From a virus, in IMG/VR virus record IMGVR_UViG_3300017917_002116, positions 51,421 to 115,420 of that record: a DNA stretch of 64,000 bases; one strand, 5' to 3'. The position numbers and the translations under genes are program-made. Below are positions 1-64,000 of this stretch, in pieces. The notes below the pieces were generated by a model. That model searched no databases. It was not told the origin of the DNA and worked only from the letters and a program-made list of their open reading frames with translations. Positions within the stretch are counted from its first letter, which is position 1. The number at the start of each line of letters is the position of its first letter.

Positions 1-85
1 TGGGTGAATTGGCAAAGTCTTTGGGAGAAGACAATACCAAAACCCAATAGGATTTCAGTAGAAATCCCCTAATGAGGATAAAAAA

Positions 86-3000
86 ATGCCTTTAATTAAA
101 GCCAGATCAAGTTCTATTCAAGACGACGTTGCACTGCGCGGCCAACCTACATCGCCAACAGCTATGCAAAACGTTAATACAACTCAGATTGCCAGTACTG
201 CGTATGTTCGTACTGCAATTGCAGATTTGATCGACTCTAGTCCAGCACTATTAGATACATTAAATGAATTAGCTGCTGCCCTAGGTAATGATGCAAATTT
301 TGCCACCACCGTTGCTAATGATATCGCCACCAAGGTATCAAAAGCTGGTGACACAATGACAGGCCCACTAGTTTTAAGTGGTGCACCTATACAAAACTTA
401 CACGCTGCTACTAAAAAGTACGTTGATGATGCCATCAACGCACAGATGATTTATAGTACAGACGACGTTAACGAAGGTAGTTTAAATTTATACTACACAG
501 ACACTCGTGTGCGTGCAGCGGTAAGTTTATCTAGTGATAATACTAGCGTATTAGACTATGATTACACAACAGGCCAGTTCACATATAGCCATCCAAACAG
601 TGACGGTATTTTAGAAGGTTCAACAAACAAATATTATACAGACGCTCGTGTTAGAAACGCTGTTAGTTTAACAAGTGATGATGGCCAAATTCTTTCTTAT
701 AGTAGTTCTACCGGTGTGTTTACATTTACAACACCCGATACAGACAAAATTGTTGAAGGTAGCACAAACTTATATTTTACAACAGCCCGTGCCCGTAATA
801 GCGTAAGCAATGGTTCAAACATTGATTATGATAGCTCAACTGGTATCATCAGTACACAGGCTGCTGTTTGGAGCGTTAACGGTCAAAACCACACTGTTGT
901 ATTAGATACAGATGACATCAGCGAAGGCAGTGCTAATTTATATTTTACCAACGCACGCGGCCGCAGTTCCGTAAGTCTAACAACTGACAACAGCAACATT
1001 CTAAGCTACAGCAGTGGTACTGGTGTATTCACATGGACAACACCTGATACAGATGCTATCAGTGAAGGTAGCACAAATCTATATTTTACAAACGCTCGTG
1101 CTCGCTCAGCAATTAGTGTAAGTTCCAGCTGGAACAACATTAGCTATGATAATTCCTCTGGTGTCATCACAGTAAACGCACCAAATACAGACGATGTTAC
1201 TGAAGGTAGTACAAACAAGTATTACACAGATGCAAGAGCTCGTAATGCTGTAAGTCTATCATCTGATAATGCCAGCGTTTTAGACTATGACAATACAACT
1301 GGTGTATTCACATTTACACTGGGCAATCAGACAACTGATGACGTTGCTGAAGGTACTAATAACTTATATTTTACTACAGCCCGTGCACGTCAGAGCATTA
1401 GTACAAGTGGTTGGGGTAACCTAAGTTACAATAGTTCTACAGGTATTATTGATATCACAGCACCTAGCACAGATGATGTCAGTGAAGGTTCTAACCTATA
1501 TTTCACAACTACAAGAGCACGTAACTCTGTAAGTGCTAATGATGCAGGTGGTGATGGTAGCTTCAGCTATGATAGCGCAACTGGTACATTCACATATACT
1601 GGTCCTAGTGCATCAGAAGCTCGTGCACATTTTGGTGCCACACAATTAGGTGGTGATGGTAGCTTTAGTTATGACAGTACAACTGGTGTATTCACTTATG
1701 ATGGCCCAACTAATGCAGATTACCGTCAGGCTGTAAGTGCCAACGCTAACAGTGGCGACGGCAATTTACAATACGACAGTACAACTGGTGTATTCACTTA
1801 TGATGGTCCAACTAATGCAGACTATCGTGGTGCAATCAGTGCAACAAAAGTCAGCGGAGATGGCGACATTTCTTATAGCACAGTTACTGGTGTAATCAGC
1901 TACACAGGACCAAGTGCTAGTGAAACTCGCGCTCACTTCAGTGCTACTACAAGTGGTACAGGTTTCGGTGGCCTAACATATGATAGTGCAACCGGTGTTT
2001 TCACATATGCCAAAGTTACCGCCAGCGACGTTCGCGGTAACCTAAGTGCTACAACAGCAACTGGTGCTCAATATGACAGCTCAACTGGCGTATTCAGCTT
2101 ATCAGGAATTCCTAACAGCAGCCTAACAAACAGCGACATCACTGTTAACGGTTATACTACTGCTTTAGGCTCTAGCGTAACACTAGATACCGATGATGTA
2201 TCAGAAGGTTCAAATAACCTATACTACACACAGGCTCGTTTTGACAGCGCATTAGCTGCCAAGACAACTGATGATGTATCAGAAGGTTCAAATAACCTAT
2301 ACTACACACAGGCTCGTTTTGACAGTGCATTTGCTGCCAAAGACACAGGTGATCTAGCTGAAGATCCAAACGCAACAGTAACAAGCGGTACAATGTACTT
2401 TACACAAAGTCGCGCTCGTAACACACTAAGTGGTGGTACTGGTGTAACATATACAGCCGCAACTGGTGTTATTGAGATTGGTCAGGCAGTTGGTACAACT
2501 GACAACGTTACATTCAACGATGTAACAGTTGCAGGTGACTTAACAGTTCAAGGTACAATGACTGCTATCCAGTCAACTACTGTTGAAATTAACGATTTGA
2601 ACCTAACATTGGCTAAAGGTAGTGCTAATGCCGCTCAAGCTAACGGTGCAGGTTTAACAGTTGACGGTGCCGGTGCTACCATCACTTATGCAAGTGGTAC
2701 AGATAGCTGGGACTTCAATAAAGATGTAAATGTTAATGGTGACTTTGCAACAACAGGTAGCTTGACAGCCGCTAGCTTTACTGGTCCTCTAACCGGTGAT
2801 GTAACTGGTAACGTAACTGGTAACGTAACTGGTAACGTAACAGGCAACATAACAAGTTCAGGTACTAGCACATTTGCTACGGTTGACATCAATGGTGGTA
2901 ACATCGATGGTACAACAATTGGTGGTGCAACTCCTGCCGCTATAACAGGTACAACTGTAACAGCTACAACAGGCTTTACAGGCGACCTAACTGGTAATGT

Positions 3001-4927
3001 AACTGGTAATGTAACTGGTGACCTAACTGGTAATGTAACTGGTAATGTAACTGGTGACCTAACTGGTAATGTAACTGGTCAAGTTAGCGATCTAAGCAAT
3101 CACGATACAGATGATGTTGCTGAAGGCGTTACAAACCTATACTTTACAGATGCCCGTGCAAGAGCAGCAGTAAGTGCCAACGATGCAGGCGGTGATGGTA
3201 GCTTCAGTTATAATAGCACAACTGGTGTATTCACATATACTGGACCAAGCGCAAGCGAAACTCGCGCACATCTAAGTGCCACAACAAGTGGTACTGGTCA
3301 TGGTAACCTAACATACGATAACACAACTGGTGTATTCACATATGCTAAAGTTACAGCGTCTGACGTACGCGGTGACTTGGGTGCTAATAAATCAGGCGGT
3401 GACGGTAACTTCAGTTATGACAGTGCAACTGGTGTGTTCACATACACTGGTCCTGACTTCAATGACTATCGTCAGGCTGTAAGTGCTAATGATGCAGGTG
3501 GTGATGGTAGCTTCAGCTATGACAGTTCAACCGGTACATTCACATATACCGGACCAAGCGCAAGCGAAACTCGCGCTCACTTCAGTGCAACAAGCAACAC
3601 AGGTATCACATACGACAGCTCAACTGGCGTATTTGCTCTATCTAATATTCCTAATAGCAGTCTAAGCAATGATAGTATCACCATTAACGGTGCAACTATT
3701 GCTCTTGGTGGTAGTGATACCCTAGATACCGATGACATCGGTGAAGGTACAACAAACCTATACTTCTTGAACAGTCGTGCTAGAAATGCAGTTAGTTTGA
3801 CAACAAACAACTCTACAGTTCTAGACTATGACAATACAACTGGTGTGTTTACATTTGATCTAGGTAATTCCACTACAGATGATATCGCTGAAGGTGCTAC
3901 AAACCTATATTTTACAGATGCTCGTGCACGTAACAGTATCAGCGTAAGCGGTTGGGGCAATTTAAGCTACAACAGCACATCTGGTGTTATTACTATTAGT
4001 GCACCAAGTACAGATGATGTGTCTGAAGGCACAAACTTATACTTTACACAGGCCCGCGCTCGTCAGAGTGTAAGTTTAACCAGTGATAACCAAGGCGTAT
4101 TGTCTTATGACAATTCTACTGGTACATTCACGTTCAGTCTATCAAGTAGTACAACTGATGATGTCGCTGAAGGTAGCACAAACTTATACTTCACTACCGC
4201 TCGCGCACGTAATAGTATAAGCAACGGCTCAAATATCAACTACGATAGTTCAACTGGTATTATTAGCACACAGGCAGCAGTCTGGAGTGTTAACGGTCAA
4301 AACCACACAGTTGTACTAGATACAGATGACATCAGCGAAGGCAGTACAAATCTATACTTCACTGATGCCCGTGCTCGTAGTGCTATCACTCTAAATACAG
4401 ATAATAGCAATATTCTGGATTACGATACAGGTACTGGTGTATTTGATTTTGTAACGCCAACAACTGACGCAATCAGTGAAGGTTCAACTAACCTATACTA
4501 CACAAATGCTCGTGCAGATGCCCGTATAGCAGCGGCAAGTATCCGTGATTTAAGTGATGTCAATAAGACAGAATCTTTACAAGACGGTTATACACTAGTT
4601 TGGTCTAGTGCTTTAGGCGAATTCGTTCCACAGAACGTTGCTGTAACAGCTACTACATTGAACTTTACTGGTGACGGTACAACAGATACTTTCAGTACTG
4701 GCGTTGAAGTTACTAGTATTGATAACACTCAAGTGTATATCAACGGTTTAATTCAGGCACCTACATACTCTTACACACTTAGCACAACTAATAATGTAAC
4801 AAGTATCGTGTTTGACGTCGCTCCAGAAACCAACGACTACATTTTCGTTCGTGTAACTGCTACAAGTAGTTTAACTGCTGGTGGTATTCTAAACGAAAAC
4901 AGTACTGTTGACGGTGGTACATTCTAA
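86..4927 (+). CDS. Long repeat-rich tail fibre / virion adhesin (1613 aa)
   Basis: T/S/G/D-rich. Many TDD(V/I)xEGxxNLY(F/Y)TxARAR and SYDSxTGVFTY repeats, GNVT repeats, and an N-terminal fibre motif (TQIASTAYV...LDTLNELAAALGND). SD GAGGA upstream. Confidence 0.85.
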   Translation: MPLIKARSSSIQDDVALRGQPTSPTAMQNVNTTQIASTAYVRTAIADLIDSSPALLDTLNELAAALGNDANFATTVANDIATKVSKAGDTMTGPLVLSGAPIQNLHAATKKYVDDAINAQMIYSTDDVNEGSLNLYYTDTRVRAAVSLSSDNTSVLDYDYTTGQFTYSHPNSDGILEGSTNKYYTDARVRNAVSLTSDDGQILSYSSSTGVFTFTTPDTDKIVEGSTNLYFTTARARNSVSNGSNIDYDSSTGIISTQAAVWSVNGQNHTVVLDTDDISEGSANLYFTNARGRSSVSLTTDNSNILSYSSGTGVFTWTTPDTDAISEGSTNLYFTNARARSAISVSSSWNNISYDNSSGVITVNAPNTDDVTEGSTNKYYTDARARNAVSLSSDNASVLDYDNTTGVFTFTLGNQTTDDVAEGTNNLYFTTARARQSISTSGWGNLSYNSSTGIIDITAPSTDDVSEGSNLYFTTTRARNSVSANDAGGDGSFSYDSATGTFTYTGPSASEARAHFGATQLGGDGSFSYDSTTGVFTYDGPTNADYRQAVSANANSGDGNLQYDSTTGVFTYDGPTNADYRGAISATKVSGDGDISYSTVTGVISYTGPSASETRAHFSATTSGTGFGGLTYDSATGVFTYAKVTASDVRGNLSATTATGAQYDSSTGVFSLSGIPNSSLTNSDITVNGYTTALGSSVTLDTDDVSEGSNNLYYTQARFDSALAAKTTDDVSEGSNNLYYTQARFDSAFAAKDTGDLAEDPNATVTSGTMYFTQSRARNTLSGGTGVTYTAATGVIEIGQAVGTTDNVTFNDVTVAGDLTVQGTMTAIQSTTVEINDLNLTLAKGSANAAQANGAGLTVDGAGATITYASGTDSWDFNKDVNVNGDFATTGSLTAASFTGPLTGDVTGNVTGNVTGNVTGNITSSGTSTFATVDINGGNIDGTTIGGATPAAITGTTVTATTGFTGDLTGNVTGNVTGDLTGNVTGNVTGDLTGNVTGQVSDLSNHDTDDVAEGVTNLYFTDARARAAVSANDAGGDGSFSYNSTTGVFTYTGPSASETRAHLSATTSGTGHGNLTYDNTTGVFTYAKVTASDVRGDLGANKSGGDGNFSYDSATGVFTYTGPDFNDYRQAVSANDAGGDGSFSYDSSTGTFTYTGPSASETRAHFSATSNTGITYDSSTGVFALSNIPNSSLSNDSITINGATIALGGSDTLDTDDIGEGTTNLYFLNSRARNAVSLTTNNSTVLDYDNTTGVFTFDLGNSTTDDIAEGATNLYFTDARARNSISVSGWGNLSYNSTSGVITISAPSTDDVSEGTNLYFTQARARQSVSLTSDNQGVLSYDNSTGTFTFSLSSSTTDDVAEGSTNLYFTTARARNSISNGSNINYDSSTGIISTQAAVWSVNGQNHTVVLDTDDISEGSTNLYFTDARARSAITLNTDNSNILDYDTGTGVFDFVTPTTDAISEGSTNLYYTNARADARIAAASIRDLSDVNKTESLQDGYTLVWSSALGEFVPQNVAVTATTLNFTGDGTTDTFSTGVEVTSIDNTQVYINGLIQAPTYSYTLSTTNNVTSIVFDVAPETNDYIFVRVTATSSLTAGGILNENSTVDGGTF
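2192..2340 (+). repeat. 78-nt tandem duplication within the fibre gene
   Basis: GATGATGTATCAGAAGGTTCAAATAACCTATACTACACACAGGCTCGTTTTGACAG occurs identically at 2192 and 2270. Confidence 0.95.
2791..3079 (+). repeat. Two arrays of 12-nt tandem repeats encoding GNVT/GDLT
   Basis: (GTAACTGGTAAC)n at about 2801-2840; (AACTGGTAATGT/AACTGGTGACCT)n at about 2985-3079. Confidence 0.9.
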
Positions 4928-4953
4928 TTAAGAAATTGGTTAGAAAATACTAG

Positions 4954-4987
4954 GAAAAGGTGCAGAAATGCACCTTTTCTTATTTTT
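4954..4987 (+). terminator. Rho-independent terminator
   Basis: GAAAAGGTGCA-GAAA-TGCACCTTTTC followed by a T-rich tail. Confidence 0.85.
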
Positions 4988-4994
4988 GATTTCG

Positions 4995-5002
4995 TATAAA
5001 TA
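4995..5002 (+). promoter_or_regulatory. T4-type late promoter TATAAATA
   Basis: Exact T4 gp55 consensus, 20 nt upstream of a fibre gene. Variants (GATAAATA/GTAAATA) precede most structural genes. Confidence 0.8.
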
Positions 5003-5022
5003 TACGATAATGGATCTAAAAT

Positions 5023-6834
5023 ATGCCACTTTTTAGAGGTAAAAATTTCGTCAGTGCGGTATCTGATTATAAAGACAGCGTCAGAGTAGCAACGAGGTCA
5101 AATGTAAATTTGGCCGCGACCGTTACCACAGTTGATGGTGTGAATCTTGCCGATAAAGACAGGGTATTATTGGTTGGTCAAACAAATCTAACACAAAATG
5201 GCATCTACGCATGGTCAATATCAGACAGCAGATTAGCAAGAGCCACTGATTCCGACAGTATTTTTGAATTAAGTCCCGGTAACAAGGTCTATGTAGAAGA
5301 AGGCAATAGCCACGCCAAAACCACCTGGACATTGATCACTCAGGGTGTAATCACACCTGGCATCAGTAATTTGGTTTTCGCCAAGGAAACCAGAATTAGT
5401 ACTTCAGAAATTAGTGGTACCTATGGTAGTGCAACAAAAACACTTCAAATTACAGTTGATGAAACCGGCCAAATCAATGCAGTAACGGAATACACAATCG
5501 ATGGATTGCCCAGTCAAACTGGCAATACTGGAAAGTATTTAAAAACAAACGGATCAACGGCTAGCTGGGATACAATATCAACTACATTGGCAGGATTATC
5601 AGATGTAGATGTAACTGGCGTCGCCGACAATTATATTTTAATTTATAACGATGCTACAGATACTTGGGTAGCAGGCCAAGGTGTGGCAGATGGTACGGTT
5701 GTTGATGGCGGTAATTTGGATGGTCCTAGTGGCAATTCCGGTGTTACTGCGGTAACTGAAACGCATAGTATCGATGACCTAAGTGATGTTGACACTACCA
5801 CAACAGCACCAACCAATGGTCAGGCCCTTGTTTGGAATAGCACAAGTAGTAAATGGTTACCAGGTACCATATCTGCAGGCGGCGGAGGTGGAATTAGCCT
5901 GACTGATTTAAGTGTCACTGTAAATTCTGCAGGGTCTTCCACACTAAGTTATAATAATTCAACTGGCGTGTTCACGTTTACTCCGCCGGATTTGTCTTGG
6001 TCAAATATTACAAGCAAACCTACATTTGCCACAGTGGCAACTAGTGGCAGTTATACTGATTTAACTAACAAGCCAACTATACCAACAGTTCCAACCACAG
6101 TAAGTTCATTTACAAATGATGCTGGATATTTGACCAGTGTTGGTTCAATTAGCTATAACGACCTAACAAATAAGCCAACATTGTTCTCGGGTGCGTATGC
6201 AGATTTAACCGGCAAGCCAACATTGTTCAGTGGTAGTTATACTGATCTAACAAGTAAACCAACTATACCAACAAAAGTAAGCGATTTAACAAATGATAGT
6301 GGTTTTATTACCGGAGTAAGTTGGACGCAAGTAACCAGTAAACCCACATTTGCCACAGTGGCAACTAGTGGCAGTTATAATGACTTAACAAGTAAACCAA
6401 CAATACCAACAAATGTCAGTGATTTAACAAATGATTCAGGATTTGTTACTACGTCAGGAGCAAGAAGTGCAATTAGTGTTAGTGGTAGTCTAAGTTATAA
6501 TAATTCTACCGGTGTTATTAGTTATACTCAACCAAATCCTTACTTGACTTGGGAAATAGTTACATCGAATACTACCTGTGTAGCAGGTAAAGGGTATTTT
6601 GTTGATACCTCATCCAGTGCAGTAACAATGACATTACCTGTGTCAGCGACATTGGGTGACACTATAAGATTTAATGATTTAGCAGGAACATTTGCTACAA
6701 ACAATTTAACTGTATCTAGAAATGGACATAAAATACAAGGACAAACAGACAATTTAGTAGTAACAACAAATCAATCGAGTTTTGGTTTGGTATACAGTAA
6801 TGCCACATACGGCTGGAAGATAATGGAGTTATAA
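5023..6834 (+). CDS. Tail fibre-like structural protein
   Basis: N-terminal KDSVRVAT...DRVLLVGQT..QNGIY fibre domain, SYxDLTNKPT repeats, and a C-terminal gp34-like repeat (YFVDTSSSAVTMTLP...GDTIRFND). Confidence 0.8.
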   Translation: MPLFRGKNFVSAVSDYKDSVRVATRSNVNLAATVTTVDGVNLADKDRVLLVGQTNLTQNGIYAWSISDSRLARATDSDSIFELSPGNKVYVEEGNSHAKTTWTLITQGVITPGISNLVFAKETRISTSEISGTYGSATKTLQITVDETGQINAVTEYTIDGLPSQTGNTGKYLKTNGSTASWDTISTTLAGLSDVDVTGVADNYILIYNDATDTWVAGQGVADGTVVDGGNLDGPSGNSGVTAVTETHSIDDLSDVDTTTTAPTNGQALVWNSTSSKWLPGTISAGGGGGISLTDLSVTVNSAGSSTLSYNNSTGVFTFTPPDLSWSNITSKPTFATVATSGSYTDLTNKPTIPTVPTTVSSFTNDAGYLTSVGSISYNDLTNKPTLFSGAYADLTGKPTLFSGSYTDLTSKPTIPTKVSDLTNDSGFITGVSWTQVTSKPTFATVATSGSYNDLTSKPTIPTNVSDLTNDSGFVTTSGARSAISVSGSLSYNNSTGVISYTQPNPYLTWEIVTSNTTCVAGKGYFVDTSSSAVTMTLPVSATLGDTIRFNDLAGTFATNNLTVSRNGHKIQGQTDNLVVTTNQSSFGLVYSNATYGWKIMEL

Positions 6835-7979
6835 TGCCATTAGATTTAGGAAATATAAAAAGCGCCAATACAATACCCGCAGACAGTTCAGTATCATCTA
6901 ATAAACTAGCCTCTGGTGCAGTAACCTTGGATAAATTAGGAACCGACGCGGTAATTCCAAGAATTTCTACAATAGAAGTAACAGATAGTAGTTGGACAGT
7001 TTTAGATGATACCGCAGTAGACACCTCCGGTGGATATATCAAAATTACGGGTTCGGGATTTTTAACTGGTTGCAATGTTGTTATTGGCACTACAACAGCA
7101 ACTTCGGTTACTGTGGTTAACAGCACTACTTTGAGAGTTCAAGTGCCTGCGCTGTCAGCAGCCACTTATAATGTTTATGCTGTTAACACCGACGGAGGTA
7201 CAGGAACAAAAATTAACGGATTAACTTATAGTGCATTACCTTCTTGGGTAACATCTAGCAGTCTTTCAGCAACATCCGGAGTTGCATTTAGTACACAATT
7301 AAGTGCTACAGAAGCAACTAGTTATGCGTTAGTTAGTGGTTCTTCCTTACCCACCGGGGCAACATTAACATCGGGTGGATTACTAAGTGGTACTATTACG
7401 GTGGCTAATCCAACCACATATAATTTTACTATCAATGCTGTTGATGCTCAAAATCAAGATAGTCAGCGAGCATTTTCCTTAGCAGTTAGTACATTGGCTG
7501 GAATACGTTGTAGATATATGCGTATTGTTCAGACTAGCACTGCTTATGGAAACCATACGGTATGGCAACTTATAGTTAAAGGTAATACAGATGCTAATGG
7601 TACACAACGTTTCTTATTTAATGATAGTGCAATCCGTTCAGCAATTACTGCACCTGCTGCTAGTTGGGGCAACGGCTTTGCACAAATAGACGGAAGCACA
7701 GGCGCTTTCCAAACTTATTTCAGAAATACTGCTGGCCTTGCTTCTGGGGGATACTATTACTATATTTCAGATGCCAACGCTAATATAAGTTATACATTTG
7801 ATTTTACTACAGCCTTTCCTACTATTTGTGAAGTGTGGATTTCTGGGGTCGCGACCAACGGATATACTTATTATAATAACGGATACGTTCAATTTAGTTT
7901 AAATGGTACTACTTGGTCTAATAATTACGCTCTTACCGGTGCTAATGCGTATAACGATATTCCGCCAGTGGTGCTTTGA
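6834..7979 (+). CDS. Virion protein with IPT/TIG and Ig-like domains and a variable C-terminal beta domain
   Basis: GGYIKITGSGF...VVNSTTLRVQVP..YNVYAVNTDG (IPT) and GSSLPTGATLTSGGLLSGT..YNFTINAVD (He_PIG-like). Confidence 0.75.
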   Translation: MPLDLGNIKSANTIPADSSVSSNKLASGAVTLDKLGTDAVIPRISTIEVTDSSWTVLDDTAVDTSGGYIKITGSGFLTGCNVVIGTTTATSVTVVNSTTLRVQVPALSAATYNVYAVNTDGGTGTKINGLTYSALPSWVTSSSLSATSGVAFSTQLSATEATSYALVSGSSLPTGATLTSGGLLSGTITVANPTTYNFTINAVDAQNQDSQRAFSLAVSTLAGIRCRYMRIVQTSTAYGNHTVWQLIVKGNTDANGTQRFLFNDSAIRSAITAPAASWGNGFAQIDGSTGAFQTYFRNTAGLASGGYYYYISDANANISYTFDFTTAFPTICEVWISGVATNGYTYYNNGYVQFSLNGTTWSNNYALTGANAYNDIPPVVL

Positions 7980-8050
7980 TCATATAACCAATAGGTAAAT
8001 ATTCAATTATGATAAAAAGATTAAATTGTAAATAAGGAATAGAAAAAATA

Positions 8051-8297
8051 ATGTCGTTCCCATCAAGTCCTAGTAACGGTGATCAAGCAACAGTCGGTGG
8101 TATACTCTATCAGTATAGCAGCACTACAATATAGTATCAACACTAATTTACTTGGTACATTGACAACAAGTGCCCTGATAACTACATTTGTGCTGACAGT
8201 GGATAAAAGACTAACTATTTCAACATCTGACGCACTAATTGACCCGGCAGTTGTTAACCCCGAGCAGGCCTACCTGACAGACTCAACTTCTGGTTAA
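8051..8297 (+). pseudogene. Frameshifted or internally deleted virion-protein gene remnant
   Basis: ATG at 8051 with SD AAGGA and late promoter GTAAATA encodes MSFPSSPSNGDQATVGGILYQYSSTTI then TAG (8132). The open +1 frame continues to 8297. Confidence 0.55.
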
Positions 8298-8406
8298 AAC
8301 ACAGAACCTGGGTTATTTTAAAACAATAAAACCAAAGTTTGATAAATACTCTACAGAATAGTAGGAAACGATTGACCTATGACTTCAATAGGAGTATATA
8401 CTCAAA

Positions 8407-11400
8407 ATGGCCAATACAATCATTTTAAAGCGCAGTGCGACCCCTGGTAAGGTACCTACCACGGCTCAACTAGCACTGGGCGAAATTGCTATTAACACAC
8501 ATGACGGTTTAATCTACATCAAGAAAGACAATGGAACACCCAGCGTAGTTCAAATTGGTGGTGTAACCAGTGTTAACGGCGAAACCGGTGCAGTAACAAT
8601 AGACACCGGCGATATTACAGAAAACGGCAATTTGTTCTTTACAAATGCCAGAGCACGTAGCGCACTAAGCGCAGGAACAGGTATTAGCTACAATAGTGGC
8701 ACAGGTGCGATCAGTACATCACAAAACCTAAGCACAGCAGGTAGTCCAACATTTGCTGGCTTGACACTAACAGGTGGTATCAGTAGTATTGCAGGTAGCA
8801 TCATTCCTAGTGCTGACGTTACTTATGACCTAGGTAGCTCATCTAAGCAGTGGAAAGATATCTACGTTGGTCCAGGTTCTTTATACGTTAACGGTAGTAA
8901 AGTTCTTCAAGACGATACAGGCACAATTTCTTTCAGTGCTGACACAGACCAAAATATCCGTATTAAGACACTGGGTACAGGTATTCTACAGTTAGGTTCT
9001 AGCTCAACAATATTACAAGTTGACAGTACATTGCAAATTACCAGCGGTAAGAACATTACTGACAGTTCTGGTATCAAAGTTAATTTCGGTGATAACATCG
9101 AAATGAACGGTAACAAAGTTATCGGTCTTGGTGCCCCAAGTTCTGCTAACGATGCCGCCACAAAGACCTATGTGGACACACAAGTCGCTGCAATTAGCAC
9201 AAGCAGTATCAGTCAAGGTAACAGTAACGTTACAGTAACAGACACAGGTACTGGCACAGTAACAGTTACAGTTGACGGTAGCACAGCTCTTACAGTTGAT
9301 GCAACCGGTGTAACAGTTGCAGGTAACTTTACAGTTAGCGGTACTCAGACCGTTGTTAACTCAAACACAATTAACTTAGCTGACAACATTATTACATTGA
9401 ACAGCGACCATACTGGTGCCCCAAGTCAGAACGCTGGTATTTTAGTTGAGCGTGGCGATGAAGCAGACGTACAACTACGTTGGAACGAGGGTTCTGACAA
9501 GTGGACATTTACCAATGATGGAGCAGTATATTACCCAATGGCGGTAAGCACTACCGATCTAGCTGAAGGTACAAACTTATATTATACAGACACTCGCGCT
9601 CGTGGCGCAGTAAGTGCTACAAGTGCTACTGGTATTAGCTATAACAGCGCAACTGGCACATTCAGTTTAGGAAGTATTCCAAATAGTAGTTTGTCCAACA
9701 ACAGTATTACTATTAACGGCACATCTGTTGCTCTAGGTGGTACACGTACATTAGATACTGATGCAGTTAGTGAAGGTTCTACTAACTTATATCACACAAC
9801 AACTCGCGCACGTAGCGCAGTGAGTGCAGGCACAGGTATTAGTTATAACAGCACAACTGGTGTAATTAGTACAAGTGCTATTCCAAACGCAAGTTTGTCT
9901 AACAGCTCAGTGACTGTTGGTTCTACATCAATCAGCTTGGGTGCTAGCTCTACAACATTGGCTGGTTTAACGAGCGTTACATCTACCAGCTTTATTGGTG
10001 CACTAACTGGTAATGCTGATACAGCAACTAGCGCAGGTAAGTGGACAACTGGTCGCACAATCACTTTAGGTGGTGACTTAACAGGTAGCGTAAGTATTGA
10101 CGGTAGTGCAAACGTAACCCTAACAGCCACAGTGGCCGCCAACAGCGTTGCACTTGGTACAGATACAACTGGTAACTACATGAGCGATGTTACTGCTGGT
10201 ACAGGTATTAGCGTAAGCCACACAGCAGGTGAAGGCTCTACTGCTACAATCAGCATTGATACAGGTACAACAGTTGATAAGACAACTGCTCAAACATTGA
10301 CTAATAAGTCATTGAGCGACAGTACAACTTATTTTATTGATGAAACTGATGGTACTAAGAAACTACAGTTCCAGTTAAGTGGTATTACTACTGCAACAAC
10401 TCGTACATTAACAGTACCTGACGTAAGTGGTACAATTATCACAACTGGCGACACTGGTACAGTCACCAATGCAATGTTGGCAGGTTCTATTGCTAACGCA
10501 AAACTAGCTAACAGCACAATCAGCGGCAAGGCACTAGGTACAAACCTAGACGCATTGACAATTGGCACAGGCCTAAGCGGTACAAGCTATAACGGCAGTA
10601 GCGCAGTTACTATTGCTATTGACAGCACTGTTGCTACATTAACAGGTACACAGACACTAACCAATAAGACATTAGGTGCAACAACTATTTCAGGTCACTT
10701 GACTCCTTCTGTTGACGTGACTTACGACTTGGGTGATGCTACACATAGATTCCGTGATTTATACCTAAGTGGTTCTACAATTAAGTTGGGTTCTGCTACA
10801 ATCTCTGCAAGTGGTTCTGGTGTTGCGATGTCTAGCGTTGTATTGTCCGGTTCTACAAGTGGTACAGTAACATTGTCTGCACCTGCGGTTGCTGGAACAA
10901 CAGCAATTACAGTACCAGCAACAGCTGGCACATTGGTAACAACAGGTGACACTGGTACTGTTACCAACACAATGTTGGCAGGTAGCATTGCTAACGCAAA
11001 ATTAGCAAACTCAAGTGTAACAGTTGGTACAACTGCAATTTCATTAGGTTCTAGTTCAACTACACTAGCTGGTATGACTGGTATTACCTTCAGCGGTAGC
11101 ACTAGTGGTACAGCACAAATTGTTCCAGCCGCAGTAGCAGGTTCTGGCACAGTATTAACATTACCAGCCGCAACAGGTACATTGGCAACATTGGCCGGTA
11201 CTGAAACATTGACTAATAAGACAATTGCCGCAGGTAGCAATACAATTAGTGGTTTGACTAACAGTAACTTGAGTGGTACTGCTGGTATTACTAATGCTAA
11301 CTTAGCAAACAGCAGTGTAACAGTCACAGCTGGCACTGGCCTAAGCGGCGGTGGTTCAGTAGCACTAGGTAGTAGCGTAACATTAACTAACGCAGGTGTA

Positions 11401-12594
11401 ACAAGCATTGCTGGCACAGCAAACCAAATTACTGCAAGTGCTAGCACAGGTAGCGTAACACTAAGCCTACCAAGTAGCGTTACAATGCCTGGTGATCTAA
11501 CAGTTACAGGTAACTTAACAGTTAGCGGTACAACTACAACAGTAAGTTCTACAACATTAAGTGTTGCAGATAAGAACATTGAACTTGCTAAAGGTAGTTC
11601 AACAGACGCGGCAGCAGATGGTGGCGGTATCACATTAATTGGTACCACAAACAAGACCTTCAACTGGGTTAACAGTACAGGTGCTTGGACAAGCAGTGAA
11701 CATATTGCTACAGCAGCCGGCAAGTATCATATTTTTGCTGGTTCTACAAGCGGAACAACTAATGTCCAAGCCAGTGCAACTGCTAGCGGTACATTAACAT
11801 TACCAGCTGCTACAGATACGCTAGTTGGTAAGGCCACAACAGATACACTAACCAACAAGACAATTGCTGCTGGTTCAAACACAATTACTGGTTTGACAAA
11901 CAGCAACTTGAGTGGTACTGCTGGTATTACTAATGCTAACCTAGCCAACAGCACAATTTCTGGCGTAGCACTAGGTAGCAACTTGAACACATTGACACTA
12001 GCTACATCTGGTACAGGTCTAAGTGGTTCTGCTACTTACAACGGTTCCGGTGCAACTACATTCACTGTAACAAGTAACGCAACCAGTGCTAACACAGCAA
12101 GCACAGTAGTTGCTCGTGATGCTAGCGGTAACTTCAGTGCTGGTACTATTACTGCTACCCTAACAGGTACAGCAACAGGTCTAGCAGGCACACCAAACAT
12201 CACAGTTGGTACAATTACATCTGGCGCTATTGCAGCCACTGGTGCAATTACTGCTACTGGTGATATTACAGCTTACTTCTCTGACTTGAGACTGAAGACA
12301 AACATTGTTCCAATCGCTGATGCACTTGCAAAAGTCGAAGCATTGAATGGTGTTGAATTCGATCCTAACGAGACAGCTCTTGGTCTTGGTGTTGACAACA
12401 AACACCAGATCGGTGTTATCGCTCAAGAAGTTGAAGCAGTTGCACCAGAATTGGTTGTTGATAGTGCGATCGCTGGCTATAAGACAGTTAAGTATGACAA
12501 GCTAACAGCATTGTTGATCGAAGCTGTCAAAGAGTTGAGTGCTAAAGTGAAGACACTAGAAGCACAGTTGGGTGGTACTACTCCCCAGCTATAA
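8407..12594 (+). CDS. Long tail fibre/spike with C-terminal intramolecular chaperone (peptidase S74)
   Basis: N-terminal IILKRSATPGKVPT..LALGEIAINT.DG. C-terminal SDLRLKTNI...GVIAQEV...VKYDKLTALLIEAVKEL coiled coil. GATAAATA at 8341 and SD GGAG. Confidence 0.9.
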   Translation: MANTIILKRSATPGKVPTTAQLALGEIAINTHDGLIYIKKDNGTPSVVQIGGVTSVNGETGAVTIDTGDITENGNLFFTNARARSALSAGTGISYNSGTGAISTSQNLSTAGSPTFAGLTLTGGISSIAGSIIPSADVTYDLGSSSKQWKDIYVGPGSLYVNGSKVLQDDTGTISFSADTDQNIRIKTLGTGILQLGSSSTILQVDSTLQITSGKNITDSSGIKVNFGDNIEMNGNKVIGLGAPSSANDAATKTYVDTQVAAISTSSISQGNSNVTVTDTGTGTVTVTVDGSTALTVDATGVTVAGNFTVSGTQTVVNSNTINLADNIITLNSDHTGAPSQNAGILVERGDEADVQLRWNEGSDKWTFTNDGAVYYPMAVSTTDLAEGTNLYYTDTRARGAVSATSATGISYNSATGTFSLGSIPNSSLSNNSITINGTSVALGGTRTLDTDAVSEGSTNLYHTTTRARSAVSAGTGISYNSTTGVISTSAIPNASLSNSSVTVGSTSISLGASSTTLAGLTSVTSTSFIGALTGNADTATSAGKWTTGRTITLGGDLTGSVSIDGSANVTLTATVAANSVALGTDTTGNYMSDVTAGTGISVSHTAGEGSTATISIDTGTTVDKTTAQTLTNKSLSDSTTYFIDETDGTKKLQFQLSGITTATTRTLTVPDVSGTIITTGDTGTVTNAMLAGSIANAKLANSTISGKALGTNLDALTIGTGLSGTSYNGSSAVTIAIDSTVATLTGTQTLTNKTLGATTISGHLTPSVDVTYDLGDATHRFRDLYLSGSTIKLGSATISASGSGVAMSSVVLSGSTSGTVTLSAPAVAGTTAITVPATAGTLVTTGDTGTVTNTMLAGSIANAKLANSSVTVGTTAISLGSSSTTLAGMTGITFSGSTSGTAQIVPAAVAGSGTVLTLPAATGTLATLAGTETLTNKTIAAGSNTISGLTNSNLSGTAGITNANLANSSVTVTAGTGLSGGGSVALGSSVTLTNAGVTSIAGTANQITASASTGSVTLSLPSSVTMPGDLTVTGNLTVSGTTTTVSSTTLSVADKNIELAKGSSTDAAADGGGITLIGTTNKTFNWVNSTGAWTSSEHIATAAGKYHIFAGSTSGTTNVQASATASGTLTLPAATDTLVGKATTDTLTNKTIAAGSNTITGLTNSNLSGTAGITNANLANSTISGVALGSNLNTLTLATSGTGLSGSATYNGSGATTFTVTSNATSANTASTVVARDASGNFSAGTITATLTGTATGLAGTPNITVGTITSGAIAATGAITATGDITAYFSDLRLKTNIVPIADALAKVEALNGVEFDPNETALGLGVDNKHQIGVIAQEVEAVAPELVVDSAIAGYKTVKYDKLTALLIEAVKELSAKVKTLEAQLGGTTPQL

Positions 12595-12603
12595 TTTCCT
12601 GAA

Positions 12604-12629
12604 ATCGGATGGGACAACTCCCATCCGAT
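12604..12629 (+). other. 11-bp inverted repeat (hairpin without U-tract)
   Basis: ATCGGATGGGA-CAAC-TCCCATCCGAT immediately before late promoter GATAAATA. Confidence 0.7.
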
Positions 12630-12659
12630 CGGATAAATAAACGCATACAGGAGATTTAA

Positions 12660-12854
12660 ATGGCAGTTTTACCAGCAACAGGAACAGCAATCGTTATGGG
12701 TCGTGTTAAAGCGGCTTATACAAACGTTGCGGCCGCCGCAGGACAAAACATTGCTCTAAGTGGTACAATGGCTTCATATTTAGGTCAGGCATCTGCTACT
12801 CAGATCAGTTTAAGTGCTAAATTCGGTGGACGAAACGCACCATATACATACTAA
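12660..12854 (+). CDS. Small fibre-associated virion protein
   Basis: Strong SD AGGAG and late promoter. MAVLPATG..I.M..V motif typical of small proteins that follow S74 fibres. Confidence 0.7.
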   Translation: MAVLPATGTAIVMGRVKAAYTNVAAAAGQNIALSGTMASYLGQASATQISLSAKFGGRNAPYTY

Positions 12855-12906
12855 TCAAACTAAGAATTAACACAATAAATACCTCAACTAATGTTGGGGT
12901 ATTTTT

Positions 12907-13509
12907 ATGGCTAAAAGAAAAATGGAAGTCACATCAACGGTGGACAGGGCTACTCAATTCAAAGATTTGTTTGAAGCATGTCCTTATGTGTTGATCAGTA
13001 AATTTGAACAGGAAAATTTTAATGCAACATCTGGTGCTGGTTTAGCCAGACACATTATTAATTCTATTAATCGAATAAGAAAATTAGAAAGTGATTTAGA
13101 ATTAGAAACCAGACGATTTGAACGCAAATGTATCGAGCAAGAATTAGATATTTTATATTCTTGGCTTGAGTCACAGGATCCAAATAGCATCAAAAATTCT
13201 GTAGATGGTTGGCAGTCTATAGAAAGAGAGTATTGGATCAATACTCTAGGTAAACAGGCCGCCATCGAACTTATTACTCTTGGTAGAACAAGTCCAGAAA
13301 CAATGAGCAAAATGGTCAAACTACCAGAAGACATGTATATTAAAGTAACGCAAATTTGTGTTAGATTGGCAAATACAATCAAAGAAACCACAGTACGTGC
13401 AGAGCAGGAAATAGGCATCGTTGCCCCGGCACCCGAGGACTCAGCTGAACAAACCCCAGATCCAGCACCTACTGGTCCAAAGAAAATTAACCTTAAAAAA
13501 GTTAAATGA
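12907..13509 (+). CDS. Hypothetical helical/coiled-coil protein
   Basis: 200-aa ORF after a late promoter; overlaps the next gene. Confidence 0.75.
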   Translation: MAKRKMEVTSTVDRATQFKDLFEACPYVLISKFEQENFNATSGAGLARHIINSINRIRKLESDLELETRRFERKCIEQELDILYSWLESQDPNSIKNSVDGWQSIEREYWINTLGKQAAIELITLGRTSPETMSKMVKLPEDMYIKVTQICVRLANTIKETTVRAEQEIGIVAPAPEDSAEQTPDPAPTGPKKINLKKVK

Positions 13510-14150
13510 GTTTCATTGACGGCCTGGTTAAAAATATATCCTCGACAAGACTGGCGGTATGCATTCCTGCAAGGGATATGATGCATACCGCAACCACCTA
13601 TTGCCTTTGGCAATTGGCAGAGTTGTTAAAAACTCAGGGTATTGAATCTAGACTTTTCATAAGTCCAGGCACATTAATAGCCAATCAGAGACACGAACTT
13701 GTTCTCTCCGCAATGGACTGGAAAGCCACACATGTTTTATTCATTGACAGTGACATAGAATTCGAACCAGGCGCAGTGCTAACACTGTTGAAGCATAAAA
13801 AAGATATCGTAGCAGGCTGTTATAGTCAAAGGCAAGAACCCTTCGTTAATACAGCCTGGAGCAATATCGGCGTCTGGGATACATGGATTCGTATCAATAA
13901 AGAATCTACAGGATTGATGCCTATAGAAGCAGTTGCTCTTGGTTTCTGCCTAATAGACATAACAGTGTTCGATAAAATAGATGATCCCTGGTTTCAATTA
14001 GGTTATATGAACGGGCAGTACACAGGTGAAGATATAGAATTTTGTAGAAACGCCATATCTAATAATATAAAAATACATCTAGATCTAGATGTCAGTAAAC
14101 GGCTGATACATCTTGGTACGCGGGGATTCAGAGTAATTGGCGATGATTAA
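13506..14150 (+). CDS. Glycosyltransferase (GT-A/GT2 fold)
   Basis: AVCIPA, HVLFIDSDI (DxD), GFCLI, TGEDIEFC and H-x-G motifs. Confidence 0.85.
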   Translation: MSFIDGLVKNISSTRLAVCIPARDMMHTATTYCLWQLAELLKTQGIESRLFISPGTLIANQRHELVLSAMDWKATHVLFIDSDIEFEPGAVLTLLKHKKDIVAGCYSQRQEPFVNTAWSNIGVWDTWIRINKESTGLMPIEAVALGFCLIDITVFDKIDDPWFQLGYMNGQYTGEDIEFCRNAISNNIKIHLDLDVSKRLIHLGTRGFRVIGDD

Positions 14151-14511
14151 TAAGACTCTGCCACTTATTTTTCCACTTGGTTAATTTAGTAATATTATAG
14201 CTAGTACTAAAGAAACTGCTATAATCATTGAAAGTATTCTGTATACATAAATCTTTTTCAGTGGCATCTAATAAAAGATTTAATGTGTTGTCTTTTTTGT
14301 CTAATAGTAATCTAATTAGTGGGTGGTCTACTTCTTCAACATTTAACAAATGCGTAGTCTGCAAATACCATCTTTCTACGTAACATACTTCTTCTTTGAA
14401 TAGGCTATTGAGCAGTGGGTTATTGAGCCGTTGATCCCAACAAAAATGCAGATCTACAGATCGAACTGATTTATGATTTTTCCTCGGTAGTTGTATTATT
14501 TCTGCTGCCAT
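14128..14511 (-). CDS. Hypothetical protein
   Basis: 127-aa ORF coupled to the NUDIX gene. Confidence 0.65.
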   Translation of the reverse strand: MAAEIIQLPRKNHKSVRSVDLHFCWDQRLNNPLLNSLFKEEVCYVERWYLQTTHLLNVEEVDHPLIRLLLDKKDNTLNLLLDATEKDLCIQNTFNDYSSFFSTSYNITKLTKWKNKWQSLINHRQLL

Positions 14512-14959
14512 TTTTCTTATCTACCCATTGATAAAAGTTCTTAAATTTATCAATAAGCCTACTGGATGAAATCATTTGCCTTGTTTTAGGATGCAATGGC
14601 GTAGGCAGACTATTAATGTCAGTCCAGGCATAACCACTGTTTTCCCAATTTAGCTCGGGCGTAAATTCTTTATTAACCAAAACAATATAAGTTTCGTAGA
14701 CAAAATCTTTTGTTCTACTTTGATATCTGTGTAGTGGGGATATCTTTTTTATTTTAGTTAATTGTAATTCTTCTTTCAACTCTCTGTGCAAGGCGTCGCT
14801 CATGCTTTCGTTATCATCTACCCTGCCGCCGGCAAATGTCCATGTATTAGGATGGCTTTCGCGTGGACTGCGTAAAACAGTCATGACTCTGCCTGTTTCT
14901 TCACTGACAATAATAGCACCGACGCCCTGAAACTGTTTCACAGATACAATCTCCACCAA
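14471..14959 (-). CDS. NUDIX hydrolase
   Basis: Nudix box GGRVDDNESMSDALHRELKEEL. Confidence 0.9.
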   Translation of the reverse strand: MVEIVSVKQFQGVGAIIVSEETGRVMTVLRSPRESHPNTWTFAGGRVDDNESMSDALHRELKEELQLTKIKKISPLHRYQSRTKDFVYETYIVLVNKEFTPELNWENSGYAWTDINSLPTPLHPKTRQMISSSRLIDKFKNFYQWVDKKNGSRNNTTTEEKS

Positions 14960-16290
14960 CCGTTCCTATATGTACCTTCGTAAGCACTGATCCACTGGCC
15001 ATAACGCCATTCATATATAAGTCCGTTGCTAATATTTAATACCGAGGCACTATTAGTTGCTGTGTGATCGAAACTTACGATCCAATTGGCGCCGTTGTAT
15101 TCTATGATATCATTAGCATTAGCACCTAGTATGCCCCAGTTGGCAACTGCGGGTACGTCTTCTAATACTAGATATCTTTGACCTAGAGCAGCGGCAGGAA
15201 GGTTACGTCCAGGAGCGGACTTGGTTGGGTCTATAACAGCCGTAACTGCTGGCAATGTTGTGCCAGGTAATGTATTTTCATCTACATCAATGATCAGCTG
15301 ATCTGGATGGGCTGGATCTATACTAACAATAACAGCAATGATGTCATTTGTGCTGTCAGCAGGGTCATCGCCTCTGCGTAATCTTAGATTGCTAATACCC
15401 GGTCTCAACTCTCCAAAAGGCTTTAACTTTTCTTCCCAGGTTAATGGGTTGCCTTGATCGTCAACATTGTCTCCTGATCTACTCAATAATATTGCTCGAT
15501 CTCCTTCTATTTTTACCTGAAGATGCAGATCCTCAAATGTAACTATTACCCATTGTTTGTTTGGTATTGGATCAGTAGGATTCCAATCAACAATGTCAGG
15601 TCCCTTCATCTTTTTAATTTCGTTAAGAATAGTATGAATAAGAACTTGTCTCTTGACCTTGGCAGGAGGATTCAAGAATATAGGCAGGCTAAAATTCAAT
15701 GCTGCAACATCGATGATGTCATCTGTACCCTGCGGCACTTGACGCACACTCCATACTACGTTTACAATTTCTGCATAGGTTAAGTTAGTCCAGTCAAACG
15801 GATTGTCATTGGTCTTAAGGTTAATACTTGGGTTGAACAGGACCAATAACTGTTCCATCAACTGTAGTTTTTGCTCAGTATTGCTAGTCCAGATATCCAC
15901 TTGTACAGTTAGATCGTAGGGAACAGGCATATAACGTTCAATGGTATATGTGTTTCCTATTTCGCCTTCTATATAATCGCCGGTTGTGGGATCAACCTTC
16001 TTTTCGTATACCTGTACCTTATTAACGTGTGTGGGATTATGTCTACGCTCGGCATTTATTTGCAAATCAGTTACATAGACACTGATAAACGGTACAGTGT
16101 TGATAGCGTTCTCGCTCTGATTTTTCATAATGTGACCGGCCATGCGATTAATATCACCGTAACGAACGGGAACCTGTAGATATGATTCTACACCATCTCG
16201 ATCCTTTCCTGTCTTAACACTGAACCCACCCAACAGTCGCATGAACTGTGTTAGATATCGCCTTATCTGATTATCATAAAAATATTGCAT
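14938..16290 (-). CDS. gp15: Tail terminator / sheath stabilizer (T4 gp15-like) with C-terminal extension
   Basis: MQYFYDNQIRRY...VPVRYG...PVPYDL...QLMEQLLVLFNPS; adjacent to gp14. Confidence 0.8.
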   Translation of the reverse strand: MQYFYDNQIRRYLTQFMRLLGGFSVKTGKDRDGVESYLQVPVRYGDINRMAGHIMKNQSENAINTVPFISVYVTDLQINAERRHNPTHVNKVQVYEKKVDPTTGDYIEGEIGNTYTIERYMPVPYDLTVQVDIWTSNTEQKLQLMEQLLVLFNPSINLKTNDNPFDWTNLTYAEIVNVVWSVRQVPQGTDDIIDVAALNFSLPIFLNPPAKVKRQVLIHTILNEIKKMKGPDIVDWNPTDPIPNKQWVIVTFEDLHLQVKIEGDRAILLSRSGDNVDDQGNPLTWEEKLKPFGELRPGISNLRLRRGDDPADSTNDIIAVIVSIDPAHPDQLIIDVDENTLPGTTLPAVTAVIDPTKSAPGRNLPAAALGQRYLVLEDVPAVANWGILGANANDIIEYNGANWIVSFDHTATNSASVLNISNGLIYEWRYGQWISAYEGTYRNGWWRLYL

Positions 16291-17336
16291 TACTTGTCTG
16301 CCTTGGGTCTAATAACTTGGCTAAGAGCCTGCTTCTCCGGCATTTCTTTGTTGCCTATCACTGTAGTATTATTGTTATTAATAAATGGTGCGGCGTTGAG
16401 CACTCGATCTCTAACATCAATTGGTCCGTCTTGAACACTGACACGCTGCCAACGTGTGCCACGATATACAAACAATGCGTTTGGGGTATAATCTGTACGC
16501 ATAAAGAAGTCGCCCTGATGTGGTGTTAATGGAAAACTCAAACCAGTTGGTATTGGCTCACCATGATTGTATTTTTCATAATCAGATCTTTGATAATTCT
16601 TTGTTGTATCTTGTATGATATTTTTAGTTTCATCTAGCAATGTTGGGGCTAGTCTTTCGCCCTGCTCAACAATTGAATTGCTTATCTGAAGTTCTCTCTG
16701 ATAGGTGCTTAGTGCGTCCTTGAGAGTATCAACACCATTGTCTGCTTTTTGTTGTAGTATGTCTCTATATTCTTGAGCATCAGTCATTGGGCTGGCCTTG
16801 ATGCGCCATATGTGCGGGTACCAGGTCTGACTGAAACCCTCGGCAGCACGGCTAGCATCCTGTACAACATAAAATTTATTCACAGCAGGTTTAGTCTGAT
16901 CTAACAGCAAATCATCTCTAACGTGAGGTAGCTCAATAACGTCGCCCGCCATTAATTTTCTGCCCATGCGCTCTACCATGTCATTGGTATGGAAACTTAC
17001 AAAAATTGTATCAGCACTTAGGAACAAACCAAACTGAGTTAGGTCAAAGTCCTGATCACCCACGTTGTAGACGCCGCGAAGTTCGTAGACATCGGGATCA
17101 TATATACGATCTCTATTTTCCAGGAACAGCAGATCCTGTATTTTGGTTTCATCAAGCATGTCATCAGCCGCATAATGTGGCTGAGTAGCATCTGACTTAT
17201 CGCCCTGGTCCGCGGGTTTGAGATATTTGTGTACTAGTACCGCAGTACCACCTACTAGAAACTGCTCACGAATAACCTTGTCCATGAAATGGAAGTCATT
17301 GGTCTTTTCGTTTCTCCATAAACTTAGTCTTGGCAT
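16290..17336 (-). CDS. gp14: Neck protein (T4 gp14-like)
   Basis: LFLENRDR.Y, LTQFGLF..D, GDVIELP motifs; late promoter GTAAATA on the minus strand. Confidence 0.75.
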   Translation of the reverse strand: MPRLSLWRNEKTNDFHFMDKVIREQFLVGGTAVLVHKYLKPADQGDKSDATQPHYAADDMLDETKIQDLLFLENRDRIYDPDVYELRGVYNVGDQDFDLTQFGLFLSADTIFVSFHTNDMVERMGRKLMAGDVIELPHVRDDLLLDQTKPAVNKFYVVQDASRAAEGFSQTWYPHIWRIKASPMTDAQEYRDILQQKADNGVDTLKDALSTYQRELQISNSIVEQGERLAPTLLDETKNIIQDTTKNYQRSDYEKYNHGEPIPTGLSFPLTPHQGDFFMRTDYTPNALFVYRGTRWQRVSVQDGPIDVRDRVLNAAPFINNNNTTVIGNKEMPEKQALSQVIRPKADK

Positions 17337-17402
17337 AATATATTATTTACCTTTACCTAGGCCAGATGCCTAAAACCACAGTACACCATAAAAACCCGTA
17401 AA

Positions 17403-17431
17403 TAGACAAAAAATCGTAGACGTCGTATACT
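17403..17431 (+). promoter_or_regulatory. Early sigma70-like promoter
   Basis: TAGACA-N17-TATACT with an upstream A-tract. Confidence 0.75.
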
Positions 17432-17458
17432 AGAAGTCTTGCAACTAGGAGATCTTAA

Positions 17459-17647
17459 ATGACTCTGCTTTCCGATCTTAGCGACTTTATCGAAGCTTGT
17501 AAGACTTTGGATAACTACGACATTTTTGACTTGTTCGAAGATGGATGTACCGAAGAACTGCGCGAACTAATTTACGCATTCGGAGATCCGGACTGCTACG
17601 AACCTTTCCGCGATGCTATGTATAATCTTGGGTTTGTAGACTTCTAA
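17459..17647 (+). CDS. Small acidic early protein
   Basis: SD AGGAG and its own promoter. Confidence 0.75.
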   Translation: MTLLSDLSDFIEACKTLDNYDIFDLFEDGCTEELRELIYAFGDPDCYEPFRDAMYNLGFVDF

Positions 17648-17654
17648 CTAGGTT

Positions 17655-17686
17655 AGTACTCACTGACGTCAATGTCAGTGAGTACT
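17655..17686. repeat. Perfect 13-bp inverted repeat
   Basis: AGTACTCACTGAC-gtcaat-GTCAGTGAGTACT. Confidence 0.85.
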
Positions 17687-17706
17687 GACTCAAAAATACC
17701 CAATAA

Positions 17707-17735
17707 TTGACAGAAAATCGGGTTTAGTGTATCAT
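17707..17735 (+). promoter_or_regulatory. Early sigma70-like promoter
   Basis: TTGACA-N17-TATCAT. Confidence 0.8.
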
Positions 17736-17763
17736 TATGATACTTTAAAAATTGGAGTAGCGC

Positions 17764-18099
17764 ATGAAAGCTCTTGAGCTAGAAACTAAAGATGCAGGAT
17801 TTTTCAAAGTAGCCGCTTATCTTGATGCTCGAATGAAGAGTCTCGCGGCGTCCTCGCACTACAGTGATGTAGAAAAAATTCGTGCAGAACGCATGCGTCT
17901 AGCACTCAATGAAGTGTATTCTGCGAAGTGTGTATATGTAACATTTCGTAAGAAGTTTATCGTTGTCAAGCTCGACAGTCCCACTATTCGGGATCGCAAA
18001 AATCTGCGTCTGCTTGAGCAGGATTACGAGTCTGAGGGTATAACTAAAGTGTCGACAGCCCAAGGTATCACATACCGCATACCCAAAAATACTCAATAA
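17764..18099 (+). CDS. Hypothetical early protein
   Basis: SD GGAG and its own promoter. Confidence 0.75.
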   Translation: MKALELETKDAGFFKVAAYLDARMKSLAASSHYSDVEKIRAERMRLALNEVYSAKCVYVTFRKKFIVVKLDSPTIRDRKNLRLLEQDYESEGITKVSTAQGITYRIPKNTQ

Positions 18100-18128
18100 T
18101 TGACGAAAAATACCGGTTCTGTTATACT
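18100..18128 (+). promoter_or_regulatory. Early sigma70-like promoter (extended -10)
   Basis: TTGACG-N17-TATACT with TGn before the -10. Confidence 0.85.
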
Positions 18129-18158
18129 AACAGTATTGTAAACACTACGGAGCACGAA

Positions 18159-18428
18159 ATGGCTACTGCGATCTACGAAGCGCTCACTGAGCAACAGAAA
18201 CGCGAAGTGCGTATGTACGGCTGTACCGAAGCCGAAATGCGCGAAGCTGTCGAAGAAAGCCTGACCTTTCGCTTTTCGGGTCCTGCTATGTATGCGGCTA
18301 GCATCATGAGCGACTGCCAAGAAATGTTGGCCTATCGCGACGCAGACGCAATGATCCGCGAAGATGTGCGCCAAGCTCTGAATCGTGCTAAGTGGATTTT
18401 GTTCACTTATGTCATGGAATCCAAGTAA
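18159..18428 (+). CDS. Hypothetical early protein
   Basis: SD GGAG; host-like codon usage. Confidence 0.8.
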   Translation: MATAIYEALTEQQKREVRMYGCTEAEMREAVEESLTFRFSGPAMYAASIMSDCQEMLAYRDADAMIREDVRQALNRAKWILFTYVMESK

Positions 18429-18442
18429 TAGGAGAGACTGTT

Positions 18443-18643
18443 ATGCCCAGCATGAGTTATTGTGTGTGCGAAAACACTAGTTCAGATATGAGCCAGATTC
18501 TGAGTCGCATGTTTGAACGCGGCCGCGATTATGTGGAAGGTATGAACTCTTACGAGCGAGAAGCCTACCACGCACTCTACGAACAGTGCCGTGAATTTAT
18601 GACACTGTACAAAGAAATTGATGAGGAAGTGGCAGAAGAATGA
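18443..18643 (+). CDS. Small early protein (MPSMSYCVCENT..., MSYCRFENT-like phage family)
   Basis: SD GGAGAG at 18431 supports the start at 18443 within track ORF 18392..18643. Confidence 0.7.
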   Translation: MPSMSYCVCENTSSDMSQILSRMFERGRDYVEGMNSYEREAYHALYEQCREFMTLYKEIDEEVAEE

Positions 18644-18870
18644 TCACAGTAGATACCTTGCGTAACTGCGCCTGGCTGAACAGCCTGACCCTGGAAGCTC
18701 TGATTCGAGAAAAGTATCCCAAGGATTCAGTTATCTCTTCTGAGTTTCTTGGTATTACAAATGGCGGCCAGTTCTGCTATAATATCGCATTTCCCGGAGA
18801 AGAAGGCATGGATTATGCCAAGCTCTATGTCTGGGAAGATGTCAACGGAAAGGTAGTGGCGGAGTATTAA
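18640..18870 (+). CDS. Hypothetical early protein
   Basis: ATGA overlap with the upstream gene. Confidence 0.7.
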   Translation: MITVDTLRNCAWLNSLTLEALIREKYPKDSVISSEFLGITNGGQFCYNIAFPGEEGMDYAKLYVWEDVNGKVVAEY

Positions 18871-18871
18871 T

Positions 18872-20083
18872 ATGAAACGAACAGTAAAACAAATTGAACA
18901 CGGCAAGACTGCATGGCGATTTGCCGATCCAGTGAAGCCACTGCATAATCGAAATGTCGACGCTAAACAACTGGGTGATGAGCCGCAGTACCCCGACGTC
19001 AAAGTGCAAGATGAGTGGACTCACAGTGAGTACACTTCCAAACTGATGCGTAGTCTTAACTGGTATAACGCCACGCAGGATTACAAGACTTCTTATTCTT
19101 GGCTTAGCCAATTCCTAGAGCGTAATCCACGTAGGCATCTCCTGGCGGCCGCCATCAAGAGCGGTGACGTTCGAGTACCTCCTACTATTGGCTTTGCCCT
19201 ACGTGCCGGCCGAGTAGGCATGAAACTGCGATTCCAGACACTTAGGTCTGTGGTGCGTATCCTGCGAGAGTCACAGGTAGAAAAAGAAGCCAGTATCCTG
19301 TCACCTGCCAAGGAGAAAGCAGAACAGGAAGAAGTCAAAGTAAAAACACCCAACATCCAGGATCGTCTTGCAGAAAAGGCCCGTGAAGCCGCAGGTGAGA
19401 TCGAAGGACGTTTTGACGACTTTATCACCACCAATGAATTCAAAGGTGACCCCAAAGCCGTTGAAGTGTTGAGCCAGTTTAACGTGCAGCCTGCTCACGT
19501 TAAAACCATTCTGTCACTGGCAGATCGACGTCTTGCCGAGTATAATGAAGTACTTGCAGGCAAAGATGGACAACTGGTTGAAGCATACAGCCACTATGGC
19601 AAGCGTCAACTTAATGCTGTCGTCAAATGGTGGCAACAGGTCATTGCAGACTGCAATAGTTATGGTGTGATCAAGAAAGCCAGCAAGGCACCGCGTAAGA
19701 AGAAGGCAGTGCCTCCGGAAAAAGTCGTGAGCAAGATGAAATTCCTCAAGGAATTCGCCGAGCTCAAACTGAAGAGTATTGATGCCACGCAGATTCTGAC
19801 TGCACAAGAACTCTGGATCTATAACACAAAGACTCGCAAACTCGGCATCTACATTGTAGACCAATATGCAGGTGCACTGGGTGTCAAAGGCACAACCATC
19901 CTGGGCTTTGATGCGGTGGCAAGTGTGCAGAAGACTCTACGCAAACCTAAAGAACAACTCAAAGAGTGGGCCAGCAACGGCAAGCCCGCGGCAAAGAAAT
20001 GGTTTAAAGGTGTTAAAAGTGTGGAGACCAAGCTCAACGGCCGTATCAATGCGGATATGATCCTGCTGAAAGCCTACAAATGA
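18872..20083 (+). CDS. Hypothetical basic early protein (403 aa)
   Basis: SD GGAG; long ORF with a K-rich C-terminal domain. Confidence 0.8.
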   Translation: MKRTVKQIEHGKTAWRFADPVKPLHNRNVDAKQLGDEPQYPDVKVQDEWTHSEYTSKLMRSLNWYNATQDYKTSYSWLSQFLERNPRRHLLAAAIKSGDVRVPPTIGFALRAGRVGMKLRFQTLRSVVRILRESQVEKEASILSPAKEKAEQEEVKVKTPNIQDRLAEKAREAAGEIEGRFDDFITTNEFKGDPKAVEVLSQFNVQPAHVKTILSLADRRLAEYNEVLAGKDGQLVEAYSHYGKRQLNAVVKWWQQVIADCNSYGVIKKASKAPRKKKAVPPEKVVSKMKFLKEFAELKLKSIDATQILTAQELWIYNTKTRKLGIYIVDQYAGALGVKGTTILGFDAVASVQKTLRKPKEQLKEWASNGKPAAKKWFKGVKSVETKLNGRINADMILLKAYK

Positions 20084-21222
20084 AGCGAACGTTACTCGCA
20101 CTAGCGGTTGCCGGCTTCCTTAGCGCATGCGGTGGGGGAGGCGGCACAGCAGAAGCGATACCTATTAAGCAACCTGCCGATCTTGGCATCGCATGTACAC
20201 AAGCAACGGATTCTAATTATCTAGATATACCCCCAATTTATAAATTCGGAGGCCTACTCAGTAATTGGTCAAACGGTGATAGTGTGCCAGGCAAGTTAGA
20301 TGGAGAACATTTTACATGGGCAGTATCTAATTTTAGTGCTATTGCTAGCGAACAGAATAATTCAGTACTGAAATCTAGGATTACAACTAGTATCCATCGT
20401 TGGGCGCAAGCAGATGCTTATCAAGGCAGTCGTTGGTGTTGGTCTCCTAGTAAAGGCTGGGACTCTGCTTGTACACAATGGGTTGATCCAAACGGCAACG
20501 ATTTTAGTGCTATTCAGGATCAAGGATATATCCAACAAAATGTAGAAGCAATACGTAGAGCCTATGCTTTGATATCAGATTGGGCAAAAGTCAATGAGCC
20601 CGCCAAGCATGCTAAAATTACCAATTGGTTGAGCTATTTTGAAGTTAATAGCCCTCCGCCTGACAGGGTGTTTTTTGGTTTGGGCATGGGAAGATATCAT
20701 TGGAGGATACAACAGGTCAGTGACACAGCCGGCCCGGCCGCCACAGTGCCTCTGGTACGCAACCTCTTGGATGGTATTCTACCCCTAATCAATGATGATG
20801 GTTCAATTGCTGAACGGACCTCCAGGGGTAATAGGGCAATGTGGTATCATTATACTTCATTAAATGAAATAATGACATCAATGTACCTGGCCAAACAGGT
20901 AAATGTTGCAATTAATCCTCTGTTAGAAACAAGACTGCACAAAGCCGTTGAGCTTTTTCTGAACACATTGGACAATCCTGCTTTTATTATTCCTTGGGCA
21001 CGAGCAGGTTATAATAACGGCGGTGATGGGTCGACACAGAATTTTAATTTTAGCAACTGGTACAATGACCCCTATGCAGGTTCTTGGGTATATCTATACA
21101 CTAATTGGTATCCCGCCCATGCTAATACACCAAGGTTGAAACAGAAGGTACCCATGGGATCAACTACATCTGCATCCTTGGACACACAATTTGGTGTCCC
21201 ATTAGGTTGTACTCTGTATTAA
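20080..21222 (+). CDS. Lipoprotein with alginate-lyase-like (alpha/alpha barrel) domain
   Basis: Lipobox LSAC after MKR + hydrophobic stretch. INDDGSIAERTSRGNRAMWYHYTSL resembles the PL5/Alginate_lyase DGS...E..RG.RAL.YH motif. Confidence 0.65.
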   Translation: MKRTLLALAVAGFLSACGGGGGTAEAIPIKQPADLGIACTQATDSNYLDIPPIYKFGGLLSNWSNGDSVPGKLDGEHFTWAVSNFSAIASEQNNSVLKSRITTSIHRWAQADAYQGSRWCWSPSKGWDSACTQWVDPNGNDFSAIQDQGYIQQNVEAIRRAYALISDWAKVNEPAKHAKITNWLSYFEVNSPPPDRVFFGLGMGRYHWRIQQVSDTAGPAATVPLVRNLLDGILPLINDDGSIAERTSRGNRAMWYHYTSLNEIMTSMYLAKQVNVAINPLLETRLHKAVELFLNTLDNPAFIIPWARAGYNNGGDGSTQNFNFSNWYNDPYAGSWVYLYTNWYPAHANTPRLKQKVPMGSTTSASLDTQFGVPLGCTLY

Positions 21223-21232
21223 TCACTCACAT

Positions 21233-21268
21233 AAATCTTCCGATAAATAAAATATCGGGAGATTTTTC
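21233..21268 (+). promoter_or_regulatory. Late promoter GATAAATA embedded in a hairpin that pairs with the gp13 SD
   Basis: AAATCTTCCGATA-aataaaa-TATCGGGAGATTT; the SD GGGAG lies in the 3' arm. Confidence 0.75.
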
Positions 21269-22015
21269 ATGAGTGTAAAAGACGATATTATCAAAGAAAT
21301 AGAACTACGTTTGGGAGGCGGTATGGTGGACGTTGAACTTGATTCAGCGCACTACGAGTTGGCTATTACTTCTGCCCTTAGAAAATATAGACAGCGAAGT
21401 CAACGCGGCACCAATGAAAAATTCATCGAACTAAACATAAAGAATGAGCAACAAGAATATCAATTACCACAGAATGTGATCATGGTTCGCGATGTTCTAA
21501 TGCGACAGACAGGAACAATAGGCGCAGGAACTACAGGTGTTGACTTTGATCCCTTTGACGCCATGTATCTGAATAACATGTTGCTACAGAACAGTATGAA
21601 TTTCGCAGGCCTGCAGAACTACGAGTTTTACGCACACCGCAGAGAATTAATTGCTCGTATGTTTGGTGGCTATGTAACCTTTAACTTTAATCAAAACGAC
21701 AAGAAGATTTTTATACACAAGAAGTTCAAGTCAGATGACAAGGCGTTTGTTTGGTGCTTTGTGGATCGTGACGATGAAGATTTATTAAACGATAATTATG
21801 CCAATCCCTGGCTTAAAGACTATGCGTTTGCCAAGGCTAAATTTATGTTGGGCGAGGCCCGTAGTAAGTTTAGTACTATTGCTGGTCCACAAGGTGGCAC
21901 CAGTCTTAACGGAGATAACCTCAAAAGCGAAGCACAGGCAGAACTTGAAAAACTAGAAGAAGATCTAAAAACCTACGCAGAGGGTGGAACACCTCTGGGA
22001 TTCATAATAGGGTAA
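21269..22015 (+). CDS. gp13: Neck / head-tail connector protein (T4 gp13-like)
   Basis: LRLGGGMVDVEL...WLKDYAFAKAK..LGEARSKF..GPQGG.SLNG...PLGFIIG. Confidence 0.85.
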   Translation: MSVKDDIIKEIELRLGGGMVDVELDSAHYELAITSALRKYRQRSQRGTNEKFIELNIKNEQQEYQLPQNVIMVRDVLMRQTGTIGAGTTGVDFDPFDAMYLNNMLLQNSMNFAGLQNYEFYAHRRELIARMFGGYVTFNFNQNDKKIFIHKKFKSDDKAFVWCFVDRDDEDLLNDNYANPWLKDYAFAKAKFMLGEARSKFSTIAGPQGGTSLNGDNLKSEAQAELEKLEEDLKTYAEGGTPLGFIIG

Positions 22016-22018
22016 TTT

Positions 22019-22450
22019 ATGAGAATAAGTGAAATATTAAACGAATTAGATCGTAGAGGTTTCCTACGAGGACTAGCCGCCGCGGCATTAACAGGAGCGG
22101 CAGGAACCGCGGCCGCAAGAGTAGTACCCGGACAAGATGATCCAAATATCAATCGTCTAACAGGTAAGCCCAATGCCGCACCTGGTACTAACAATGAACC
22201 GCCTGCATCAAGTGCACAAATGCCAAATCAAAATTTGGAAACTGCTGAAAAAGTAGACCGCACAGATGATGGCATCATTATCACACATAATGGCAAACAG
22301 TATCAGGCAGTAGAAGTGCCCAAGGACGGCCCAACACCTCGCGGCGCCCAAATGATTAAGGTGCAACAAGCACAATTAGGCATGCGAGGGATAGGCAACT
22401 ATACAACTTACCTATTACCAAACGGACGAGCTTACATCTATTCTAAATGA
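22019..22450 (+). CDS. Late protein with twin-arginine (Tat) signal peptide
   Basis: MRISEILNE-LDRRGFLRGLAAAALTGAAGTAAA: RRxFL, hydrophobic region and AxA site. Confidence 0.7.
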   Translation: MRISEILNELDRRGFLRGLAAAALTGAAGTAAARVVPGQDDPNINRLTGKPNAAPGTNNEPPASSAQMPNQNLETAEKVDRTDDGIIITHNGKQYQAVEVPKDGPTPRGAQMIKVQQAQLGMRGIGNYTTYLLPNGRAYIYSK

Positions 22451-22638
22451 ATCCAGAAGAATTAAGAAAACTCGCCGGCATAGACAAAACAGCTACTAGC
22501 CCTATTAGCGGAGAAATAGGCACAACCAAAGGCGAGTACATGCGTAAACACAATATACAACCAGGCACAGACGAATGGTTCAAGTTATGGTTCGCCCGGC
22601 CTAGTCTAACTGGTGAAAATCCTACTCCTAAAAAGTAA
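22447..22638 (+). CDS. Small hypothetical protein (ELRKLAG motif)
   Basis: ATGA overlap; ..PGTDEWFKLWF.. Confidence 0.7.
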   Translation: MNPEELRKLAGIDKTATSPISGEIGTTKGEYMRKHNIQPGTDEWFKLWFARPSLTGENPTPKK

Positions 22639-22646
22639 AAAACTTA

Positions 22647-22675
22647 TAGACAAATAGATCAAGGTACTATATACT
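22647..22675 (+). promoter_or_regulatory. Sigma70-like promoter directly before ATG (leaderless)
   Basis: TAGACA-N17-TATACT with ATG 6 nt downstream. Confidence 0.7.
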
Positions 22676-22681
22676 AGTACG

Positions 22682-23170
22682 ATGATAATTTACCTTGACA
22701 TGGATGATGTAGTAGCAGACTGGATGGGTCTAGCCAAAACTATAGTCAATAGAAACTGGAATTATGGAGAAAGAATTCCAGATTCAGATTGGAAAAAACT
22801 CAAATATAATCCAAGATTCTATAGAAACATTCCTCTTAAAAAGGGTGCAGTAGACCTGGTAAATTATTGTAGGAATTTATTGTCCGAAAATAAAATAGAC
22901 GGGCTGTATTTTTTAACAGCACTCCCACATGATTATTCCATGCCCCATGCAGCTTACGACAAAGTTCTTTGGGCACAAGAGCACTTTCCTGATATCCCTG
23001 TATTTTTTGGACCCTTTAGTCATGACAAATGGCGCCATTGTACGCCAGGCGATATACTAATAGATGATAGATCGAGTAATGTAAGTGAATGGATTTCTGC
23101 TGGCGGCATCGCACACAGATATACCACGTGGGAAAATTGTAAACCTTGGTTAGAGGAAATTTTTAAATGA
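22682..23170 (+). CDS. 5'(3')-deoxyribonucleotidase (HAD, NT5C family)
   Basis: YLDMDDVVAD, FLTA, K, ILIDDR motifs. Confidence 0.88.
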   Translation: MIIYLDMDDVVADWMGLAKTIVNRNWNYGERIPDSDWKKLKYNPRFYRNIPLKKGAVDLVNYCRNLLSENKIDGLYFLTALPHDYSMPHAAYDKVLWAQEHFPDIPVFFGPFSHDKWRHCTPGDILIDDRSSNVSEWISAGGIAHRYTTWENCKPWLEEIFK

Positions 23171-23805
23171 TTATAGGCATCTGCGGTTTTATTGGTGCTG
23201 GTAAAGACACCATTGCTGACTATTTGGTTAATATACATGAATTTAGACGAGAAAGTTTTGCCAACACTCTTAAAGATGCTGTAGCGGCAGTCTTTGGCTG
23301 GGATCGAACTCTACTAGAAGGTCGTACCAAAGAAGCTAGAGAATGGCGCGAGCAGGTAGACCCCTGGTGGGCAGAACGTTTGGGCATGCCTGAACTGACG
23401 CCACGTTGGATACTGCAATATTGGGGCACAGAAGTATGTCGCAAATCATTTCATGATGACATCTGGATCGCAGCCTTAGAAAACAAACTGAGAAATAGTA
23501 AAGATGATGTCGTTATTTCTGATTGCAGATTCCCCAATGAGATTAAAGCTATTAAAAACGCAGGCGGCATTGTAATAAGGGTCAAACGTGGTGCCGAACC
23601 CGAATGGTTAGAGGCCGCGCAACATTATATGAGCGGACCCAGTACTATTGGATGGGCTCTGGGCAAGGGTTTGCTTGATAAGCATAAAGTACATGCTAGT
23701 GAATACAGCTGGGTAGCCACCAACTTTGATCATGTCTTAGAAAATGATGGTAGCATGGATGAACTGTATAAAAAAATACATGATATAGTAGAAAACATGC
23801 AATAA
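23167..23805 (+). CDS. gp1: Deoxynucleoside monophosphate kinase (T4 gp1-like)
   Basis: IIGICGFIGAGKDT, SFANTLKD, R.ILQYWGTE, ISDCRFPNE, HASE. Confidence 0.92.
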   Translation: MIIGICGFIGAGKDTIADYLVNIHEFRRESFANTLKDAVAAVFGWDRTLLEGRTKEAREWREQVDPWWAERLGMPELTPRWILQYWGTEVCRKSFHDDIWIAALENKLRNSKDDVVISDCRFPNEIKAIKNAGGIVIRVKRGAEPEWLEAAQHYMSGPSTIGWALGKGLLDKHKVHASEYSWVATNFDHVLENDGSMDELYKKIHDIVENMQ

Positions 23806-23812
23806 ATTTAAC

Positions 23813-23843
23813 AAATGGACGGTGCACCCTGACCGTCCATTTT
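23813..23843 (+). terminator. Rho-independent terminator
   Basis: AAATGGACGGT-N8-ACCGTCCATTT(T). Confidence 0.75.
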
Positions 23844-23917
23844 CACGGTTTGGGCTAAATAGCGCCTTTTTCCACCTTTTTGGTAAATACTATTAACCTA
23901 CCAACAAGGAGAAAAAT

Positions 23918-26350
23918 ATGCCTACATTAGTTTCACCAGGTGTAGCAGTCAGCGTTAAAGACGAAAGCATGTACGGCCCAGCCGGCAATGGTACAGTTCC
24001 GCTATTAATTCTGGCAACACAATCTAACAAGGCTAACGTCAGTGGCAGTGGTTACGCAGAAGGAACCATGCCAGTGAATGCCAATAAGCCATATCTACTA
24101 ACAAGTCAGAGGGAATTAGTAGAATTATTTGGTAAACCATACTTTAAAGTTATTGATGGCACACCAGTACATGGTGCTGAAGTCAACGAATATGGTCTAA
24201 TGGCTGCTTACAGTTATCTAGGCCTTGCCAATCGTGCCTACGTACTACGTGCAGATATTGACCTAGCACAACTAGAACCAAGAGACGTTGAACCCAAAGG
24301 TGATCCAGTAAATGGAACATACTGGCTAGATCTTACCAGCGCCACAGATGCTACAGGCACAGCTTGGGGTATATTTGAATCAAGAGGCGCAGGCAGAAAT
24401 TGGGCAGCTAAAACTCCATTGGTAATTACAGAATTAACTGACACGGCTGGTAACCTAGGCTTCGCTCCTGCTACAAGTCTTGGCACTGATGGTGACTATG
24501 CTGTAGTTGCCACTTCAGTTGTGAGCAATTATCTATACTATAAAAAAGTATCAGGCCTATGGAAAGCAGTAACTAATGCGTCCCTAAGCACCACTGTGCA
24601 TGTGGCTCCTCACTATCAGATTCCTACAGCCGTGGCAGCAGGTGAAGTCTGGGTCAAGACAACTAACCCAAATAATGGTCTACGTGTTCTTGTCAAGAGA
24701 TACTATGCAAGTAGTAGACAATGGGTAACTTTAGCTTGCCCAAGCTATGTTGATGATGCCGCAGCCACAACAGCTTTTGGTACTGCTCTAACAACAGGCA
24801 AGATCTATGCTAAAGTAACTCCTGGTTATGGTAACGTGACATTGAGATTATACACAGGCACACCAACTAATGGTAGCTGGGGTCCTTTATATGAAGAACC
24901 TAGCGTAAGTGCACCCAAGGGTCCTACTCCAGACGGAACACTATGGTATAATACAGATCTAATGGTAGATCTTTATATCAAGGCCAATGGTAAATGGGAA
25001 CCAGTAACATCTAATATTACTATAGATGCTAGTGCACCAACAAGTCCTGCTGTGGGCGATTTCTGGATCAACAGTGATGACCCAGAAAATTATCCTCTGG
25101 TATACGAATTTGATGGTACAGACTGGATAGCACGCGACATTACAGACCAAACTACTCCTAACGGTATTATTTTTGCAGATTTAACAATGACACCAGCAGA
25201 CACAAGCAACGCTGGCGGCGCAGATGGTATCATGGATAGTCCAGATCCTCTACTACATCCAGATGGCATGCTACTGTGGAACAGTGCAATCAGCACAGGC
25301 AACGTAAAGATCTATGGCGACGTTACACTTGGTGACGAAATCACAGTTGTAAAAGGCTGGAGCACATATAGTGGCAACATGGAAAATGGTGCTCCTTATA
25401 TGTTCCGCAAGGCACAGCGTAGAGCAGTTGTTCGTGCAATGCAAGCGGCAGTAAACAGCAACACACAAATTCGTGAAGAAATGACACAATTTACATTGAT
25501 TGCTGCTCCTGCTTATCCTGAACTATTAGATGAAATGTTAGCACTGAACGTAGATCGTAAAGAAACAGCGTTCATTATTGTTGACACACCTTTCAGACTA
25601 CGTCCACAGAGCCAAGAGCTATTAAATTGGATGAGTGGAAACAAGGCTGTAACCAATGGTGAAGATGGTATTACAACACCAACTCCTCAGGCAGCTTGCT
25701 ACTATCCAAGTGCATACACTAGTGATCTAGATGGCAACGATGTCGTTGTTCCACCAAGTCATATTGTATTGCGTACATATGCATACAATGACCAAGTGGC
25801 TTATCCTTGGTTTGCACCAGCAGGCCTAACACGCGGTATTGTTACAAACGCCAGCAACGTTGGTTACATCAACAGCGAAGGCGAATTTATACCAGTTGCA
25901 TTGACCAATGGTCAGCGTGACGTTCTATACGGTGACGGTAAGAGAATGGGTATCAACCCAATCACACGTTTCCCAGGACAGGGTCTATTCGTATTCGGTC
26001 AGCGTACAATGCAGAGCTATGCTAGTGCACTTGATCGTGTTAACGTCGGTCGTCTATTGGCTTACCTACGTGAGCGTTTTGATCCTCTTGCTCGTCCGTT
26101 CATATTTGAACCTAACGACAAGATCACAAGAGCAAATGCTAAACAGGTATTTGATAGCTTCCTAGCAGATATGATTGCCAAGAGAGCGATCTATGATTTT
26201 ATTGTTGTTTGCGACGAGACAAATAATACTCCTGCTCGAATTGACAGGAACGAATTGTGGATTGATGTTGCTATTGAACCAGTTAAGGCTGTTGAATTTA
26301 TCTACATCCCAATCCGTGTTGTCAACACCGGCGCTTTGTCAGCAAGATAA
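23918..26350 (+). CDS. gp18: Tail sheath protein
   Basis: LVSPGV, YPWFAPAGLTRG, INPI, FGQRT, ALDRVNV.RL, FEPND..TR, CDETNNTP..ID.NEL, IEPVKAVEFIYI. Confidence 0.96.
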   Translation: MPTLVSPGVAVSVKDESMYGPAGNGTVPLLILATQSNKANVSGSGYAEGTMPVNANKPYLLTSQRELVELFGKPYFKVIDGTPVHGAEVNEYGLMAAYSYLGLANRAYVLRADIDLAQLEPRDVEPKGDPVNGTYWLDLTSATDATGTAWGIFESRGAGRNWAAKTPLVITELTDTAGNLGFAPATSLGTDGDYAVVATSVVSNYLYYKKVSGLWKAVTNASLSTTVHVAPHYQIPTAVAAGEVWVKTTNPNNGLRVLVKRYYASSRQWVTLACPSYVDDAAATTAFGTALTTGKIYAKVTPGYGNVTLRLYTGTPTNGSWGPLYEEPSVSAPKGPTPDGTLWYNTDLMVDLYIKANGKWEPVTSNITIDASAPTSPAVGDFWINSDDPENYPLVYEFDGTDWIARDITDQTTPNGIIFADLTMTPADTSNAGGADGIMDSPDPLLHPDGMLLWNSAISTGNVKIYGDVTLGDEITVVKGWSTYSGNMENGAPYMFRKAQRRAVVRAMQAAVNSNTQIREEMTQFTLIAAPAYPELLDEMLALNVDRKETAFIIVDTPFRLRPQSQELLNWMSGNKAVTNGEDGITTPTPQAACYYPSAYTSDLDGNDVVVPPSHIVLRTYAYNDQVAYPWFAPAGLTRGIVTNASNVGYINSEGEFIPVALTNGQRDVLYGDGKRMGINPITRFPGQGLFVFGQRTMQSYASALDRVNVGRLLAYLRERFDPLARPFIFEPNDKITRANAKQVFDSFLADMIAKRAIYDFIVVCDETNNTPARIDRNELWIDVAIEPVKAVEFIYIPIRVVNTGALSAR

Positions 26351-26375
26351 ATAAAATAGCCAAAGGAGAAGATAC

Positions 26376-26987
26376 ATGGCAGATTTAACACAATACGGAG
26401 TCCCAACAACAACATCTAACGTTATCATGATGCCAAAACTCCAGTACAGATTCAGAGTGAACATGTACGGTTTTGGCAAGGATAATGGTAGTACGCTGGA
26501 CTTCACACAGAACGTAGTTAGCGTAACACGCCCAAGTCTAACTCATGATGAAGTAACCTTAGATGCATATAACAGTCGTGCATATTTGGCTGCTAAACAT
26601 ACATGGGAACCTATAACACTTACAATTCGTGATGATATGAACAACGCTGCAAGCAAGCACGTTGCAAGCCAATTGCAGAAACAATTGAATCATGGTTTGC
26701 AAAGCGCACCTGCCGCTGGTAAGGATTATAAGTTTGGTCTTGTTATCGAGCAGTTAGACGGTAGCCAACCAGGTCTTGTAGTTGAAACATGGAGCTTGAA
26801 TGGTTGCTTCATTCAGAACGTTAACTATGGTGAAAACAACTACGCTACTAGCGATGTAATGTTGATTACACTACAGATTCGTTATGATGGTGCAGATATC
26901 CATAGTGAGCCTCAGGCTGCTGCTACAGAGCCTGGCAAGTTAACAAGCGGATTACTAGGCAATTCAGCTATTAATCCTGCTGTTTAA
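26376..26987 (+). CDS. gp19: Tail tube protein
   Basis: PKLQYRFRV, RPS, KHTWEPITLTIRDD, ETW.L.GCF, LQIRYD; follows the sheath gene with a strong SD. Confidence 0.9.
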   Translation: MADLTQYGVPTTTSNVIMMPKLQYRFRVNMYGFGKDNGSTLDFTQNVVSVTRPSLTHDEVTLDAYNSRAYLAAKHTWEPITLTIRDDMNNAASKHVASQLQKQLNHGLQSAPAAGKDYKFGLVIEQLDGSQPGLVVETWSLNGCFIQNVNYGENNYATSDVMLITLQIRYDGADIHSEPQAAATEPGKLTSGLLGNSAINPAV

Positions 26988-26998
26988 GGAGCGCACTA

Positions 26999-27766
26999 AT
27001 GGCGGCACTTACTGACGCTATGAAGTGGTACGGTTTAGGCGCGGACATGGCTCCGCGCCTTAAGTATCATTTTAACATCGAAATCTATAGTTCACAGGCA
27101 CAAGAGTATGCGAGAGATGTCTACAACTGTGTAAGGACAGTAGAACTTCCCAAGTACAGCATAGACACACAGGTGGTAAATGCCTGGAACGTACAACAGC
27201 TAATCCCCACAAAAGTGGTCTTCGAACCATTGAGTATATCATTTAATGACACTCACGATAATAGATTCCAAAAATTTATCAAGGCATATCTTGCCGCAGC
27301 CACAGATAGTTTCCAACCGATTACTAGTGGCTACAGAACCGGTTTTGATACGTTTGGTCTTAAAATGCAAGATACTACCTATGACGTCATTATTGAAAAA
27401 ATAGTCATAAGACGCTTCTATGGTGCAGATGCAGACAGACAAAATTTTGGCGATGAAAGTATCGTAACACTGTACAGACCAAAAATAATTGATGTACAAC
27501 ACGACACATTAGACTACAGTGCAAGCGAAGCAATAACCTGGCAGATTAGTATTAGATACGAAAGTATGACCTATGAAGAAATCGGTGGGCCGCCAAAGAC
27601 CAACACAGAAACGGCACCTGAGCCTACATTATTGAATGCAGGTGAAGTTCCAGTCGAAGAATCACTAGGCCCGGGAGAGACGGTGGTTGACTTGACAAAT
27701 AGCCCACTAATTAGTGGCGGTGGCATCGGCGGCGTTACTGGTGGTGGAATAGTAGGAGGTATATAA
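26999..27766 (+). CDS. Tail tube-like baseplate/tube initiator (gp54/gp48-like)
   Basis: PRLKYHF, VRTVELPKYSI, FEPLSISFND, HDTLDYS, ISIRYE: a gp19-fold paralog. Confidence 0.7.
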   Translation: MAALTDAMKWYGLGADMAPRLKYHFNIEIYSSQAQEYARDVYNCVRTVELPKYSIDTQVVNAWNVQQLIPTKVVFEPLSISFNDTHDNRFQKFIKAYLAAATDSFQPITSGYRTGFDTFGLKMQDTTYDVIIEKIVIRRFYGADADRQNFGDESIVTLYRPKIIDVQHDTLDYSASEAITWQISIRYESMTYEEIGGPPKTNTETAPEPTLLNAGEVPVEESLGPGETVVDLTNSPLISGGGIGGVTGGGIVGGI

Positions 27767-28101
27767 TGAGTTTTGAAACATCTAAATTTGATTTATTATA
27801 CGGCAAACTACTAGGCAAAGGTCTAACCCCATCGCTGTCAAAGCAGCTGGCCTCCACTCTATATCGATTAAGTCAGAATATAGATGTTAGCATAGATGAT
27901 ATAGTACGCAATGTTACTACCAATGGTATACGATTTGACAATGTGATATATGCGTCACTGAATCGTTATAGATCCAACAGCAGCCAAGTAGGCTATCTAG
28001 ATATTAATAATATTCCGCTAGGCATATCGCAACAAATACCAACTATTGCTGAATCTAGTTACATTGCACCAGGCTATGTTAAAAAGGGTTATGTAGAATA
28101 A
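27766..28101 (+). CDS. Hypothetical virion-associated protein
   Basis: Translationally coupled within the tail operon. Confidence 0.7.
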   Translation: MSFETSKFDLLYGKLLGKGLTPSLSKQLASTLYRLSQNIDVSIDDIVRNVTTNGIRFDNVIYASLNRYRSNSSQVGYLDINNIPLGISQQIPTIAESSYIAPGYVKKGYVE

Positions 28102-28111
28102 GGAACACGAT

Positions 28112-30268
28112 ATGACATTGACATTACGCAGAGACAAAGGGTCTATTCTAACATACGACGAATTAGATGATAACTTTGTTCATCTAAGTAACTATGAGAA
28201 TCTGTCTAACAAGCCCACTTCATTAGAAGGACCGGCCGGACCTAAGGGAGACACCGGCGAACCCGGACCACAGGGACCACAAGGACCCGCAGGAGCAGAT
28301 GGAGCACAAGGACCACAAGGCGAACCCGGAACAACAGATTATAACGAACTGGTTAACAAACCAACTATTCCTACAAATCTTAGTGAACTTAACAATGATG
28401 TCGGCTTCATTACAGACTGGATGCAGGCCGATTGGAATGAGACTGCCGTAGATAGTCCTGCATTTATTAATAATAAACCTACAATTCCTACAGATGTCAG
28501 TGACCTAACAGATGTTAATGGTTTATTAGGCAGCGGCAGCGGGCTGCTACCACCATACAAAGGCTTCAGAGCACATTACGGCAGAATGTGGGGAAATACA
28601 GACGATCCCAACGGCCCGATCAACAAAATTGTAATCTACAAAAATTCTGCGTCCCCTAGCTCTACTATTGACGAAAGTACCAGCAACGATACCTTTAACG
28701 TGTCAGGCTTGACTGGTAGTGATGTTGTAGCCATGGTAGTTGTGGTTGGACAAAACGTTAATCAAACTACAACTGCCGAACTAAAAACCCTTGCCGAATC
28801 TATCATCGACACGGTTATTTTGAATAATGGTGTAGAAGGTGATATTAATAGCATTGAATTGATGCACGATTATTTCTATGACAACTATTCCACATTTAGT
28901 GCAGTCGTTACAGATAGAAAAACTGATTTAGAATTCTTTAGCGTTAACAATCAATTCAATATCAATCCTACATTCGCCACCGGCGATGGCGCCAACTTTA
29001 GCAGTATCTCTTACAATATGAATAATGATACTCTAGATCTAGGCAGTTGGGGACAAGGCGCTCCAAATACACACGAAGTTGGCGATGTGCATGTAATTCC
29101 AGGCAACACCATTCAAGATGCTAACGGTAATTTCCTTTTAACACCCGACAACGATGTTACAGTAACCATCACCGGAGTCAGCGACGGGTGGATTCAAACT
29201 TATTCGGTGACAGGCAATTTGCCCCGCCCGGCAGAAGTTTGGCCTGATAACTATATCAGCGATGGCGGCGATGACGAATATGATACTGCAAACTATATTA
29301 ACACAAACTTGCAAAGTGAGATCAGCTATAACAGTGGCAATGCAGTAATAGGTAGTTCAGCCTTTGGCGGTGGCAACTATGTTGTTGCTTACAAGGATGG
29401 TATTTTTGGTATTTTTGCTGTTAACGCAGATATTGACAGTATAGGCACTAGCGGTAACAGCGGCTTTGACGGTGATGGCCAAGCAGACACAGGTAGTTTA
29501 TATGGTGCTGTTACTGAAGACAATACTATGGCAGACATTACCTTCGAAGGTACAGCGTTAAAAACCGAGAACGGCAATAGCCCATGGTATAATGGTGTTA
29601 TCAGTTTAATGCCCGGTTCATTAAACGAGCCACAGTATGCTAACTATGGTCAGTTTATTAATATCTATCCAACATGGGGTTACGATCAGCCGCACATTCA
29701 CGTCGACTCCGGCGAAGGTCCCAACGGAAAAGGCGACTTAATATTGGGTCCAGACGGATATCATATAGATGTTAATCACGATGGCAATGTTTACATAAAG
29801 ACTAATAACCAGAACAACACTTGGACTTTTGATAATAACGGCAACTTAGCGTTACCTTACGGCGGTGATATTAAAGACAGTTCGGGTAATTCAGTATTAA
29901 CCGGCGGTGATACATTGCCAAGAGCAAGTGTTATTAACATTCCCGATCCCGACGTCACATGCGGTATTATCAGGGTAAGGATTACCAACGGTGTCGTCAC
30001 AGTAGAAGAAGCCAACGGTGGATCACTAACTGTGGTATATTCGGGTCGTGTTGTATCATCGACAGGAACTCAAACTATACTTTCTACAGGTGGCTCTAGT
30101 GCAGCACCCGGTGGACAATTAACACTGGGAACCTTAGTCAATCGCGGCGATAGCTTGATTATGGATTATCTATACGACGCCAATACAAATCATGCATACA
30201 GAATAAATGCTATGGTGACATGGAGTAGTGTTCCTTACGGCGGTATCATCGTAGAACGAATAGCTTAA
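28112..30268 (+). CDS. Collagen-repeat virion fibre protein
   Basis: N-terminal [20 protein letters not shown] anchor, about 11 Gly-X-Y triplets, NKPTIPT repeats. Confidence 0.8.
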
Positions 30269-30276
30269 TCACTAGA

Positions 30277-30744
30277 ATGGCTAACAATTATAATCAAGGA
30301 TTTTTCACACCCAGCAACCCAGAACGATATATTGGCAGCAACAGTCCAAAATATCGTAGTGGTTGGGAACTTACTGTAATGCGGTTTTGTGATAATCATC
30401 CCAGTATTATAGCCTGGGCCAGTGAAAGTTTACGCATACCTTATCGTAATCCATTTACTGGCAAAGACACTCATTACTATCCTGATTTTCTGATAACATA
30501 TCAGGATAAAGAAGGCAATAAAATAAGCGAAGTTATTGAAGTCAAGCCACGCAACCAAGCATTATTAGAGCAAGCGAGAACCCAACAAGAAAAGGCAGCA
30601 GTAGTTCTTAACATGGCTAAATGGGAAGCATGTAGGATATGGTGCCAGAAACATGGTATGCGTTTTAGAATACTCACTGAAGAAGATATATACAATAACT
30701 GGCAACCAAGAAGCAAGCCCAAACAAAAGCGAGTTAAAAGATGA
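30277..30744 (+). CDS. gp4: Head completion nuclease (T4 gp4 / TnsA-like)
   Basis: P.NP.RY.G, YRSGWE, WASE...IPY, YYPDF, IEVKP, N.AKWEA, FRILTE. Confidence 0.92.
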   Translation: MANNYNQGFFTPSNPERYIGSNSPKYRSGWELTVMRFCDNHPSIIAWASESLRIPYRNPFTGKDTHYYPDFLITYQDKEGNKISEVIEVKPRNQALLEQARTQQEKAAVVLNMAKWEACRIWCQKHGMRFRILTEEDIYNNWQPRSKPKQKRVKR

Positions 30745-31250
30745 CAAAAAAGCTGGAAGAATTCTTCAACGTTGAACCTTTAGATAGAAGCGAAAGTGAA
30801 TCAGAAGAGCAAACAGTGCTACCCACAGCAGAGGTGGTGCCATTGCCCACAGTGGTAGACCATGAGGAACTCAGCATGCAATTGGACATTGCCAATAGAA
30901 TAGACAAGGCATTACCGCAAGTTAGAGGTCTGGAAACAGAAGATAAAGACCTAGATAGTTATGCAGATCAGGCCATGGACAGTTATCAAAAGCTCATGGA
31001 CCTAGGTTTTAATGTAGATGATCGCAATGCTGGTAAAATATTTGAAGTTGCTAGTACTATGATGAATAATGCTATTTCTGCTAAAACTGCCAAGTTAGAA
31101 AAGAAGCTCAAAATGGTTGAATTGCAGCTAAAGGCTGCTAGATTAGCACAGACACAAAAGCCTGAAGAGGAAACAAAGCCCAATCAGGAACTCAATACCG
31201 ATCGTAATGCTATTTTAAATCTAATCAACCAAAATCTTAAGAAACACTAA
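30741..31250 (+). CDS. Terminase small subunit (gp16-like)
   Basis: Helical protein with L.DLG..V..R..G.IFEVA..M pattern; near the large terminase. Confidence 0.6.
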   Translation: MTKKLEEFFNVEPLDRSESESEEQTVLPTAEVVPLPTVVDHEELSMQLDIANRIDKALPQVRGLETEDKDLDSYADQAMDSYQKLMDLGFNVDDRNAGKIFEVASTMMNNAISAKTAKLEKKLKMVELQLKAARLAQTQKPEEETKPNQELNTDRNAILNLINQNLKKH

Positions 31251-31291
31251 AGTACGGTGATAGTATGCTGTTTTTTTAATAAACAGTATAA

Positions 31292-31693
31292 ATGAAGCTT
31301 CACGAAATAATCACCGAAGATAGGAATTATACTAAAACGCATGGGCGCATGGATAAGAGCTACTCCCAGGTTCTGCCCAGCACGCACCTTGTGGCTGGTA
31401 CGGCAGATAGATTCTACGATCTATATAGAATAAGCATGAGAACTGCCATGGCAGATGGTAAGAATATGCCCAAATTCGAACCAGAAAGCTGGGTTGGTAG
31501 AAATAACACCATGCACCCTTATACCAAAGAAGAAGCAGACATGCTCAAACATGCCTATGCTGCCACAGGGGTACAATGGACAGATGAACTGCATCCAAAT
31601 AGTGAAAACCGTAGTTTAGAACCCGATGACACCTATACAGTTAGTCCCGTGGCCTCCGGATGGAAAAAGAAACGACGCAGGAGTGATAAATAA
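31292..31693 (+). CDS. Hypothetical late protein with MKLHEIITE leader
   Basis: N-terminus resembles T4 capsid-targeting sequences. Confidence 0.7.
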   Translation: MKLHEIITEDRNYTKTHGRMDKSYSQVLPSTHLVAGTADRFYDLYRISMRTAMADGKNMPKFEPESWVGRNNTMHPYTKEEADMLKHAYAATGVQWTDELHPNSENRSLEPDDTYTVSPVASGWKKKRRRSDK

Positions 31694-31711
31694 TGTATCC
31701 GGAGATATTAG

Positions 31712-32353
31712 ATGTCAACCCTATTAGAATATATAAATTCAGTAAAGACACAACATAAGTATCGCATCAAGTTGGCCTGCGGCTGTGATGATGCGATCAT
31801 GGACAAAATCGAAAAGCATCTGGAAAAGTATGATGCAGAAGAAATCAGTAATCCACAAAAACTTATTCTTCAAAGACGTCCATTAGACTTCCCCAACTTA
31901 GACATGGCTGAAGTTCATATTGTTGATTTTACTGCCAACCTTCCTGTAAGCCAGGATATGCTCAGAGCAGAACTATCTAAAATATTGAGAGTCCCAGAAG
32001 GCATGATCGTTGTAAGAAACGCATTAGAGCCTAGAGAACAAGAAGCTGAACATGACGAAGAAGCAGAAAAGTTCATGAAGGACCCCAAGAAATTAGAAGC
32101 TAAATTAGGCACAGATTATAGCAAGGATGAAGGTTCTGAAGTAACAGCAGAAGAAACATTCGGCAACAAGTACAATACTAATCTGCTAAAAGAATTGAAA
32201 AAATTAGCAGATGATCGTAAGAAAAAACTGGAGACACCTAAAGTAACAGATCCTGATATTCCTGCTAGTGAACCAGAGATCGGCGACAGTCCACGCACCA
32301 ACACAAAGAGTACAGTTCGTGCATTTACATCTCCAACAGGTAAAGGAAAATAA
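31712..32353 (+). CDS. Hypothetical late protein
   Basis: GATAAATA and SD GGAG upstream. Confidence 0.78.
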   Translation: MSTLLEYINSVKTQHKYRIKLACGCDDAIMDKIEKHLEKYDAEEISNPQKLILQRRPLDFPNLDMAEVHIVDFTANLPVSQDMLRAELSKILRVPEGMIVVRNALEPREQEAEHDEEAEKFMKDPKKLEAKLGTDYSKDEGSEVTAEETFGNKYNTNLLKELKKLADDRKKKLETPKVTDPDIPASEPEIGDSPRTNTKSTVRAFTSPTGKGK

Positions 32354-32355
32354 TC

Positions 32356-33369
32356 ATGGATCTAGTAAAACTATTAGCCAAGCTACAAACTATTGGCGTC
32401 ACCGAAGAAAAGAAGCCAGATGCTGACGGTGACGGTGTGCCTGATTGGGCAGACAAAAAGCCTGGTGCAGATGACACCGAGGACAAAAAAGAAAAAGCCA
32501 ACGAAGATATTGAAAATGTACTTCGCAAACTACAAGCCATTCAAGAAGGCAATAACGAAGATACAGAAGTCGATGAAGCAGTTAAAGTAATGCGTAAAGA
32601 TCAGTTTACTGGTGACTTTGAAAGATATAGTAGAGACGCCACAGATCCAGATGCTCAAGCACATAGAGATCAAACTGCCGCTGCTATGAAAGATTTTAGA
32701 AAGCAGACTGGCATATCAGGCGCAAAAAAACTTGCTGGCGATTACAGAGCCAAGCAGGCAGGATTAAATATTCATTCTCGTAAAACATTTGAAGAAGAAG
32801 ATGTGGAAGAAGGCAACGAATTTGCACAAAAAGTTCAACAACTCAAAGCACAAGGCGCCAAACCTGGTACTAAGTTCAAGACCAGCGATGGTAAAGAGCA
32901 TGTACTGGAGGCGGAAGAAGCATGTGAAGATTGTGGCAAAGTTCACGAAGGTGCATGTAAAGAAGAAGATCTTAAAGAATGCGATATGAGTCCATTAAGT
33001 TCTATGGGCGGTATGGAACAGCAAGCAACTCCTGATCGCTACACATTAACAATTCAGCGCGGTGACAAGAATCTAAACGTTACCACAGATAATCCTGCAG
33101 AATTGCTACAGCTAATGAAATTGGCAGGCGTAACACAGGGTGCAGAAGTACAACAGGCACCTGCAGAAGAACAGGAAGTTGAAGAAGATTGGGGCAATAC
33201 TCCTGCACAAACCAATGAACCAGAACCACGTGGCCATGGTGACATACGTGACTGGGGACTACCTGGCACAGCAAAAGCCAAAGTACGTTATACTCCTCAA
33301 CAACAAGGCGACAATCCAATGGAAAGCAAAATGTTTGAGGAATATAAACAGTTCAAACAAGGTAAATGA
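32356..33369 (+). CDS. Acidic low-complexity protein, probable prohead core/internal protein
   Basis: E/D/K-rich, many (L/V/I)xE sites, PDADGDGVPDWADK and LMKLAG motifs. Confidence 0.65.
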   Translation: MDLVKLLAKLQTIGVTEEKKPDADGDGVPDWADKKPGADDTEDKKEKANEDIENVLRKLQAIQEGNNEDTEVDEAVKVMRKDQFTGDFERYSRDATDPDAQAHRDQTAAAMKDFRKQTGISGAKKLAGDYRAKQAGLNIHSRKTFEEEDVEEGNEFAQKVQQLKAQGAKPGTKFKTSDGKEHVLEAEEACEDCGKVHEGACKEEDLKECDMSPLSSMGGMEQQATPDRYTLTIQRGDKNLNVTTDNPAELLQLMKLAGVTQGAEVQQAPAEEQEVEEDWGNTPAQTNEPEPRGHGDIRDWGLPGTAKAKVRYTPQQQGDNPMESKMFEEYKQFKQGK

Positions 33370-34898
33370 GCACCGACAATTTCATAAAGTCGCCTTATAA
33401 GAAGGAAAATTATACAGAGGATCAGATAGCGGAGATTATAAAGTCCGCTACTGATCCAGTATATTTTTTAACGACCTACATGTGGATACAACACCCCGTC
33501 AAGGGGCGTGTTAAATTTGATCTATTTGATTATCAGATAGATCTTATCAATACCTACCATAATCACAAATACAGCATTAACATGCTAGGTCGTCAGATGG
33601 GCAAGTCCACCTGTGCTGCCGGTTATCTATTATGGTATGCCATGTTTGTACCGGACAGCACGATTCTAATTGCCGCACACAAGTACACAGGCGCACAGGA
33701 AATTATGCAACGTGTTCGTTTTATGTACGAGCATTTGCCCAATTGGATCAAAGCAGGTGTCACTAGTTATAACAAAGGCAGCATAGACTTTGACAACGGC
33801 AGTCGTATAGTAAGTGCAACTACAACAGAAAACACTGGTCGTGGTATGAGTATTACACTAGTATACCTGGACGAATTCGCCTTCGTGCCACCTCGAATCG
33901 CCAAGGAATTCTGGACAGCACTAAGCCCAACATTGTCTACTGGTGGTAAGTGTATTATTACAAGCACACCTAGCCAGGATAATGACCAGTTCGCACAGAT
34001 CTGGAATGAAGCAATAAAGAACATAGATGAGTATGGTAACCCCAGGGACGTTGGTAAAAACGGCTTTAAGAGTATCAAATATATCTGGAGTGATCATCCT
34101 GACAGAGATGATGCCTGGGCGGATCATGAACGCAGTAAGATTGGCGAAGACAGATTCATGCGTGAGCATGAGTGTAAGTTTATTGCAGCCGATGAGACCT
34201 TGGTTAACAGTATTAAACTATCATTACTTGAAGGCAAGGAACCCATTAATAAAATGGGACAGCTTAGGATATACACTCCTATAGTCAAGGACATGACTTA
34301 TATTATAGGATGGGACCCTAGTCTAGGCACTGGTGGTGACTATGCAGCCATAGAAGTATTTAGGCTACCAGACCTGGTACAGGTGGCAGAGTGGCAGCAC
34401 AATAAAACAGATGTTCGTGGACAGTTGAAAGTTCTAGTAAATCTATTAGACTACATGAAAGAACAGGGTTTGGACAACGATCAAATGTATTGGAGCGTAG
34501 AGAATAACACTCTGGGCGAAGCAGCCCTAGTGGCTATTACAGAATATGGTGAAGAACGCATACCAGGATATTTTATCAGTGAACCAGGAAACAAACGCAG
34601 GGGTTTCAATACCACAAACAAAAGCAAATTAGCCGCATGTACTAAATTCAAATACTATTTAGAAACAGACAAAATGCGCCTGCAGAGTAAAAATCTAATA
34701 CAGGAAGTCAAAACCTTTGTGGCTCACGGCGCTAGTTTTGCTGCCAAAGAGGGTGAAACAGACGATTTGGTCATGGCATCCTTGCTAGTTACAAGAATAG
34801 TAGAACACATGATGAAGTACGACGAAAAAACATATCAAGCTCTGGTTGAGCGCAGTAGCAGTGATTTCGTAGCTCCCATGCCAATCGGCATAATATAA
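33366..34898 (+). CDS. gp17: Terminase large subunit
   Basis: RQMGKST Walker A, YLDEFAF Walker B, ITSTP, IGWDPS nuclease, TDDLVMA. Confidence 0.97.
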   Translation: MSTDNFIKSPYKKENYTEDQIAEIIKSATDPVYFLTTYMWIQHPVKGRVKFDLFDYQIDLINTYHNHKYSINMLGRQMGKSTCAAGYLLWYAMFVPDSTILIAAHKYTGAQEIMQRVRFMYEHLPNWIKAGVTSYNKGSIDFDNGSRIVSATTTENTGRGMSITLVYLDEFAFVPPRIAKEFWTALSPTLSTGGKCIITSTPSQDNDQFAQIWNEAIKNIDEYGNPRDVGKNGFKSIKYIWSDHPDRDDAWADHERSKIGEDRFMREHECKFIAADETLVNSIKLSLLEGKEPINKMGQLRIYTPIVKDMTYIIGWDPSLGTGGDYAAIEVFRLPDLVQVAEWQHNKTDVRGQLKVLVNLLDYMKEQGLDNDQMYWSVENNTLGEAALVAITEYGEERIPGYFISEPGNKRRGFNTTNKSKLAACTKFKYYLETDKMRLQSKNLIQEVKTFVAHGASFAAKEGETDDLVMASLLVTRIVEHMMKYDEKTYQALVERSSSDFVAPMPIGII

Positions 34899-34919
34899 TA
34901 AAAAAAGGTAAATAATAAC

Positions 34920-36170
34920 ATGGCCGTTGATTTTGATACAGTAGCTGAACGAGTTTTTGACCAACTAAAAGGTTTTGGGCACAATCTTGCCATTTTTGAC
35001 AAAGATGGTAAGCAGACTGTTAATGCCGAGGATGGCAGGCAGTTTTATAGCAAAGATCAAAAATTGACAGTGGAATTAGATGAAAATGATAACACTATCA
35101 AAATTAAATATGGCGACAGTTCTGATCCAGATAGGGTTAAAAAATTAATTAACTCCATACGTGGCGGAATAGCAAAAAAATACTTAATAGGAGTTGATGT
35201 TATGCCTTATACAGGTAGAGACATAGAGCTTAAAGACGTTCAAAATTTAGTCAAAGAAAGCCTGGGCCCTGCGGCTGGTTCTGTCAAGACCAGCTACCAG
35301 CAAACAGAAGGCGCCAGACTAATTATACGTCACAGTAAGCCAGTAAACGAAGAAATACGCGGTAGCAGAAGCAGAAATATTAGTGCACTATTCATAGAAA
35401 ACGCTCAGGGTGAACGTTTCCGCTATCCACATAAACATCTTGCCGCCGCAAGAATTATGACACGACATGTCGCAGAAGGTGGCACACCTTATGACGAAGT
35501 TGGTCAAAAGATTATCAGCCTAAGCGAAGAACGTTCCAACCTTATCAAGGTCGCAGGCTATATCAAGCACAACGGACTACAAGAACAAGCCAGTGATGTT
35601 GGCTATGCTGTACAACAACGTCTAAGTGAAATCAAGCACCTATTAGGTAGATACAATGCCGAGAGTCTATTGGCAGATATGTACGAAAGTGATGAAAGCA
35701 ACGTAGAAGAACTAAAAGAAAAATTAACCAAGAATGTCTTTGATGAAAGCATTACAGACATGTTGCCTAAACTAGGTGGTTATGTAAAAGCATATCAAAA
35801 CAGAATTCAGGCTGAACAGGCGCTCACAGGATTGCAACAACAAGTTGAAGAAAGTGCAGGCATTCCAGTTAATGAAATTCCTGATATGGAATTGGCCAGC
35901 ATGATTGTTTATGAAAGCCCAACAGTCAATACAACTGAGTTGATCAACATGGTATTACCTGTACTAGAAGATCAAGAGTTAAAACAACAATTGGAACAGG
36001 TCAATGCCTACGTTCAAGAAGGCCTACTAGATCCTGCCAAGGTTGATAATTTAACCAGAAGCATTGTTGGTAAGGCTCAATTGGTCACATTCGAATCTGA
36101 CAGAACTTTTGATGACATGTTCGAAAGTGCCATAAAGAAAAAATTTGATATCAGAGAAATTTTGAAGTAA
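34920..36170 (+). CDS. Hypothetical late protein (416 aa)
   Basis: Long ORF; GTAAATA directly upstream. Confidence 0.8.
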   Translation: MAVDFDTVAERVFDQLKGFGHNLAIFDKDGKQTVNAEDGRQFYSKDQKLTVELDENDNTIKIKYGDSSDPDRVKKLINSIRGGIAKKYLIGVDVMPYTGRDIELKDVQNLVKESLGPAAGSVKTSYQQTEGARLIIRHSKPVNEEIRGSRSRNISALFIENAQGERFRYPHKHLAAARIMTRHVAEGGTPYDEVGQKIISLSEERSNLIKVAGYIKHNGLQEQASDVGYAVQQRLSEIKHLLGRYNAESLLADMYESDESNVEELKEKLTKNVFDESITDMLPKLGGYVKAYQNRIQAEQALTGLQQQVEESAGIPVNEIPDMELASMIVYESPTVNTTELINMVLPVLEDQELKQQLEQVNAYVQEGLLDPAKVDNLTRSIVGKAQLVTFESDRTFDDMFESAIKKKFDIREILK

Positions 36171-36173
36171 TGA

Positions 36174-36321
36174 TATAAATATCAGTGTAGGATGATCGTT
36201 TTGGTCATCTTACACTTGACGTAACAAGCATAAGCATGTTACATTACGTTCACAAGATAGGATGTCTTGTGATCCAGGCAAACAATTTGGTATTACCCTG
36301 GCTTAACATTGGAGAAAAACT
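36174..36321 (+). promoter_or_regulatory. Structured 5' leader of the ssDNA-binding protein gene with late and sigma70-like promoters
   Basis: TATAAATA at 36174; hairpins at 36184-36216, 36221-36242, 36250-36272; TTGACG-N18-TACATT; SD GGAG. Confidence 0.65.
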
Positions 36322-37302
36322 ATGGCTACACTAGCAGAAATTCGCGCTCGTTTGATGGAGCAAGAAAACCGTTCTACCGGTACAAAAATGGTTGCAGACA
36401 ATGCAATCTTTCCTTTCTGGAACATCCCAGAAAATTCCACAGCAGTTATTCGTTTCCTGCCTGATGGAGATGACACAAATACTTTCCCCTGGCGCGAACG
36501 CCAAATGATTCGTCTAGCCTTCCCTGGCGTTAAGGGTGGAGACGAAGGCAAGGCAGTGACTGTTACTGTTCCTTGTATGGAAATGTGGAAAGAAACTTGC
36601 CCGATCCACGCAGAGATTCGTCCTTGGTTTAAGGACAAGAGTCTTGAGGATCTTGGTCGCAAATATTGGAAAAAGAAGTCTTATATCTTCCAGGGCTTTG
36701 TTGTACAAAGTAGCCTGCAGGAAGAAGTTCTTCCGGAGAATCCTATTCGACGTTTCATTATCAATCCCAGCATCTTTAACATTGTTAAGGGTGCTCTAAT
36801 GGATCCTGAAATGGAAAGTCTATTCACTGACTATGAGAATGGCACAGACTTCCGTCTGACTAAGACCACTAAGGGTCAGTATGCTGATTACAGCACTTCA
36901 AGTTTCGCACGTCGTGAACGTGGCCTGAATGAAGTTGAACTGCAAGCCATTGCTTCACATGGTCTGTTCAACCTTAATGACTTCATGCCTAAGAAGCCAA
37001 CCAAAGAAGAAGTTGATATCATCTATGATATGTTCAAGGCCAGCGTTGATGGTGAACTCTATGATCCTCAGCGTTGGGGTCAGCACTTCAAACCAGGTGG
37101 TCTAAATCTTGACACCGGCTCTGCGTCAGCAGAACGTGCTAGTGCATCTGCTGCCAAGCCCGCTGTTAGCGTGGTTAAGCCATCTGCACCAGTAGAAGAA
37201 GATGACGAACCTCCTTTTGAAGTAGAATCCAGCACTCCTGCTCCTGCAGGCAAAAAGGATGTCAACGACATTCTAGCAATGATTCGCAATCGTAAGCAAT
37301 AA
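36322..37302 (+). CDS. gp32: Single-stranded DNA binding protein
   Basis: AVIRFLPD, CPI, G.DF.L.K..KG.YADY.S.F, acidic/proline tail. Confidence 0.9.
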   Translation: MATLAEIRARLMEQENRSTGTKMVADNAIFPFWNIPENSTAVIRFLPDGDDTNTFPWRERQMIRLAFPGVKGGDEGKAVTVTVPCMEMWKETCPIHAEIRPWFKDKSLEDLGRKYWKKKSYIFQGFVVQSSLQEEVLPENPIRRFIINPSIFNIVKGALMDPEMESLFTDYENGTDFRLTKTTKGQYADYSTSSFARRERGLNEVELQAIASHGLFNLNDFMPKKPTKEEVDIIYDMFKASVDGELYDPQRWGQHFKPGGLNLDTGSASAERASASAAKPAVSVVKPSAPVEEDDEPPFEVESSTPAPAGKKDVNDILAMIRNRKQ

Positions 37303-37309
37303 TAGGCTC

Positions 37310-37333
37310 CCCGGGCTACGGCCCGGGTTTTTT
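37310..37333 (+). terminator. Rho-independent terminator
   Basis: CCCGGGC-TACG-GCCCGGG-TTTTTT. Confidence 0.9.
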
Positions 37334-37377
37334 CTGTGCAGAAAAAACGATTACTATCTCAAAGTAGGGAGTATCCT

Positions 37378-37650
37378 GTGACATTACCAGACGAACGATA
37401 TCGTGCTGTTGTGTGGGCAGAGCGGTTCCTCAAAGAACTAGCTCATGACACTAAAAAATATCCTCGAGTACCCAAGGCCGTACGTCGAGAAGCATATTCT
37501 ATTTTAAGACATTACCCAAGCAAATGGGATATGACTCGTGTATCAGAAGCATCACCAGAAGTATTTCAGGAAAAGATGGAACCTTTGACACGAATGCTAG
37601 AAGTTTATAAAATAGAGAAGAAGGAAGAACTAAATGGCAAAATTGACTAA
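37378..37650 (+). CDS. Hypothetical protein (MTLPDERYRAV...LRHYP)
   Basis: SD GGGAG supports a GTG start at 37378. Confidence 0.7.
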   Translation: MTLPDERYRAVVWAERFLKELAHDTKKYPRVPKAVRREAYSILRHYPSKWDMTRVSEASPEVFQEKMEPLTRMLEVYKIEKKEELNGKID

Positions 37651-37825
37651 ACTAGTAAAAGTAAATGAATCAATCACTATCAACCGTTATGACAACGTAT
37701 GGATGGTGGAAATTGGTGGCAGAAACAAAAAAGACGATTGGGCAAATACCAAGACTGTATGCAATACCGAGCAAGAGCTTCTGGAACTCATCAAAGAGTG
37801 GAATACAATGGAAGTGAACGACTAA
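37634..37825 (+). CDS. Small hypothetical protein
   Basis: SD AAGGA; in an operon with uvsX. Confidence 0.7.
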   Translation: MAKLTKLVKVNESITINRYDNVWMVEIGGRNKKDDWANTKTVCNTEQELLELIKEWNTMEVND

Positions 37826-37826
37826 T

Positions 37827-38894
37827 ATGACTAAGCCATTTGATGTAAGTAAATTTAGAAAAGAAATCACTAAGAGCATTGAAGGTCTTAGTATTGGTTT
37901 CAATGATCCAACTGATTGGATTTCAACAGGCAACTATACACTGAACTATCTGATCAGTGGAGACTTTTTTAAAGGTGTACCACTAGGCAAGGTTACAGTA
38001 TTTGCCGGTGAATCAGGTGCAGGTAAGAGTTATATCTGTTCAGGCAACCTTGTGCGCCACGCACAAGAGCAAGGTATCTTTGTTGTACTGATTGATAGTG
38101 AAAATGCTCTTGACGAGGCCTGGCTACACGCACTAGGTGTGAGCACTGATGAAAGTAAACTGTTAAAACTTAACATGGCCATGATTGATGATGTGGCAAA
38201 AACTATCAGTAAGTTTATTGCTGATTATAAGGCACTACCCGAAGATGATCGTCCCAAGGTCTTGTTTGTAATTGACAGCCTGGGTATGTTGCTGACACCC
38301 ACCGATGTAAACCAGTTCGATGCGGGTGATCTCAAAGGCGACATGGGTCGTAAACCCAAAGCATTAACTGCCCTAGTACGCAATTGCGTAAATATGTTCG
38401 GTAGCCATAATGTCGGTCTAGTGGCAACTAACCATACCTACGCTAGTCAAGACATGTTTGATCCTGATGACAAGATCAGTGGCGGCCAAGGCTTCATCTA
38501 TGCAAGCTCTATTGTGGTTGCCATGCGTAAACTCAAACTCAAAGAGGACGAGGAAGGTAATAAAACTACCGAAGTCAATGGTATTCGTGCAGCCTGTAAG
38601 GTTATGAAAACACGCTATGCAAAGCCATTTGAGAGCGTTCATGTAAAAATTCCTTATGCCACAGGTATGAGTCCTTATAGTGGCCTGTTTGACATGCTGG
38701 AAGAGCGAGGCCTGCTTAAACGTGAGGGCAATAGCTATCTTTATACAACTAAGGATGGTGAAATCTTCAAGGCCATGCGTAAAGGCTGGACAAATGAACT
38801 ACTAGACAAGGTTATGGCAGACATAATGCTCAGAGATTTGACTAAAGGTGTAAATACAGCGGAAATCAAAAAGGAGCCCGCTGATGCTGCATGA
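37827..38894 (+). CDS. uvsX: RecA-like recombinase
   Basis: GESGAGKS, IDSENA, VIDSLG, TNHTY, SGG. Confidence 0.95.
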   Translation: MTKPFDVSKFRKEITKSIEGLSIGFNDPTDWISTGNYTLNYLISGDFFKGVPLGKVTVFAGESGAGKSYICSGNLVRHAQEQGIFVVLIDSENALDEAWLHALGVSTDESKLLKLNMAMIDDVAKTISKFIADYKALPEDDRPKVLFVIDSLGMLLTPTDVNQFDAGDLKGDMGRKPKALTALVRNCVNMFGSHNVGLVATNHTYASQDMFDPDDKISGGQGFIYASSIVVAMRKLKLKEDEEGNKTTEVNGIRAACKVMKTRYAKPFESVHVKIPYATGMSPYSGLFDMLEERGLLKREGNSYLYTTKDGEIFKAMRKGWTNELLDKVMADIMLRDLTKGVNTAEIKKEPADAA

Positions 38895-39153
38895 AGAAGA
38901 AGTTAACCTTATCGTAGACGTTTGGACTAGTGTTAAGAGTTATATTGATCGAAAAGAAAGATATGATGCCGCCAGTGCATTACTACGCAGTTTAGAAAAT
39001 CACTATGACATGGATAGTGTCAGTGAAGAACTGCTGGGCAATGACACCACGCTAGACACTGTTATTGCTGATATCTATGGAACAAGCGCCATGGGTGAAG
39101 ATGAGGACGGCTACGAAGAAGACAACTACGACAGTGACTACGACGACGAATGA
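38884..39153 (+). CDS. Small acidic protein
   Basis: SD AAGGAG; GTAAATA upstream. Confidence 0.7.
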   Translation: MLHEEEVNLIVDVWTSVKSYIDRKERYDAASALLRSLENHYDMDSVSEELLGNDTTLDTVIADIYGTSAMGEDEDGYEEDNYDSDYDDE

Positions 39154-39611
39154 GTGATTGGTTCAGGCTTGTATCGGGCGACTTATCTCAGTTGCCCGAT
39201 GCCATAGCATATTTCGAGAGTGAACTACAAGGCGCTAGGATAGAAACTAGCCTCAAGGGTAACCTTGAAATGAACAGCAGACTCATGCCTGGTATAGTTG
39301 AGCATAGATTCAATCAACTGCAAGAGATTGAAGCCATATTAGAATACCTGAATATACAATTGCGTAAAAAACGCAGTGAGGTATTCAGAAAGTATATCGA
39401 AAACTATAACAGGGCACTGAGTAGTCGTGATGCTGAAAAGTACGTGGATGGTGATGCGGATGTAGTACAATGGCAATTGTTGATCAATGAATTTTCCATG
39501 GTGCGTAACAAGTACCTTGGTCTAATGAAGGCCATCGACAGTAAACAATTTCAGATTAATAACATTACTAAACTCAGAGTTGCTGGTATGGAAGATACCA
39601 CTCTGGGTTGA
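39150..39611 (+). CDS. uvsY: Recombination mediator
   Basis: Helical; KY.E.Y..ALSSRDAEKYVDGD...K.FQINNI.KLR.AG; near uvsX. Confidence 0.8.
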   Translation: MSDWFRLVSGDLSQLPDAIAYFESELQGARIETSLKGNLEMNSRLMPGIVEHRFNQLQEIEAILEYLNIQLRKKRSEVFRKYIENYNRALSSRDAEKYVDGDADVVQWQLLINEFSMVRNKYLGLMKAIDSKQFQINNITKLRVAGMEDTTLG

Positions 39612-39739
39612 CATGACAGACGAAGAATATTCAAGGCAAAAATATCTATTACAAATAGAACTGTTAAAATGGCAACAGCTATGACAACAAGAATTTAAGC
39701 TATGTGTACGAATTATGATAAATAAAAAAGTATAAGGAG

Positions 39740-39970
39740 ATGGATATGGCAACATTTATAGAATGGCAAGCTACATTATCAGAGGTTGAACAAGCAAGAT
39801 GTAATGAGCTATGCAATAAAGAAGAGGAACGTAGAAATGCGTCTGGTTTCCCCAAGGATGCAGAAGGCAGACTGATTTTTCCTAATGATGAAGCTCGTAA
39901 GCAATATCAAGCAGGTGCAGACCCGGAGTTTGTTTCCTATAGGACAAGATACGAAATATCACAGCAATAA
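39740..39970 (+). CDS. Hypothetical late protein
   Basis: GATAAATA and SD AAGGAG upstream. Confidence 0.7.
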   Translation: MDMATFIEWQATLSEVEQARCNELCNKEEERRNASGFPKDAEGRLIFPNDEARKQYQAGADPEFVSYRTRYEISQQ

Positions 39971-39993
39971 CATATAAGTAAAACACAATATAT

Positions 39994-40020
39994 TGGCCCG
40001 GCTTCCCCCGGGCCATTTTA
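39994..40020 (+). terminator. Rho-independent terminator
   Basis: TGGCCCGG-N6-CCGGGCCA-TTTT. Confidence 0.75.
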
Positions 40021-40030
40021 TTCAGTAAAA

Positions 40031-40160
40031 TTGACATAAAATCCCAGTTATTGTATACTACTGTTTTAGTTAGCGAAATGCATGAATTTTGGGTATTTTT
40101 CGGGATTTTTGAGCTAGAAAAACACCGAAAATTGACCGAAAATACCAATTCTGCTATACT
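40031..40160 (+). promoter_or_regulatory. Tandem early sigma70-like promoters
   Basis: TTGACA-N17-TATACT (40031-40059) and TTGACC-N17-TATACT (40132-40160), separated by phased T/A tracts. Confidence 0.85.
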
Positions 40161-40190
40161 AACAGTATTGTAACGCAACAGGAGCACAAA

Positions 40191-41261
40191 TTGGCTACAG
40201 TCACTATTCTGAAGGGTTCGTATCGCAACACCCCCGTTCGCAACCAAACGTTCCGTTTGGTTAGCGACTTTAAGACGGGTGCCAAGGGTGCATACGTTAC
40301 TGTAGAAGATGATGGCTCGCTGGGTTTCCCTGGCAAGAGCATTCGCATTAAGGTTAAAGGTATGCAAGATATTGAAGTCGCCCGCAGTGGCGTTGAAGAC
40401 ATGAACGACAGCGAACGCCGTCGTGCCGCTAAGGATGACGGCAACGTGTTCAGCATTGTTAAGCCTGCTGAACCCGAGACTTATACTGAAACTGAAGAAG
40501 CCGCTATCGAACGCATTCGCGAACGATTCGACATTCTGGATCAGATGTCGGAAGGTTGTACTACCGGTGCAGTTCGTGCTATGATTGTGTCCGGCCCCCC
40601 TGGAGTTGGTAAGAGCTTCGGTGTTGAGCGAGTGCTCGAGCAAGCCGCTCTGTTTGACAAGATGGCTCAGCGTAAGAACCGCTTCGAGGTTGTCAAGGGT
40701 GCTATGTCAGCAATTGGTTTGTATGCCAAACTGTATCAGTTCAGCGATGCCAATAACGTGCTAGTGTTTGACGACTGTGACAGCATTCTGCTTGATGACC
40801 TGTCGCTGAACATTCTTAAGGCTGCTCTGGACTCTAGCTCTAAGCGTACTATCTCCTGGAACACTGACTCCAGCATGTTGCGTCGTGAAGGTGTACCCGA
40901 TCGTTTCGACTTTAAGGGCTCTGTGATCTTCATCACCAACATCAAGTTCGAGCACGTTCGTTCTAAGAAGTTGCGCGATCACCTGGACGCTCTGGAATCA
41001 CGTTGCCACTATCTGGACCTGACTCTGGATACCATGCGCGACAAATTCCTGCGTATCAAGCAGATCGTGCGTGACGGCATGTTGGATCGTTACGATTTCG
41101 AAGACGGTGCTAGCGATGAAATCGTCGACTACGTCTGGGAACAGCGTAACCGACTGCGCGAGCTGAGCCTGCGTACTGTGCTGAAGATTGCGGATCTGCG
41201 TAAGATGTCTGCTACCAACTGGAAGCGTCTTGCAGAAACTACGATCCTGAAGCGAGCCTAA
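40191..41261 (+). CDS. Early AAA+-like P-loop ATPase (TTG start)
   Basis: GPPGVGKS, VLVFDDCD, IFITN (sensor 1), ALESRC (Arg finger), LSLR (sensor 2); SD AGGAG. Confidence 0.85.
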   Translation: MATVTILKGSYRNTPVRNQTFRLVSDFKTGAKGAYVTVEDDGSLGFPGKSIRIKVKGMQDIEVARSGVEDMNDSERRRAAKDDGNVFSIVKPAEPETYTETEEAAIERIRERFDILDQMSEGCTTGAVRAMIVSGPPGVGKSFGVERVLEQAALFDKMAQRKNRFEVVKGAMSAIGLYAKLYQFSDANNVLVFDDCDSILLDDLSLNILKAALDSSSKRTISWNTDSSMLRREGVPDRFDFKGSVIFITNIKFEHVRSKKLRDHLDALESRCHYLDLTLDTMRDKFLRIKQIVRDGMLDRYDFEDGASDEIVDYVWEQRNRLRELSLRTVLKIADLRKMSATNWKRLAETTILKRA

Positions 41262-41266
41262 TAACA

Positions 41267-41284
41267 GGGAGGAGCAATCCTCCC
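41267..41284 (+). other. Intergenic hairpin (weak terminator or processing site)
   Basis: GGGAGGA-GCAA-TCCTCCC. Confidence 0.6.
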
Positions 41285-41299
41285 ACTTTAAGGAATATC

Positions 41300-43366
41300 A
41301 TGAAACTCCGTCCTACTCTTATTGCACTTGCAGTATCAGCGATAGCAGGAAGTGTGCAGGCACAGGTCTTTACCAATCAGGAAACTGTTGCTAAGACAAA
41401 TTACCTGAATGCTATTGGTGCACCGGCAGCATGGGCCCGTGGCATTACAGGTAAAGGAGGTGTGATCGCAGTTCTGGATAATGGTTTTGCTGTCAATCAC
41501 ACCGACATTAAACCCAACGTCCTTGCCTACAAGAATTTTTATGTAGGCGACACCTACACATGGGGCTTGCATGGAACGCAGATGGCCAGCATTGCCGCAG
41601 GCGTAGCCAACGGCGCAGGCACTGTGGGCGTGGCACCCGACGCTAAATTGATTCTTGGACAAGTCGGTACTGGCGGAACCAGTCCCAGCATCGACATGAA
41701 TGCAGTTATCAAAGGTATGACCTGGGCTGAAGGTCTCGGTGCTAATGTTATTAACCTGAGTCTTGGTAGCAACTATGACTCTACGTTCAAGGCAGGCACT
41801 ACGCAGATTGCTCCTGGTATTTTTAAGTCTGCTCCTGGTTACGGCACTATGTATGGTAACAGCCTGACTGACATGCTACAATTTACCGGTGCCACAAAGA
41901 GCACTGTGATTGTTGCCAGCGCAGGTAATAGTGCCACACCTTATGCTCAATTTCCTGCGGCATTCGCAGTACAAACGGACGCTAATGGCAATTTGATTAT
42001 GGGCGGCCGAGTGCTGATCGTTGGTAATGTCAAGTCAGATGGCAAGGGCGGCTGGGTTATGGATGCTAGCAGTAATCGAGCAGGCACCCTCTGCCAGAAA
42101 ATTGTTGCCAATGTTTGTCAAGACAAATACTATGTCAAAGACTTCTACGTCGTGGCTCCTGGAAATGCCATCTGGGGCGCAGTACCTGACGAAGCACGAA
42201 CCGCGACTGCTATCAAAGCAGGTCTAACTAATGGTGTTGGTGGCGTAACAGGAACCAGTCCCAGTGCCGCGTTGGTTAGTGGCGGCATCGCGCTCATGCG
42301 CCAGGCCTGGCCGCAACTCAAGGCAGCACAATTGGTTAATCTTGTTTTAGACACTGCTACTCCTCTCGGTGACAGCAATGTCTACGGCAAGGGTATGGTG
42401 AACTTTGACAAGGCAACGCAACCTACAGCAGGCCTGAAATACACCACTGCTAGCCTTACTTCAGGCCCTACAGTGTCTGGTACTAGTGTACAAAACACAG
42501 GTGTTGCAGTATCAGGTAATGTAGGGGCCGCACTGAAAACCAGTAGTGTGTTGCAGAGCGTTCAGGTGGTTGATGGTTTGAATCGTAACTTTACCGCAGA
42601 CTTTACCAAGGCAATCGGTGTTAATACTCCTGCAAATAGCCTTTACACTAGTCCCTATCTTGCAATGCAGAGTTTGGGCTACAAGGAATTCACTGTGCCC
42701 ATGGGCAAGGATAGTACTCTGACATTGATGCAGAGTTTTAATGGTGTAGCGGCACAATATGAAACTGGTTACAAGGAAGGTCGTATTAGTTTCCAGACCG
42801 GTACTATGACTGAACGCAACGGTTTCTTGAATAACTCTGGTACAGGCCTGTTTGGTATGGGCAATAGTGCTACCAGCTATGCAATGATCGGTGGTAGTTA
42901 CCCCATTGTTAGAAGTGTGGATCTGATCGGAAATTATGGTGTTGGTATTACTCGCACTAGTAACGCACAAGATAGCATGCTGGCCCTGAGCCCTACAATT
43001 ATCAGCGATACCTGGAAACTGGGTATTGCCAAGAAGGAGATCTTCTTCAGCGGTAGTACACAAGATCAACTGACCTTGGCAGTGCATGGACCGGTGGCAG
43101 TGCGTCGTGGTTCTGCAGACGTGACCGCTGTGACTGGCTACACTTATTCAGGTGCAGAAGATGATGTGACTGCCAATCCGATTATCAGCAAACAACGAGT
43201 CAACCTTGCGGCAGGACAACGCCAACAAGATCTGATTCTGAGCTATAGTGTTAGTGTAAGTAATAAGACTTATGCTGGTATCAGTGTTGCCAAACAGTTT
43301 AATGTTGGTGGTATCGGCGGACAAACTGGATCGGCATTTGGTCTAATGGTGCGTAGTGTGTTCTAA
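41300..43366 (+). CDS. Secreted subtilisin (S8) protease with C-terminal beta-rich, autotransporter-like domain
   Basis: Sec signal ending VQA. Triad VLDNG / HGTQMA / GTSPS; oxyanion SAGN. Alternating beta strands ending in C-terminal Phe. Confidence 0.85.
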   Translation: MKLRPTLIALAVSAIAGSVQAQVFTNQETVAKTNYLNAIGAPAAWARGITGKGGVIAVLDNGFAVNHTDIKPNVLAYKNFYVGDTYTWGLHGTQMASIAAGVANGAGTVGVAPDAKLILGQVGTGGTSPSIDMNAVIKGMTWAEGLGANVINLSLGSNYDSTFKAGTTQIAPGIFKSAPGYGTMYGNSLTDMLQFTGATKSTVIVASAGNSATPYAQFPAAFAVQTDANGNLIMGGRVLIVGNVKSDGKGGWVMDASSNRAGTLCQKIVANVCQDKYYVKDFYVVAPGNAIWGAVPDEARTATAIKAGLTNGVGGVTGTSPSAALVSGGIALMRQAWPQLKAAQLVNLVLDTATPLGDSNVYGKGMVNFDKATQPTAGLKYTTASLTSGPTVSGTSVQNTGVAVSGNVGAALKTSSVLQSVQVVDGLNRNFTADFTKAIGVNTPANSLYTSPYLAMQSLGYKEFTVPMGKDSTLTLMQSFNGVAAQYETGYKEGRISFQTGTMTERNGFLNNSGTGLFGMGNSATSYAMIGGSYPIVRSVDLIGNYGVGITRTSNAQDSMLALSPTIISDTWKLGIAKKEIFFSGSTQDQLTLAVHGPVAVRRGSADVTAVTGYTYSGAEDDVTANPIISKQRVNLAAGQRQQDLILSYSVSVSNKTYAGISVAKQFNVGGIGGQTGSAFGLMVRSVF

Positions 43367-43380
43367 GCAAACACATTCCT

Positions 43381-43406
43381 AAAAAGCAACCCCGGGGTTG
43401 CTTTTT
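43381..43406. terminator. Perfect 26-bp palindrome, bidirectional terminator
   Basis: AAAAAGCAACCCCGGGGTTGCTTTTT. Confidence 0.85.
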
Positions 43407-43425
43407 CATTGATAATAAATATTAG

Positions 43426-44148
43426 GTGATCGAAAATATTTTTATTAGCTTCACCGGCGGGACTGGTGGCAATTTTATATCTGCACTATTGTCCTCGATG
43501 AAATTTCCTGACAGAGATTTCTCTGTTAATCTTTCTGCATACGGAAACGCACACCGGTGTGTGCACTTTGACGGTATAGTTCAACCTGAATTTAGCAATG
43601 TTGACGATCCCAGAATTGTGACAGATATTAGTTTAACTGAACCAATAAAATATCCGCGCATAGGCAGAGCTCACTGGACTAGAATTCATGAATTATTAGA
43701 ATACTTTCCCAACAGCAAAGTTATCTACATTTACAGCGAACGCAGTGAGTATCAACTAATAGCCTTCAATATCTTTTTTAAAAAATTTATTGAAAATTAT
43801 GAGAAATCTGAAGCTGGGAAAATAGACTTTGTGAATTTTCTCTATAACAATAGAGACCTAGATATAGATCCGTCTACATCACCCAGGGCCCTAACTAAAA
43901 ATCAGTATTCATCGATCATCAAAAGAATTGTATCGCAACCAGATCGTCGATGGAGGAAATTATTGTATGATCACCCATCAATATTGCAGGTCAATTTTGC
44001 AGATATTGGTTACGGTCGAATGAAATTGTTAGGGCAGTTATCCACATTTACAGGCCTGCCAGTGTCAGATAATGCTCTTAATTTTTTTAGAACATATGTT
44101 GATAGACAACCAAAACCATCGGATTTTATTAATAGTCTGAAAGATTAA
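43426..44148 (+). CDS. Hypothetical protein, possibly sulfotransferase-like P-loop fold
   Basis: N-terminal FISFTGGTGGNFI..LL, H...FPNSKVIYI pattern; AT-rich. Confidence 0.5.
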   Translation: MIENIFISFTGGTGGNFISALLSSMKFPDRDFSVNLSAYGNAHRCVHFDGIVQPEFSNVDDPRIVTDISLTEPIKYPRIGRAHWTRIHELLEYFPNSKVIYIYSERSEYQLIAFNIFFKKFIENYEKSEAGKIDFVNFLYNNRDLDIDPSTSPRALTKNQYSSIIKRIVSQPDRRWRKLLYDHPSILQVNFADIGYGRMKLLGQLSTFTGLPVSDNALNFFRTYVDRQPKPSDFINSLKD

Positions 44149-44162
44149 CGCAACCAAAAAGG

Positions 44163-44192
44163 TTGCTTTATTGTCTGTAAACGTGTTATACT
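44163..44192 (+). promoter_or_regulatory. Sigma70-like promoter (extended -10) directly before uvsW ATG
   Basis: TTGCTT-N18-TATACT with TGn; ATG 7 nt downstream, no SD. Confidence 0.65.
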
Positions 44193-44199
44193 ACCGTCT

Positions 44200-45654
44200 A
44201 TGACATCTTGTACTATACATATTCGTGACGAAGTCAATATCAAAATATCAGGACTAGAAGTTAGTACCAGGAGAAAACTAGAGAAGGCGTTAAAGTATTT
44301 TATGCCCTATGCCTACCACACACCAGCATATAAACTAGGACGCTGGGACGGCTGTGTAAGTTATTTTTCTCTTGGTGGCGCTAGCTACTTCAATTTGTTA
44401 GATCGAATTCTGCCTACTATAGTAGACGAAGGCTACAAGGTAGAGGTAGATGACCAACGTTCTGCTTGGAATTTCGAATTTCCAGAAGTGTGCGAAACAA
44501 CACATGAGCAGACATTATGGCCCAAAGGTCACCCTGCCGCAGGCACACCAGTTCTTTTACGTGACTATCAAGTCACCGCCGTGAATCAGTTTCTAAAGAA
44601 TCCGCAGTGTGTTCAAGAGATTGCCACTGGTGCAGGTAAAACTGTGATGACTGCTACATTGAGCAAGTGTGTAGAAGGCTATGGACGTAGCATTGTGATT
44701 GTACCCAACAAGGATCTGGTAAAACAAACTCTAGAAGATTATGAGCTATTGGGACTGGATGTTGGTGTATATTTTGGTGACAAAAAAGAGCTAGGAAAAA
44801 CACATACCATTTGTACATGGCAAAGTCTGCATAGCCTTCAAAAACGATTCAAGGAAGGTGACAGCCCCATTGGACTGGACGAGTTCGCTGAGGACATGGT
44901 GGCGCTGATTGTTGACGAAGTGCACCAAGCCAAAGCAGATGTACTCAAACAATTACTCAGTGGACCATTTGCACATGTGCCCATACGCTGGGGACTAACA
45001 GGTACCATACCCAAAGAGGAATTTGAGCGAATTGGTCTGGTGGCATGTATAGGTAATGTGGTAAATAAGATTGCAGCCAAAGATCTTCAGGACCTGGGAG
45101 TACTTGCAAACTGCCAAGTAAATGTGTTACAATTACAAGATACCGTTGAGTATCCTACCTACCAGGAAGAATTAACTTATTTGACCACCAACACCAAACG
45201 CATAGATTTTATTGCAGAGTTTATAGATAAACTGTCTGCATCCGGCAATACTCTTGTGTTAGTGGATAGGGTTAAGTGTGGTGAGATGCTCTGTGAGAGA
45301 ATACAGGACGCTGTATTTGTTAGTGGTACAATGAAAACAACAGACAGAAAAGAGCACTACGATGAGATTAAAGAATCTGATGGCAAGGTTATTGTGGCGA
45401 CTTATGGTGTGGCCGCTGTGGGTATTAATGTTCCTCGTATTTTTAATTTGGTTCTTCTGGAGCCCGGAAAGAGCTTTGTCCGCGTTATACAAAGCATTGG
45501 GCGAGGTATTAGACGAGCTCAAGACAAGGACCATGTAGAAATCTGGGACATAACCTCCAGTGCAAAATTTAGTAAACGTCACCTTACCACCAGAAAAAAA
45601 TATTATGAAGAAGCCGGATATCCCTACAAGGTTGAGAAAGTTAGACACCAATGA
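44200..45654 (+). CDS. uvsW: SF2 DNA/RNA helicase
   Basis: LRDYQ, ATGAGKT, VDEVH, GLTGT, QSIGRGIR. Confidence 0.92.
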   Translation: MTSCTIHIRDEVNIKISGLEVSTRRKLEKALKYFMPYAYHTPAYKLGRWDGCVSYFSLGGASYFNLLDRILPTIVDEGYKVEVDDQRSAWNFEFPEVCETTHEQTLWPKGHPAAGTPVLLRDYQVTAVNQFLKNPQCVQEIATGAGKTVMTATLSKCVEGYGRSIVIVPNKDLVKQTLEDYELLGLDVGVYFGDKKELGKTHTICTWQSLHSLQKRFKEGDSPIGLDEFAEDMVALIVDEVHQAKADVLKQLLSGPFAHVPIRWGLTGTIPKEEFERIGLVACIGNVVNKIAAKDLQDLGVLANCQVNVLQLQDTVEYPTYQEELTYLTTNTKRIDFIAEFIDKLSASGNTLVLVDRVKCGEMLCERIQDAVFVSGTMKTTDRKEHYDEIKESDGKVIVATYGVAAVGINVPRIFNLVLLEPGKSFVRVIQSIGRGIRRAQDKDHVEIWDITSSAKFSKRHLTTRKKYYEEAGYPYKVEKVRHQ

Positions 45655-46151
45655 ATATACTTACAGTAGACAACAGGGCATTTGAATTGAATCAATTGCC
45701 AGACGAAGTAGAGGATTTGCGCTACGGCATACTAGACTGGAACGATCCTAAGAATGTAGACTATCACTTTGTGCCACTGATATTCATGGAAACATTTCAT
45801 GCTCCGGCCGCAGTATTAAAGATAGGTGACCATGTAGTACAAGTACCACTAGATTGGTATATTGTTATAGGTGAAAAAGAGCACGGTGATCCTGAAATTG
45901 TACCTATCATGAATATTAACGACAGGGGTTTTAGTGCCTTTGTGTTTAATCCTATTAGCAGTTTTAGGATGGATTTTTTACCGCTAGAAATTATTAATGT
46001 GTTTCAGGATGTGCGTTGGTTTACTCCTAAACTAAAACATGGACACATACTGGCAGTGCCTTTGACCACTGGCGAGAAGCCACTGTGCGCCTATTTTGTA
46101 AAAGAAACAACTAAACTTCCAGAAGTTCTCAGCATTGAAAAAATGTTTTAA
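45651..46151 (+). CDS. Hypothetical protein
   Basis: ATGA overlap with uvsW. Confidence 0.75.
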   Translation: MNILTVDNRAFELNQLPDEVEDLRYGILDWNDPKNVDYHFVPLIFMETFHAPAAVLKIGDHVVQVPLDWYIVIGEKEHGDPEIVPIMNINDRGFSAFVFNPISSFRMDFLPLEIINVFQDVRWFTPKLKHGHILAVPLTTGEKPLCAYFVKETTKLPEVLSIEKMF

Positions 46152-46153
46152 AC

Positions 46154-46654
46154 ATGGCTAGGCAAAAAACAGCAGGCGAAAAGCCCAAGTTAGATATGTT
46201 TAACAAGATACTGCCGGGCATCGACCGCAGGGATCGTAGTGTTTATGCAAACTTAAACGAAGATGAACGCAAGGCATTTGGCGCATGGCTAATCATGCGT
46301 TATATGAGCAGTGCAGAATATAGTAGGGCAGATGTAATTGAGAGATATCTAATATGCACTAATGAAGCAGTAAATGTAAATTTTAGTGACATAAAAGATG
46401 ATGAGTTCAAATGGTTGCTGATGACCACCGTGGGGTGTGGGGCAAGTATTAAGCATCCATATATTGCACCAGGTGGTGGCAAGCGCAAGAAGAAAAATCA
46501 TTTTCGTGAATGGCTGCGAGAACAATATCCACATTTAGACGATCAAGAGCTAGATCTAATGATGTCTAACATGGATAAACATATAGCCAAAGACATACTG
46601 GAACAGTTTCAGGTAAAAGATAAAGATATTATTGATAGTGCAAATGACCTATAA
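46154..46654 (+). CDS. Clamp loader small subunit-like protein (T4 gp62-like)
   Basis: E.KAF..WLIMRYMSS...NE.VN...H.YI pattern, size and replication context. Confidence 0.55.
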   Translation: MARQKTAGEKPKLDMFNKILPGIDRRDRSVYANLNEDERKAFGAWLIMRYMSSAEYSRADVIERYLICTNEAVNVNFSDIKDDEFKWLLMTTVGCGASIKHPYIAPGGGKRKKKNHFREWLREQYPHLDDQELDLMMSNMDKHIAKDILEQFQVKDKDIIDSANDL

Positions 46655-47321
46655 GTGTAAATTTTGCAAAAAAGAATTCGTCAGAGAAACAACTTTGGTC
46701 AGCCACCTTTGCGAACAAAAGCGCAGAATAGCAGCCAAAGATGACAAACAAAATAGAATAGCATATTTAAGTTGGTTGACATTTAGAAAGACCACCATAG
46801 CGAATACTAAAAAAGATAAACCCTACGAAGATTTTGCCACCAGCAGATACTATACTGATTTCATGAAATTGAGTAAGTATATGATAGAACTTAAATTAGA
46901 CTGTGATGACTTTATAAAGTTCTTACTCAAGCATAGTGTAAAAATGTCTGACTGGACAAAGAATTTTGTCTACGAAGAATACGTGCGTGAAAAATTAAAG
47001 AAGGAAACGGTGGAACGTGCAGTAGAGAGAAGTATTCTGCACATGAAAGAATGGGCCGAAAAGACAGGCGGCAGTTGGGAAGAATATTTTGCCAAAGTAC
47101 CACCAGCGCAGGCAGTACATGATTTTAAAACAGGCAGGCTAAGTCCCTGGTGTACTTTCGCCACAGACCAAGGTAGTAGATTGATAGATAGACTCGAACC
47201 AGGTCAGATCACTGACCTTATTGAATTTTTAGACGCCAAGCCCTGGAGGGCTCGTGTAAAAAGACAGGCAGCAGACGCAGCCTGGGTGCAACTAGTTTTT
47301 AACAAAGCAGGAATACTATGA
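46644..47321 (+). CDS. Zinc-finger protein (C-x2-C-x12-H-x-C)
   Basis: MTYKCKFCKKEFVRETTLVSHLC. Confidence 0.7.
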   Translation: MTYKCKFCKKEFVRETTLVSHLCEQKRRIAAKDDKQNRIAYLSWLTFRKTTIANTKKDKPYEDFATSRYYTDFMKLSKYMIELKLDCDDFIKFLLKHSVKMSDWTKNFVYEEYVREKLKKETVERAVERSILHMKEWAEKTGGSWEEYFAKVPPAQAVHDFKTGRLSPWCTFATDQGSRLIDRLEPGQITDLIEFLDAKPWRARVKRQAADAAWVQLVFNKAGIL

Positions 47322-47545
47322 ATCAATATGCAGAAAAACCTAGGGTAGCGGCATTACTACGCTCGCCCATCAAGGAGAATTCAACAGCCAAGGTTGTTAA
47401 TGGCATGGTGGAGATAATCATTGATGGCGAACGAGTACTTGCACCCAGCATGGAGGCCTTTGCCAAGTTAGCAGCCAAGGTGGCCAGTCTGGAACAACGA
47501 CTAAACAATGTAGAAAATAAAACTAATAGGGTTAGGCGCGAATGA
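47318..47545 (+). CDS. Small protein with C-terminal coiled coil
   Basis: ATGA overlaps on both sides. Confidence 0.7.
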   Translation: MNQYAEKPRVAALLRSPIKENSTAKVVNGMVEIIIDGERVLAPSMEAFAKLAAKVASLEQRLNNVENKTNRVRRE

Positions 47546-48105
47546 GCACAGATATTGATATAGACTTTGCAGATAGAGAACAAGTACTCAAGGTCTTAAA
47601 GCATACACCTGCAATGCAGATGGATGGGAATAAACCACGCAAACATAATACAGGTGTTTACTTTCATCATGTACCACTGAATCCATTTACTGGATTGAGC
47701 ACTCTTGATTATAAACAGGCAGAAGAAGAGGGTTGGTTTAAAATAGACCTGCTTAATGTAGGCATATACACAGATTTTAAAAGCAATGAAGAAATTGATG
47801 AGCTTTTAGAAAAAGAACCCGTATGGGAAATGTTGCAACACAGGGAAATAATTGAGCAATTATTTCACATACATAATCACGCAGACACGGTGATTAAAAT
47901 GCGGCCCACAAGTATAGAGCAGTTGGCCATGGTCCTGGCCTGTATACGTCCAGGTAAACGGCACCTAATAGGTAAATCCTGGGCGGAGATTGAACGTGAA
48001 GTTTGGGTTAAAACTGATGATGCTTATAGTTTCAAGCAAAGTCACGCTATTGGGTATGCTGTGGCTATTGTGCTACAGATGAACAAAATGGCTTATAGTT
48101 TTTGA
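47542..48105 (+). CDS. dnaE: Miniature DNA polymerase III alpha (DnaE) catalytic fragment
   Basis: DIDIDF, HNTGVY, FKIDLL, FHI, RPTSIEQLAMVLACIRPG, YSFKQSHAIGYA, collinear with DnaE palm/finger motifs. Confidence 0.85.
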   Translation: MSTDIDIDFADREQVLKVLKHTPAMQMDGNKPRKHNTGVYFHHVPLNPFTGLSTLDYKQAEEEGWFKIDLLNVGIYTDFKSNEEIDELLEKEPVWEMLQHREIIEQLFHIHNHADTVIKMRPTSIEQLAMVLACIRPGKRHLIGKSWAEIEREVWVKTDDAYSFKQSHAIGYAVAIVLQMNKMAYSF

Positions 48106-48461
48106 ACTAACTGAATTTGTCTGCGTTTAATTCTTTTTGTTATTATATTTTGTAGGCTAACGGGTATACCGTGAATAATGTCGAAGTCTTTTACATTAAA
48201 TGTTTTAAGACAGTAACTTAATTGTTTGAATCTGGGGCCTATGACGAGATTAATGGGGAGAGTTCTACTACTGCCCCACCACCATTCTTCCCCGAGTTCT
48301 AGAAATAATTGTTTGTCGTCCTTGCCCTGCAGGTTGTTATAGACATAAACGCTAGCTATGGTAGTGGTATAATTCTGAATTATGCCCAAAAACTCCTCTT
48401 CGCCGCTCTTACACAAACTCAAAAATGGGAATTTTTCTAATATTTCGTTATGGTTCGCCAT
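48093..48461 (-). CDS. Hypothetical late protein
   Basis: Minus-strand TAAATA 6 nt before ATG. Confidence 0.7.
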   Translation of the reverse strand: MANHNEILEKFPFLSLCKSGEEEFLGIIQNYTTTIASVYVYNNLQGKDDKQLFLELGEEWWWGSSRTLPINLVIGPRFKQLSYCLKTFNVKDFDIIHGIPVSLQNIITKRIKRRQIQLVQKL

Positions 48462-48501
48462 CGGTTATATTTAGTTGAGTCAATTCAAAATAAATATAAC
48501 T

Positions 48502-49284
48502 ATGAGTGACACAATTACATTTACAGACTACCCACAGCGTGTTATATTAATAGACGCTGAAGGTTATAGTAGGACAAGAAACATGCCATTTAATACCACA
48601 CGTAAAACCATCTATAAAGGTGTAGACAGCGTTATTGGATTCGACGTTAAGAATCAGGATAGAAAACCCATCAACCTATTGGGTAAAACTGTAATGGTTA
48701 ACCTAATGCAGGTTCGCACTGGTGAGCTACTAGTTCAGCGCAGAGCAAAATTGGTCAAACCAGAAGATGGATTCTGTGAATTTACCATATTCAGCAGTGA
48801 TGTAGTAGACCTGGATCCAGGCATGTATCAGCTCAGTGCAGTTACCTATGAGACAGATGGCTTGGCAAGAACTCTATACACTGATGGCAATAGACGTGCC
48901 ACACTGGAAGTAGAATTGTTGGATGGCGCATATCCAAAATTCCTACCAAGTACAGAATTGTCATTTACACAATTGGGCAGTAGTTTTGTAAGTCAACCCG
49001 TTGCTAGCAATCTACAAAAGAATGACAGCAGCACTCTGCATACCATTCAAATAGGTGTCACCAATTATACCGGTACAATCGAAGCATTGGTTAGTTTAGA
49101 ATATGATAGCATGGGTAATTATTTCCCTGTCAAGTTTGTCAATGACAAATACAAAATCGAGTTCACCAATACAACTGACATACAAGGATGGAATTTTATC
49201 GCCGATGCTCGTTGGATAAAAATAGTCTATACTCCGGATCCATCCAACACTGGAACAGTTGACAAAATACTCTACAGAAGCTAA
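48502..49284 (+). CDS. Probable virion/baseplate structural protein (beta-rich, BppU-like N-terminus)
   Basis: IYKGVDSVIGFDVKNQDRKPINL..DLDPG.YQ; late promoter TAAATA at 48491. Confidence 0.55.
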   Translation: MSDTITFTDYPQRVILIDAEGYSRTRNMPFNTTRKTIYKGVDSVIGFDVKNQDRKPINLLGKTVMVNLMQVRTGELLVQRRAKLVKPEDGFCEFTIFSSDVVDLDPGMYQLSAVTYETDGLARTLYTDGNRRATLEVELLDGAYPKFLPSTELSFTQLGSSFVSQPVASNLQKNDSSTLHTIQIGVTNYTGTIEALVSLEYDSMGNYFPVKFVNDKYKIEFTNTTDIQGWNFIADARWIKIVYTPDPSNTGTVDKILYRS

Positions 49285-49287
49285 AAT
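49259..49287 (+). promoter_or_regulatory. Sigma70-like promoter for primase
   Basis: TTGACA-N17-TAAAAT with ATG 9 nt downstream. Confidence 0.7.
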
Positions 49288-49296
49288 AGTAAGGCT

Positions 49297-50268
49297 ATGA
49301 TGGCCTTACAAAATCTACTACGCAGCAGACTAAATGGTAGGACCAGCCCCAAGGGTTGGGTATCATTCAACTGCCCCATGTGCGTGGTAAATGGTCAAAG
49401 TCGTCCTGATACTAGACATCGTGGCGGCGTAATGTACAATCCTGATGGAGCAGTGAGCTATCACTGTTTCAACTGCCATTATAAAACTAGTTGGCAACCA
49501 GGTAGAACGCTGAGCTTTAAGATGCGTAAACTGCTCAGGCAATTGGGATTTGACGAAGCAGAGATACAGCGACTGAATCTAGAACTGCTGAGCCAAGCAG
49601 ATATAGAAAATATCAAGTTTAAAGAACCAGAACCCACGTGGACACCTGATTGGCCTGATTTTGAATTTGGGTTTGATGTAAAACAGTTAACTAGTCACGA
49701 CAAAGTAGATTATTTGGAAAGCAGACAGATTTACAACCTAGCCGTGTGGTTGGAGACGGACTATAAAGATCGCGCCTTTGACCGCAGGGTTATACTGCCC
49801 TATACATACGAAAATAGACTAGTTGGTTATGTGGCAAGGTGTGTAGGCGATATGCCGCCAAAGACAAGCAAATATATACGCAAGGCGCCTGCTGACTTTG
49901 TCTATGGACTGGATAATCAAAGAGATCAAAGACAATTTGTTATTGTTAGCGAAGGGGAATTTGATGCACTGCTTACATCTGGACTTGCCATTGGTGGTAA
50001 CAATTTAAGTGATAGGCAGGCACAGTTGATTGAGGACTTAAACATAGAGCCCATAGTTATTCCAGACAGAGACTCCGCTGGTAGACAACTGGCAGAACGT
50101 GCGGCAGATTTTGGCTGGAGTGTAAGTTTTCCGGATTGGGAAGATTGCAAAGACGTGACCGATGCTGTATTAAAATATGGCAGGCTGTTTACTATACATA
50201 GTATCCTACAGGCCGCAGAACACAGTCCTACAAAAATAAGATTATTATCTAGGAGGCTTGGTGGATAA
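49297..50268 (+). CDS. gp61: DNA primase (gp61/DnaG-like)
   Basis: Zn ribbon CPMC...HCFNC; TOPRIM EGEFD, PDRD, KDV.D. Confidence 0.9.
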   Translation: MMALQNLLRSRLNGRTSPKGWVSFNCPMCVVNGQSRPDTRHRGGVMYNPDGAVSYHCFNCHYKTSWQPGRTLSFKMRKLLRQLGFDEAEIQRLNLELLSQADIENIKFKEPEPTWTPDWPDFEFGFDVKQLTSHDKVDYLESRQIYNLAVWLETDYKDRAFDRRVILPYTYENRLVGYVARCVGDMPPKTSKYIRKAPADFVYGLDNQRDQRQFVIVSEGEFDALLTSGLAIGGNNLSDRQAQLIEDLNIEPIVIPDRDSAGRQLAERAADFGWSVSFPDWEDCKDVTDAVLKYGRLFTIHSILQAAEHSPTKIRLLSRRLGG

Positions 50269-50476
50269 TTACGGATATGAGGTACGCAAAGACTGGCGGC
50301 TTGGCCAGAACACAGACGATTGGTGGACCAGCGTATGTGTATGGGTCATTGAACAATTTGGCATGCCCGGGGACAATTATATCACAGAGTTAAGTAGTGA
50401 GTACATGATTTTTAAATTTAAGCAAAAAGAACACGCAATGATAACAGCCTTGCGTTGGGGGAATGACAATGGCTGA
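50258..50476 (+). CDS. Small hypothetical protein
   Basis: SD AGGAGG; W..EQFG.PG..Y...F.F...A...LRW. Confidence 0.7.
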   Translation: MVDNYGYEVRKDWRLGQNTDDWWTSVCVWVIEQFGMPGDNYITELSSEYMIFKFKQKEHAMITALRWGNDNG

Positions 50477-51869
50477 TGAAGTTAAAGAATATAGCACAGA
50501 ATTACAAAAACTATTTTTGGAGTTTTTGATCAGTGATAAGGAACTGTTGGCTCGTTGCCAAAACGTTTTAGATGATACACATTTTACTCGTAGCCTGCAG
50601 GCAACTGCTGCCTTTATCAAGGACTATGCAAACAAATACAGTGACTGCCCAACCACAGAACAAATACAGGCAGTCACAGGTCTAGACATTAAACCTATAC
50701 CTGCGGAAGTTACCAACCACAAGGATTGGTTTCTAGAAGAATTCGAACAATTTGCTAGACACAAAGCACTTGAAAAAGCCATTCTTAAAAGTGCAGACCT
50801 GCTGGACAAGCAACGCTATGGCGAAGTTGAGCGATTAATCAAAGATGCCAGTAGCGTAGGCCTGCCCAAGAGCTTTGGTACAGACTATTATGCTGACCCC
50901 ATGGAACGTTTGACCAAGTTAAAGAACCAAAATGGTGGTACAAGTACAGGCTGGAAGACCATTGACGACAAACTGTATGGTGGTTTCAATCGCGGCGAAC
51001 TTAATATATTTGCTGGTGGATCTGGTGCAGGCAAATCATTGTTCTTGCAGAACTTGGCACTGAACTGGAGTCAGATAGGACTCAATGGAGTTTACTTTAG
51101 TCTTGAACTTAGTGAAGGTCTGTGTAGTATGCGTATGGATGCCATGCTTATGGGCATTGCAACTAAAGAAATTTATCGCAACTTAGAAGATGTTGACCTT
51201 AAGGTTAGGATGAAAGGTAAGACTGCGGGTAAGATACAGATTGTACAACTTACAGCAGGTGTAACAGTAAATGATCTTAAGAGTTGGCTTAAAGAGTTTC
51301 AGATACAGAGTAATAGAAAAATTGACTTTGTTATTGTGGACTACCTAGACTTGATGATGCCAGCAAGCCAAAAGATCAGCGTGGCAGATTTGTTTATCAA
51401 AGACAAGCTAGTATCTGAAGAGTTACGTGCCATGGCCACACAAGGCAATTATCTATTCTGCACAGCAAGTCAGTTGAATAGAGGCGCCGTGGAAACAGTG
51501 GAGTTTGATCACAGTCATATTTCAGGTGGCTTGAGTAAGATTCAGACTGCTGACAACGTGATTGGTATCTTTACCAGCACAACAATGCGTGAGCGAGGCA
51601 GAGTTCAGTTACAGTTTATGAAGACTCGTTCAAGTAGCGCAGTTGGTACTAAAATAGAGCTAGAGTTTAATGTAACTAGCCTGCGTATCACAGACCTTGG
51701 TGAAGACTCTGCAGACGCACCAACCACAACAGATGTATTAACTGAACGACTTAAAAGATCCAGCACAACCATTGATAGGGAAACGGGCGAAGTTGTAGAG
51801 CGCCGCCCCGAGCCCGCAATGGCTATCAGAGGCATGGACGACAAAATTAAGAAAATGCTTCAGAAGTAA
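50463..51869 (+). CDS. gp41: DnaB-like replicative helicase
   Basis: GGSGAGKS, SLEL, IVDYLDL, TASQLNR, KTRS. Confidence 0.93.
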   Translation: MTMADEVKEYSTELQKLFLEFLISDKELLARCQNVLDDTHFTRSLQATAAFIKDYANKYSDCPTTEQIQAVTGLDIKPIPAEVTNHKDWFLEEFEQFARHKALEKAILKSADLLDKQRYGEVERLIKDASSVGLPKSFGTDYYADPMERLTKLKNQNGGTSTGWKTIDDKLYGGFNRGELNIFAGGSGAGKSLFLQNLALNWSQIGLNGVYFSLELSEGLCSMRMDAMLMGIATKEIYRNLEDVDLKVRMKGKTAGKIQIVQLTAGVTVNDLKSWLKEFQIQSNRKIDFVIVDYLDLMMPASQKISVADLFIKDKLVSEELRAMATQGNYLFCTASQLNRGAVETVEFDHSHISGGLSKIQTADNVIGIFTSTTMRERGRVQLQFMKTRSSSAVGTKIELEFNVTSLRITDLGEDSADAPTTTDVLTERLKRSSTTIDRETGEVVERRPEPAMAIRGMDDKIKKMLQK

Positions 51870-52379
51870 TTACTTTAATTCTCTCATAGAAGCAGGCCTG
51901 GGTGCTGGCTGCTCGGGAGGATTAGTTTGTGTATGTGGAGCACCGGCCATGGCGGGCTCGTCGTCTTGCTGTGGCTCATCTTCAACTTCGGGTGTCGCGC
52001 CACCGTCTTGAGCAAGGTCTGCTTTGAGTCTTTGAAACAGGCTATTATCCTCAGCAACGTAGGCAAGCACAGTTTCTAACAAGCCCATTAGAGCTGTCAT
52101 TTGTTGTAGATTGGGTCTACGGTTCATGTATAGGCTACGAACACCTGCTCTAAGAGCATTATATTGGTCCTCGCCAACAGCGTCCTTGATCGCTGCTAGT
52201 CGCTGCATCGCTCTAGTAAATCCAGCAGTATCTATATCCTTGCTGGCCGCACCCATACCAGGATCTGGTTTGTCCATGTGAGATAGATCATCACCCGGTT
52301 CATTTGGTTTGGCCTCGGCAATGGCACGAAGCCTGTTCATGACCCCAGACATGTCAAATCTTGTACTCTGAAAGCTCAT
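51870..52379 (-). CDS. Hypothetical late protein
   Basis: SD GGAG and minus-strand GATAAATA; start MSFQSTRF. Confidence 0.7.
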   Translation of the reverse strand: MSFQSTRFDMSGVMNRLRAIAEAKPNEPGDDLSHMDKPDPGMGAASKDIDTAGFTRAMQRLAAIKDAVGEDQYNALRAGVRSLYMNRRPNLQQMTALMGLLETVLAYVAEDNSLFQRLKADLAQDGGATPEVEDEPQQDDEPAMAGAPHTQTNPPEQPAPRPASMRELK

Positions 52380-52400
52380 TTCTAACTCCAACGTTTTGAT

Positions 52401-52417
52401 TATTTATCAGATAAATA
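52401..52417. promoter_or_regulatory. Back-to-back divergent late promoters
   Basis: TATTTATC-A-GATAAATA between divergent genes. Confidence 0.75.
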
Positions 52418-52426
52418 TTATTAAGG

Positions 52427-52687
52427 ATGGATGCAATTTTGCGTAAACAGACAAGATCTTTATTAGAAGAAATAACTGATATTGTACCACAAAGGGACAA
52501 GGAATACTTTGTGGAAAATAAGGCCATTAACATAATCGCCAGCACACGATATCTAGTAGAATATATTAATGAGCATTTTCCTAAAGAACAAAGCGAAGAC
52601 CTAGTTAAAAGGTTATTCAATAGTTTAAAAACAGGCGACGAATCTAAATTCCGTCGTGGCATCAAATATATAAAAGAAACAAAATAA
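52427..52687 (+). CDS. Hypothetical protein
   Basis: 86-aa ORF after a late promoter. Confidence 0.75.
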   Translation: MDAILRKQTRSLLEEITDIVPQRDKEYFVENKAINIIASTRYLVEYINEHFPKEQSEDLVKRLFNSLKTGDESKFRRGIKYIKETK

Positions 52688-53442
52688 TGGACAACCTAGA
52701 AGATCTAAATTGGGAAATAATGGTAGAAAGCCGTCAATACCGTGCAGGTGGCGGCAGAGGGCTCAATCTAAGACAGGTTGCAAATTTTGCCTTCTTGGAC
52801 CTGCTGACATTATATATTTTGCACAATGAGTATGAAACTGCACCGGTTGCGGGCAATTACAGCGGTAGCACAATGAGCTATAGAAACTTTGTAAGACCAA
52901 GATTAAGTGGCACAGATTTATATGTAAGTCTAAACATATTGAGCAATCCTGATAGCGTGTTTAGTAAATCAATTAAGCAAAATCCAGACGCAGATGCATT
53001 TTTAAGACAAAAGATTAAATTAAATTTACCTACTTTAAAACGTTATCTTGATCTAATACAAGAAGGCACTATAACAAGCAGCGATGCAGCACAATTATTA
53101 TTAAGAATAGAAAAACAGCTTAACATAACGGATAGCCAATATAAAAGCATGAGAAGATTGGTGCAGGACTGGGCAGGCCTAAACAAAATGCAACGTGAAA
53201 TCGTTGTTACTAGGATACTTCAACAATATAAAAAATTTGCCAAACGCAGTGAATTATCTGTATTCTTAGAGGACCTGGGCAAACAAAAAGGCTATGAGTT
53301 ACGTGGTGCAGAAGATGCTGAAATAAAGAATTTAGAGGCAGGTCCATGGAGCAAGTTATTAGGAGCAGTGGCACCGGCAGCACTAATGTATGGTGCCTAT
53401 AAAGCAGGATATAGCTTGACAGCCCCTAAAAAACAGCATTAA
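52687..53442 (+). CDS. Hypothetical protein with hydrophobic C-terminus
   Basis: Coupled ORF; LLGAVAPAALMYGAY tail. Confidence 0.75.
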   Translation: MDNLEDLNWEIMVESRQYRAGGGRGLNLRQVANFAFLDLLTLYILHNEYETAPVAGNYSGSTMSYRNFVRPRLSGTDLYVSLNILSNPDSVFSKSIKQNPDADAFLRQKIKLNLPTLKRYLDLIQEGTITSSDAAQLLLRIEKQLNITDSQYKSMRRLVQDWAGLNKMQREIVVTRILQQYKKFAKRSELSVFLEDLGKQKGYELRGAEDAEIKNLEAGPWSKLLGAVAPAALMYGAYKAGYSLTAPKKQH

Positions 53443-53516
53443 TCTATTCAAGAACTCAAGAAGAAGATAAATAAAAGTAAGAAACAAACGTTTCGACAGA
53501 TTAAAAGGAGTCTATT

Positions 53517-53834
53517 ATGACAACAAGAGTAAATGGTGGTGTTAAATCCGGTGGATTCGGTACAGCAACACTAAAAATGTTCACAGTTGATCCTAATGTC
53601 GACCTAACAGGCGATGTTGGTCTTCCAGGTACAGCTTTAGAAGCTATCGTTCAAACAGTTCAAACTAAAGCAACAACTTTCCTAATTGGTGCAGTTGATG
53701 CAAGTAATGGTTTCCGTGTTGCTTGCGAGCCAAGCGCATGGGCCGCCGCTGACCTTCAGGCTGCTATCCGCGCCCTAGGTACAGTTAACGGTGACGACCT
53801 AACAGGTGCTACAGTTGCTGATTTCACATTCTAA
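53517..53834 (+). CDS. Small, probably abundant virion (decoration-like) protein
   Basis: Own late promoter (53466), SD AAGGAG, terminator; strongly biased codons. Confidence 0.65.
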   Translation: MTTRVNGGVKSGGFGTATLKMFTVDPNVDLTGDVGLPGTALEAIVQTVQTKATTFLIGAVDASNGFRVACEPSAWAAADLQAAIRALGTVNGDDLTGATVADFTF

Positions 53835-53859
53835 TTAGTTCTTACTGATTTCGGGATGG

Positions 53860-53892
53860 GAAGCCGCAGTATCGAAAGATCTGCGGTTTTTC
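53860..53892 (+). terminator. Rho-independent terminator
   Basis: GAAGCCGCAG(T)ATC-GAAA-GATCTGCGGTTTTTC. Confidence 0.75.
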
Positions 53893-53919
53893 TATGTAAA
53901 TATAGTAAAGGAGTTTAGC

Positions 53920-54372
53920 ATGACTAGAATGCAAGGAACAGGAAGAACAGGTGAAAATATCGGGGGTAATATAGAATATTTCACTTGCTACACACTGGTA
54001 GATATCAGCGACACAGGCATATATGACCCAACAGCAGGCAAGGACTACGAACAAGCACAGAATCTGAATGCACTACTACAAGCAATCAGTCTTGGCAGTC
54101 AACCTGTGCTGGCCAGCGTGGAAAAATTAGTTGCGGCCGATCTAGAAGACTTTGTCTTTGGCGACAATTTTACAGGCAATCATAATGTCTGGATTTTGCG
54201 TTTTGCCAGTGAAAGAGTTGGTAGTATCACAGTAAACACCCTAGTAAGAGACATAGCCGGATTACCAGTCTATGTTGATCTAGATGAAACTGCGGTGTTC
54301 GATACAGATGTATTTGAAACAGGTGATAATTCAGACAAAAACATCTACTTTGTAAGAAACGATAACCTATAA
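53920..54372 (+). CDS. Hypothetical late (virion) protein
   Basis: GTAAATA and SD AAGGAG. Confidence 0.75.
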   Translation: MTRMQGTGRTGENIGGNIEYFTCYTLVDISDTGIYDPTAGKDYEQAQNLNALLQAISLGSQPVLASVEKLVAADLEDFVFGDNFTGNHNVWILRFASERVGSITVNTLVRDIAGLPVYVDLDETAVFDTDVFETGDNSDKNIYFVRNDNL

Positions 54373-54467
54373 GTTTTTGATAAATACAACGTAAATTTTT
54401 GGCTACTATTTTTTGGTCTCAATCATGGTCTTTATAATAATATTATAATTTTTAAAGGGGGGTATGA

Positions 54468-54776
54468 TTGATGGCCACAGTAGTGGAAAGAGTTAGTATA
54501 GTTGAAACCAAGGTTGAATCCTTGGGCGAGAAAATTGATGATCTTAAAGTAGATGTTAAGGACATGCATGACTGTTTGGATCGTACAAGAGATGAGATAG
54601 GCACTCAACTCGAAAAAATGTATTCAGCTAGCTGTGAGCAACATGCTCAGCTGGCTAAAAAGATAAGTGCTCTTGAACGTATCAAGGACAGGGGAACATA
54701 TCTTGCTCTAGGTGGAGTAGCAGTGGCAGGTTGGGTAGTTGGTCACATGGATCTGTTGACAAAGATACTTAAATGA
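54468..54776 (+). CDS. Coiled-coil protein with C-terminal transmembrane helix (holin/hemolysin-like)
   Basis: Heptads VE..VE..GEKIDDLK; TM YLALGGVAVAGWVVG. Confidence 0.55.
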   Translation: MMATVVERVSIVETKVESLGEKIDDLKVDVKDMHDCLDRTRDEIGTQLEKMYSASCEQHAQLAKKISALERIKDRGTYLALGGVAVAGWVVGHMDLLTKILK

Positions 54777-55069
54777 ACGAAGAATTGGAAATCATTGGCG
54801 AGGATATTGTTACAGAGGCCAAACGGGTTTGGGCAAAGCGCGGCAAAAAACTCAAGCGAATGATTCGTTGCACTAGCGGTAAGAAAAAAGGCAGAATTGT
54901 TGCCAACACTGGTGCATGCAGCAAGGCAATAAACGTTAAAAAGCGTTTTCTAATGAAACGTATTAGGAAGCGTTTTAATGCTAAGATAGTTAGAAAAGCA
55001 AAAAGAACAAAGGCGTTTAATCCATTAAGCAAGAGGCTTAAAGCACTGAATAAATCAGTAAATAGGTAA
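54773..55069 (+). CDS. Highly basic small protein with acidic N-terminal leader
   Basis: MNEELEIIGEDIVTE then K/R-rich, RCTSG.KKGRIV...C. Confidence 0.75.
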   Translation: MNEELEIIGEDIVTEAKRVWAKRGKKLKRMIRCTSGKKKGRIVANTGACSKAINVKKRFLMKRIRKRFNAKIVRKAKRTKAFNPLSKRLKALNKSVNR

Positions 55070-55072
55070 TAT

Positions 55073-55546
55073 ATGGCAGATCGTAGTTTAACAGATATAA
55101 TTAGATTTCTAGACCCTAGCGGTGATATGGGCGATGCAGATATTGCCGGCCTTACTAAGAAACTAAAATTTACTGATGTATTAGATCTTGTGTCCAGTGT
55201 TAGTGGTAATAACATGACCAAGGCCAGAGAGATATTAGCAAAATACGATGATAGATTTGGAGCAGGGGGTGAAGCACCTGCGCAGGAAGCCGCAGTAGTA
55301 CAACCCCCAGCAAAAATAGGCGGCGGCGTGTCCAAACCCCCCGGTGGTTTTAAGCCAATCAAACCTATAGGAACAGCACCAACCACAGCGGGCACTCCAA
55401 CTAATCCCAACGGACCCAATGCTGGAAATGACAGTGATGAAGATTCTGGACAAGAACTTGATACACTTATGAGTGATCCCGCAACAAAAAACAAGCCAGA
55501 AGTTCAACAAATTGCTAGACTTCTTCAAAGGATGAATAAGCAATGA
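55073..55546 (+). CDS. Hypothetical protein
   Basis: P/G-rich linker; in a late operon. Confidence 0.7.
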   Translation: MADRSLTDIIRFLDPSGDMGDADIAGLTKKLKFTDVLDLVSSVSGNNMTKAREILAKYDDRFGAGGEAPAQEAAVVQPPAKIGGGVSKPPGGFKPIKPIGTAPTTAGTPTNPNGPNAGNDSDEDSGQELDTLMSDPATKNKPEVQQIARLLQRMNKQ

Positions 55547-55758
55547 GAATAGGCGAGCTTGTTACAGGCCTACGCTATATGACCACTAACGAACAGCGTG
55601 GCATTTTTGAATTATTGAAAGAAATGAAATCAGTTACGCCAGAGCAACTGGATGAACGTGCACAGCAAGTTGCCCATGAGATGCATACCATGGGTTTAAT
55701 TGATCGACAAATCAATGAAGATACACAGGAAATCACGTACCGTCTCTATAAGAGATAA
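55543..55758 (+). CDS. Small hypothetical protein (possible winged helix)
   Basis: ATGA overlap; helix-helix-..GLIDR..ITY. Confidence 0.65.
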   Translation: MRIGELVTGLRYMTTNEQRGIFELLKEMKSVTPEQLDERAQQVAHEMHTMGLIDRQINEDTQEITYRLYKR

Positions 55759-56203
55759 AAAAGAATCTCAGGTGTATTCTAGTAAGATAAAGGATCTTAT
55801 TAGTACAACATTACCACGAAACATTTTGGGCATGTTGGCATCTGCACATGAAACTGAGGATTCATTGATTTTTAATAATCGCTACCATCTAGGCGCCTCG
55901 GGTCCCAACGATTATTACATTTATGATGCGTACCTACAAGAATATACCTATAAAAATATAGCATTGTTTTCAAGCGCCGTTAAGATGCTGTGGTATATTA
56001 ATAGACCCTCTGGTATGACAACTAGCCACGACAAAACAATATATTCCCTGGATCAAGAATACTATAGATGTTTAGAAGATATAAGATTTTTTAAGAGTAA
56101 GATAGTGTCAATTCCAGAAGACCGTGAGTTTTACGCCCATAGATTAAGCCAATCCAAGTACCGATTGGAAGATATCAAAACCGAAATATCTAAAATATAT
56201 TGA
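55700..56203 (+). CDS. Hypothetical protein (start uncertain)
   Basis: ORF fills the gap between neighbours. Confidence 0.6.
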   Translation: MIDKSMKIHRKSRTVSIRDKKESQVYSSKIKDLISTTLPRNILGMLASAHETEDSLIFNNRYHLGASGPNDYYIYDAYLQEYTYKNIALFSSAVKMLWYINRPSGMTTSHDKTIYSLDQEYYRCLEDIRFFKSKIVSIPEDREFYAHRLSQSKYRLEDIKTEISKIY

Positions 56204-56233
56204 TAAATAAAACTAATAAAAGGACATGTCGTT

Positions 56234-56920
56234 ATGAACACATCTGAAATTTTCAATCCTGCACAGCGCAAACAGCGTGTAGTAGAGGAATTTTTAAATA
56301 GCCATTATGGCTTAAAACTAGCTGCCTATGGTGATGTTGCCAAGGTTAATGCTATGAAAGCCAAGCTGACAAATGAAAACCATCATATGGCTAGTAGCAT
56401 TGTTGGCTATGAAAAGAATCCACGTTACGTTAAAAATACGCTGATCATTGAAGCTCTTAACCAACTGCTAAAAGAAATAGCACCCGCACGTCGACGCGGC
56501 CGCGTTAACGAGCAAAGTGGCGAAGACCTAGCACAAGCAGAACTAATACTTGTTGCTAAGAACATGGTCGAGAAGCTACAGGGTATGGCTGAAGACGTTG
56601 CCAAGATGGCCACAGACGATCTAATGCCACTAGCAGAAAAATTAAAAGTTAGTTTTGGTCAAGACATGGGCAATCAATTTAATGATGCTGCTGATGCTGC
56701 CTTACAAACTCTATTGACTGCGATCAAATCCGGCAAGGATGAACTAAGCAATGCAGTAGGCATCCTAACAGGCGAAGCACCTGCAGGCGGCGACATGGGC
56801 GGCATGCCTGGTGAAGAACCTGGTATGGAACCTGTACCTGGCGAAGAAGGTGACCAATTTGGTGCCACAGATGCTGCTGCCGGAGCAGAAGAATTACCCA
56901 CTGGTCGTGAACTAAAATAA
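56234..56920 (+). CDS. Hypothetical late protein, possible prohead core/scaffold component
   Basis: GATAAATA and SD; helical with an acidic G/P/M/E tail. Confidence 0.7.
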   Translation: MNTSEIFNPAQRKQRVVEEFLNSHYGLKLAAYGDVAKVNAMKAKLTNENHHMASSIVGYEKNPRYVKNTLIIEALNQLLKEIAPARRRGRVNEQSGEDLAQAELILVAKNMVEKLQGMAEDVAKMATDDLMPLAEKLKVSFGQDMGNQFNDAADAALQTLLTAIKSGKDELSNAVGILTGEAPAGGDMGGMPGEEPGMEPVPGEEGDQFGATDAAAGAEELPTGRELK

Positions 56921-57261
56921 TGCTTATAAATGAGTTGGTGGATTCTGAATCTGAATTGCTGGATACTGTAATAAGTATTCTACTTCGTGCCAAGGCAGAA
57001 GGAGCAAAAGCAGTCAACATGCAACAACTCATTAACGATCTTGATGATCCAAGCATAACACCAGAGTTCATGGTGGATCTACTAAGTAGAAACACAGGCA
57101 AACTTAAAAACATAATTGCAGGCAGTGACGTTGATAATGTTGACCTTGACACCATAGCAAAAACACAACGTATGACCACAAAGTCAGAAAAAGATAGCGC
57201 AAAAATGAAACAAACAGCAGTGTCTCAGGCACTAGACAGCCTTAAAGGATCATTAGCATGA
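56920..57261 (+). CDS. Hypothetical protein (MLINEL leader)
   Basis: Coupled ORF. Confidence 0.7.
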   Translation: MLINELVDSESELLDTVISILLRAKAEGAKAVNMQQLINDLDDPSITPEFMVDLLSRNTGKLKNIIAGSDVDNVDLDTIAKTQRMTTKSEKDSAKMKQTAVSQALDSLKGSLA

Positions 57262-57596
57262 ACAGTATAATGTTAACAGCATCTCAGGCCAGAGCAAAAA
57301 GTAAAAATGATTCTGTCATTTTTAATGAGACACGAAGTATTGAATCAGAAATTCTAAACGCATGCAGCCTTGGCAATTTAGAAGTCTACGTTACAGGTAC
57401 CACGATGACTGATACTGGTACAGGTATTGCGCTAGCCAGAAATTATTTTAAAGCCTGGAACGGCTCAGTACCAGACAGAGCCAAAGAACAACAAATGGCG
57501 GATATTATAACCTATTTTAGCAACCTGGGTTATCAAATTGAACGACGAGTAAATTCCGCCACCGGCGACACCTTCAAGTGGGCCATATTCTGGTAA
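57258..57596 (+). CDS. Hypothetical protein
   Basis: SD AAGGA; ..YFSNLGYQIER...TFKW...W. Confidence 0.72.
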   Translation: MNSIMLTASQARAKSKNDSVIFNETRSIESEILNACSLGNLEVYVTGTTMTDTGTGIALARNYFKAWNGSVPDRAKEQQMADIITYFSNLGYQIERRVNSATGDTFKWAIFW

Positions 57597-57604
57597 CATA
57601 TCAA

Positions 57605-57633
57605 TAGACATTAGGTCATTGATATTGTATTAT
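57605..57633 (+). promoter_or_regulatory. Sigma70-like promoter directly before ATG (leaderless)
   Basis: TAGACA-N17-TATTAT with ATG 6 nt downstream (57640). Confidence 0.7.
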
Positions 57634-57639
57634 AGCGGC

Positions 57640-58302
57640 ATGCAATTCAACCCGCGATATCAATACGAAAAACTTAAACGAGTAGAAACAAATGGCAATA
57701 GGTTATATGAAACGCCACTTGGTTCCGTTCCCAGTGTAACAACTATTCTAGATAAAACCGCAGACAAGACATTCTTAATCGAATGGCGAAAACGTGTCGG
57801 CGAGGAACAAGCAAATCAAATAAGCAAAGAAGCCAGTGGTCTTGGCACCTTAATGCATACTCATCTTGAGTATCATGTATTAGGCAAGGAACGACCTAAA
57901 GGCAACAACATGGTACAGGAAATGGCACGTGCCATGGCGGATACCATGATACGCGAAGCCTTTCCTCTAATAGATGAAGTATGGGGAATAGAAGCAAGTC
58001 TATACTATCCTGGTCTTTATGCTGGTACTACGGACATGGTCGGAGTACACAACGGCAAACCCGCCATCATTGACCATAAGACCAGTAAAAAGCCCAAGAA
58101 ACGTGAATGGATTGAAGATTATTTCCTCCAGACCTGTGCATACGCTCTAGCACATAATGATGTTCATGGCACAGACATTAAAAAATGCGTAGTTAATATA
58201 GTGGATAGAGATGCTAAACTACAGAGTTTTGTGATAGAAGGTTCCGAGTTTGATCACTACGCCGAGTTGTGGACCAAGCGTGTAGATCAATACTATAGAT
58301 AA
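57640..58302 (+). CDS. PD-(D/E)XK exonuclease (RecB/Cas4-like fold)
   Basis: PSVTTIL, WRKRVG, GT.MH..LE, E, YAGTTD, IIDHKTS, YFLQ.CAYA. Confidence 0.88.
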   Translation: MQFNPRYQYEKLKRVETNGNRLYETPLGSVPSVTTILDKTADKTFLIEWRKRVGEEQANQISKEASGLGTLMHTHLEYHVLGKERPKGNNMVQEMARAMADTMIREAFPLIDEVWGIEASLYYPGLYAGTTDMVGVHNGKPAIIDHKTSKKPKKREWIEDYFLQTCAYALAHNDVHGTDIKKCVVNIVDRDAKLQSFVIEGSEFDHYAELWTKRVDQYYR

Positions 58303-58313
58303 ATACTCTTACT

Positions 58314-58976
58314 ATGACAGATACTATTATAGCAAAAATACAAGTGCGTCGAGGAGAACTAGACGACTTGCCTATTTTAGACGAAGGCGAATTTGGTTAC
58401 GCCATGGATTATAACAGGTTGTTTATTGGAAATTCGCCTGTTACTTTCACAGCAGATGGTGTTACCACAAGATTTTCTTTGTACACAAGAAGCATACTAC
58501 CTGGACAATTAAAAGTTCTAGTAGACGATGTAGAACAAATGCCCGGCCAGGAATACAATATTCAAAATACAGACATTGTGTTTGCTGAGGCACCAACTGT
58601 AAATCAAATAATCAAGGTTAGTTACAACACAGAACTTGCTGTGGTTAATAATAGAATTCAACTGGACAACATATTTCTGTCTGACAACGCATATAACTAT
58701 GACACAGGCATAAGCTGGAATCTCGCTAATTTCAACAGTGCAAGCATCGACTATAGTTTTAGAAATACTAACAATGAGATGAATATAGGCACCATTAAGA
58801 TAATTACAGATGGCAATGTAGTCAGTGTTGTCGATAGTGGCGGTGGCATAGGCAACAGTCAAATCAGTTTTGATGGAAGAATAAGTGATGACAACAGACT
58901 CTATGTGACATACACTAATCCAACAAATTATCAAGCTAACTTTTTTTATACTATACAACTTTGGAACACGATCTAA
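58314..58976 (+). CDS. Virion structural protein (Mtd-N-like N-terminus)
   Basis: AKIQVRRG...LP.L.EGEFGYA.D..RLFIGN; late promoter. Confidence 0.7.
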   Translation: MTDTIIAKIQVRRGELDDLPILDEGEFGYAMDYNRLFIGNSPVTFTADGVTTRFSLYTRSILPGQLKVLVDDVEQMPGQEYNIQNTDIVFAEAPTVNQIIKVSYNTELAVVNNRIQLDNIFLSDNAYNYDTGISWNLANFNSASIDYSFRNTNNEMNIGTIKIITDGNVVSVVDSGGGIGNSQISFDGRISDDNRLYVTYTNPTNYQANFFYTIQLWNTI

Positions 58977-59416
58977 CTCATTGGTATGGAACGACCAGTG
59001 AAAAAATTCTAAGCTGGCGCGAATTAAGAAGGCAGTCTGCTCAACAGACATTTGAAGAAGCCATCAAGACTATAACGGATTGGTGGACTTATGCACCCTG
59101 GGTCAAAAAGACCATAGACCCATATAAACCAGAGACCTGGCCCACACCCTGGGACATGATTAATCTAGGTCACTTTTGCCGAAGCGCCTTGGCGTTAGGG
59201 CAAGCATACACAATATGGATGTTATTTCCTAACTCTGAATGTGAGCTCTGGTTGATTAATAATAAATCAGAACAGGACGTTCATCTTGTCGTTGTTATTG
59301 ATAAACAACTGGTATTAAACTATAATATGGGATACGTAGAACGTCTGGAAGACTTGGACTATGAGCTTTTAGCAGTAACAACAAAAAATGATCTAGATCA
59401 TATTAAGTTGTATTAA
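58961..59416 (+). CDS. Transglutaminase/cysteine-protease-like protein
   Basis: WPTPW...FC...ALG..YT, H.VVV.D..VLN pattern of BTLCP-like folds. Confidence 0.5.
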   Translation: MEHDLTHWYGTTSEKILSWRELRRQSAQQTFEEAIKTITDWWTYAPWVKKTIDPYKPETWPTPWDMINLGHFCRSALALGQAYTIWMLFPNSECELWLINNKSEQDVHLVVVIDKQLVLNYNMGYVERLEDLDYELLAVTTKNDLDHIKLY

Positions 59417-59452
59417 AATAATATATAGACACGGTTAAATAGAAACTACAAA

Positions 59453-61825
59453 ATGAAAAAAGGAAAAGAACATATGTCTACCACGGCCAAAACCATTAAT
59501 GTACTAAAGAGATCTGGTAATTACGAACCTCTAGCGGTAGAAAAATGGCAGGCACAGGTGGCAAAAGTATGCAGTGGTATTGCTGATGTAAGTCAGTCAA
59601 TGATTGAAATTAAGGCTCAGCCACATTTTTATGATGGTACTAGTACCAGAGAAATCGATGAGATTACACTTAGGGCCATTGTCGATCTGATCGACATTGA
59701 AGCTAATCCAGAAATAGGTAATATCAACTACCAATACGTAGCAGGCAAACAACGCCTAAGTATGTTGCGTAAAGACGTTTATGGTACCTACGATCCACCA
59801 CACCTATATGAGATCGTTAAGAAGAATGTGGGCGTGGGCCTGTATACTCCAGAACTTCTTGAATGGTATTCAGAAGAAGACTGGAACAAGATGAATGATC
59901 TATTGGATCATAGCAAAGATGAATTATATAGTTATGCAGCCATTGAACAACTGATTGAAAAATATTTGGTTCGCAATCGTAGCACTAAAGAAATCTATGA
60001 AACACCACAAGTGCGATACATAGTTGCCGCGGCCACCGTGTTCCATAAAGAAGAGCCCAATAGTGCTCGTATGCGTTATATAAAGGAATATTACAATGCA
60101 GCTTCAGACGGTCTATTTACTCTCGCTACTCCTGTTCTTGCTGGGCTTGGCACTCCCACTAAGCAGTTCAGTAGTTGTGTACTCATACGCAGTGATGATG
60201 ATCTTGACAGCATTTTTGCTAGTGGCGAAATGATGGCCAAGTATGCTAGCAAACGTGCTGGCATAGGTTTAGAAATTGGACGACTACGTCCTTTGGGCAG
60301 TCCCATTAGGGGCGGTGAAATAATGCACACAGGCATGATCCCATTCCTTAAAAAATGGTTTGGTGACCTGCGTAGTTGTAGCCAAGGAGGTATTCGCAAT
60401 GCGTCAGCTACTGTCTTTTATCCAATATGGCATCATCAATTTGACGACCTTATTGTACTCAAGAACAACCAGGGAACAGAAGAAACAAGAGTAAGACACA
60501 TGGACTACGGTGTAGTGCTGTCTGCTTTCTTCTTTCGCCGTTTTAAGAACAAAGAAAATATTACTTTCTTTGATCCCAATGAAGTACCAGATTTATACGA
60601 AGCATTTTATTCAAACACAGAAAAGTTTGAAGAACTTTATGTAAAATACGAAAAGACTCCGGGTCTACGTAAAAAGACCATGAGTGCTGAAGAAGTCTTC
60701 AAGAGTGGTATCTTAAAGGAGCGCACTGATACAGGTAGAATTTATCTTGTATTCATTGATAACGTCATGAACCAAGGTCCATTTGATCCTGAATACCACA
60801 CCATCTATCAGTCTAATTTATGTTGTGAGATTCTTTTACCTACTAAGCCTTTTAAGCGTCTTGATGATAGTGACGGCCGCATTGCCCTTTGCACCTTGGG
60901 CAGCATCAACTGGGGTGCGTTCCGTAATCCTGAAGACATGCGCCGCGCTTGCCGCATTCTACAGCGTAGCCTATGTAATATATTGGATTATCAAGACTTT
61001 CTAAGTATTCAATCTAAGTTAAGTAATGACGAAATTCAGCCACTGGGTATTGGTGTTACTAACCTTGCCTACTGGCATGCAAAGAAAGGATTAAAATATG
61101 GTGATGCAGATAGTCTTGCAGAAGTTAAGTCGTGGATGGAGCACCAGGCGTACTACCTTACAGAAGCCACAGTTGAACTTGCCAAAGAAAGAGGCAAGTG
61201 CAAAGACTCTGACAAAACTTGGTATGGACAAGGAATCTTTCCCTGGGAAAGACGAGCCAAAGGTGTAAATGAACTTGCCAACTTCAACCCAGAATTAGAC
61301 TGGGAACCATTACGTAAGGAGATGAAGCTTCATGGAGTTCGAAATGCAACGCTTATGGCCATTGCTCCTGTTGAATCTAGTTCTGTGGTTATTAACAGCA
61401 CGAATGGCATTGAAATGCCTATGTCGCTTATCAGCACTAAGGAAAGCAAGGCAGGATCTTTTACACAAGTTGTCCCAGAATATCACAAGCTAAAGAACAA
61501 ATATCAATTAATGTGGGATCAGAAAGATTGTGTGGGTTACATTAAGACTGCGGCGGTATTGGCAGCTTATGTTGATCAGAGTATCAGTACCAATACATTC
61601 TATAATCCAGCATACTTCCTGGATAGGAAAGTACCTACCACATTGATAGCAAAGAATTTAATGTTAGCACACCATTGGGGCATCAAGACCTTCTATTATA
61701 GTTTGATTAATAAGGCAGGTGCCAAGGCAGCTCAAGAAGAGCAACAGCCAGACAATGTTATAAGTTTGAATTTCAATCAACCGATGGAAATGGATGACGA
61801 AGACTGCGAAGCATGTAAATTATAA
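59453..61825 (+). CDS. nrdA: Ribonucleotide reductase class Ia alpha subunit
   Basis: ATP cone (VLKRSG..EP), QFSSC, SQGG.R, SNLCCEI, C-terminal CEACKL. Start may be 59474. Confidence 0.97.
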   Translation: MKKGKEHMSTTAKTINVLKRSGNYEPLAVEKWQAQVAKVCSGIADVSQSMIEIKAQPHFYDGTSTREIDEITLRAIVDLIDIEANPEIGNINYQYVAGKQRLSMLRKDVYGTYDPPHLYEIVKKNVGVGLYTPELLEWYSEEDWNKMNDLLDHSKDELYSYAAIEQLIEKYLVRNRSTKEIYETPQVRYIVAAATVFHKEEPNSARMRYIKEYYNAASDGLFTLATPVLAGLGTPTKQFSSCVLIRSDDDLDSIFASGEMMAKYASKRAGIGLEIGRLRPLGSPIRGGEIMHTGMIPFLKKWFGDLRSCSQGGIRNASATVFYPIWHHQFDDLIVLKNNQGTEETRVRHMDYGVVLSAFFFRRFKNKENITFFDPNEVPDLYEAFYSNTEKFEELYVKYEKTPGLRKKTMSAEEVFKSGILKERTDTGRIYLVFIDNVMNQGPFDPEYHTIYQSNLCCEILLPTKPFKRLDDSDGRIALCTLGSINWGAFRNPEDMRRACRILQRSLCNILDYQDFLSIQSKLSNDEIQPLGIGVTNLAYWHAKKGLKYGDADSLAEVKSWMEHQAYYLTEATVELAKERGKCKDSDKTWYGQGIFPWERRAKGVNELANFNPELDWEPLRKEMKLHGVRNATLMAIAPVESSSVVINSTNGIEMPMSLISTKESKAGSFTQVVPEYHKLKNKYQLMWDQKDCVGYIKTAAVLAAYVDQSISTNTFYNPAYFLDRKVPTTLIAKNLMLAHHWGIKTFYYSLINKAGAKAAQEEQQPDNVISLNFNQPMEMDDEDCEACKL

Positions 61826-61833
61826 GGTAACAA

Positions 61834-63039
61834 ATGAAAAAGAGAAATTACTCCAAAGAAGCAGTACAGCGTCTACAAGGAAGTTTACAAATAGAACATA
61901 CTCTTGCTAAAAGAGGTGCACATAAACTAAGAGAATTATTGACCAATGAGCCATTCATCAATACACTAGGTGCCTACAACGGACAGATGGCTGTACAACA
62001 TGCCAAGGCAGGATTAAAAGCAATTTATCTAAGTGGCTGGCAAGTTGCCGCCGCAAACAACACGGCACTACAAACATATCCAGATCAAAGTTTGTATCCA
62101 GTTAACAGTGTGCCACAGGTAGTTAGGGGTATCAATAATGCCTTCCGTCGTGCGGATCAAATTGATTACAGCGAAGGCAAAACTGATACAGATTATTTCT
62201 TGCCTATTGTTGCTGATGCAGAAGCAGGCTTTGGTGGCGCACTAAACGCATACGAGTTAATGATGGCCATGATTGAAGCTGGTGCTGCCGGCGTACATTT
62301 TGAAGATCAGTTGAGTAGTGAAAAGAAATGCGGACACCTGGGTGGTAAGGTTTTAATTCCTACTGGTCAAGCAATACGTAATTTAACTGCCGCACGATTA
62401 GCGGCTGATGTTGCGGGTATTGACACAGTTATCATGGCTCGCACTGACGCAGAAAGTGCAACATTAATCACCAGTGACCACGACCCATTAGACAAGGATT
62501 TTATTATCAATGAACGCACTGAAGAAGGCTTTTACAAATTCCGTAATGGCATCGAGGCATGTATTCGAAGAGGCCTTGCTTATGCCCCTTACGCTGATCT
62601 CCTTTGGTTCGAGACTAGCACACCTGATATCGCACAGGCTAAAAAGTTTGCCGATGCTATACATGCTGAGTTTCCGGATCAAATGCTTGCTTATAATTGT
62701 AGCCCTAGTTTTAATTGGCGTAAGTTTTTAAGTGAAGATGAATGTGAAACATTCCAACGCGAACTAGGTGAATTAGGTTACAAATTCCAGTTCATTACAC
62801 TAGCAGGCTTCCACTCAGTTAACCTTGCTACATTTGAACTAGCAGAAGCATATAGGGCACGTGGTATGGCAGGTTACAGTGAAATGCAACAACGCGAGTT
62901 TGCCGCACAAGAACGTGGCTTCACAACAGTTAAACATCAGCGTGAAGTGGGAGTTGGTTATTTTGATTTAATTAGTGAAGCAGTTGGTGCTACCAGTACA
63001 GTGGCTAACAAACACAGCACCGAGGCTGATCAATTCTAA
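61834..63039 (+). CDS. aceA: Isocitrate lyase
   Basis: [84 protein letters not shown]. Confidence 0.97.
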
Positions 63040-63647
63040 TGACTGACGAGGAGGCATACCGATTAAATCCGCGAGATAATATCTGGTATAATAAACTCTA
63101 TCTAGCAGAAAGATTAAATTATATAGCAGGGTATGGTCCGATCCCCTATGATGGTGAATTTGTTATTAAACCTACTATTAATTTAACTGGCTGCGGTATT
63201 GGTGCTAAGATTGGTTCTTTTAAAAGAAATGATCCAGTGCCGCCCGATTGTTTTTGGAGTGAAGCCTTTAAGGGTAGACATATTACTATAGATTATAGTA
63301 AAATTAACGGGCAATGGCAGCAGGGCCATACATTTGAAGGATTTCGAGACGACCCTGCTGATCTACTAAAATTCAGTTTGTGGCGTCGTGTTGATTATTC
63401 ATATCAATTACCTGGTGTTTTTAATGACATAAAAGCAGACAAATTAAATATAGAAATAATAGGCGATCGAATAATTGAAGTGCACTTAAGACATAATACA
63501 GATCCTATACAATATGATTGGTTTATTCCTATATGGTCAGACGATCAAGTATGCCCTGACGATTGCATAAGAATAGATGATCAAGAAGATCATCCAGGGA
63601 GATTGGGATTTTTTGTGAGAAAAGAATATGAGCAACAAACAATATAA
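63039..63647 (+). CDS. ATP-grasp-like protein
   Basis: FVIKP..NL.G.G.GA, FWSE...G.H..IDY, NIE.I...IIEVHLR. Confidence 0.6.
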   Translation: MTDEEAYRLNPRDNIWYNKLYLAERLNYIAGYGPIPYDGEFVIKPTINLTGCGIGAKIGSFKRNDPVPPDCFWSEAFKGRHITIDYSKINGQWQQGHTFEGFRDDPADLLKFSLWRRVDYSYQLPGVFNDIKADKLNIEIIGDRIIEVHLRHNTDPIQYDWFIPIWSDDQVCPDDCIRIDDQEDHPGRLGFFVRKEYEQQTI

Positions 63648-64000
63648 TTTAAACACCAAGACAGACTATCTTCATCGTAAGATGTTCCTAGATCCTCAAG
63701 GTCCAGTTACTATTCAACGATTTGAAGAAGTCAAGTATAACAAGATTGCTGACTTTGAAAAGACAGCCCGCGGTTTCTTTTGGGTACCGGAGGAAATTAG
63801 TTTAACCAAAGATGCACAAGACTTTAAGGATGCCAGTGACGCAGTCAAGCATATCTTCACCAGTAACTTGTTGCGTCAAACTGCTCTTGACAGTCTGCAA
63901 GGTCGCGGCCCAAGTCAAATCTTTACTCCGGTGATCAGCTTACCCGAACTTGAAGCACTAGTGTACAACTGGACATTCTTTGAGACTAACATTCATAGTC
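63628..64000 (+). CDS. nrdB: Ribonucleotide reductase beta subunit (partial, runs off the window)
   Basis: MSNKQYNL...MFLDP...IQRFEEVKY...GFFWVPEEISL.KD...FTSNLLRQTALDSLQGR.P...WTFFETNIHS. Confidence 0.95.
   Translation, partial: MSNKQYNLNTKTDYLHRKMFLDPQGPVTIQRFEEVKYNKIADFEKTARGFFWVPEEISLTKDAQDFKDASDAVKHIFTSNLLRQTALDSLQGRGPSQIFTPVISLPELEALVYNWTFFETNIHS

Follow-up and report, generated by a model that had tools for sequence, protein, structure and literature searches.

A short phage reading frame as the likely C-terminal half of a split, minimal DNA polymerase III alpha

The window analysed here, by which term we mean the whole 64-kb stretch of viral DNA, contains in its replication module an intact open reading frame (ORF) of 187 amino acids (aa) that bears motifs of the bacterial replicative DNA polymerase, DnaE; and the question arises as to what a protein so short may be, whether an enzyme in its own right, one part of a divided enzyme, or a remnant. 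The ORF begins with an ATG that overlaps the TGA of an upstream 75-aa ORF as ATGA, a start/stop coupling that had been read correctly in the original prediction, in which the protein was taken for a "palm-only" polymerase of the C family. With only three residues ahead of the first catalytic aspartate, the motifs follow one another in the order D4-I-D6-I-D8-F, H35-N-T-G38-V, and K67-I-D69-L-L; then R121-P122, L128-A129, and R136-P137-G138; and finally Y162-S-F-K165-Q-S-H168-A-I-G-Y172-A173. The positions of the gene, of its principal motifs, and of its neighbours are collected in Table 1.

Table 1. Features of the locus and of the surrounding replication module, with positions in the window.
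Feature	Position	Strand	Basis
C-terminal unit (very probable) of a split minimal DNA polymerase III alpha, 187 aa: second palm half plus reduced fingers	47542..48105	+	PHROG 11778, PDB profile search, AF2, VIA-align
D4-I-D6-I-D8, strand with the first two catalytic Asp (E. coli D401/D403, Taq D463/D465)	47551..47565	+	Alignment to Taq 460-468
K67-I-D69, conserved Lys and third catalytic Asp (E. coli K553/D555)	47740..47748	+	Alignment to E. coli 553-555, Taq 616-618
R136-P137-G138-K139, fingers motif (E. coli ...FRPG, ~638-641)	47947..47958	+	Profile alignment, conservation
F164-K-Q-S-H168-A-I-G-Y-A173, fingers motif (E. coli FNKSHSAAYA, within aligned 739-769)	48031..48060	+	Profile alignment, conservation
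SF2 (UvsW-like) DNA helicase, opening the conserved module	44200..45654	+	PHROG 16, E 6e-73
CCHC zinc-finger protein with all-helical body, PHROG 11058, ~225-229 aa, probable start 46644	46644..47321	+	HMM, synteny, AF2
75-aa ORF, translationally coupled to the C-unit	47318..47545	+	Weak PHROG 34730 match only
Convergent 122-aa ORF, PHROG 11637	48093..48461	-	Synteny
DNA primase (Toprim)	49297..50268	+	PHROG 47, E 1e-31; Pfam Toprim_2
DnaB-like replicative helicase	50463..51869	+	PHROG 19, E 5e-67
Secreted subtilisin-like protease, 688 aa, just upstream of the replication module	41300-43366	+	PHROG 3677

The ORF matched PHROG 11778, a family labelled "DNA polymerase," at an E-value of 1e-65, and matched the full-size DnaE profile PHROG 405 weakly, in three collinear pieces (profile positions 444-462, 583-679, and 784-808). 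Searches of Pfam and NCBIfam gave no match, the Pfam model DNA_pol3_alpha (PF07733) being likewise silent, while a single-sequence phmmer search against the PDB returned only noise (e.g., a methylase and the oestrogen receptor). In the PDB, DnaE was reached not with that single sequence but only with a family profile, which profile we built from 86 diverse homologues having 30-58% identity to the query (alignment A1): the sole significant matches were then the Pol III alpha chains of Thermus aquaticus (Taq), Escherichia coli, and Mycobacterium tuberculosis, with E-values between 5e-6 and 1e-4. In the profile alignment, DIDID fell on Taq D463-I-D465-T-D467; KIDLL on K553/D555 of E. coli and K616/D618 of Taq; RPG on approximately residues 639-641 of E. 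coli; and FKKSHAxAYA on the E. coli FNKSHSAAYA, inside the aligned residues 739-769. An AlphaFold2 (AF2) model computed from A1 attained a pLDDT of 96 and a pTM of 0.88; the top 14 PDB matches of that model in Foldseek were all Pol III alpha; and its VIA-align superposition, which covered 181-185 of the 187 residues, gave a Z of 9.8 for Taq alpha (residues 460-836), 9.6 for PolC (970-1294), and 9.1 for E. coli alpha (399-779), as against 4.7 for the best unrelated chain. Homology to the catalytic core of DnaE and PolC is thereby established, and the order of DnaE motifs asserted in the original prediction is borne out by the reading of the ORF itself, by the collinear PHROG 405 pieces, by the A1 profile, and by the structure prediction against DnaE that had been proposed as a check.

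The term "palm-only," for its part, was wrong. Some 380 residues of DnaE are compressed to 187 in this protein, and, on the E. coli domain boundaries attributed to Lamers et al. (2006), we take the aligned span to start in the tail of the first palm segment, to pass through a thumb of which hardly anything is left, and to run on over the second palm segment as far as the inner fingers. From those boundaries the protein amounts to half a palm with miniature fingers, the RPG and KSHAxxYA motifs being ones of the DnaE fingers domain; and, the alignment being confined to E. coli 399-779, the protein has no PHP domain, clamp-binding region, or OB domain, and is without the outer fingers and nearly all of the thumb. 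With bacterial DnaE (E. coli 2HNH, 2HQA, and 5FKW; T. aquaticus 2HPI and 3E0D; M. tuberculosis 5LEW) it has in common the Pol-beta-type palm, the three acidic residues with the lysine, and RPG/KSHAxxYA, but differs in lacking, besides the domains just named, the tau-binding region and the palm half with GRGS, which half is found in another protein. With the PolC of Firmicutes (Geobacillus, 3F2B) it shares the fold, as 183 residues could be aligned, yet at only 13% identity and without the extra domains of PolC, the sequence profile matching DnaE and not PolC. A complete palm with GRGS on one chain, as in canonical DnaE and PolC, is not what this ORF encodes, since it starts at the DxD strand.

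A protein of this kind had in fact been published. Iyer et al. (2021; Viruses 13:63, PMC7824862) described, in the group 2.2 jumbo phages, a minimal split DNA polymerase III alpha composed of an N-terminal unit that binds the NTP and a C-terminal one that binds Mg2+ and the template (hereafter the N-unit and the C-unit), "encoded by distantly located genes" and occurring beside a family B polymerase (PolB); and they suggested that this split mini Pol III may serve to model the bacterial replicase in its ancestral form. In earlier phage papers only the N-unit had been recognised, being described there as a "truncated" 172-aa Pol III alpha (CBB; Atu_ph07 gp316). In GenBank the C-unit of phage Phosso is annotated as "DnaE-like DNA polymerase III alpha," and the omics paper on PA5oct contains no gene-level statement on the corresponding gene. 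The literature searched contained no report of the split mini Pol III having been tested biochemically or genetically. The C-unit as a kind is already published and is labelled in PHROG 11778, the present gene being a moderately divergent member; and, judged from its sequence, the ORF is almost certainly the C-unit of a split minimal Pol III alpha of the group 2.2 (RaK2/121Q/PA5oct/Atu_ph07-like) jumbo phages. It resembles the C-units of Phosso, PA5oct, Atu_ph07, and 121Q in family, length, split point, catalytic residues, and neighbourhood, but comes from an uncultured lineage, on a partial contig from which both the N-unit and the PolB are missing.

If the ORF is a C-unit, the first half of the palm should be sought elsewhere, and in the relatives that half was located. 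When PHROG 405 was run over the Phosso genome, a 177-aa ORF was found to match the DnaE-profile positions 362-436 at a distance of 224 kb from the C-unit; and this N-unit, used as a query, picked out exactly one copy each in PA5oct, Atu_ph07, 121Q, and XacN1, in open frames of 169-213 aa lying 15-183 kb from the respective C-units; in 121Q the N- and the C-unit are genes 56 and 16, and the C-unit of PA5oct is gp264. A separate GRGS-bearing N-unit of about 175 aa, one per genome, is accordingly present in all five of the complete relatives, and an IMG/VR contig (G004) likewise carries one, ca. 44 kb downstream of its C-unit. Among isolate phages tallied by genus, the N-unit and C-unit matches numbered 34 and 34 for Escherichia, 8 and 8 for Salmonella, 8 and 8 for Erwinia, 4 and 4 for Xanthomonas, 4 and 4 for Yersinia, and 10 and 11 for Klebsiella, while the surplus of N-unit matches in isolate phages consisted of genuine full-size phage DnaE genes. 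The N-unit family comprises at least 7989 clusters, with a PF07733 match on each of the 120 listed; G.GRGS occurred in all 120 N-units examined, and the tails that were tallied end in (E/D)FL(K/N/E/R). This end corresponds to the ...FERFLN of E. coli, a few residues before the PDFDVDF at which the C-unit begins, so that in DnaE coordinates the sequences of the two units prove to be exactly complementary at the break (...ERFLN | PDFDVDF...).

The two units also occur joined. In P0176, a metagenomic protein of 375 aa, residues 6-183 correspond to the N profile (hhalign probability 99.8%, E 8e-29) and residues 188-374 to the C profile (100%, E 2e-46), with a short linker between them; from these matches we read P0176 as a case in which the N- and C-units are naturally fused into one chain. 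It was the only fusion among the 150 listed of 421 C-unit representatives; a search for longer C-unit relatives in a protein library other than that of P0176 yielded none that was fused or full-length; and in the search for its DNA context the IMG/VR scan came back empty and the metagenome scan gave ordinary DnaE genes only. As a separate observation, the contig OKRZ01000398.1 carries a DnaE-like ORF of 933 aa (L098:7581-10382, +) that, having GPGRGS near residue 150 instead of near residue 360 as in E. coli, appears to be without most of the PHP domain and, by its sequence, may represent a C-family polymerase on one chain that has been partly reduced. The proposal in the original prediction that the protein was a piece of a split Pol III alpha thus gained support from the N-unit in all five complete relatives and in G004 and from the natural fusion; and its companion claim, that the GRGS segment would be a separate ORF elsewhere, held good in those same genomes.

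That source contig, an IMG/VR record of 115,420 bp, is about 32% complete according to CheckV, and within those 115 kb the N-unit was not found by PF07733, PHROG 405, a GRGS regular expression, or phmmer and tblastn with two N-units as queries; the lone GRGS string that the contig contains was rejected as an N-unit, for it sits in an unrelated ORF of 572 aa. The absence of the N-unit is uninformative, because in the relatives it lies either 31-44 kb downstream or some 180-220 kb upstream of the C-unit, and the contig reaches no further than 16 kb on the downstream and 99 kb on the upstream side. Nor were a PolB (PF00136) or a DnaQ exonuclease found in the same 115-kb, ~32%-complete contig; a family B polymerase is present in five of the five complete relatives. 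The pairing of an N- with a C-unit in the present phage would accordingly be inferred from those relatives. Near the C-unit module of 121Q (L091, genes 9-10) and of XacN1 (L092, ORF223), at a distance of a few kb, we also observed a gene for a DnaQ/epsilon-like exonuclease, whose product could do the proofreading for the mini Pol III.

Regarding the neighbourhood, the genes of the module run in the order SF2/UvsW-like helicase, two 166-aa ORFs, a 229-aa ORF, the C-unit, the convergent 122-aa ORF, a virion structural protein, the primase, and DnaB; and the same order was found in Phosso, PA5oct, Atu_ph07, and 121Q, in a looser form in XacN1, and in essentially all of 80 IMG/VR loci examined. 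The original prediction had looked for partners of the polymerase among the coupled neighbours. The 75-aa ORF, however, is present in only three of the 80 related loci, which are the closest three (L009-L011), and is a lineage-specific filler rather than a conserved partner; and the label "gp62-like" given to another neighbour received no HMM support. The zinc-finger gene, for its part, stands upstream of the C-unit in 72 of the 80 loci, often with a start/stop overlap. In its product a C-x2-C-x12-H-x-C finger, with the invariant residues C5, C8, H21, and C23, precedes a body made up of helices alone, and AF2 modelled the protein with a pLDDT of 94; Foldseek with that model gave no match, a wide VIA search reached at best a Z of 5.3 (AAA+ lid-like bundles and the N-domain of Pol alpha p68) and a Z of 4.3 for the C-domain of T4 gp59, all within the range of noise, and a search of the ESM Atlas returned viral hypothetical proteins only. 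We regard this protein as a candidate for an accessory role beside the mini Pol III and as the sole neighbour that deserves a test in that capacity. The 3' end of the 122-aa ORF overlaps that of the C-unit by 13 nt, and the ORF is present in 77 of the 80 loci, the same tail-to-tail layout recurring in Phosso, PA5oct, Atu_ph07, and 121Q; it is the lone minus-strand gene in a replication module otherwise on the plus strand. Scans for promoters, terminators, and T4 late promoters were uninformative.

With the partner half and the neighbours in hand, the reading of the 187-aa protein as a self-sufficient "palm-only" polymerase, acting alone or together with the products of its operon, can be weighed. 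All three catalytic aspartates do reside on the one chain, the single-chain model is compact and confident, and the start of the gene is coupled to the genes upstream; yet the GRGS loop and the first palm half come from a gene of their own, which strictly accompanies that of the C-unit and, in DnaE coordinates, ends where the C-unit starts, nature has joined the same two units in P0176, the coupled 75-aa neighbour is not conserved, and the neighbour that is conserved, the zinc-finger protein, shows no polymerase-like fold. We hold this reading to be extremely improbable; by its sequence, the C-unit taken alone would be an incomplete active site.

Whether the C-unit is maintained as a functional protein can be judged from the size and the conservation of its family. 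A HMMER scan of 1.84 billion representatives identified 421 C-unit clusters, almost all of 180-215 aa, and a word-indexed search identified 3003 clusters at 90% identity, of approximately 187-200 aa and from independent assemblies. Among isolates, 96 phage records contain a C-unit, all of them of jumbo phages of the types RaK2/121Q/PBECO4, PA5oct, Atu_ph07/Phosso, XacN1, SCTP-2, and RsoM2USA, the nearest isolate relative being that of the Sinorhizobium phage Phosso, at 52% identity, and the nearest metagenomic protein having 88%. In the 86 sequences of A1, D4, D6, K67, D69, and P137 are invariant, while D8, H35, G38, R136, K139, K165, and H168 are conserved in at least 90%; K165, H168, and A173 are nearly invariant among the C-unit relatives. 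In a wider alignment of 270 relatives with 30-100% identity, D4 and D6 are both Asp in 246 of 246, K67 is Lys in 262 of 262, and D69 is Asp in 261 of 262, the remaining rows being gaps that stem from fragments truncated at contig ends. Between the C-unit gene and seven IMG/VR relatives, pN was 0.10-0.35 with a saturated pS of 0.64-0.89, and dN/dS, where computable, was 0.06-0.16: strong purifying selection acts on the C-unit. One relative, P0225 (233 aa), was observed to have the C-unit N-terminus in its first ~110 residues and to resemble, in the remainder, the C-terminal region of a pseudouridine synthase of the RluA type, and is probably a chimeric or frameshifted metagenome gene call.

These data bear on two further alternatives, both of which are effectively excluded. 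According to the first, the ORF would be a piece of a pseudogene, or else what a collapse during misassembly had left of a full-length dnaE, for which possibility the small size is the only argument; but over 3000 cluster representatives of the same length from independent assemblies, together with the 96 isolate phage records, exclude such a collapse, and the conserved start and stop, the purifying selection, and the fixed synteny point away from a pseudogene as well, so that we assign to this alternative a next to negligible probability. According to the second, the protein would be a non-catalytic remnant with a structural or regulatory function, such as a decoy or a scaffold in the replisome, an idea with which the drastic loss of domains and the PolB replicase of the relatives would agree; the essential invariance of D4, D6, K67, and D69 in the 270 relatives is, in contrast, the signature of a retained active site, and the remnant is very improbable. 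The original prediction, which had maintained that all three catalytic aspartates were kept and that the gene was no pseudogene, therefore stands in both respects; and variable catalytic aspartates and frameshifts, which it had named as evidence that would count against it, were looked for and none were seen.

The explanation that we consider likely, taken as a whole, is that the ORF is the C-unit of a two-chain split mini Pol III performing auxiliary DNA synthesis beside PolB. In such an enzyme, the C-unit would bring the metal-binding aspartates (D4, D6, and D69), K67, and the reduced fingers facing the template and the dNTP (RPGK and FKxSHAxxYA), while the N-unit, made from its distant gene, would contribute the opening half of the Pol-beta-type palm, including GxGRGS, the loop that binds the triphosphate. 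From the complementary sequences of the two units, their assembly into one two-chain enzyme appears very probable. The chains would dock non-covalently and without an intein, there being no room for split-intein halves, and would so rebuild a single nucleotidyltransferase centre. As to the activity of that centre, we lean, without great assurance, towards its being a DNA polymerase, given the sequence motifs that the two chains would pool: it would carry out template-directed synthesis in a helper role—repair, the synthesis of one strand, or primer extension—beside the family B replicase. Without a thumb, a clamp-binding region, or a proofreading domain of its own, the enzyme would probably be distributive or reliant on other phage proteins; and processive synthesis by it is doubtful in view of the missing thumb and the lack of a recognisable clamp-binding region.

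An alternative for the same pair of chains is a nucleotidyltransferase that is not a templated polymerase, for example a terminal transferase (or a tailing enzyme), an enzyme that modifies primers, or one that produces a nucleotide signal, like other enzymes of the Pol-beta fold. The aligned range, in which no thumb, clamp-binding motif, or OB domain is represented, and the complete family B replicase already present in the relatives would both suit such a function; but the fingers motifs that line the template and dNTP site of DnaE (RPG and KSHAxxYA) are nearly invariant, which would be unexpected if no template were read, and the gene lies within a helicase-primase module. We judge this alternative unlikely. 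A more elaborate version of the templated enzyme would be a machine of three parts, in which the distant N-unit, the C-unit, and the zinc-finger protein, the last replacing the functions of the thumb or of the clamp-binding region, would together serve a dedicated step at the fork, such as the extension of the primers made by the primase before hand-off to PolB. This arrangement we consider decidedly improbable; if it were true, it would constitute a phage analogue of the division of labour of the eukaryotic Pol alpha.

The two-chain mini Pol III that we favour can be set beside two other systems. Cyanobacteria possess an intein-split DnaE, whose halves are encoded by two distant genes and are ligated by a split intein. 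The mini Pol III resembles that system in being a C-family polymerase from two distant genes, but differs from it in having no intein halves: only three residues precede the catalytic strand in the C-unit, the N-units stop at EFL(K/N), and the linker in P0176 is short. The full-size phage DnaE proteins, as in the group 3.2 jumbo phages (e.g., Bacillus phage G) or in the Pseudomonas phage nickie, are likewise phage-borne C-family polymerases, and the N-unit query matches them weakly; these, however, are host-like, single-chain, PHP-bearing, and the only polymerase, whereas the mini Pol III is minimal, split, and in the relatives accompanied by a PolB.

What the present stretch contributes is one more moderately divergent C-terminal half, on an incomplete contig, and of use here are the essential invariance of the catalytic residues over hundreds of relatives and the exact location of the break point. 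A first biochemical assay could conveniently start from the single-chain form P0176. The split mini Pol III is, to our knowledge, the smallest known core of a C-family polymerase, and in a very large clade of giant phages it would represent an active site contributed by two proteins and maintained beside a family B replicase.

Follow-up and report, generated by a model that had tools for sequence, protein, structure and literature searches.

Why would a phage carry an isocitrate lyase gene between the two subunit genes of its ribonucleotide reductase (RNR)? The question arises from a 64-kb stretch of DNA (64,000 nt; hereafter, the window) of the IMG/VR virus record IMGVR_UViG_3300017917_002116. 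A preliminary description of this DNA proposed that the position of aceA purposefully ties isocitrate metabolism to dNTP demand. We consider it roughly 70% probable that aceA encodes an intact, short-form isocitrate lyase, that it is an old auxiliary metabolic gene (AMG) of phages, and that it occupies a cargo slot in the RNR operon.

The ORF list and direct reading of the junctions revealed a four-gene run on the + strand at 59453-63999, comprising nrdA, aceA, orf202 and nrdB (Table 1). The aceA ATG follows the nrdA TAA after an 8 nt spacer, GGTAACAA; orf202 begins on the last nucleotide of the aceA stop codon (TAATG, a 1-nt overlap), and nrdB in turn begins within orf202, with an overlap of 20 nt. 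These two overlaps confirmed that an ATP-grasp ORF links aceA to nrdB, as had been described. The nrdB gene is truncated, the end of the window being the end of the contig. NrdA scored 827 bits on NF006578 (cut-off 813) and matched Ribonuc_red_lgC with an E value of 1.5e-110, and the NrdB fragment matched NF006576 (E 1.2e-27) with a score under the cut-off because it is partial; the two genes correspond to a class Ia RNR operon, NrdA by a score above the cut-off and NrdB by a partial match. No convincing + strand terminator was found between nrdA, aceA, orf202 and nrdB, where the gaps are 8, −1 and −20 nt. The top-scoring promoter candidate lies in the only sizeable non-coding gap 5′ of the run; it is a match to the consensus alone, and the region contains as many such sites as would be expected by chance. 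With this arrangement, the four genes very probably share a transcript and are coupled in translation; transcription of aceA with the RNR genes would most likely start from an early-type promoter 5′ of nrdA, with translation coupled to that of the neighbours. No tRNA genes were detected in the window, and the 4.5-kb region had no megablast match among GenBank phages.

Table 1. Features of the nrdA–nrdB locus, with positions numbered from the first nucleotide of the window
Feature	Coordinates	Strand	Evidence or remark
Best sigma-70-like promoter candidate, TTGATA-17-TATAAT	59298..59326	+	11/12 consensus match, 127 nt 5′ of nrdA
nrdA, class Ia ribonucleotide reductase alpha subunit, 790 aa	59453..61825	+	NF006578, Pfam Ribonuc_red_lgC, phrog_84
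aceA, isocitrate lyase of viral short form (as read from its sequence), 401 aa	61834..63039	+	KKCGH = residues 164-168
orf202, predicted minimal ATP-grasp-fold protein, 202 aa	63039..63647	+	phrog_3577; predicted fold
nrdB, class Ia RNR beta subunit, first 124 codons	63628..63999	+	NF006576, PF00268, phrog_86

Profile and sequence comparisons of the predicted protein confirmed that the aceA ORF encodes a real and complete isocitrate lyase. AceA scored 685.8 bits against NF011645 (cut-off 562), with positions 27-428 of the 430 profile positions matched, and 541.9 bits against TIGR01346 (cut-off 275.9); the Pfam isocitrate lyase family (PF00463) was matched with an E value of 2.4e-101. With this score above the cut-off and the junction read directly, the earlier report of a complete AceA bearing the KKCGH motif 8 nt 3′ of nrdA was upheld. 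Solved isocitrate lyases were matched with an E value of 1e-170, and phage residue 4 aligned with chain residues 24-36. The phage protein is approximately 60-70% identical over its whole length to bacterial AceA/ICL1 (6LRP, 7CMX, M. tuberculosis 1F61/1F8I and E. coli 1IGW), and shares with them the KKCGH loop, every position that binds Mg2+, glyoxylate or succinate, and the C-terminal tail. The KKCGH catalytic loop, with the active-site Cys, and all 21 inspected active-site positions are kept in AceA and do not vary across 150 viral and 45 bacterial sequences; of the 123 columns without variation among the 45 bacterial sequences, AceA keeps 122. The residues that we take to bind Mg2+ and substrate in Mtb ICL1 (Y89, S91, G92, W93, D108, D153, E155, H180, E182, R228, E285, N313, S315, S317, T347 and L348), the numbering of which was carried over via a 428-aa Mycobacterium isocitrate lyase (L097), are all present in AceA and invariant. 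The enzyme is predicted to be catalytically intact and is almost certainly active.

The phage AceA differs from the cellular enzymes at its N-terminus. The preliminary description had noted that roughly 20 N-terminal residues are missing; the upstream in-frame stop, the start of the NF011645 match at profile position 27 and the mostly longer bacterial copies agree with this. Sampled bacterial AceA proteins mostly have 16-39 additional N-terminal residues, which carry a W..NPRW.GI.R segment that the phage protein lacks. A misplaced start codon in the annotation does not explain the short N-terminus: one codon 5′ of the aceA ATG, an in-frame TAA (61828-61830) closes the reading frame. Close relatives of this AceA were found on 199 IMG/VR contigs, of which 80 copies, 88-94% identical, were kept; a second viral clade of 98 contigs surrounds Phage C48C1. 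The same start position is common to 71 of 80 and 65 of 70 viral copies. At the Mtb-like position 98, Asp is present in all 45 sampled bacterial sequences, whereas Ala (as in the present AceA) or Ser occurs in nearly all viral copies. Judged by these alignments, AceA is a virus-only short form in which the N-terminal ~25 residues of the cellular enzymes are missing.

The position of aceA was then compared among related phages. Half of the closest viral copies (40/80) lie between nrdA and nrdB and 7/80 lie after nrdB; 28/80 have no nrd gene within 5 kb, and a desaturase-like gene follows aceA in 23 of these 28. Among 61 close relatives of NrdA for which nrdB was also seen, the nrdA–nrdB slot contains no insert in 22 and is occupied by other cargo in 34, and aceA is nearby in 5 (3 in the slot and 2 after nrdB). 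The cargo in related phages includes class II aldolase (17 loci), Fe/Mn superoxide dismutase (8), IscU (6) and an IscA-type Fe-S carrier (4), together with ATP-grasp proteins, methyltransferases, GNAT proteins and small unknown ORFs, and glutaredoxin is encoded 3′ of nrdB. Pairwise distances of AceA and NrdA are uncorrelated (Mantel r −0.04, p 0.56), which could reflect an old exchange or equally a plateau due to strong constraint. Mobility of the slot driven by homing endonucleases was considered and rejected, no homing endonuclease being present among the larger cargo clusters annotated. The position of aceA is best read as the use of a variable, well-expressed cargo slot, with no dedicated partnership with RNR; as half of the close copies are inside the RNR operon, some benefit of co-expression is possible.

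The second gene of the insertion, orf202, would be cargo separate from aceA. It matched phrog_3577 only (E 1.5e-23; 48 homologues), with no match to Pfam, NCBIfam or PDB sequence profiles; the earlier label of ATP-grasp was thus supported by the predicted fold and received no backing from Pfam or NCBIfam. The AlphaFold2 model (pLDDT 93.8) supports an ATP-grasp fold. Foldseek returned 49 matches with E <= 0.001; every listed match is an ATP-grasp enzyme, with PylC (E 4e-6) among the top ones. In VIA-align, PurK, PurD, L-amino-acid ligases and Ddl gave Z scores of 10-12 over 185-196 aligned residues. The predicted protein shares the ATP-binding central and C-terminal fold with PurK, PurD, PylC, L-amino-acid ligases and D-Ala-D-Ala ligase, including a (K/R)P strand followed by a glycine-rich loop. 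Residues N137, E139, E147, H149, R151 and (K/R)44-P45 are invariant and were fitted to the ATP-grasp motifs by eye; the N-I-E...E-V-H-L-R stretch appears to resemble the E...E-x-N-x-R metal site, with His in place of the usual Asn. In contrast to these enzymes, orf202 has only 202 aa and lacks an N-terminal substrate domain. It is probably an ATP-dependent carboxylate–amine ligase, the substrate class being putative. Homologues in T4-like Synechococcus phages (33% identity) are located among hypothetical genes and not near aceA or nrd.

The partners of the glyoxylate shunt were also searched. Malate synthase (PF01274) was absent from the window, as had been stated, and from the whole 115-kb contig; the genome-wide search for PF01274 and PF06315 (AceK) was negative for the contig and for four relatives, two of which are 100% and 97% complete, and the positive controls of the PF01274 search were matched. 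The locus is not a glyoxylate shunt operon of the aceB-aceA-aceK type, having neither malate synthase nor AceK, whereas malate synthase is present in 5/5 bacterial owners of the nearest AceA. Among possible glyoxylate sinks, PF00266 was not found in the five phage records, PF02826 gave weak partial matches only, and PF00464 was found in one of the five, namely, a serine hydroxymethyltransferase gene in relative G004, approximately 2.7 kb 3′ of aceA on the same strand. We infer AceA activity, expression timing and metabolic effect as follows: the phage enzyme would cleave host isocitrate to succinate and glyoxylate in the infected cell, a bypass around the two TCA-cycle steps that release CO2 and yield NAD(P)H. 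Glyoxylate would be left to host enzymes because the phage supplies neither malate synthase nor AceK, and the host could handle it by malate synthase or by a different route, for instance by transaminating it to glycine.

The bypass allows a tentative reading, which we do not favour, in which AceA acts as an iron- and redox-sparing valve and, like several other proteins encoded in the operon, assists the di-iron RNR: with the NADH-generating half of the TCA cycle avoided, there would be less demand on iron-rich respiratory complexes, and less reactive oxygen would form during infection. The superoxide dismutase, IscU and IscA-type genes of the slot and the glutaredoxin 3′ of nrdB are consistent with this reading, as is the published induction of the glyoxylate shunt under iron limitation and oxidative stress (PMC11069385; PMC6779741). 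However, the class II aldolase, ATP-grasp, methyltransferase, GNAT and small ORF cargo has no obvious link to iron or redox, and the 28 copies outside the RNR operon argue against such a role.

A deliberate placement of aceA in the RNR operon, directing isocitrate carbon to C4 acids, glyoxylate and glycine at the peak of dNTP synthesis, is unlikely. The tight gene coupling at the present locus, the 40 of 80 closest copies in the nrdA–nrdB interval and the 7 just after nrdB, with glutaredoxin next, and the serine hydroxymethyltransferase gene of G004 argue for it, but an enzyme converting glyoxylate to glycine is not consistently encoded, AceA and NrdA distances do not covary, and most of the copies distant from nrd have a desaturase-like gene as their neighbour. 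With more than a third of the closest copies away from nrd genes and the slot mostly empty or filled with unrelated cargo, the proposal of a purposeful tie to dNTP demand did not hold.

A shifted function is very unlikely. The enzyme might act on methylisocitrate or another 2-substituted malate or succinate substrate, or catalyse the reverse reaction, and hence do without malate synthase. The PEP mutase/ICL superfamily is prone to substrate shifts, PrpB models match AceA weakly, the N-terminal segment is missing in all viral copies with Asp98 replaced in nearly all, and near-complete relatives have no malate synthase. However, the PrpB score is far under the cut-off (110 vs 354 bits), the isocitrate lyase equivalog model is passed widely, and the unchanged active-site positions include those that bind succinate.

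An intact isocitrate lyase in a cargo slot leaves the question of its age in phages. Approximately 300 IMG/VR contigs carry short-form AceA, and the sequences form more than 120 distinct 90%-identity clusters in metagenomes; the best bacterial species genome reached 70-71% identity. Tree support was 99 for viral clade 1, 100 for clade 2 and 96 for the branch that separates every viral sequence from the 43 bacterial ones. The phylogeny that the preliminary description had called for thus places the viral copies apart from the bacterial ones, with no recent host capture. The bacterial sample was small and partly chosen by similarity (mostly Pseudomonadota and Actinomycetota) and therefore leaves room for an unsampled bacterial sister group or donor. 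As a separate observation, the 'Flavobacteriaceae' MAG L083 belongs to the same phylum group as Hwanghaeella, the same sample genomes having been drawn. A 91%-identical AceA (P0086) is encoded on a 697-kb contig, which was not recovered in the metagenome scan with P0086 as the query.

Against the 80 viral copies, aceA showed saturated synonymous divergence (pS 0.56-0.82), with pN of 0.05-0.11 and dN/dS of approximately 0.03-0.08; pN of NrdA in the same loci was 0.10-0.24, with mis-framed nrdA codon comparisons (pN ~0.71) left out. A recent phage-to-phage transfer, considered for the ~90% AceA identity beside 70% NrdA identity, was rejected as recent because the synonymous sites of aceA are saturated. 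Codon usage of aceA fits the contig (RSCU r 0.82 vs a median of 0.77 for long ORFs), and no GC step was seen. The order nrdA-aceA-orf202-nrdB recurs in L003, L041, L043, L044, L055, L058 and L307, reported as seven independently assembled contigs, with L307 being another stretch of the contig of L055. An assembly chimera, host contamination or a very recent host capture is scarcely credible: AceA is typically cellular, no PHROG family covers it, and several 'phage' database records with aceA are actually Salmonella or E. coli DNA, but identical junctions occur in dozens of independent assemblies, codon usage is phage-like, synonymous sites among the phage copies are saturated, and the viral copies form their own group with none of the bacterial genomes found exceeding 71% identity. 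The chimeric assembly that the preliminary description had named as a hazard was accordingly not borne out. Located between phage genes on a viral record, recurrent in 199 and 98 viral contigs and under purifying selection, aceA is, on comparative grounds, an old and strongly selected AMG in a large group of uncultured big T4-like phages.

Publications on phage isocitrate lyases date from 2013, 2017 and 2025. The accessible parts of these sources report isocitrate lyase in Pacific Ocean viromes (PMC4053976), an aceBA operon in a 179-kb T4-like marine viral genome (PMC5332604) and 98 isocitrate lyase genes in 98 huge phages (bioRxiv 10.1101/2025.02.27.640493); the enzyme is there, as here, an AMG of large T4-like or huge phages. 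In the marine genome aceB adjoins aceA, whereas the present phage has no aceB. In the preprint, as far as its accessible part goes, malate synthase is confined to marine, soil and plant-related phages, and therefore its other phages with isocitrate lyase, freshwater ones included, would have this enzyme alone, like the present phage. The short N-terminus, the selection regime, the location between nrdA and nrdB and the desaturase context are not described in the accessible text of these sources. The only genuine cultured or complete phage record with aceA in the collection is Phage C48C1 (OQ984149, Kyanoviridae, 156 kb), the AceA of which belongs to the second viral clade, is 64% identical with the same MKKR-Y start, is annotated as 'hypothetical protein' and has a different neighbourhood away from nrd genes. 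The earlier view of aceA as an uncommon phage AMG holds for cultured phages, with no PHROG family and C48C1 alone, but not for metagenomic large phages, given the IMG/VR contigs and the huge phages in the accessible part of the preprint. A cyanobacterial host, an idea taken from the Synechococcus phage homologues of orf202 and the placement of C48C1 in Kyanoviridae, was rejected, with no psbA (PF00124) in the contig or four relatives. The nearest cultured NrdA sequences (55-60% identity) are from Xanthomonas, Ralstonia and Stenotrophomonas phages.

With phage isocitrate lyases published before, our analysis opens up no new type of biology; it provides a clean, well-supported case of a central-carbon enzyme fixed in very widespread large uncultured phages. 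The nrdA–nrdB interval is a hot spot for swapping metabolic and redox genes, thereby being useful for annotation and for finding auxiliary genes. It is conceivable, though doubtful, that the short-form AceA is a stand-alone valve without malate synthase, which large phages keep so that nucleotide synthesis is shielded or supplied by an unusual route. If so, it would act either by sparing iron and reactive oxygen for the di-iron RNR, beside superoxide dismutase, IscU, IscA and glutaredoxin, or by supplying glycine and one-carbon units from glyoxylate, and the loss of the N-terminal segment and Asp98 would be an adaptation, such as an escape from host regulation or a changed oligomer. The constraint on aceA is stronger than that on the phage's own ribonucleotide reductase, and this, together with its wide distribution, argues that these phages rewire the host TCA cycle at isocitrate without the second enzyme of the shunt.

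The source record, an IMG/VR contig of 115,420 bp, was 32% complete according to CheckV and therefore represents a fragment of a very large phage; the window is its final 64 kb. Four head-to-tail ORFs on the plus strand close the contig, and their coordinates are listed in the table together with those of the other features discussed. Direct reading of the junctions revealed that the nrdA TAA is followed by 8 nt (GGTAACAA) and then the aceA ATG, that aceA (isocitrate lyase) and orf202, the ORF preceding nrdB, overlap by one base in TAATG, and that the nrdB ATG lies 20 nt within orf202. A promoter-like site was located ahead of nrdA, and no convincing plus-strand terminator was found between the four genes. 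Given these junctions, the promoter-like site and the absence of a terminator, we infer that nrdA, aceA, orf202 and nrdB are likely co-transcribed and translationally coupled. The true nrdA start may be the second of two in-frame ATGs or later, because NrdA relatives align only from residue 13-15. The nearest cultured NrdA sequences belonged to Xanthomonas, Ralstonia and Stenotrophomonas phages (55-60% identity); no psbA was found, and no tRNA genes were present in the window.

Features of the operon and of related loci (L-numbers, compared viral or bacterial loci; G004, an aceA-bearing relative)
Feature	Location	Strand	Remarks
Promoter-like site	127 nt upstream of nrdA		TTGATA-17-TATAAT; best-scoring of the region
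nrdA	59453-61825	+	first of four ORFs
In-frame nrdA ATGs	59453-59470		59453 and 59468, five codons apart
aceA	61834-63039	+	401 aa
AceA residue 74	62053-62055		Mtb-like position 98
orf202	63039-63647	+	202 aa
nrdB	63628-63999	+	first 124 codons; rest lost at contig end
Serine hydroxymethyltransferase	G004:C1:1387-2505 (L352)		PF00464, E 4e-143; full-length
Desaturase-like gene	L065:8709-9443		PF00487, E 2e-13; 244 aa
Example interval loci	L324:3009-3659, L299:10020-10571, L057:974-1693, L345:3252-4439		

The identity of AceA was clear from the NCBI isocitrate lyase equivalog model (685.8 bits, cut-off 562), the Pfam ICL family (E 2e-101) and solved bacterial isocitrate lyases, which align to it end to end (E 1e-170). 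Residues were numbered after M. tuberculosis ICL1, carried over via a 428-aa Mycobacterium sequence. Twenty-one active-site positions, which we take from the literature to comprise the KKCGH loop, the Mg2+ ligands and the glyoxylate- and succinate-binding residues, were all present in the window AceA and invariant across 150 viral and 45 bacterial sequences. The enzyme retained 122 of the 123 columns invariant among the 45 bacterial sequences; the sole lost column was Asp98, replaced by Ala in each of the 80 copies from viral clade 1 (the close relatives of the window AceA) and by Ser or Ala in 69 of the 70 from clade 2 (the group around Phage C48C1).

This replacement accompanies the missing N-terminal segment, and we would guess that a contact between the two was lost. 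The short N-terminus is real: the profile match starts at position 27, solved chains align from residue 24-36 on, and an in-frame TAA stands one codon ahead of the aceA ATG. Clade 2 proteins start at the same position as clade 1. Sampled bacterial AceA mostly carried 16-39 extra residues with a conserved W..NPRW.GI.R motif. The preliminary description was correct in placing a complete AceA with KKCGH but no cellular N-terminal segment directly after nrdA and in coupling it through orf202 to nrdB.

Close AceA relatives were detected on 199 viral contigs in an IMG/VR scan, of which 80 (88-94% identical) were kept, and the protein database contained such proteins in over 120 distinct clusters at 90% identity, on contigs of up to several hundred kb. 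The exact order nrdA-aceA-orf202-nrdB recurred in 7 independently assembled contigs. Codon usage of aceA fits the contig (RSCU r 0.82; median 0.77 for long ORFs), and no GC step was seen. Compared with the 80 relatives, the window aceA had pS of 0.56-0.82 (saturated) and pN of 0.05-0.11, giving dN/dS of about 0.03-0.08, and NrdA pN was 0.10-0.24 at the same loci; aceA is therefore old in this phage group and under tighter constraint than their reductase. Among bacterial species genomes, the best AceA matches were only 70-71% identical. Assembly chimera and recent host capture are very unlikely given the recurrent gene order, codon usage, saturated pS and an identity of at most 71% in the bacterial genomes found.

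A second, more diverse viral clade comprised 98 contigs around Phage C48C1, which alone among genuine complete phage records carries aceA, annotated there as 'hypothetical'. A quick maximum-likelihood tree of 87 sequences gave clades 1 and 2 support of 99 and 100 and separated all viral AceA from all 43 bacterial AceA with support of 96. Since the bacterial sample was small and partly picked by similarity, the data allow a single origin of viral AceA without proving it. A 91%-identical short-form AceA (metagenomic protein record P0086) was recorded on a 697,313-bp JGI contig, which would be either an exceptionally large phage or cellular. Four entries catalogued as Salmonella or Escherichia 'phage', or placed in a phage collection (OR850939.1, OR845679.1, AGRM01000005.1 and AFYI01000007.1) carry ordinary enterobacterial aceA; aceB-aceA-aceK on AGRM01000005 marks bacterial DNA and offers no evidence for a phage auxiliary gene. 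The AceA of L083 (CAYGKA010000139.1), a 2-kb MAG contig labelled uncultured Flavobacteriaceae, is all but identical to its counterpart in Hwanghaeella grinnelliae (Alphaproteobacteria), and the label or binning looks wrong, because its genome drew Hwanghaeella's phylum sample.

The orf202 product matched no Pfam, NCBIfam or PDB sequence model, and only phrog_3577, of unknown function. Its AlphaFold2 model, built from 30 homologues, was confident (pLDDT 93.8); the top Foldseek matches, among those listed, were all ATP-grasp enzymes (PylC, E 4e-6), and VIA-align gave Z of 10-12 over about 190 residues with PurK, PurD, L-amino-acid ligases and Ddl, whose central and C-terminal parts are covered whereas the N-terminal domain is not. 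By our own reading, invariant residues fit the (K/R)P strand, glycine-rich loop and acidic metal site, although His replaces the usual Asn. The model and fold matches indicate that the earlier 'ATP-grasp' label is right at fold level. orf202 is independent cargo: it lies beside aceA in only 7 of 80 aceA loci, also occupies the slot without aceA (e.g. L325), and has 33%-identical homologues among hypothetical genes of T4-like Synechococcus phages.

Malate synthase (PF01274), previously reported missing from the window, and AceK (PF06315) were absent from this whole contig and four aceA-bearing relatives (two 100% and 97% complete); malate synthase occurred in each of the five bacterial genomes that encode the nearest AceA. 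Class V aminotransferases, looked for as glyoxylate sinks, were absent, and 2-hydroxyacid dehydrogenases gave weak matches only. In G004 (167-kb contig, shared with L080), a serine hydroxymethyltransferase gene follows aceA on the same strand at a distance of about 2.7 kb; the remaining four records searched had none. Lacking partner enzymes, phage AceA would depend on host enzymes to handle its glyoxylate. In Acinetobacter, aceA can matter under conditions in which malate synthase is dispensable (PMC6779741).

Among the 80 closest aceA loci, aceA lay between nrdA and nrdB in 40 (0-2 small ORFs before, 0-6 after) and after nrdB in 7; the contig end cut 5 beside an nrd gene, and 28 had no nrd gene within 5 kb. 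In 23 of these 28, a fatty-acid-desaturase-like gene stood at most three genes downstream (L065 and 22 others, e.g. L006, L026, L030, L056, L062 and L072), a second recurrent neighbourhood of viral isocitrate lyase. The reverse survey covered the 79 closest NrdA relatives (85-91% identity), with nrdB also seen in 61: the genes were adjacent in 22, separated by cargo other than aceA in 34, and separated by aceA in only 3, with aceA after nrdB in 2. Cargo included class II aldolase (17 loci), Fe/Mn superoxide dismutase (8), ATP-grasp protein (8), IscU (6), IscA-type carrier (4), DAO-type flavoenzyme (3), methyltransferases and a GNAT; glutaredoxin followed nrdB in most loci. Across loci from the NrdA (L271-L349) and aceA (L003-L082) searches, the interval is a swap site for more than 15 cargo families. 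AceA and NrdA pairwise distances were uncorrelated (Mantel r -0.04, p 0.56; 29 distinct loci), which could reflect old cargo exchange or a plateau from constraint.

The observation of aceA and an ATP-grasp gene between nrdA and nrdB was thus confirmed, and its interpretation, which tied aceA to dNTP demand, was partly supported: co-transcription with the reductase is likely, and the 28 nrd-free loci and the mere 3 of 61 intervals with aceA speak against a meaningful position beside it. A role of AceA in sparing iron or ROS stays a rival because several slot occupants are iron or redox helpers, a pattern noted by inspection, and these could serve the di-iron reductase; published work ties both iron limitation and oxidative stress to the glyoxylate shunt (PMC11069385; PMC6779741). 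Both aceA and aceB have been reported from ocean viromes (PMC4053976), and a T4-like marine viral genome of 179 kb carries an aceBA operon (PMC5332604). A 2025 preprint counted 98 isocitrate lyases among 98 huge phages, whose habitats include freshwater; malate synthase occurred only in those from marine, soil and plant-related habitats (10.1101/2025.02.27.640493). The aceA selection figures, the Asp98 replacement common to both viral clades, the slot cargo list and the orf202 fold are new here. On the simplest reading, the nrdA-nrdB interval serves as a cargo slot that is variable and well expressed, with aceA among its frequent occupants.
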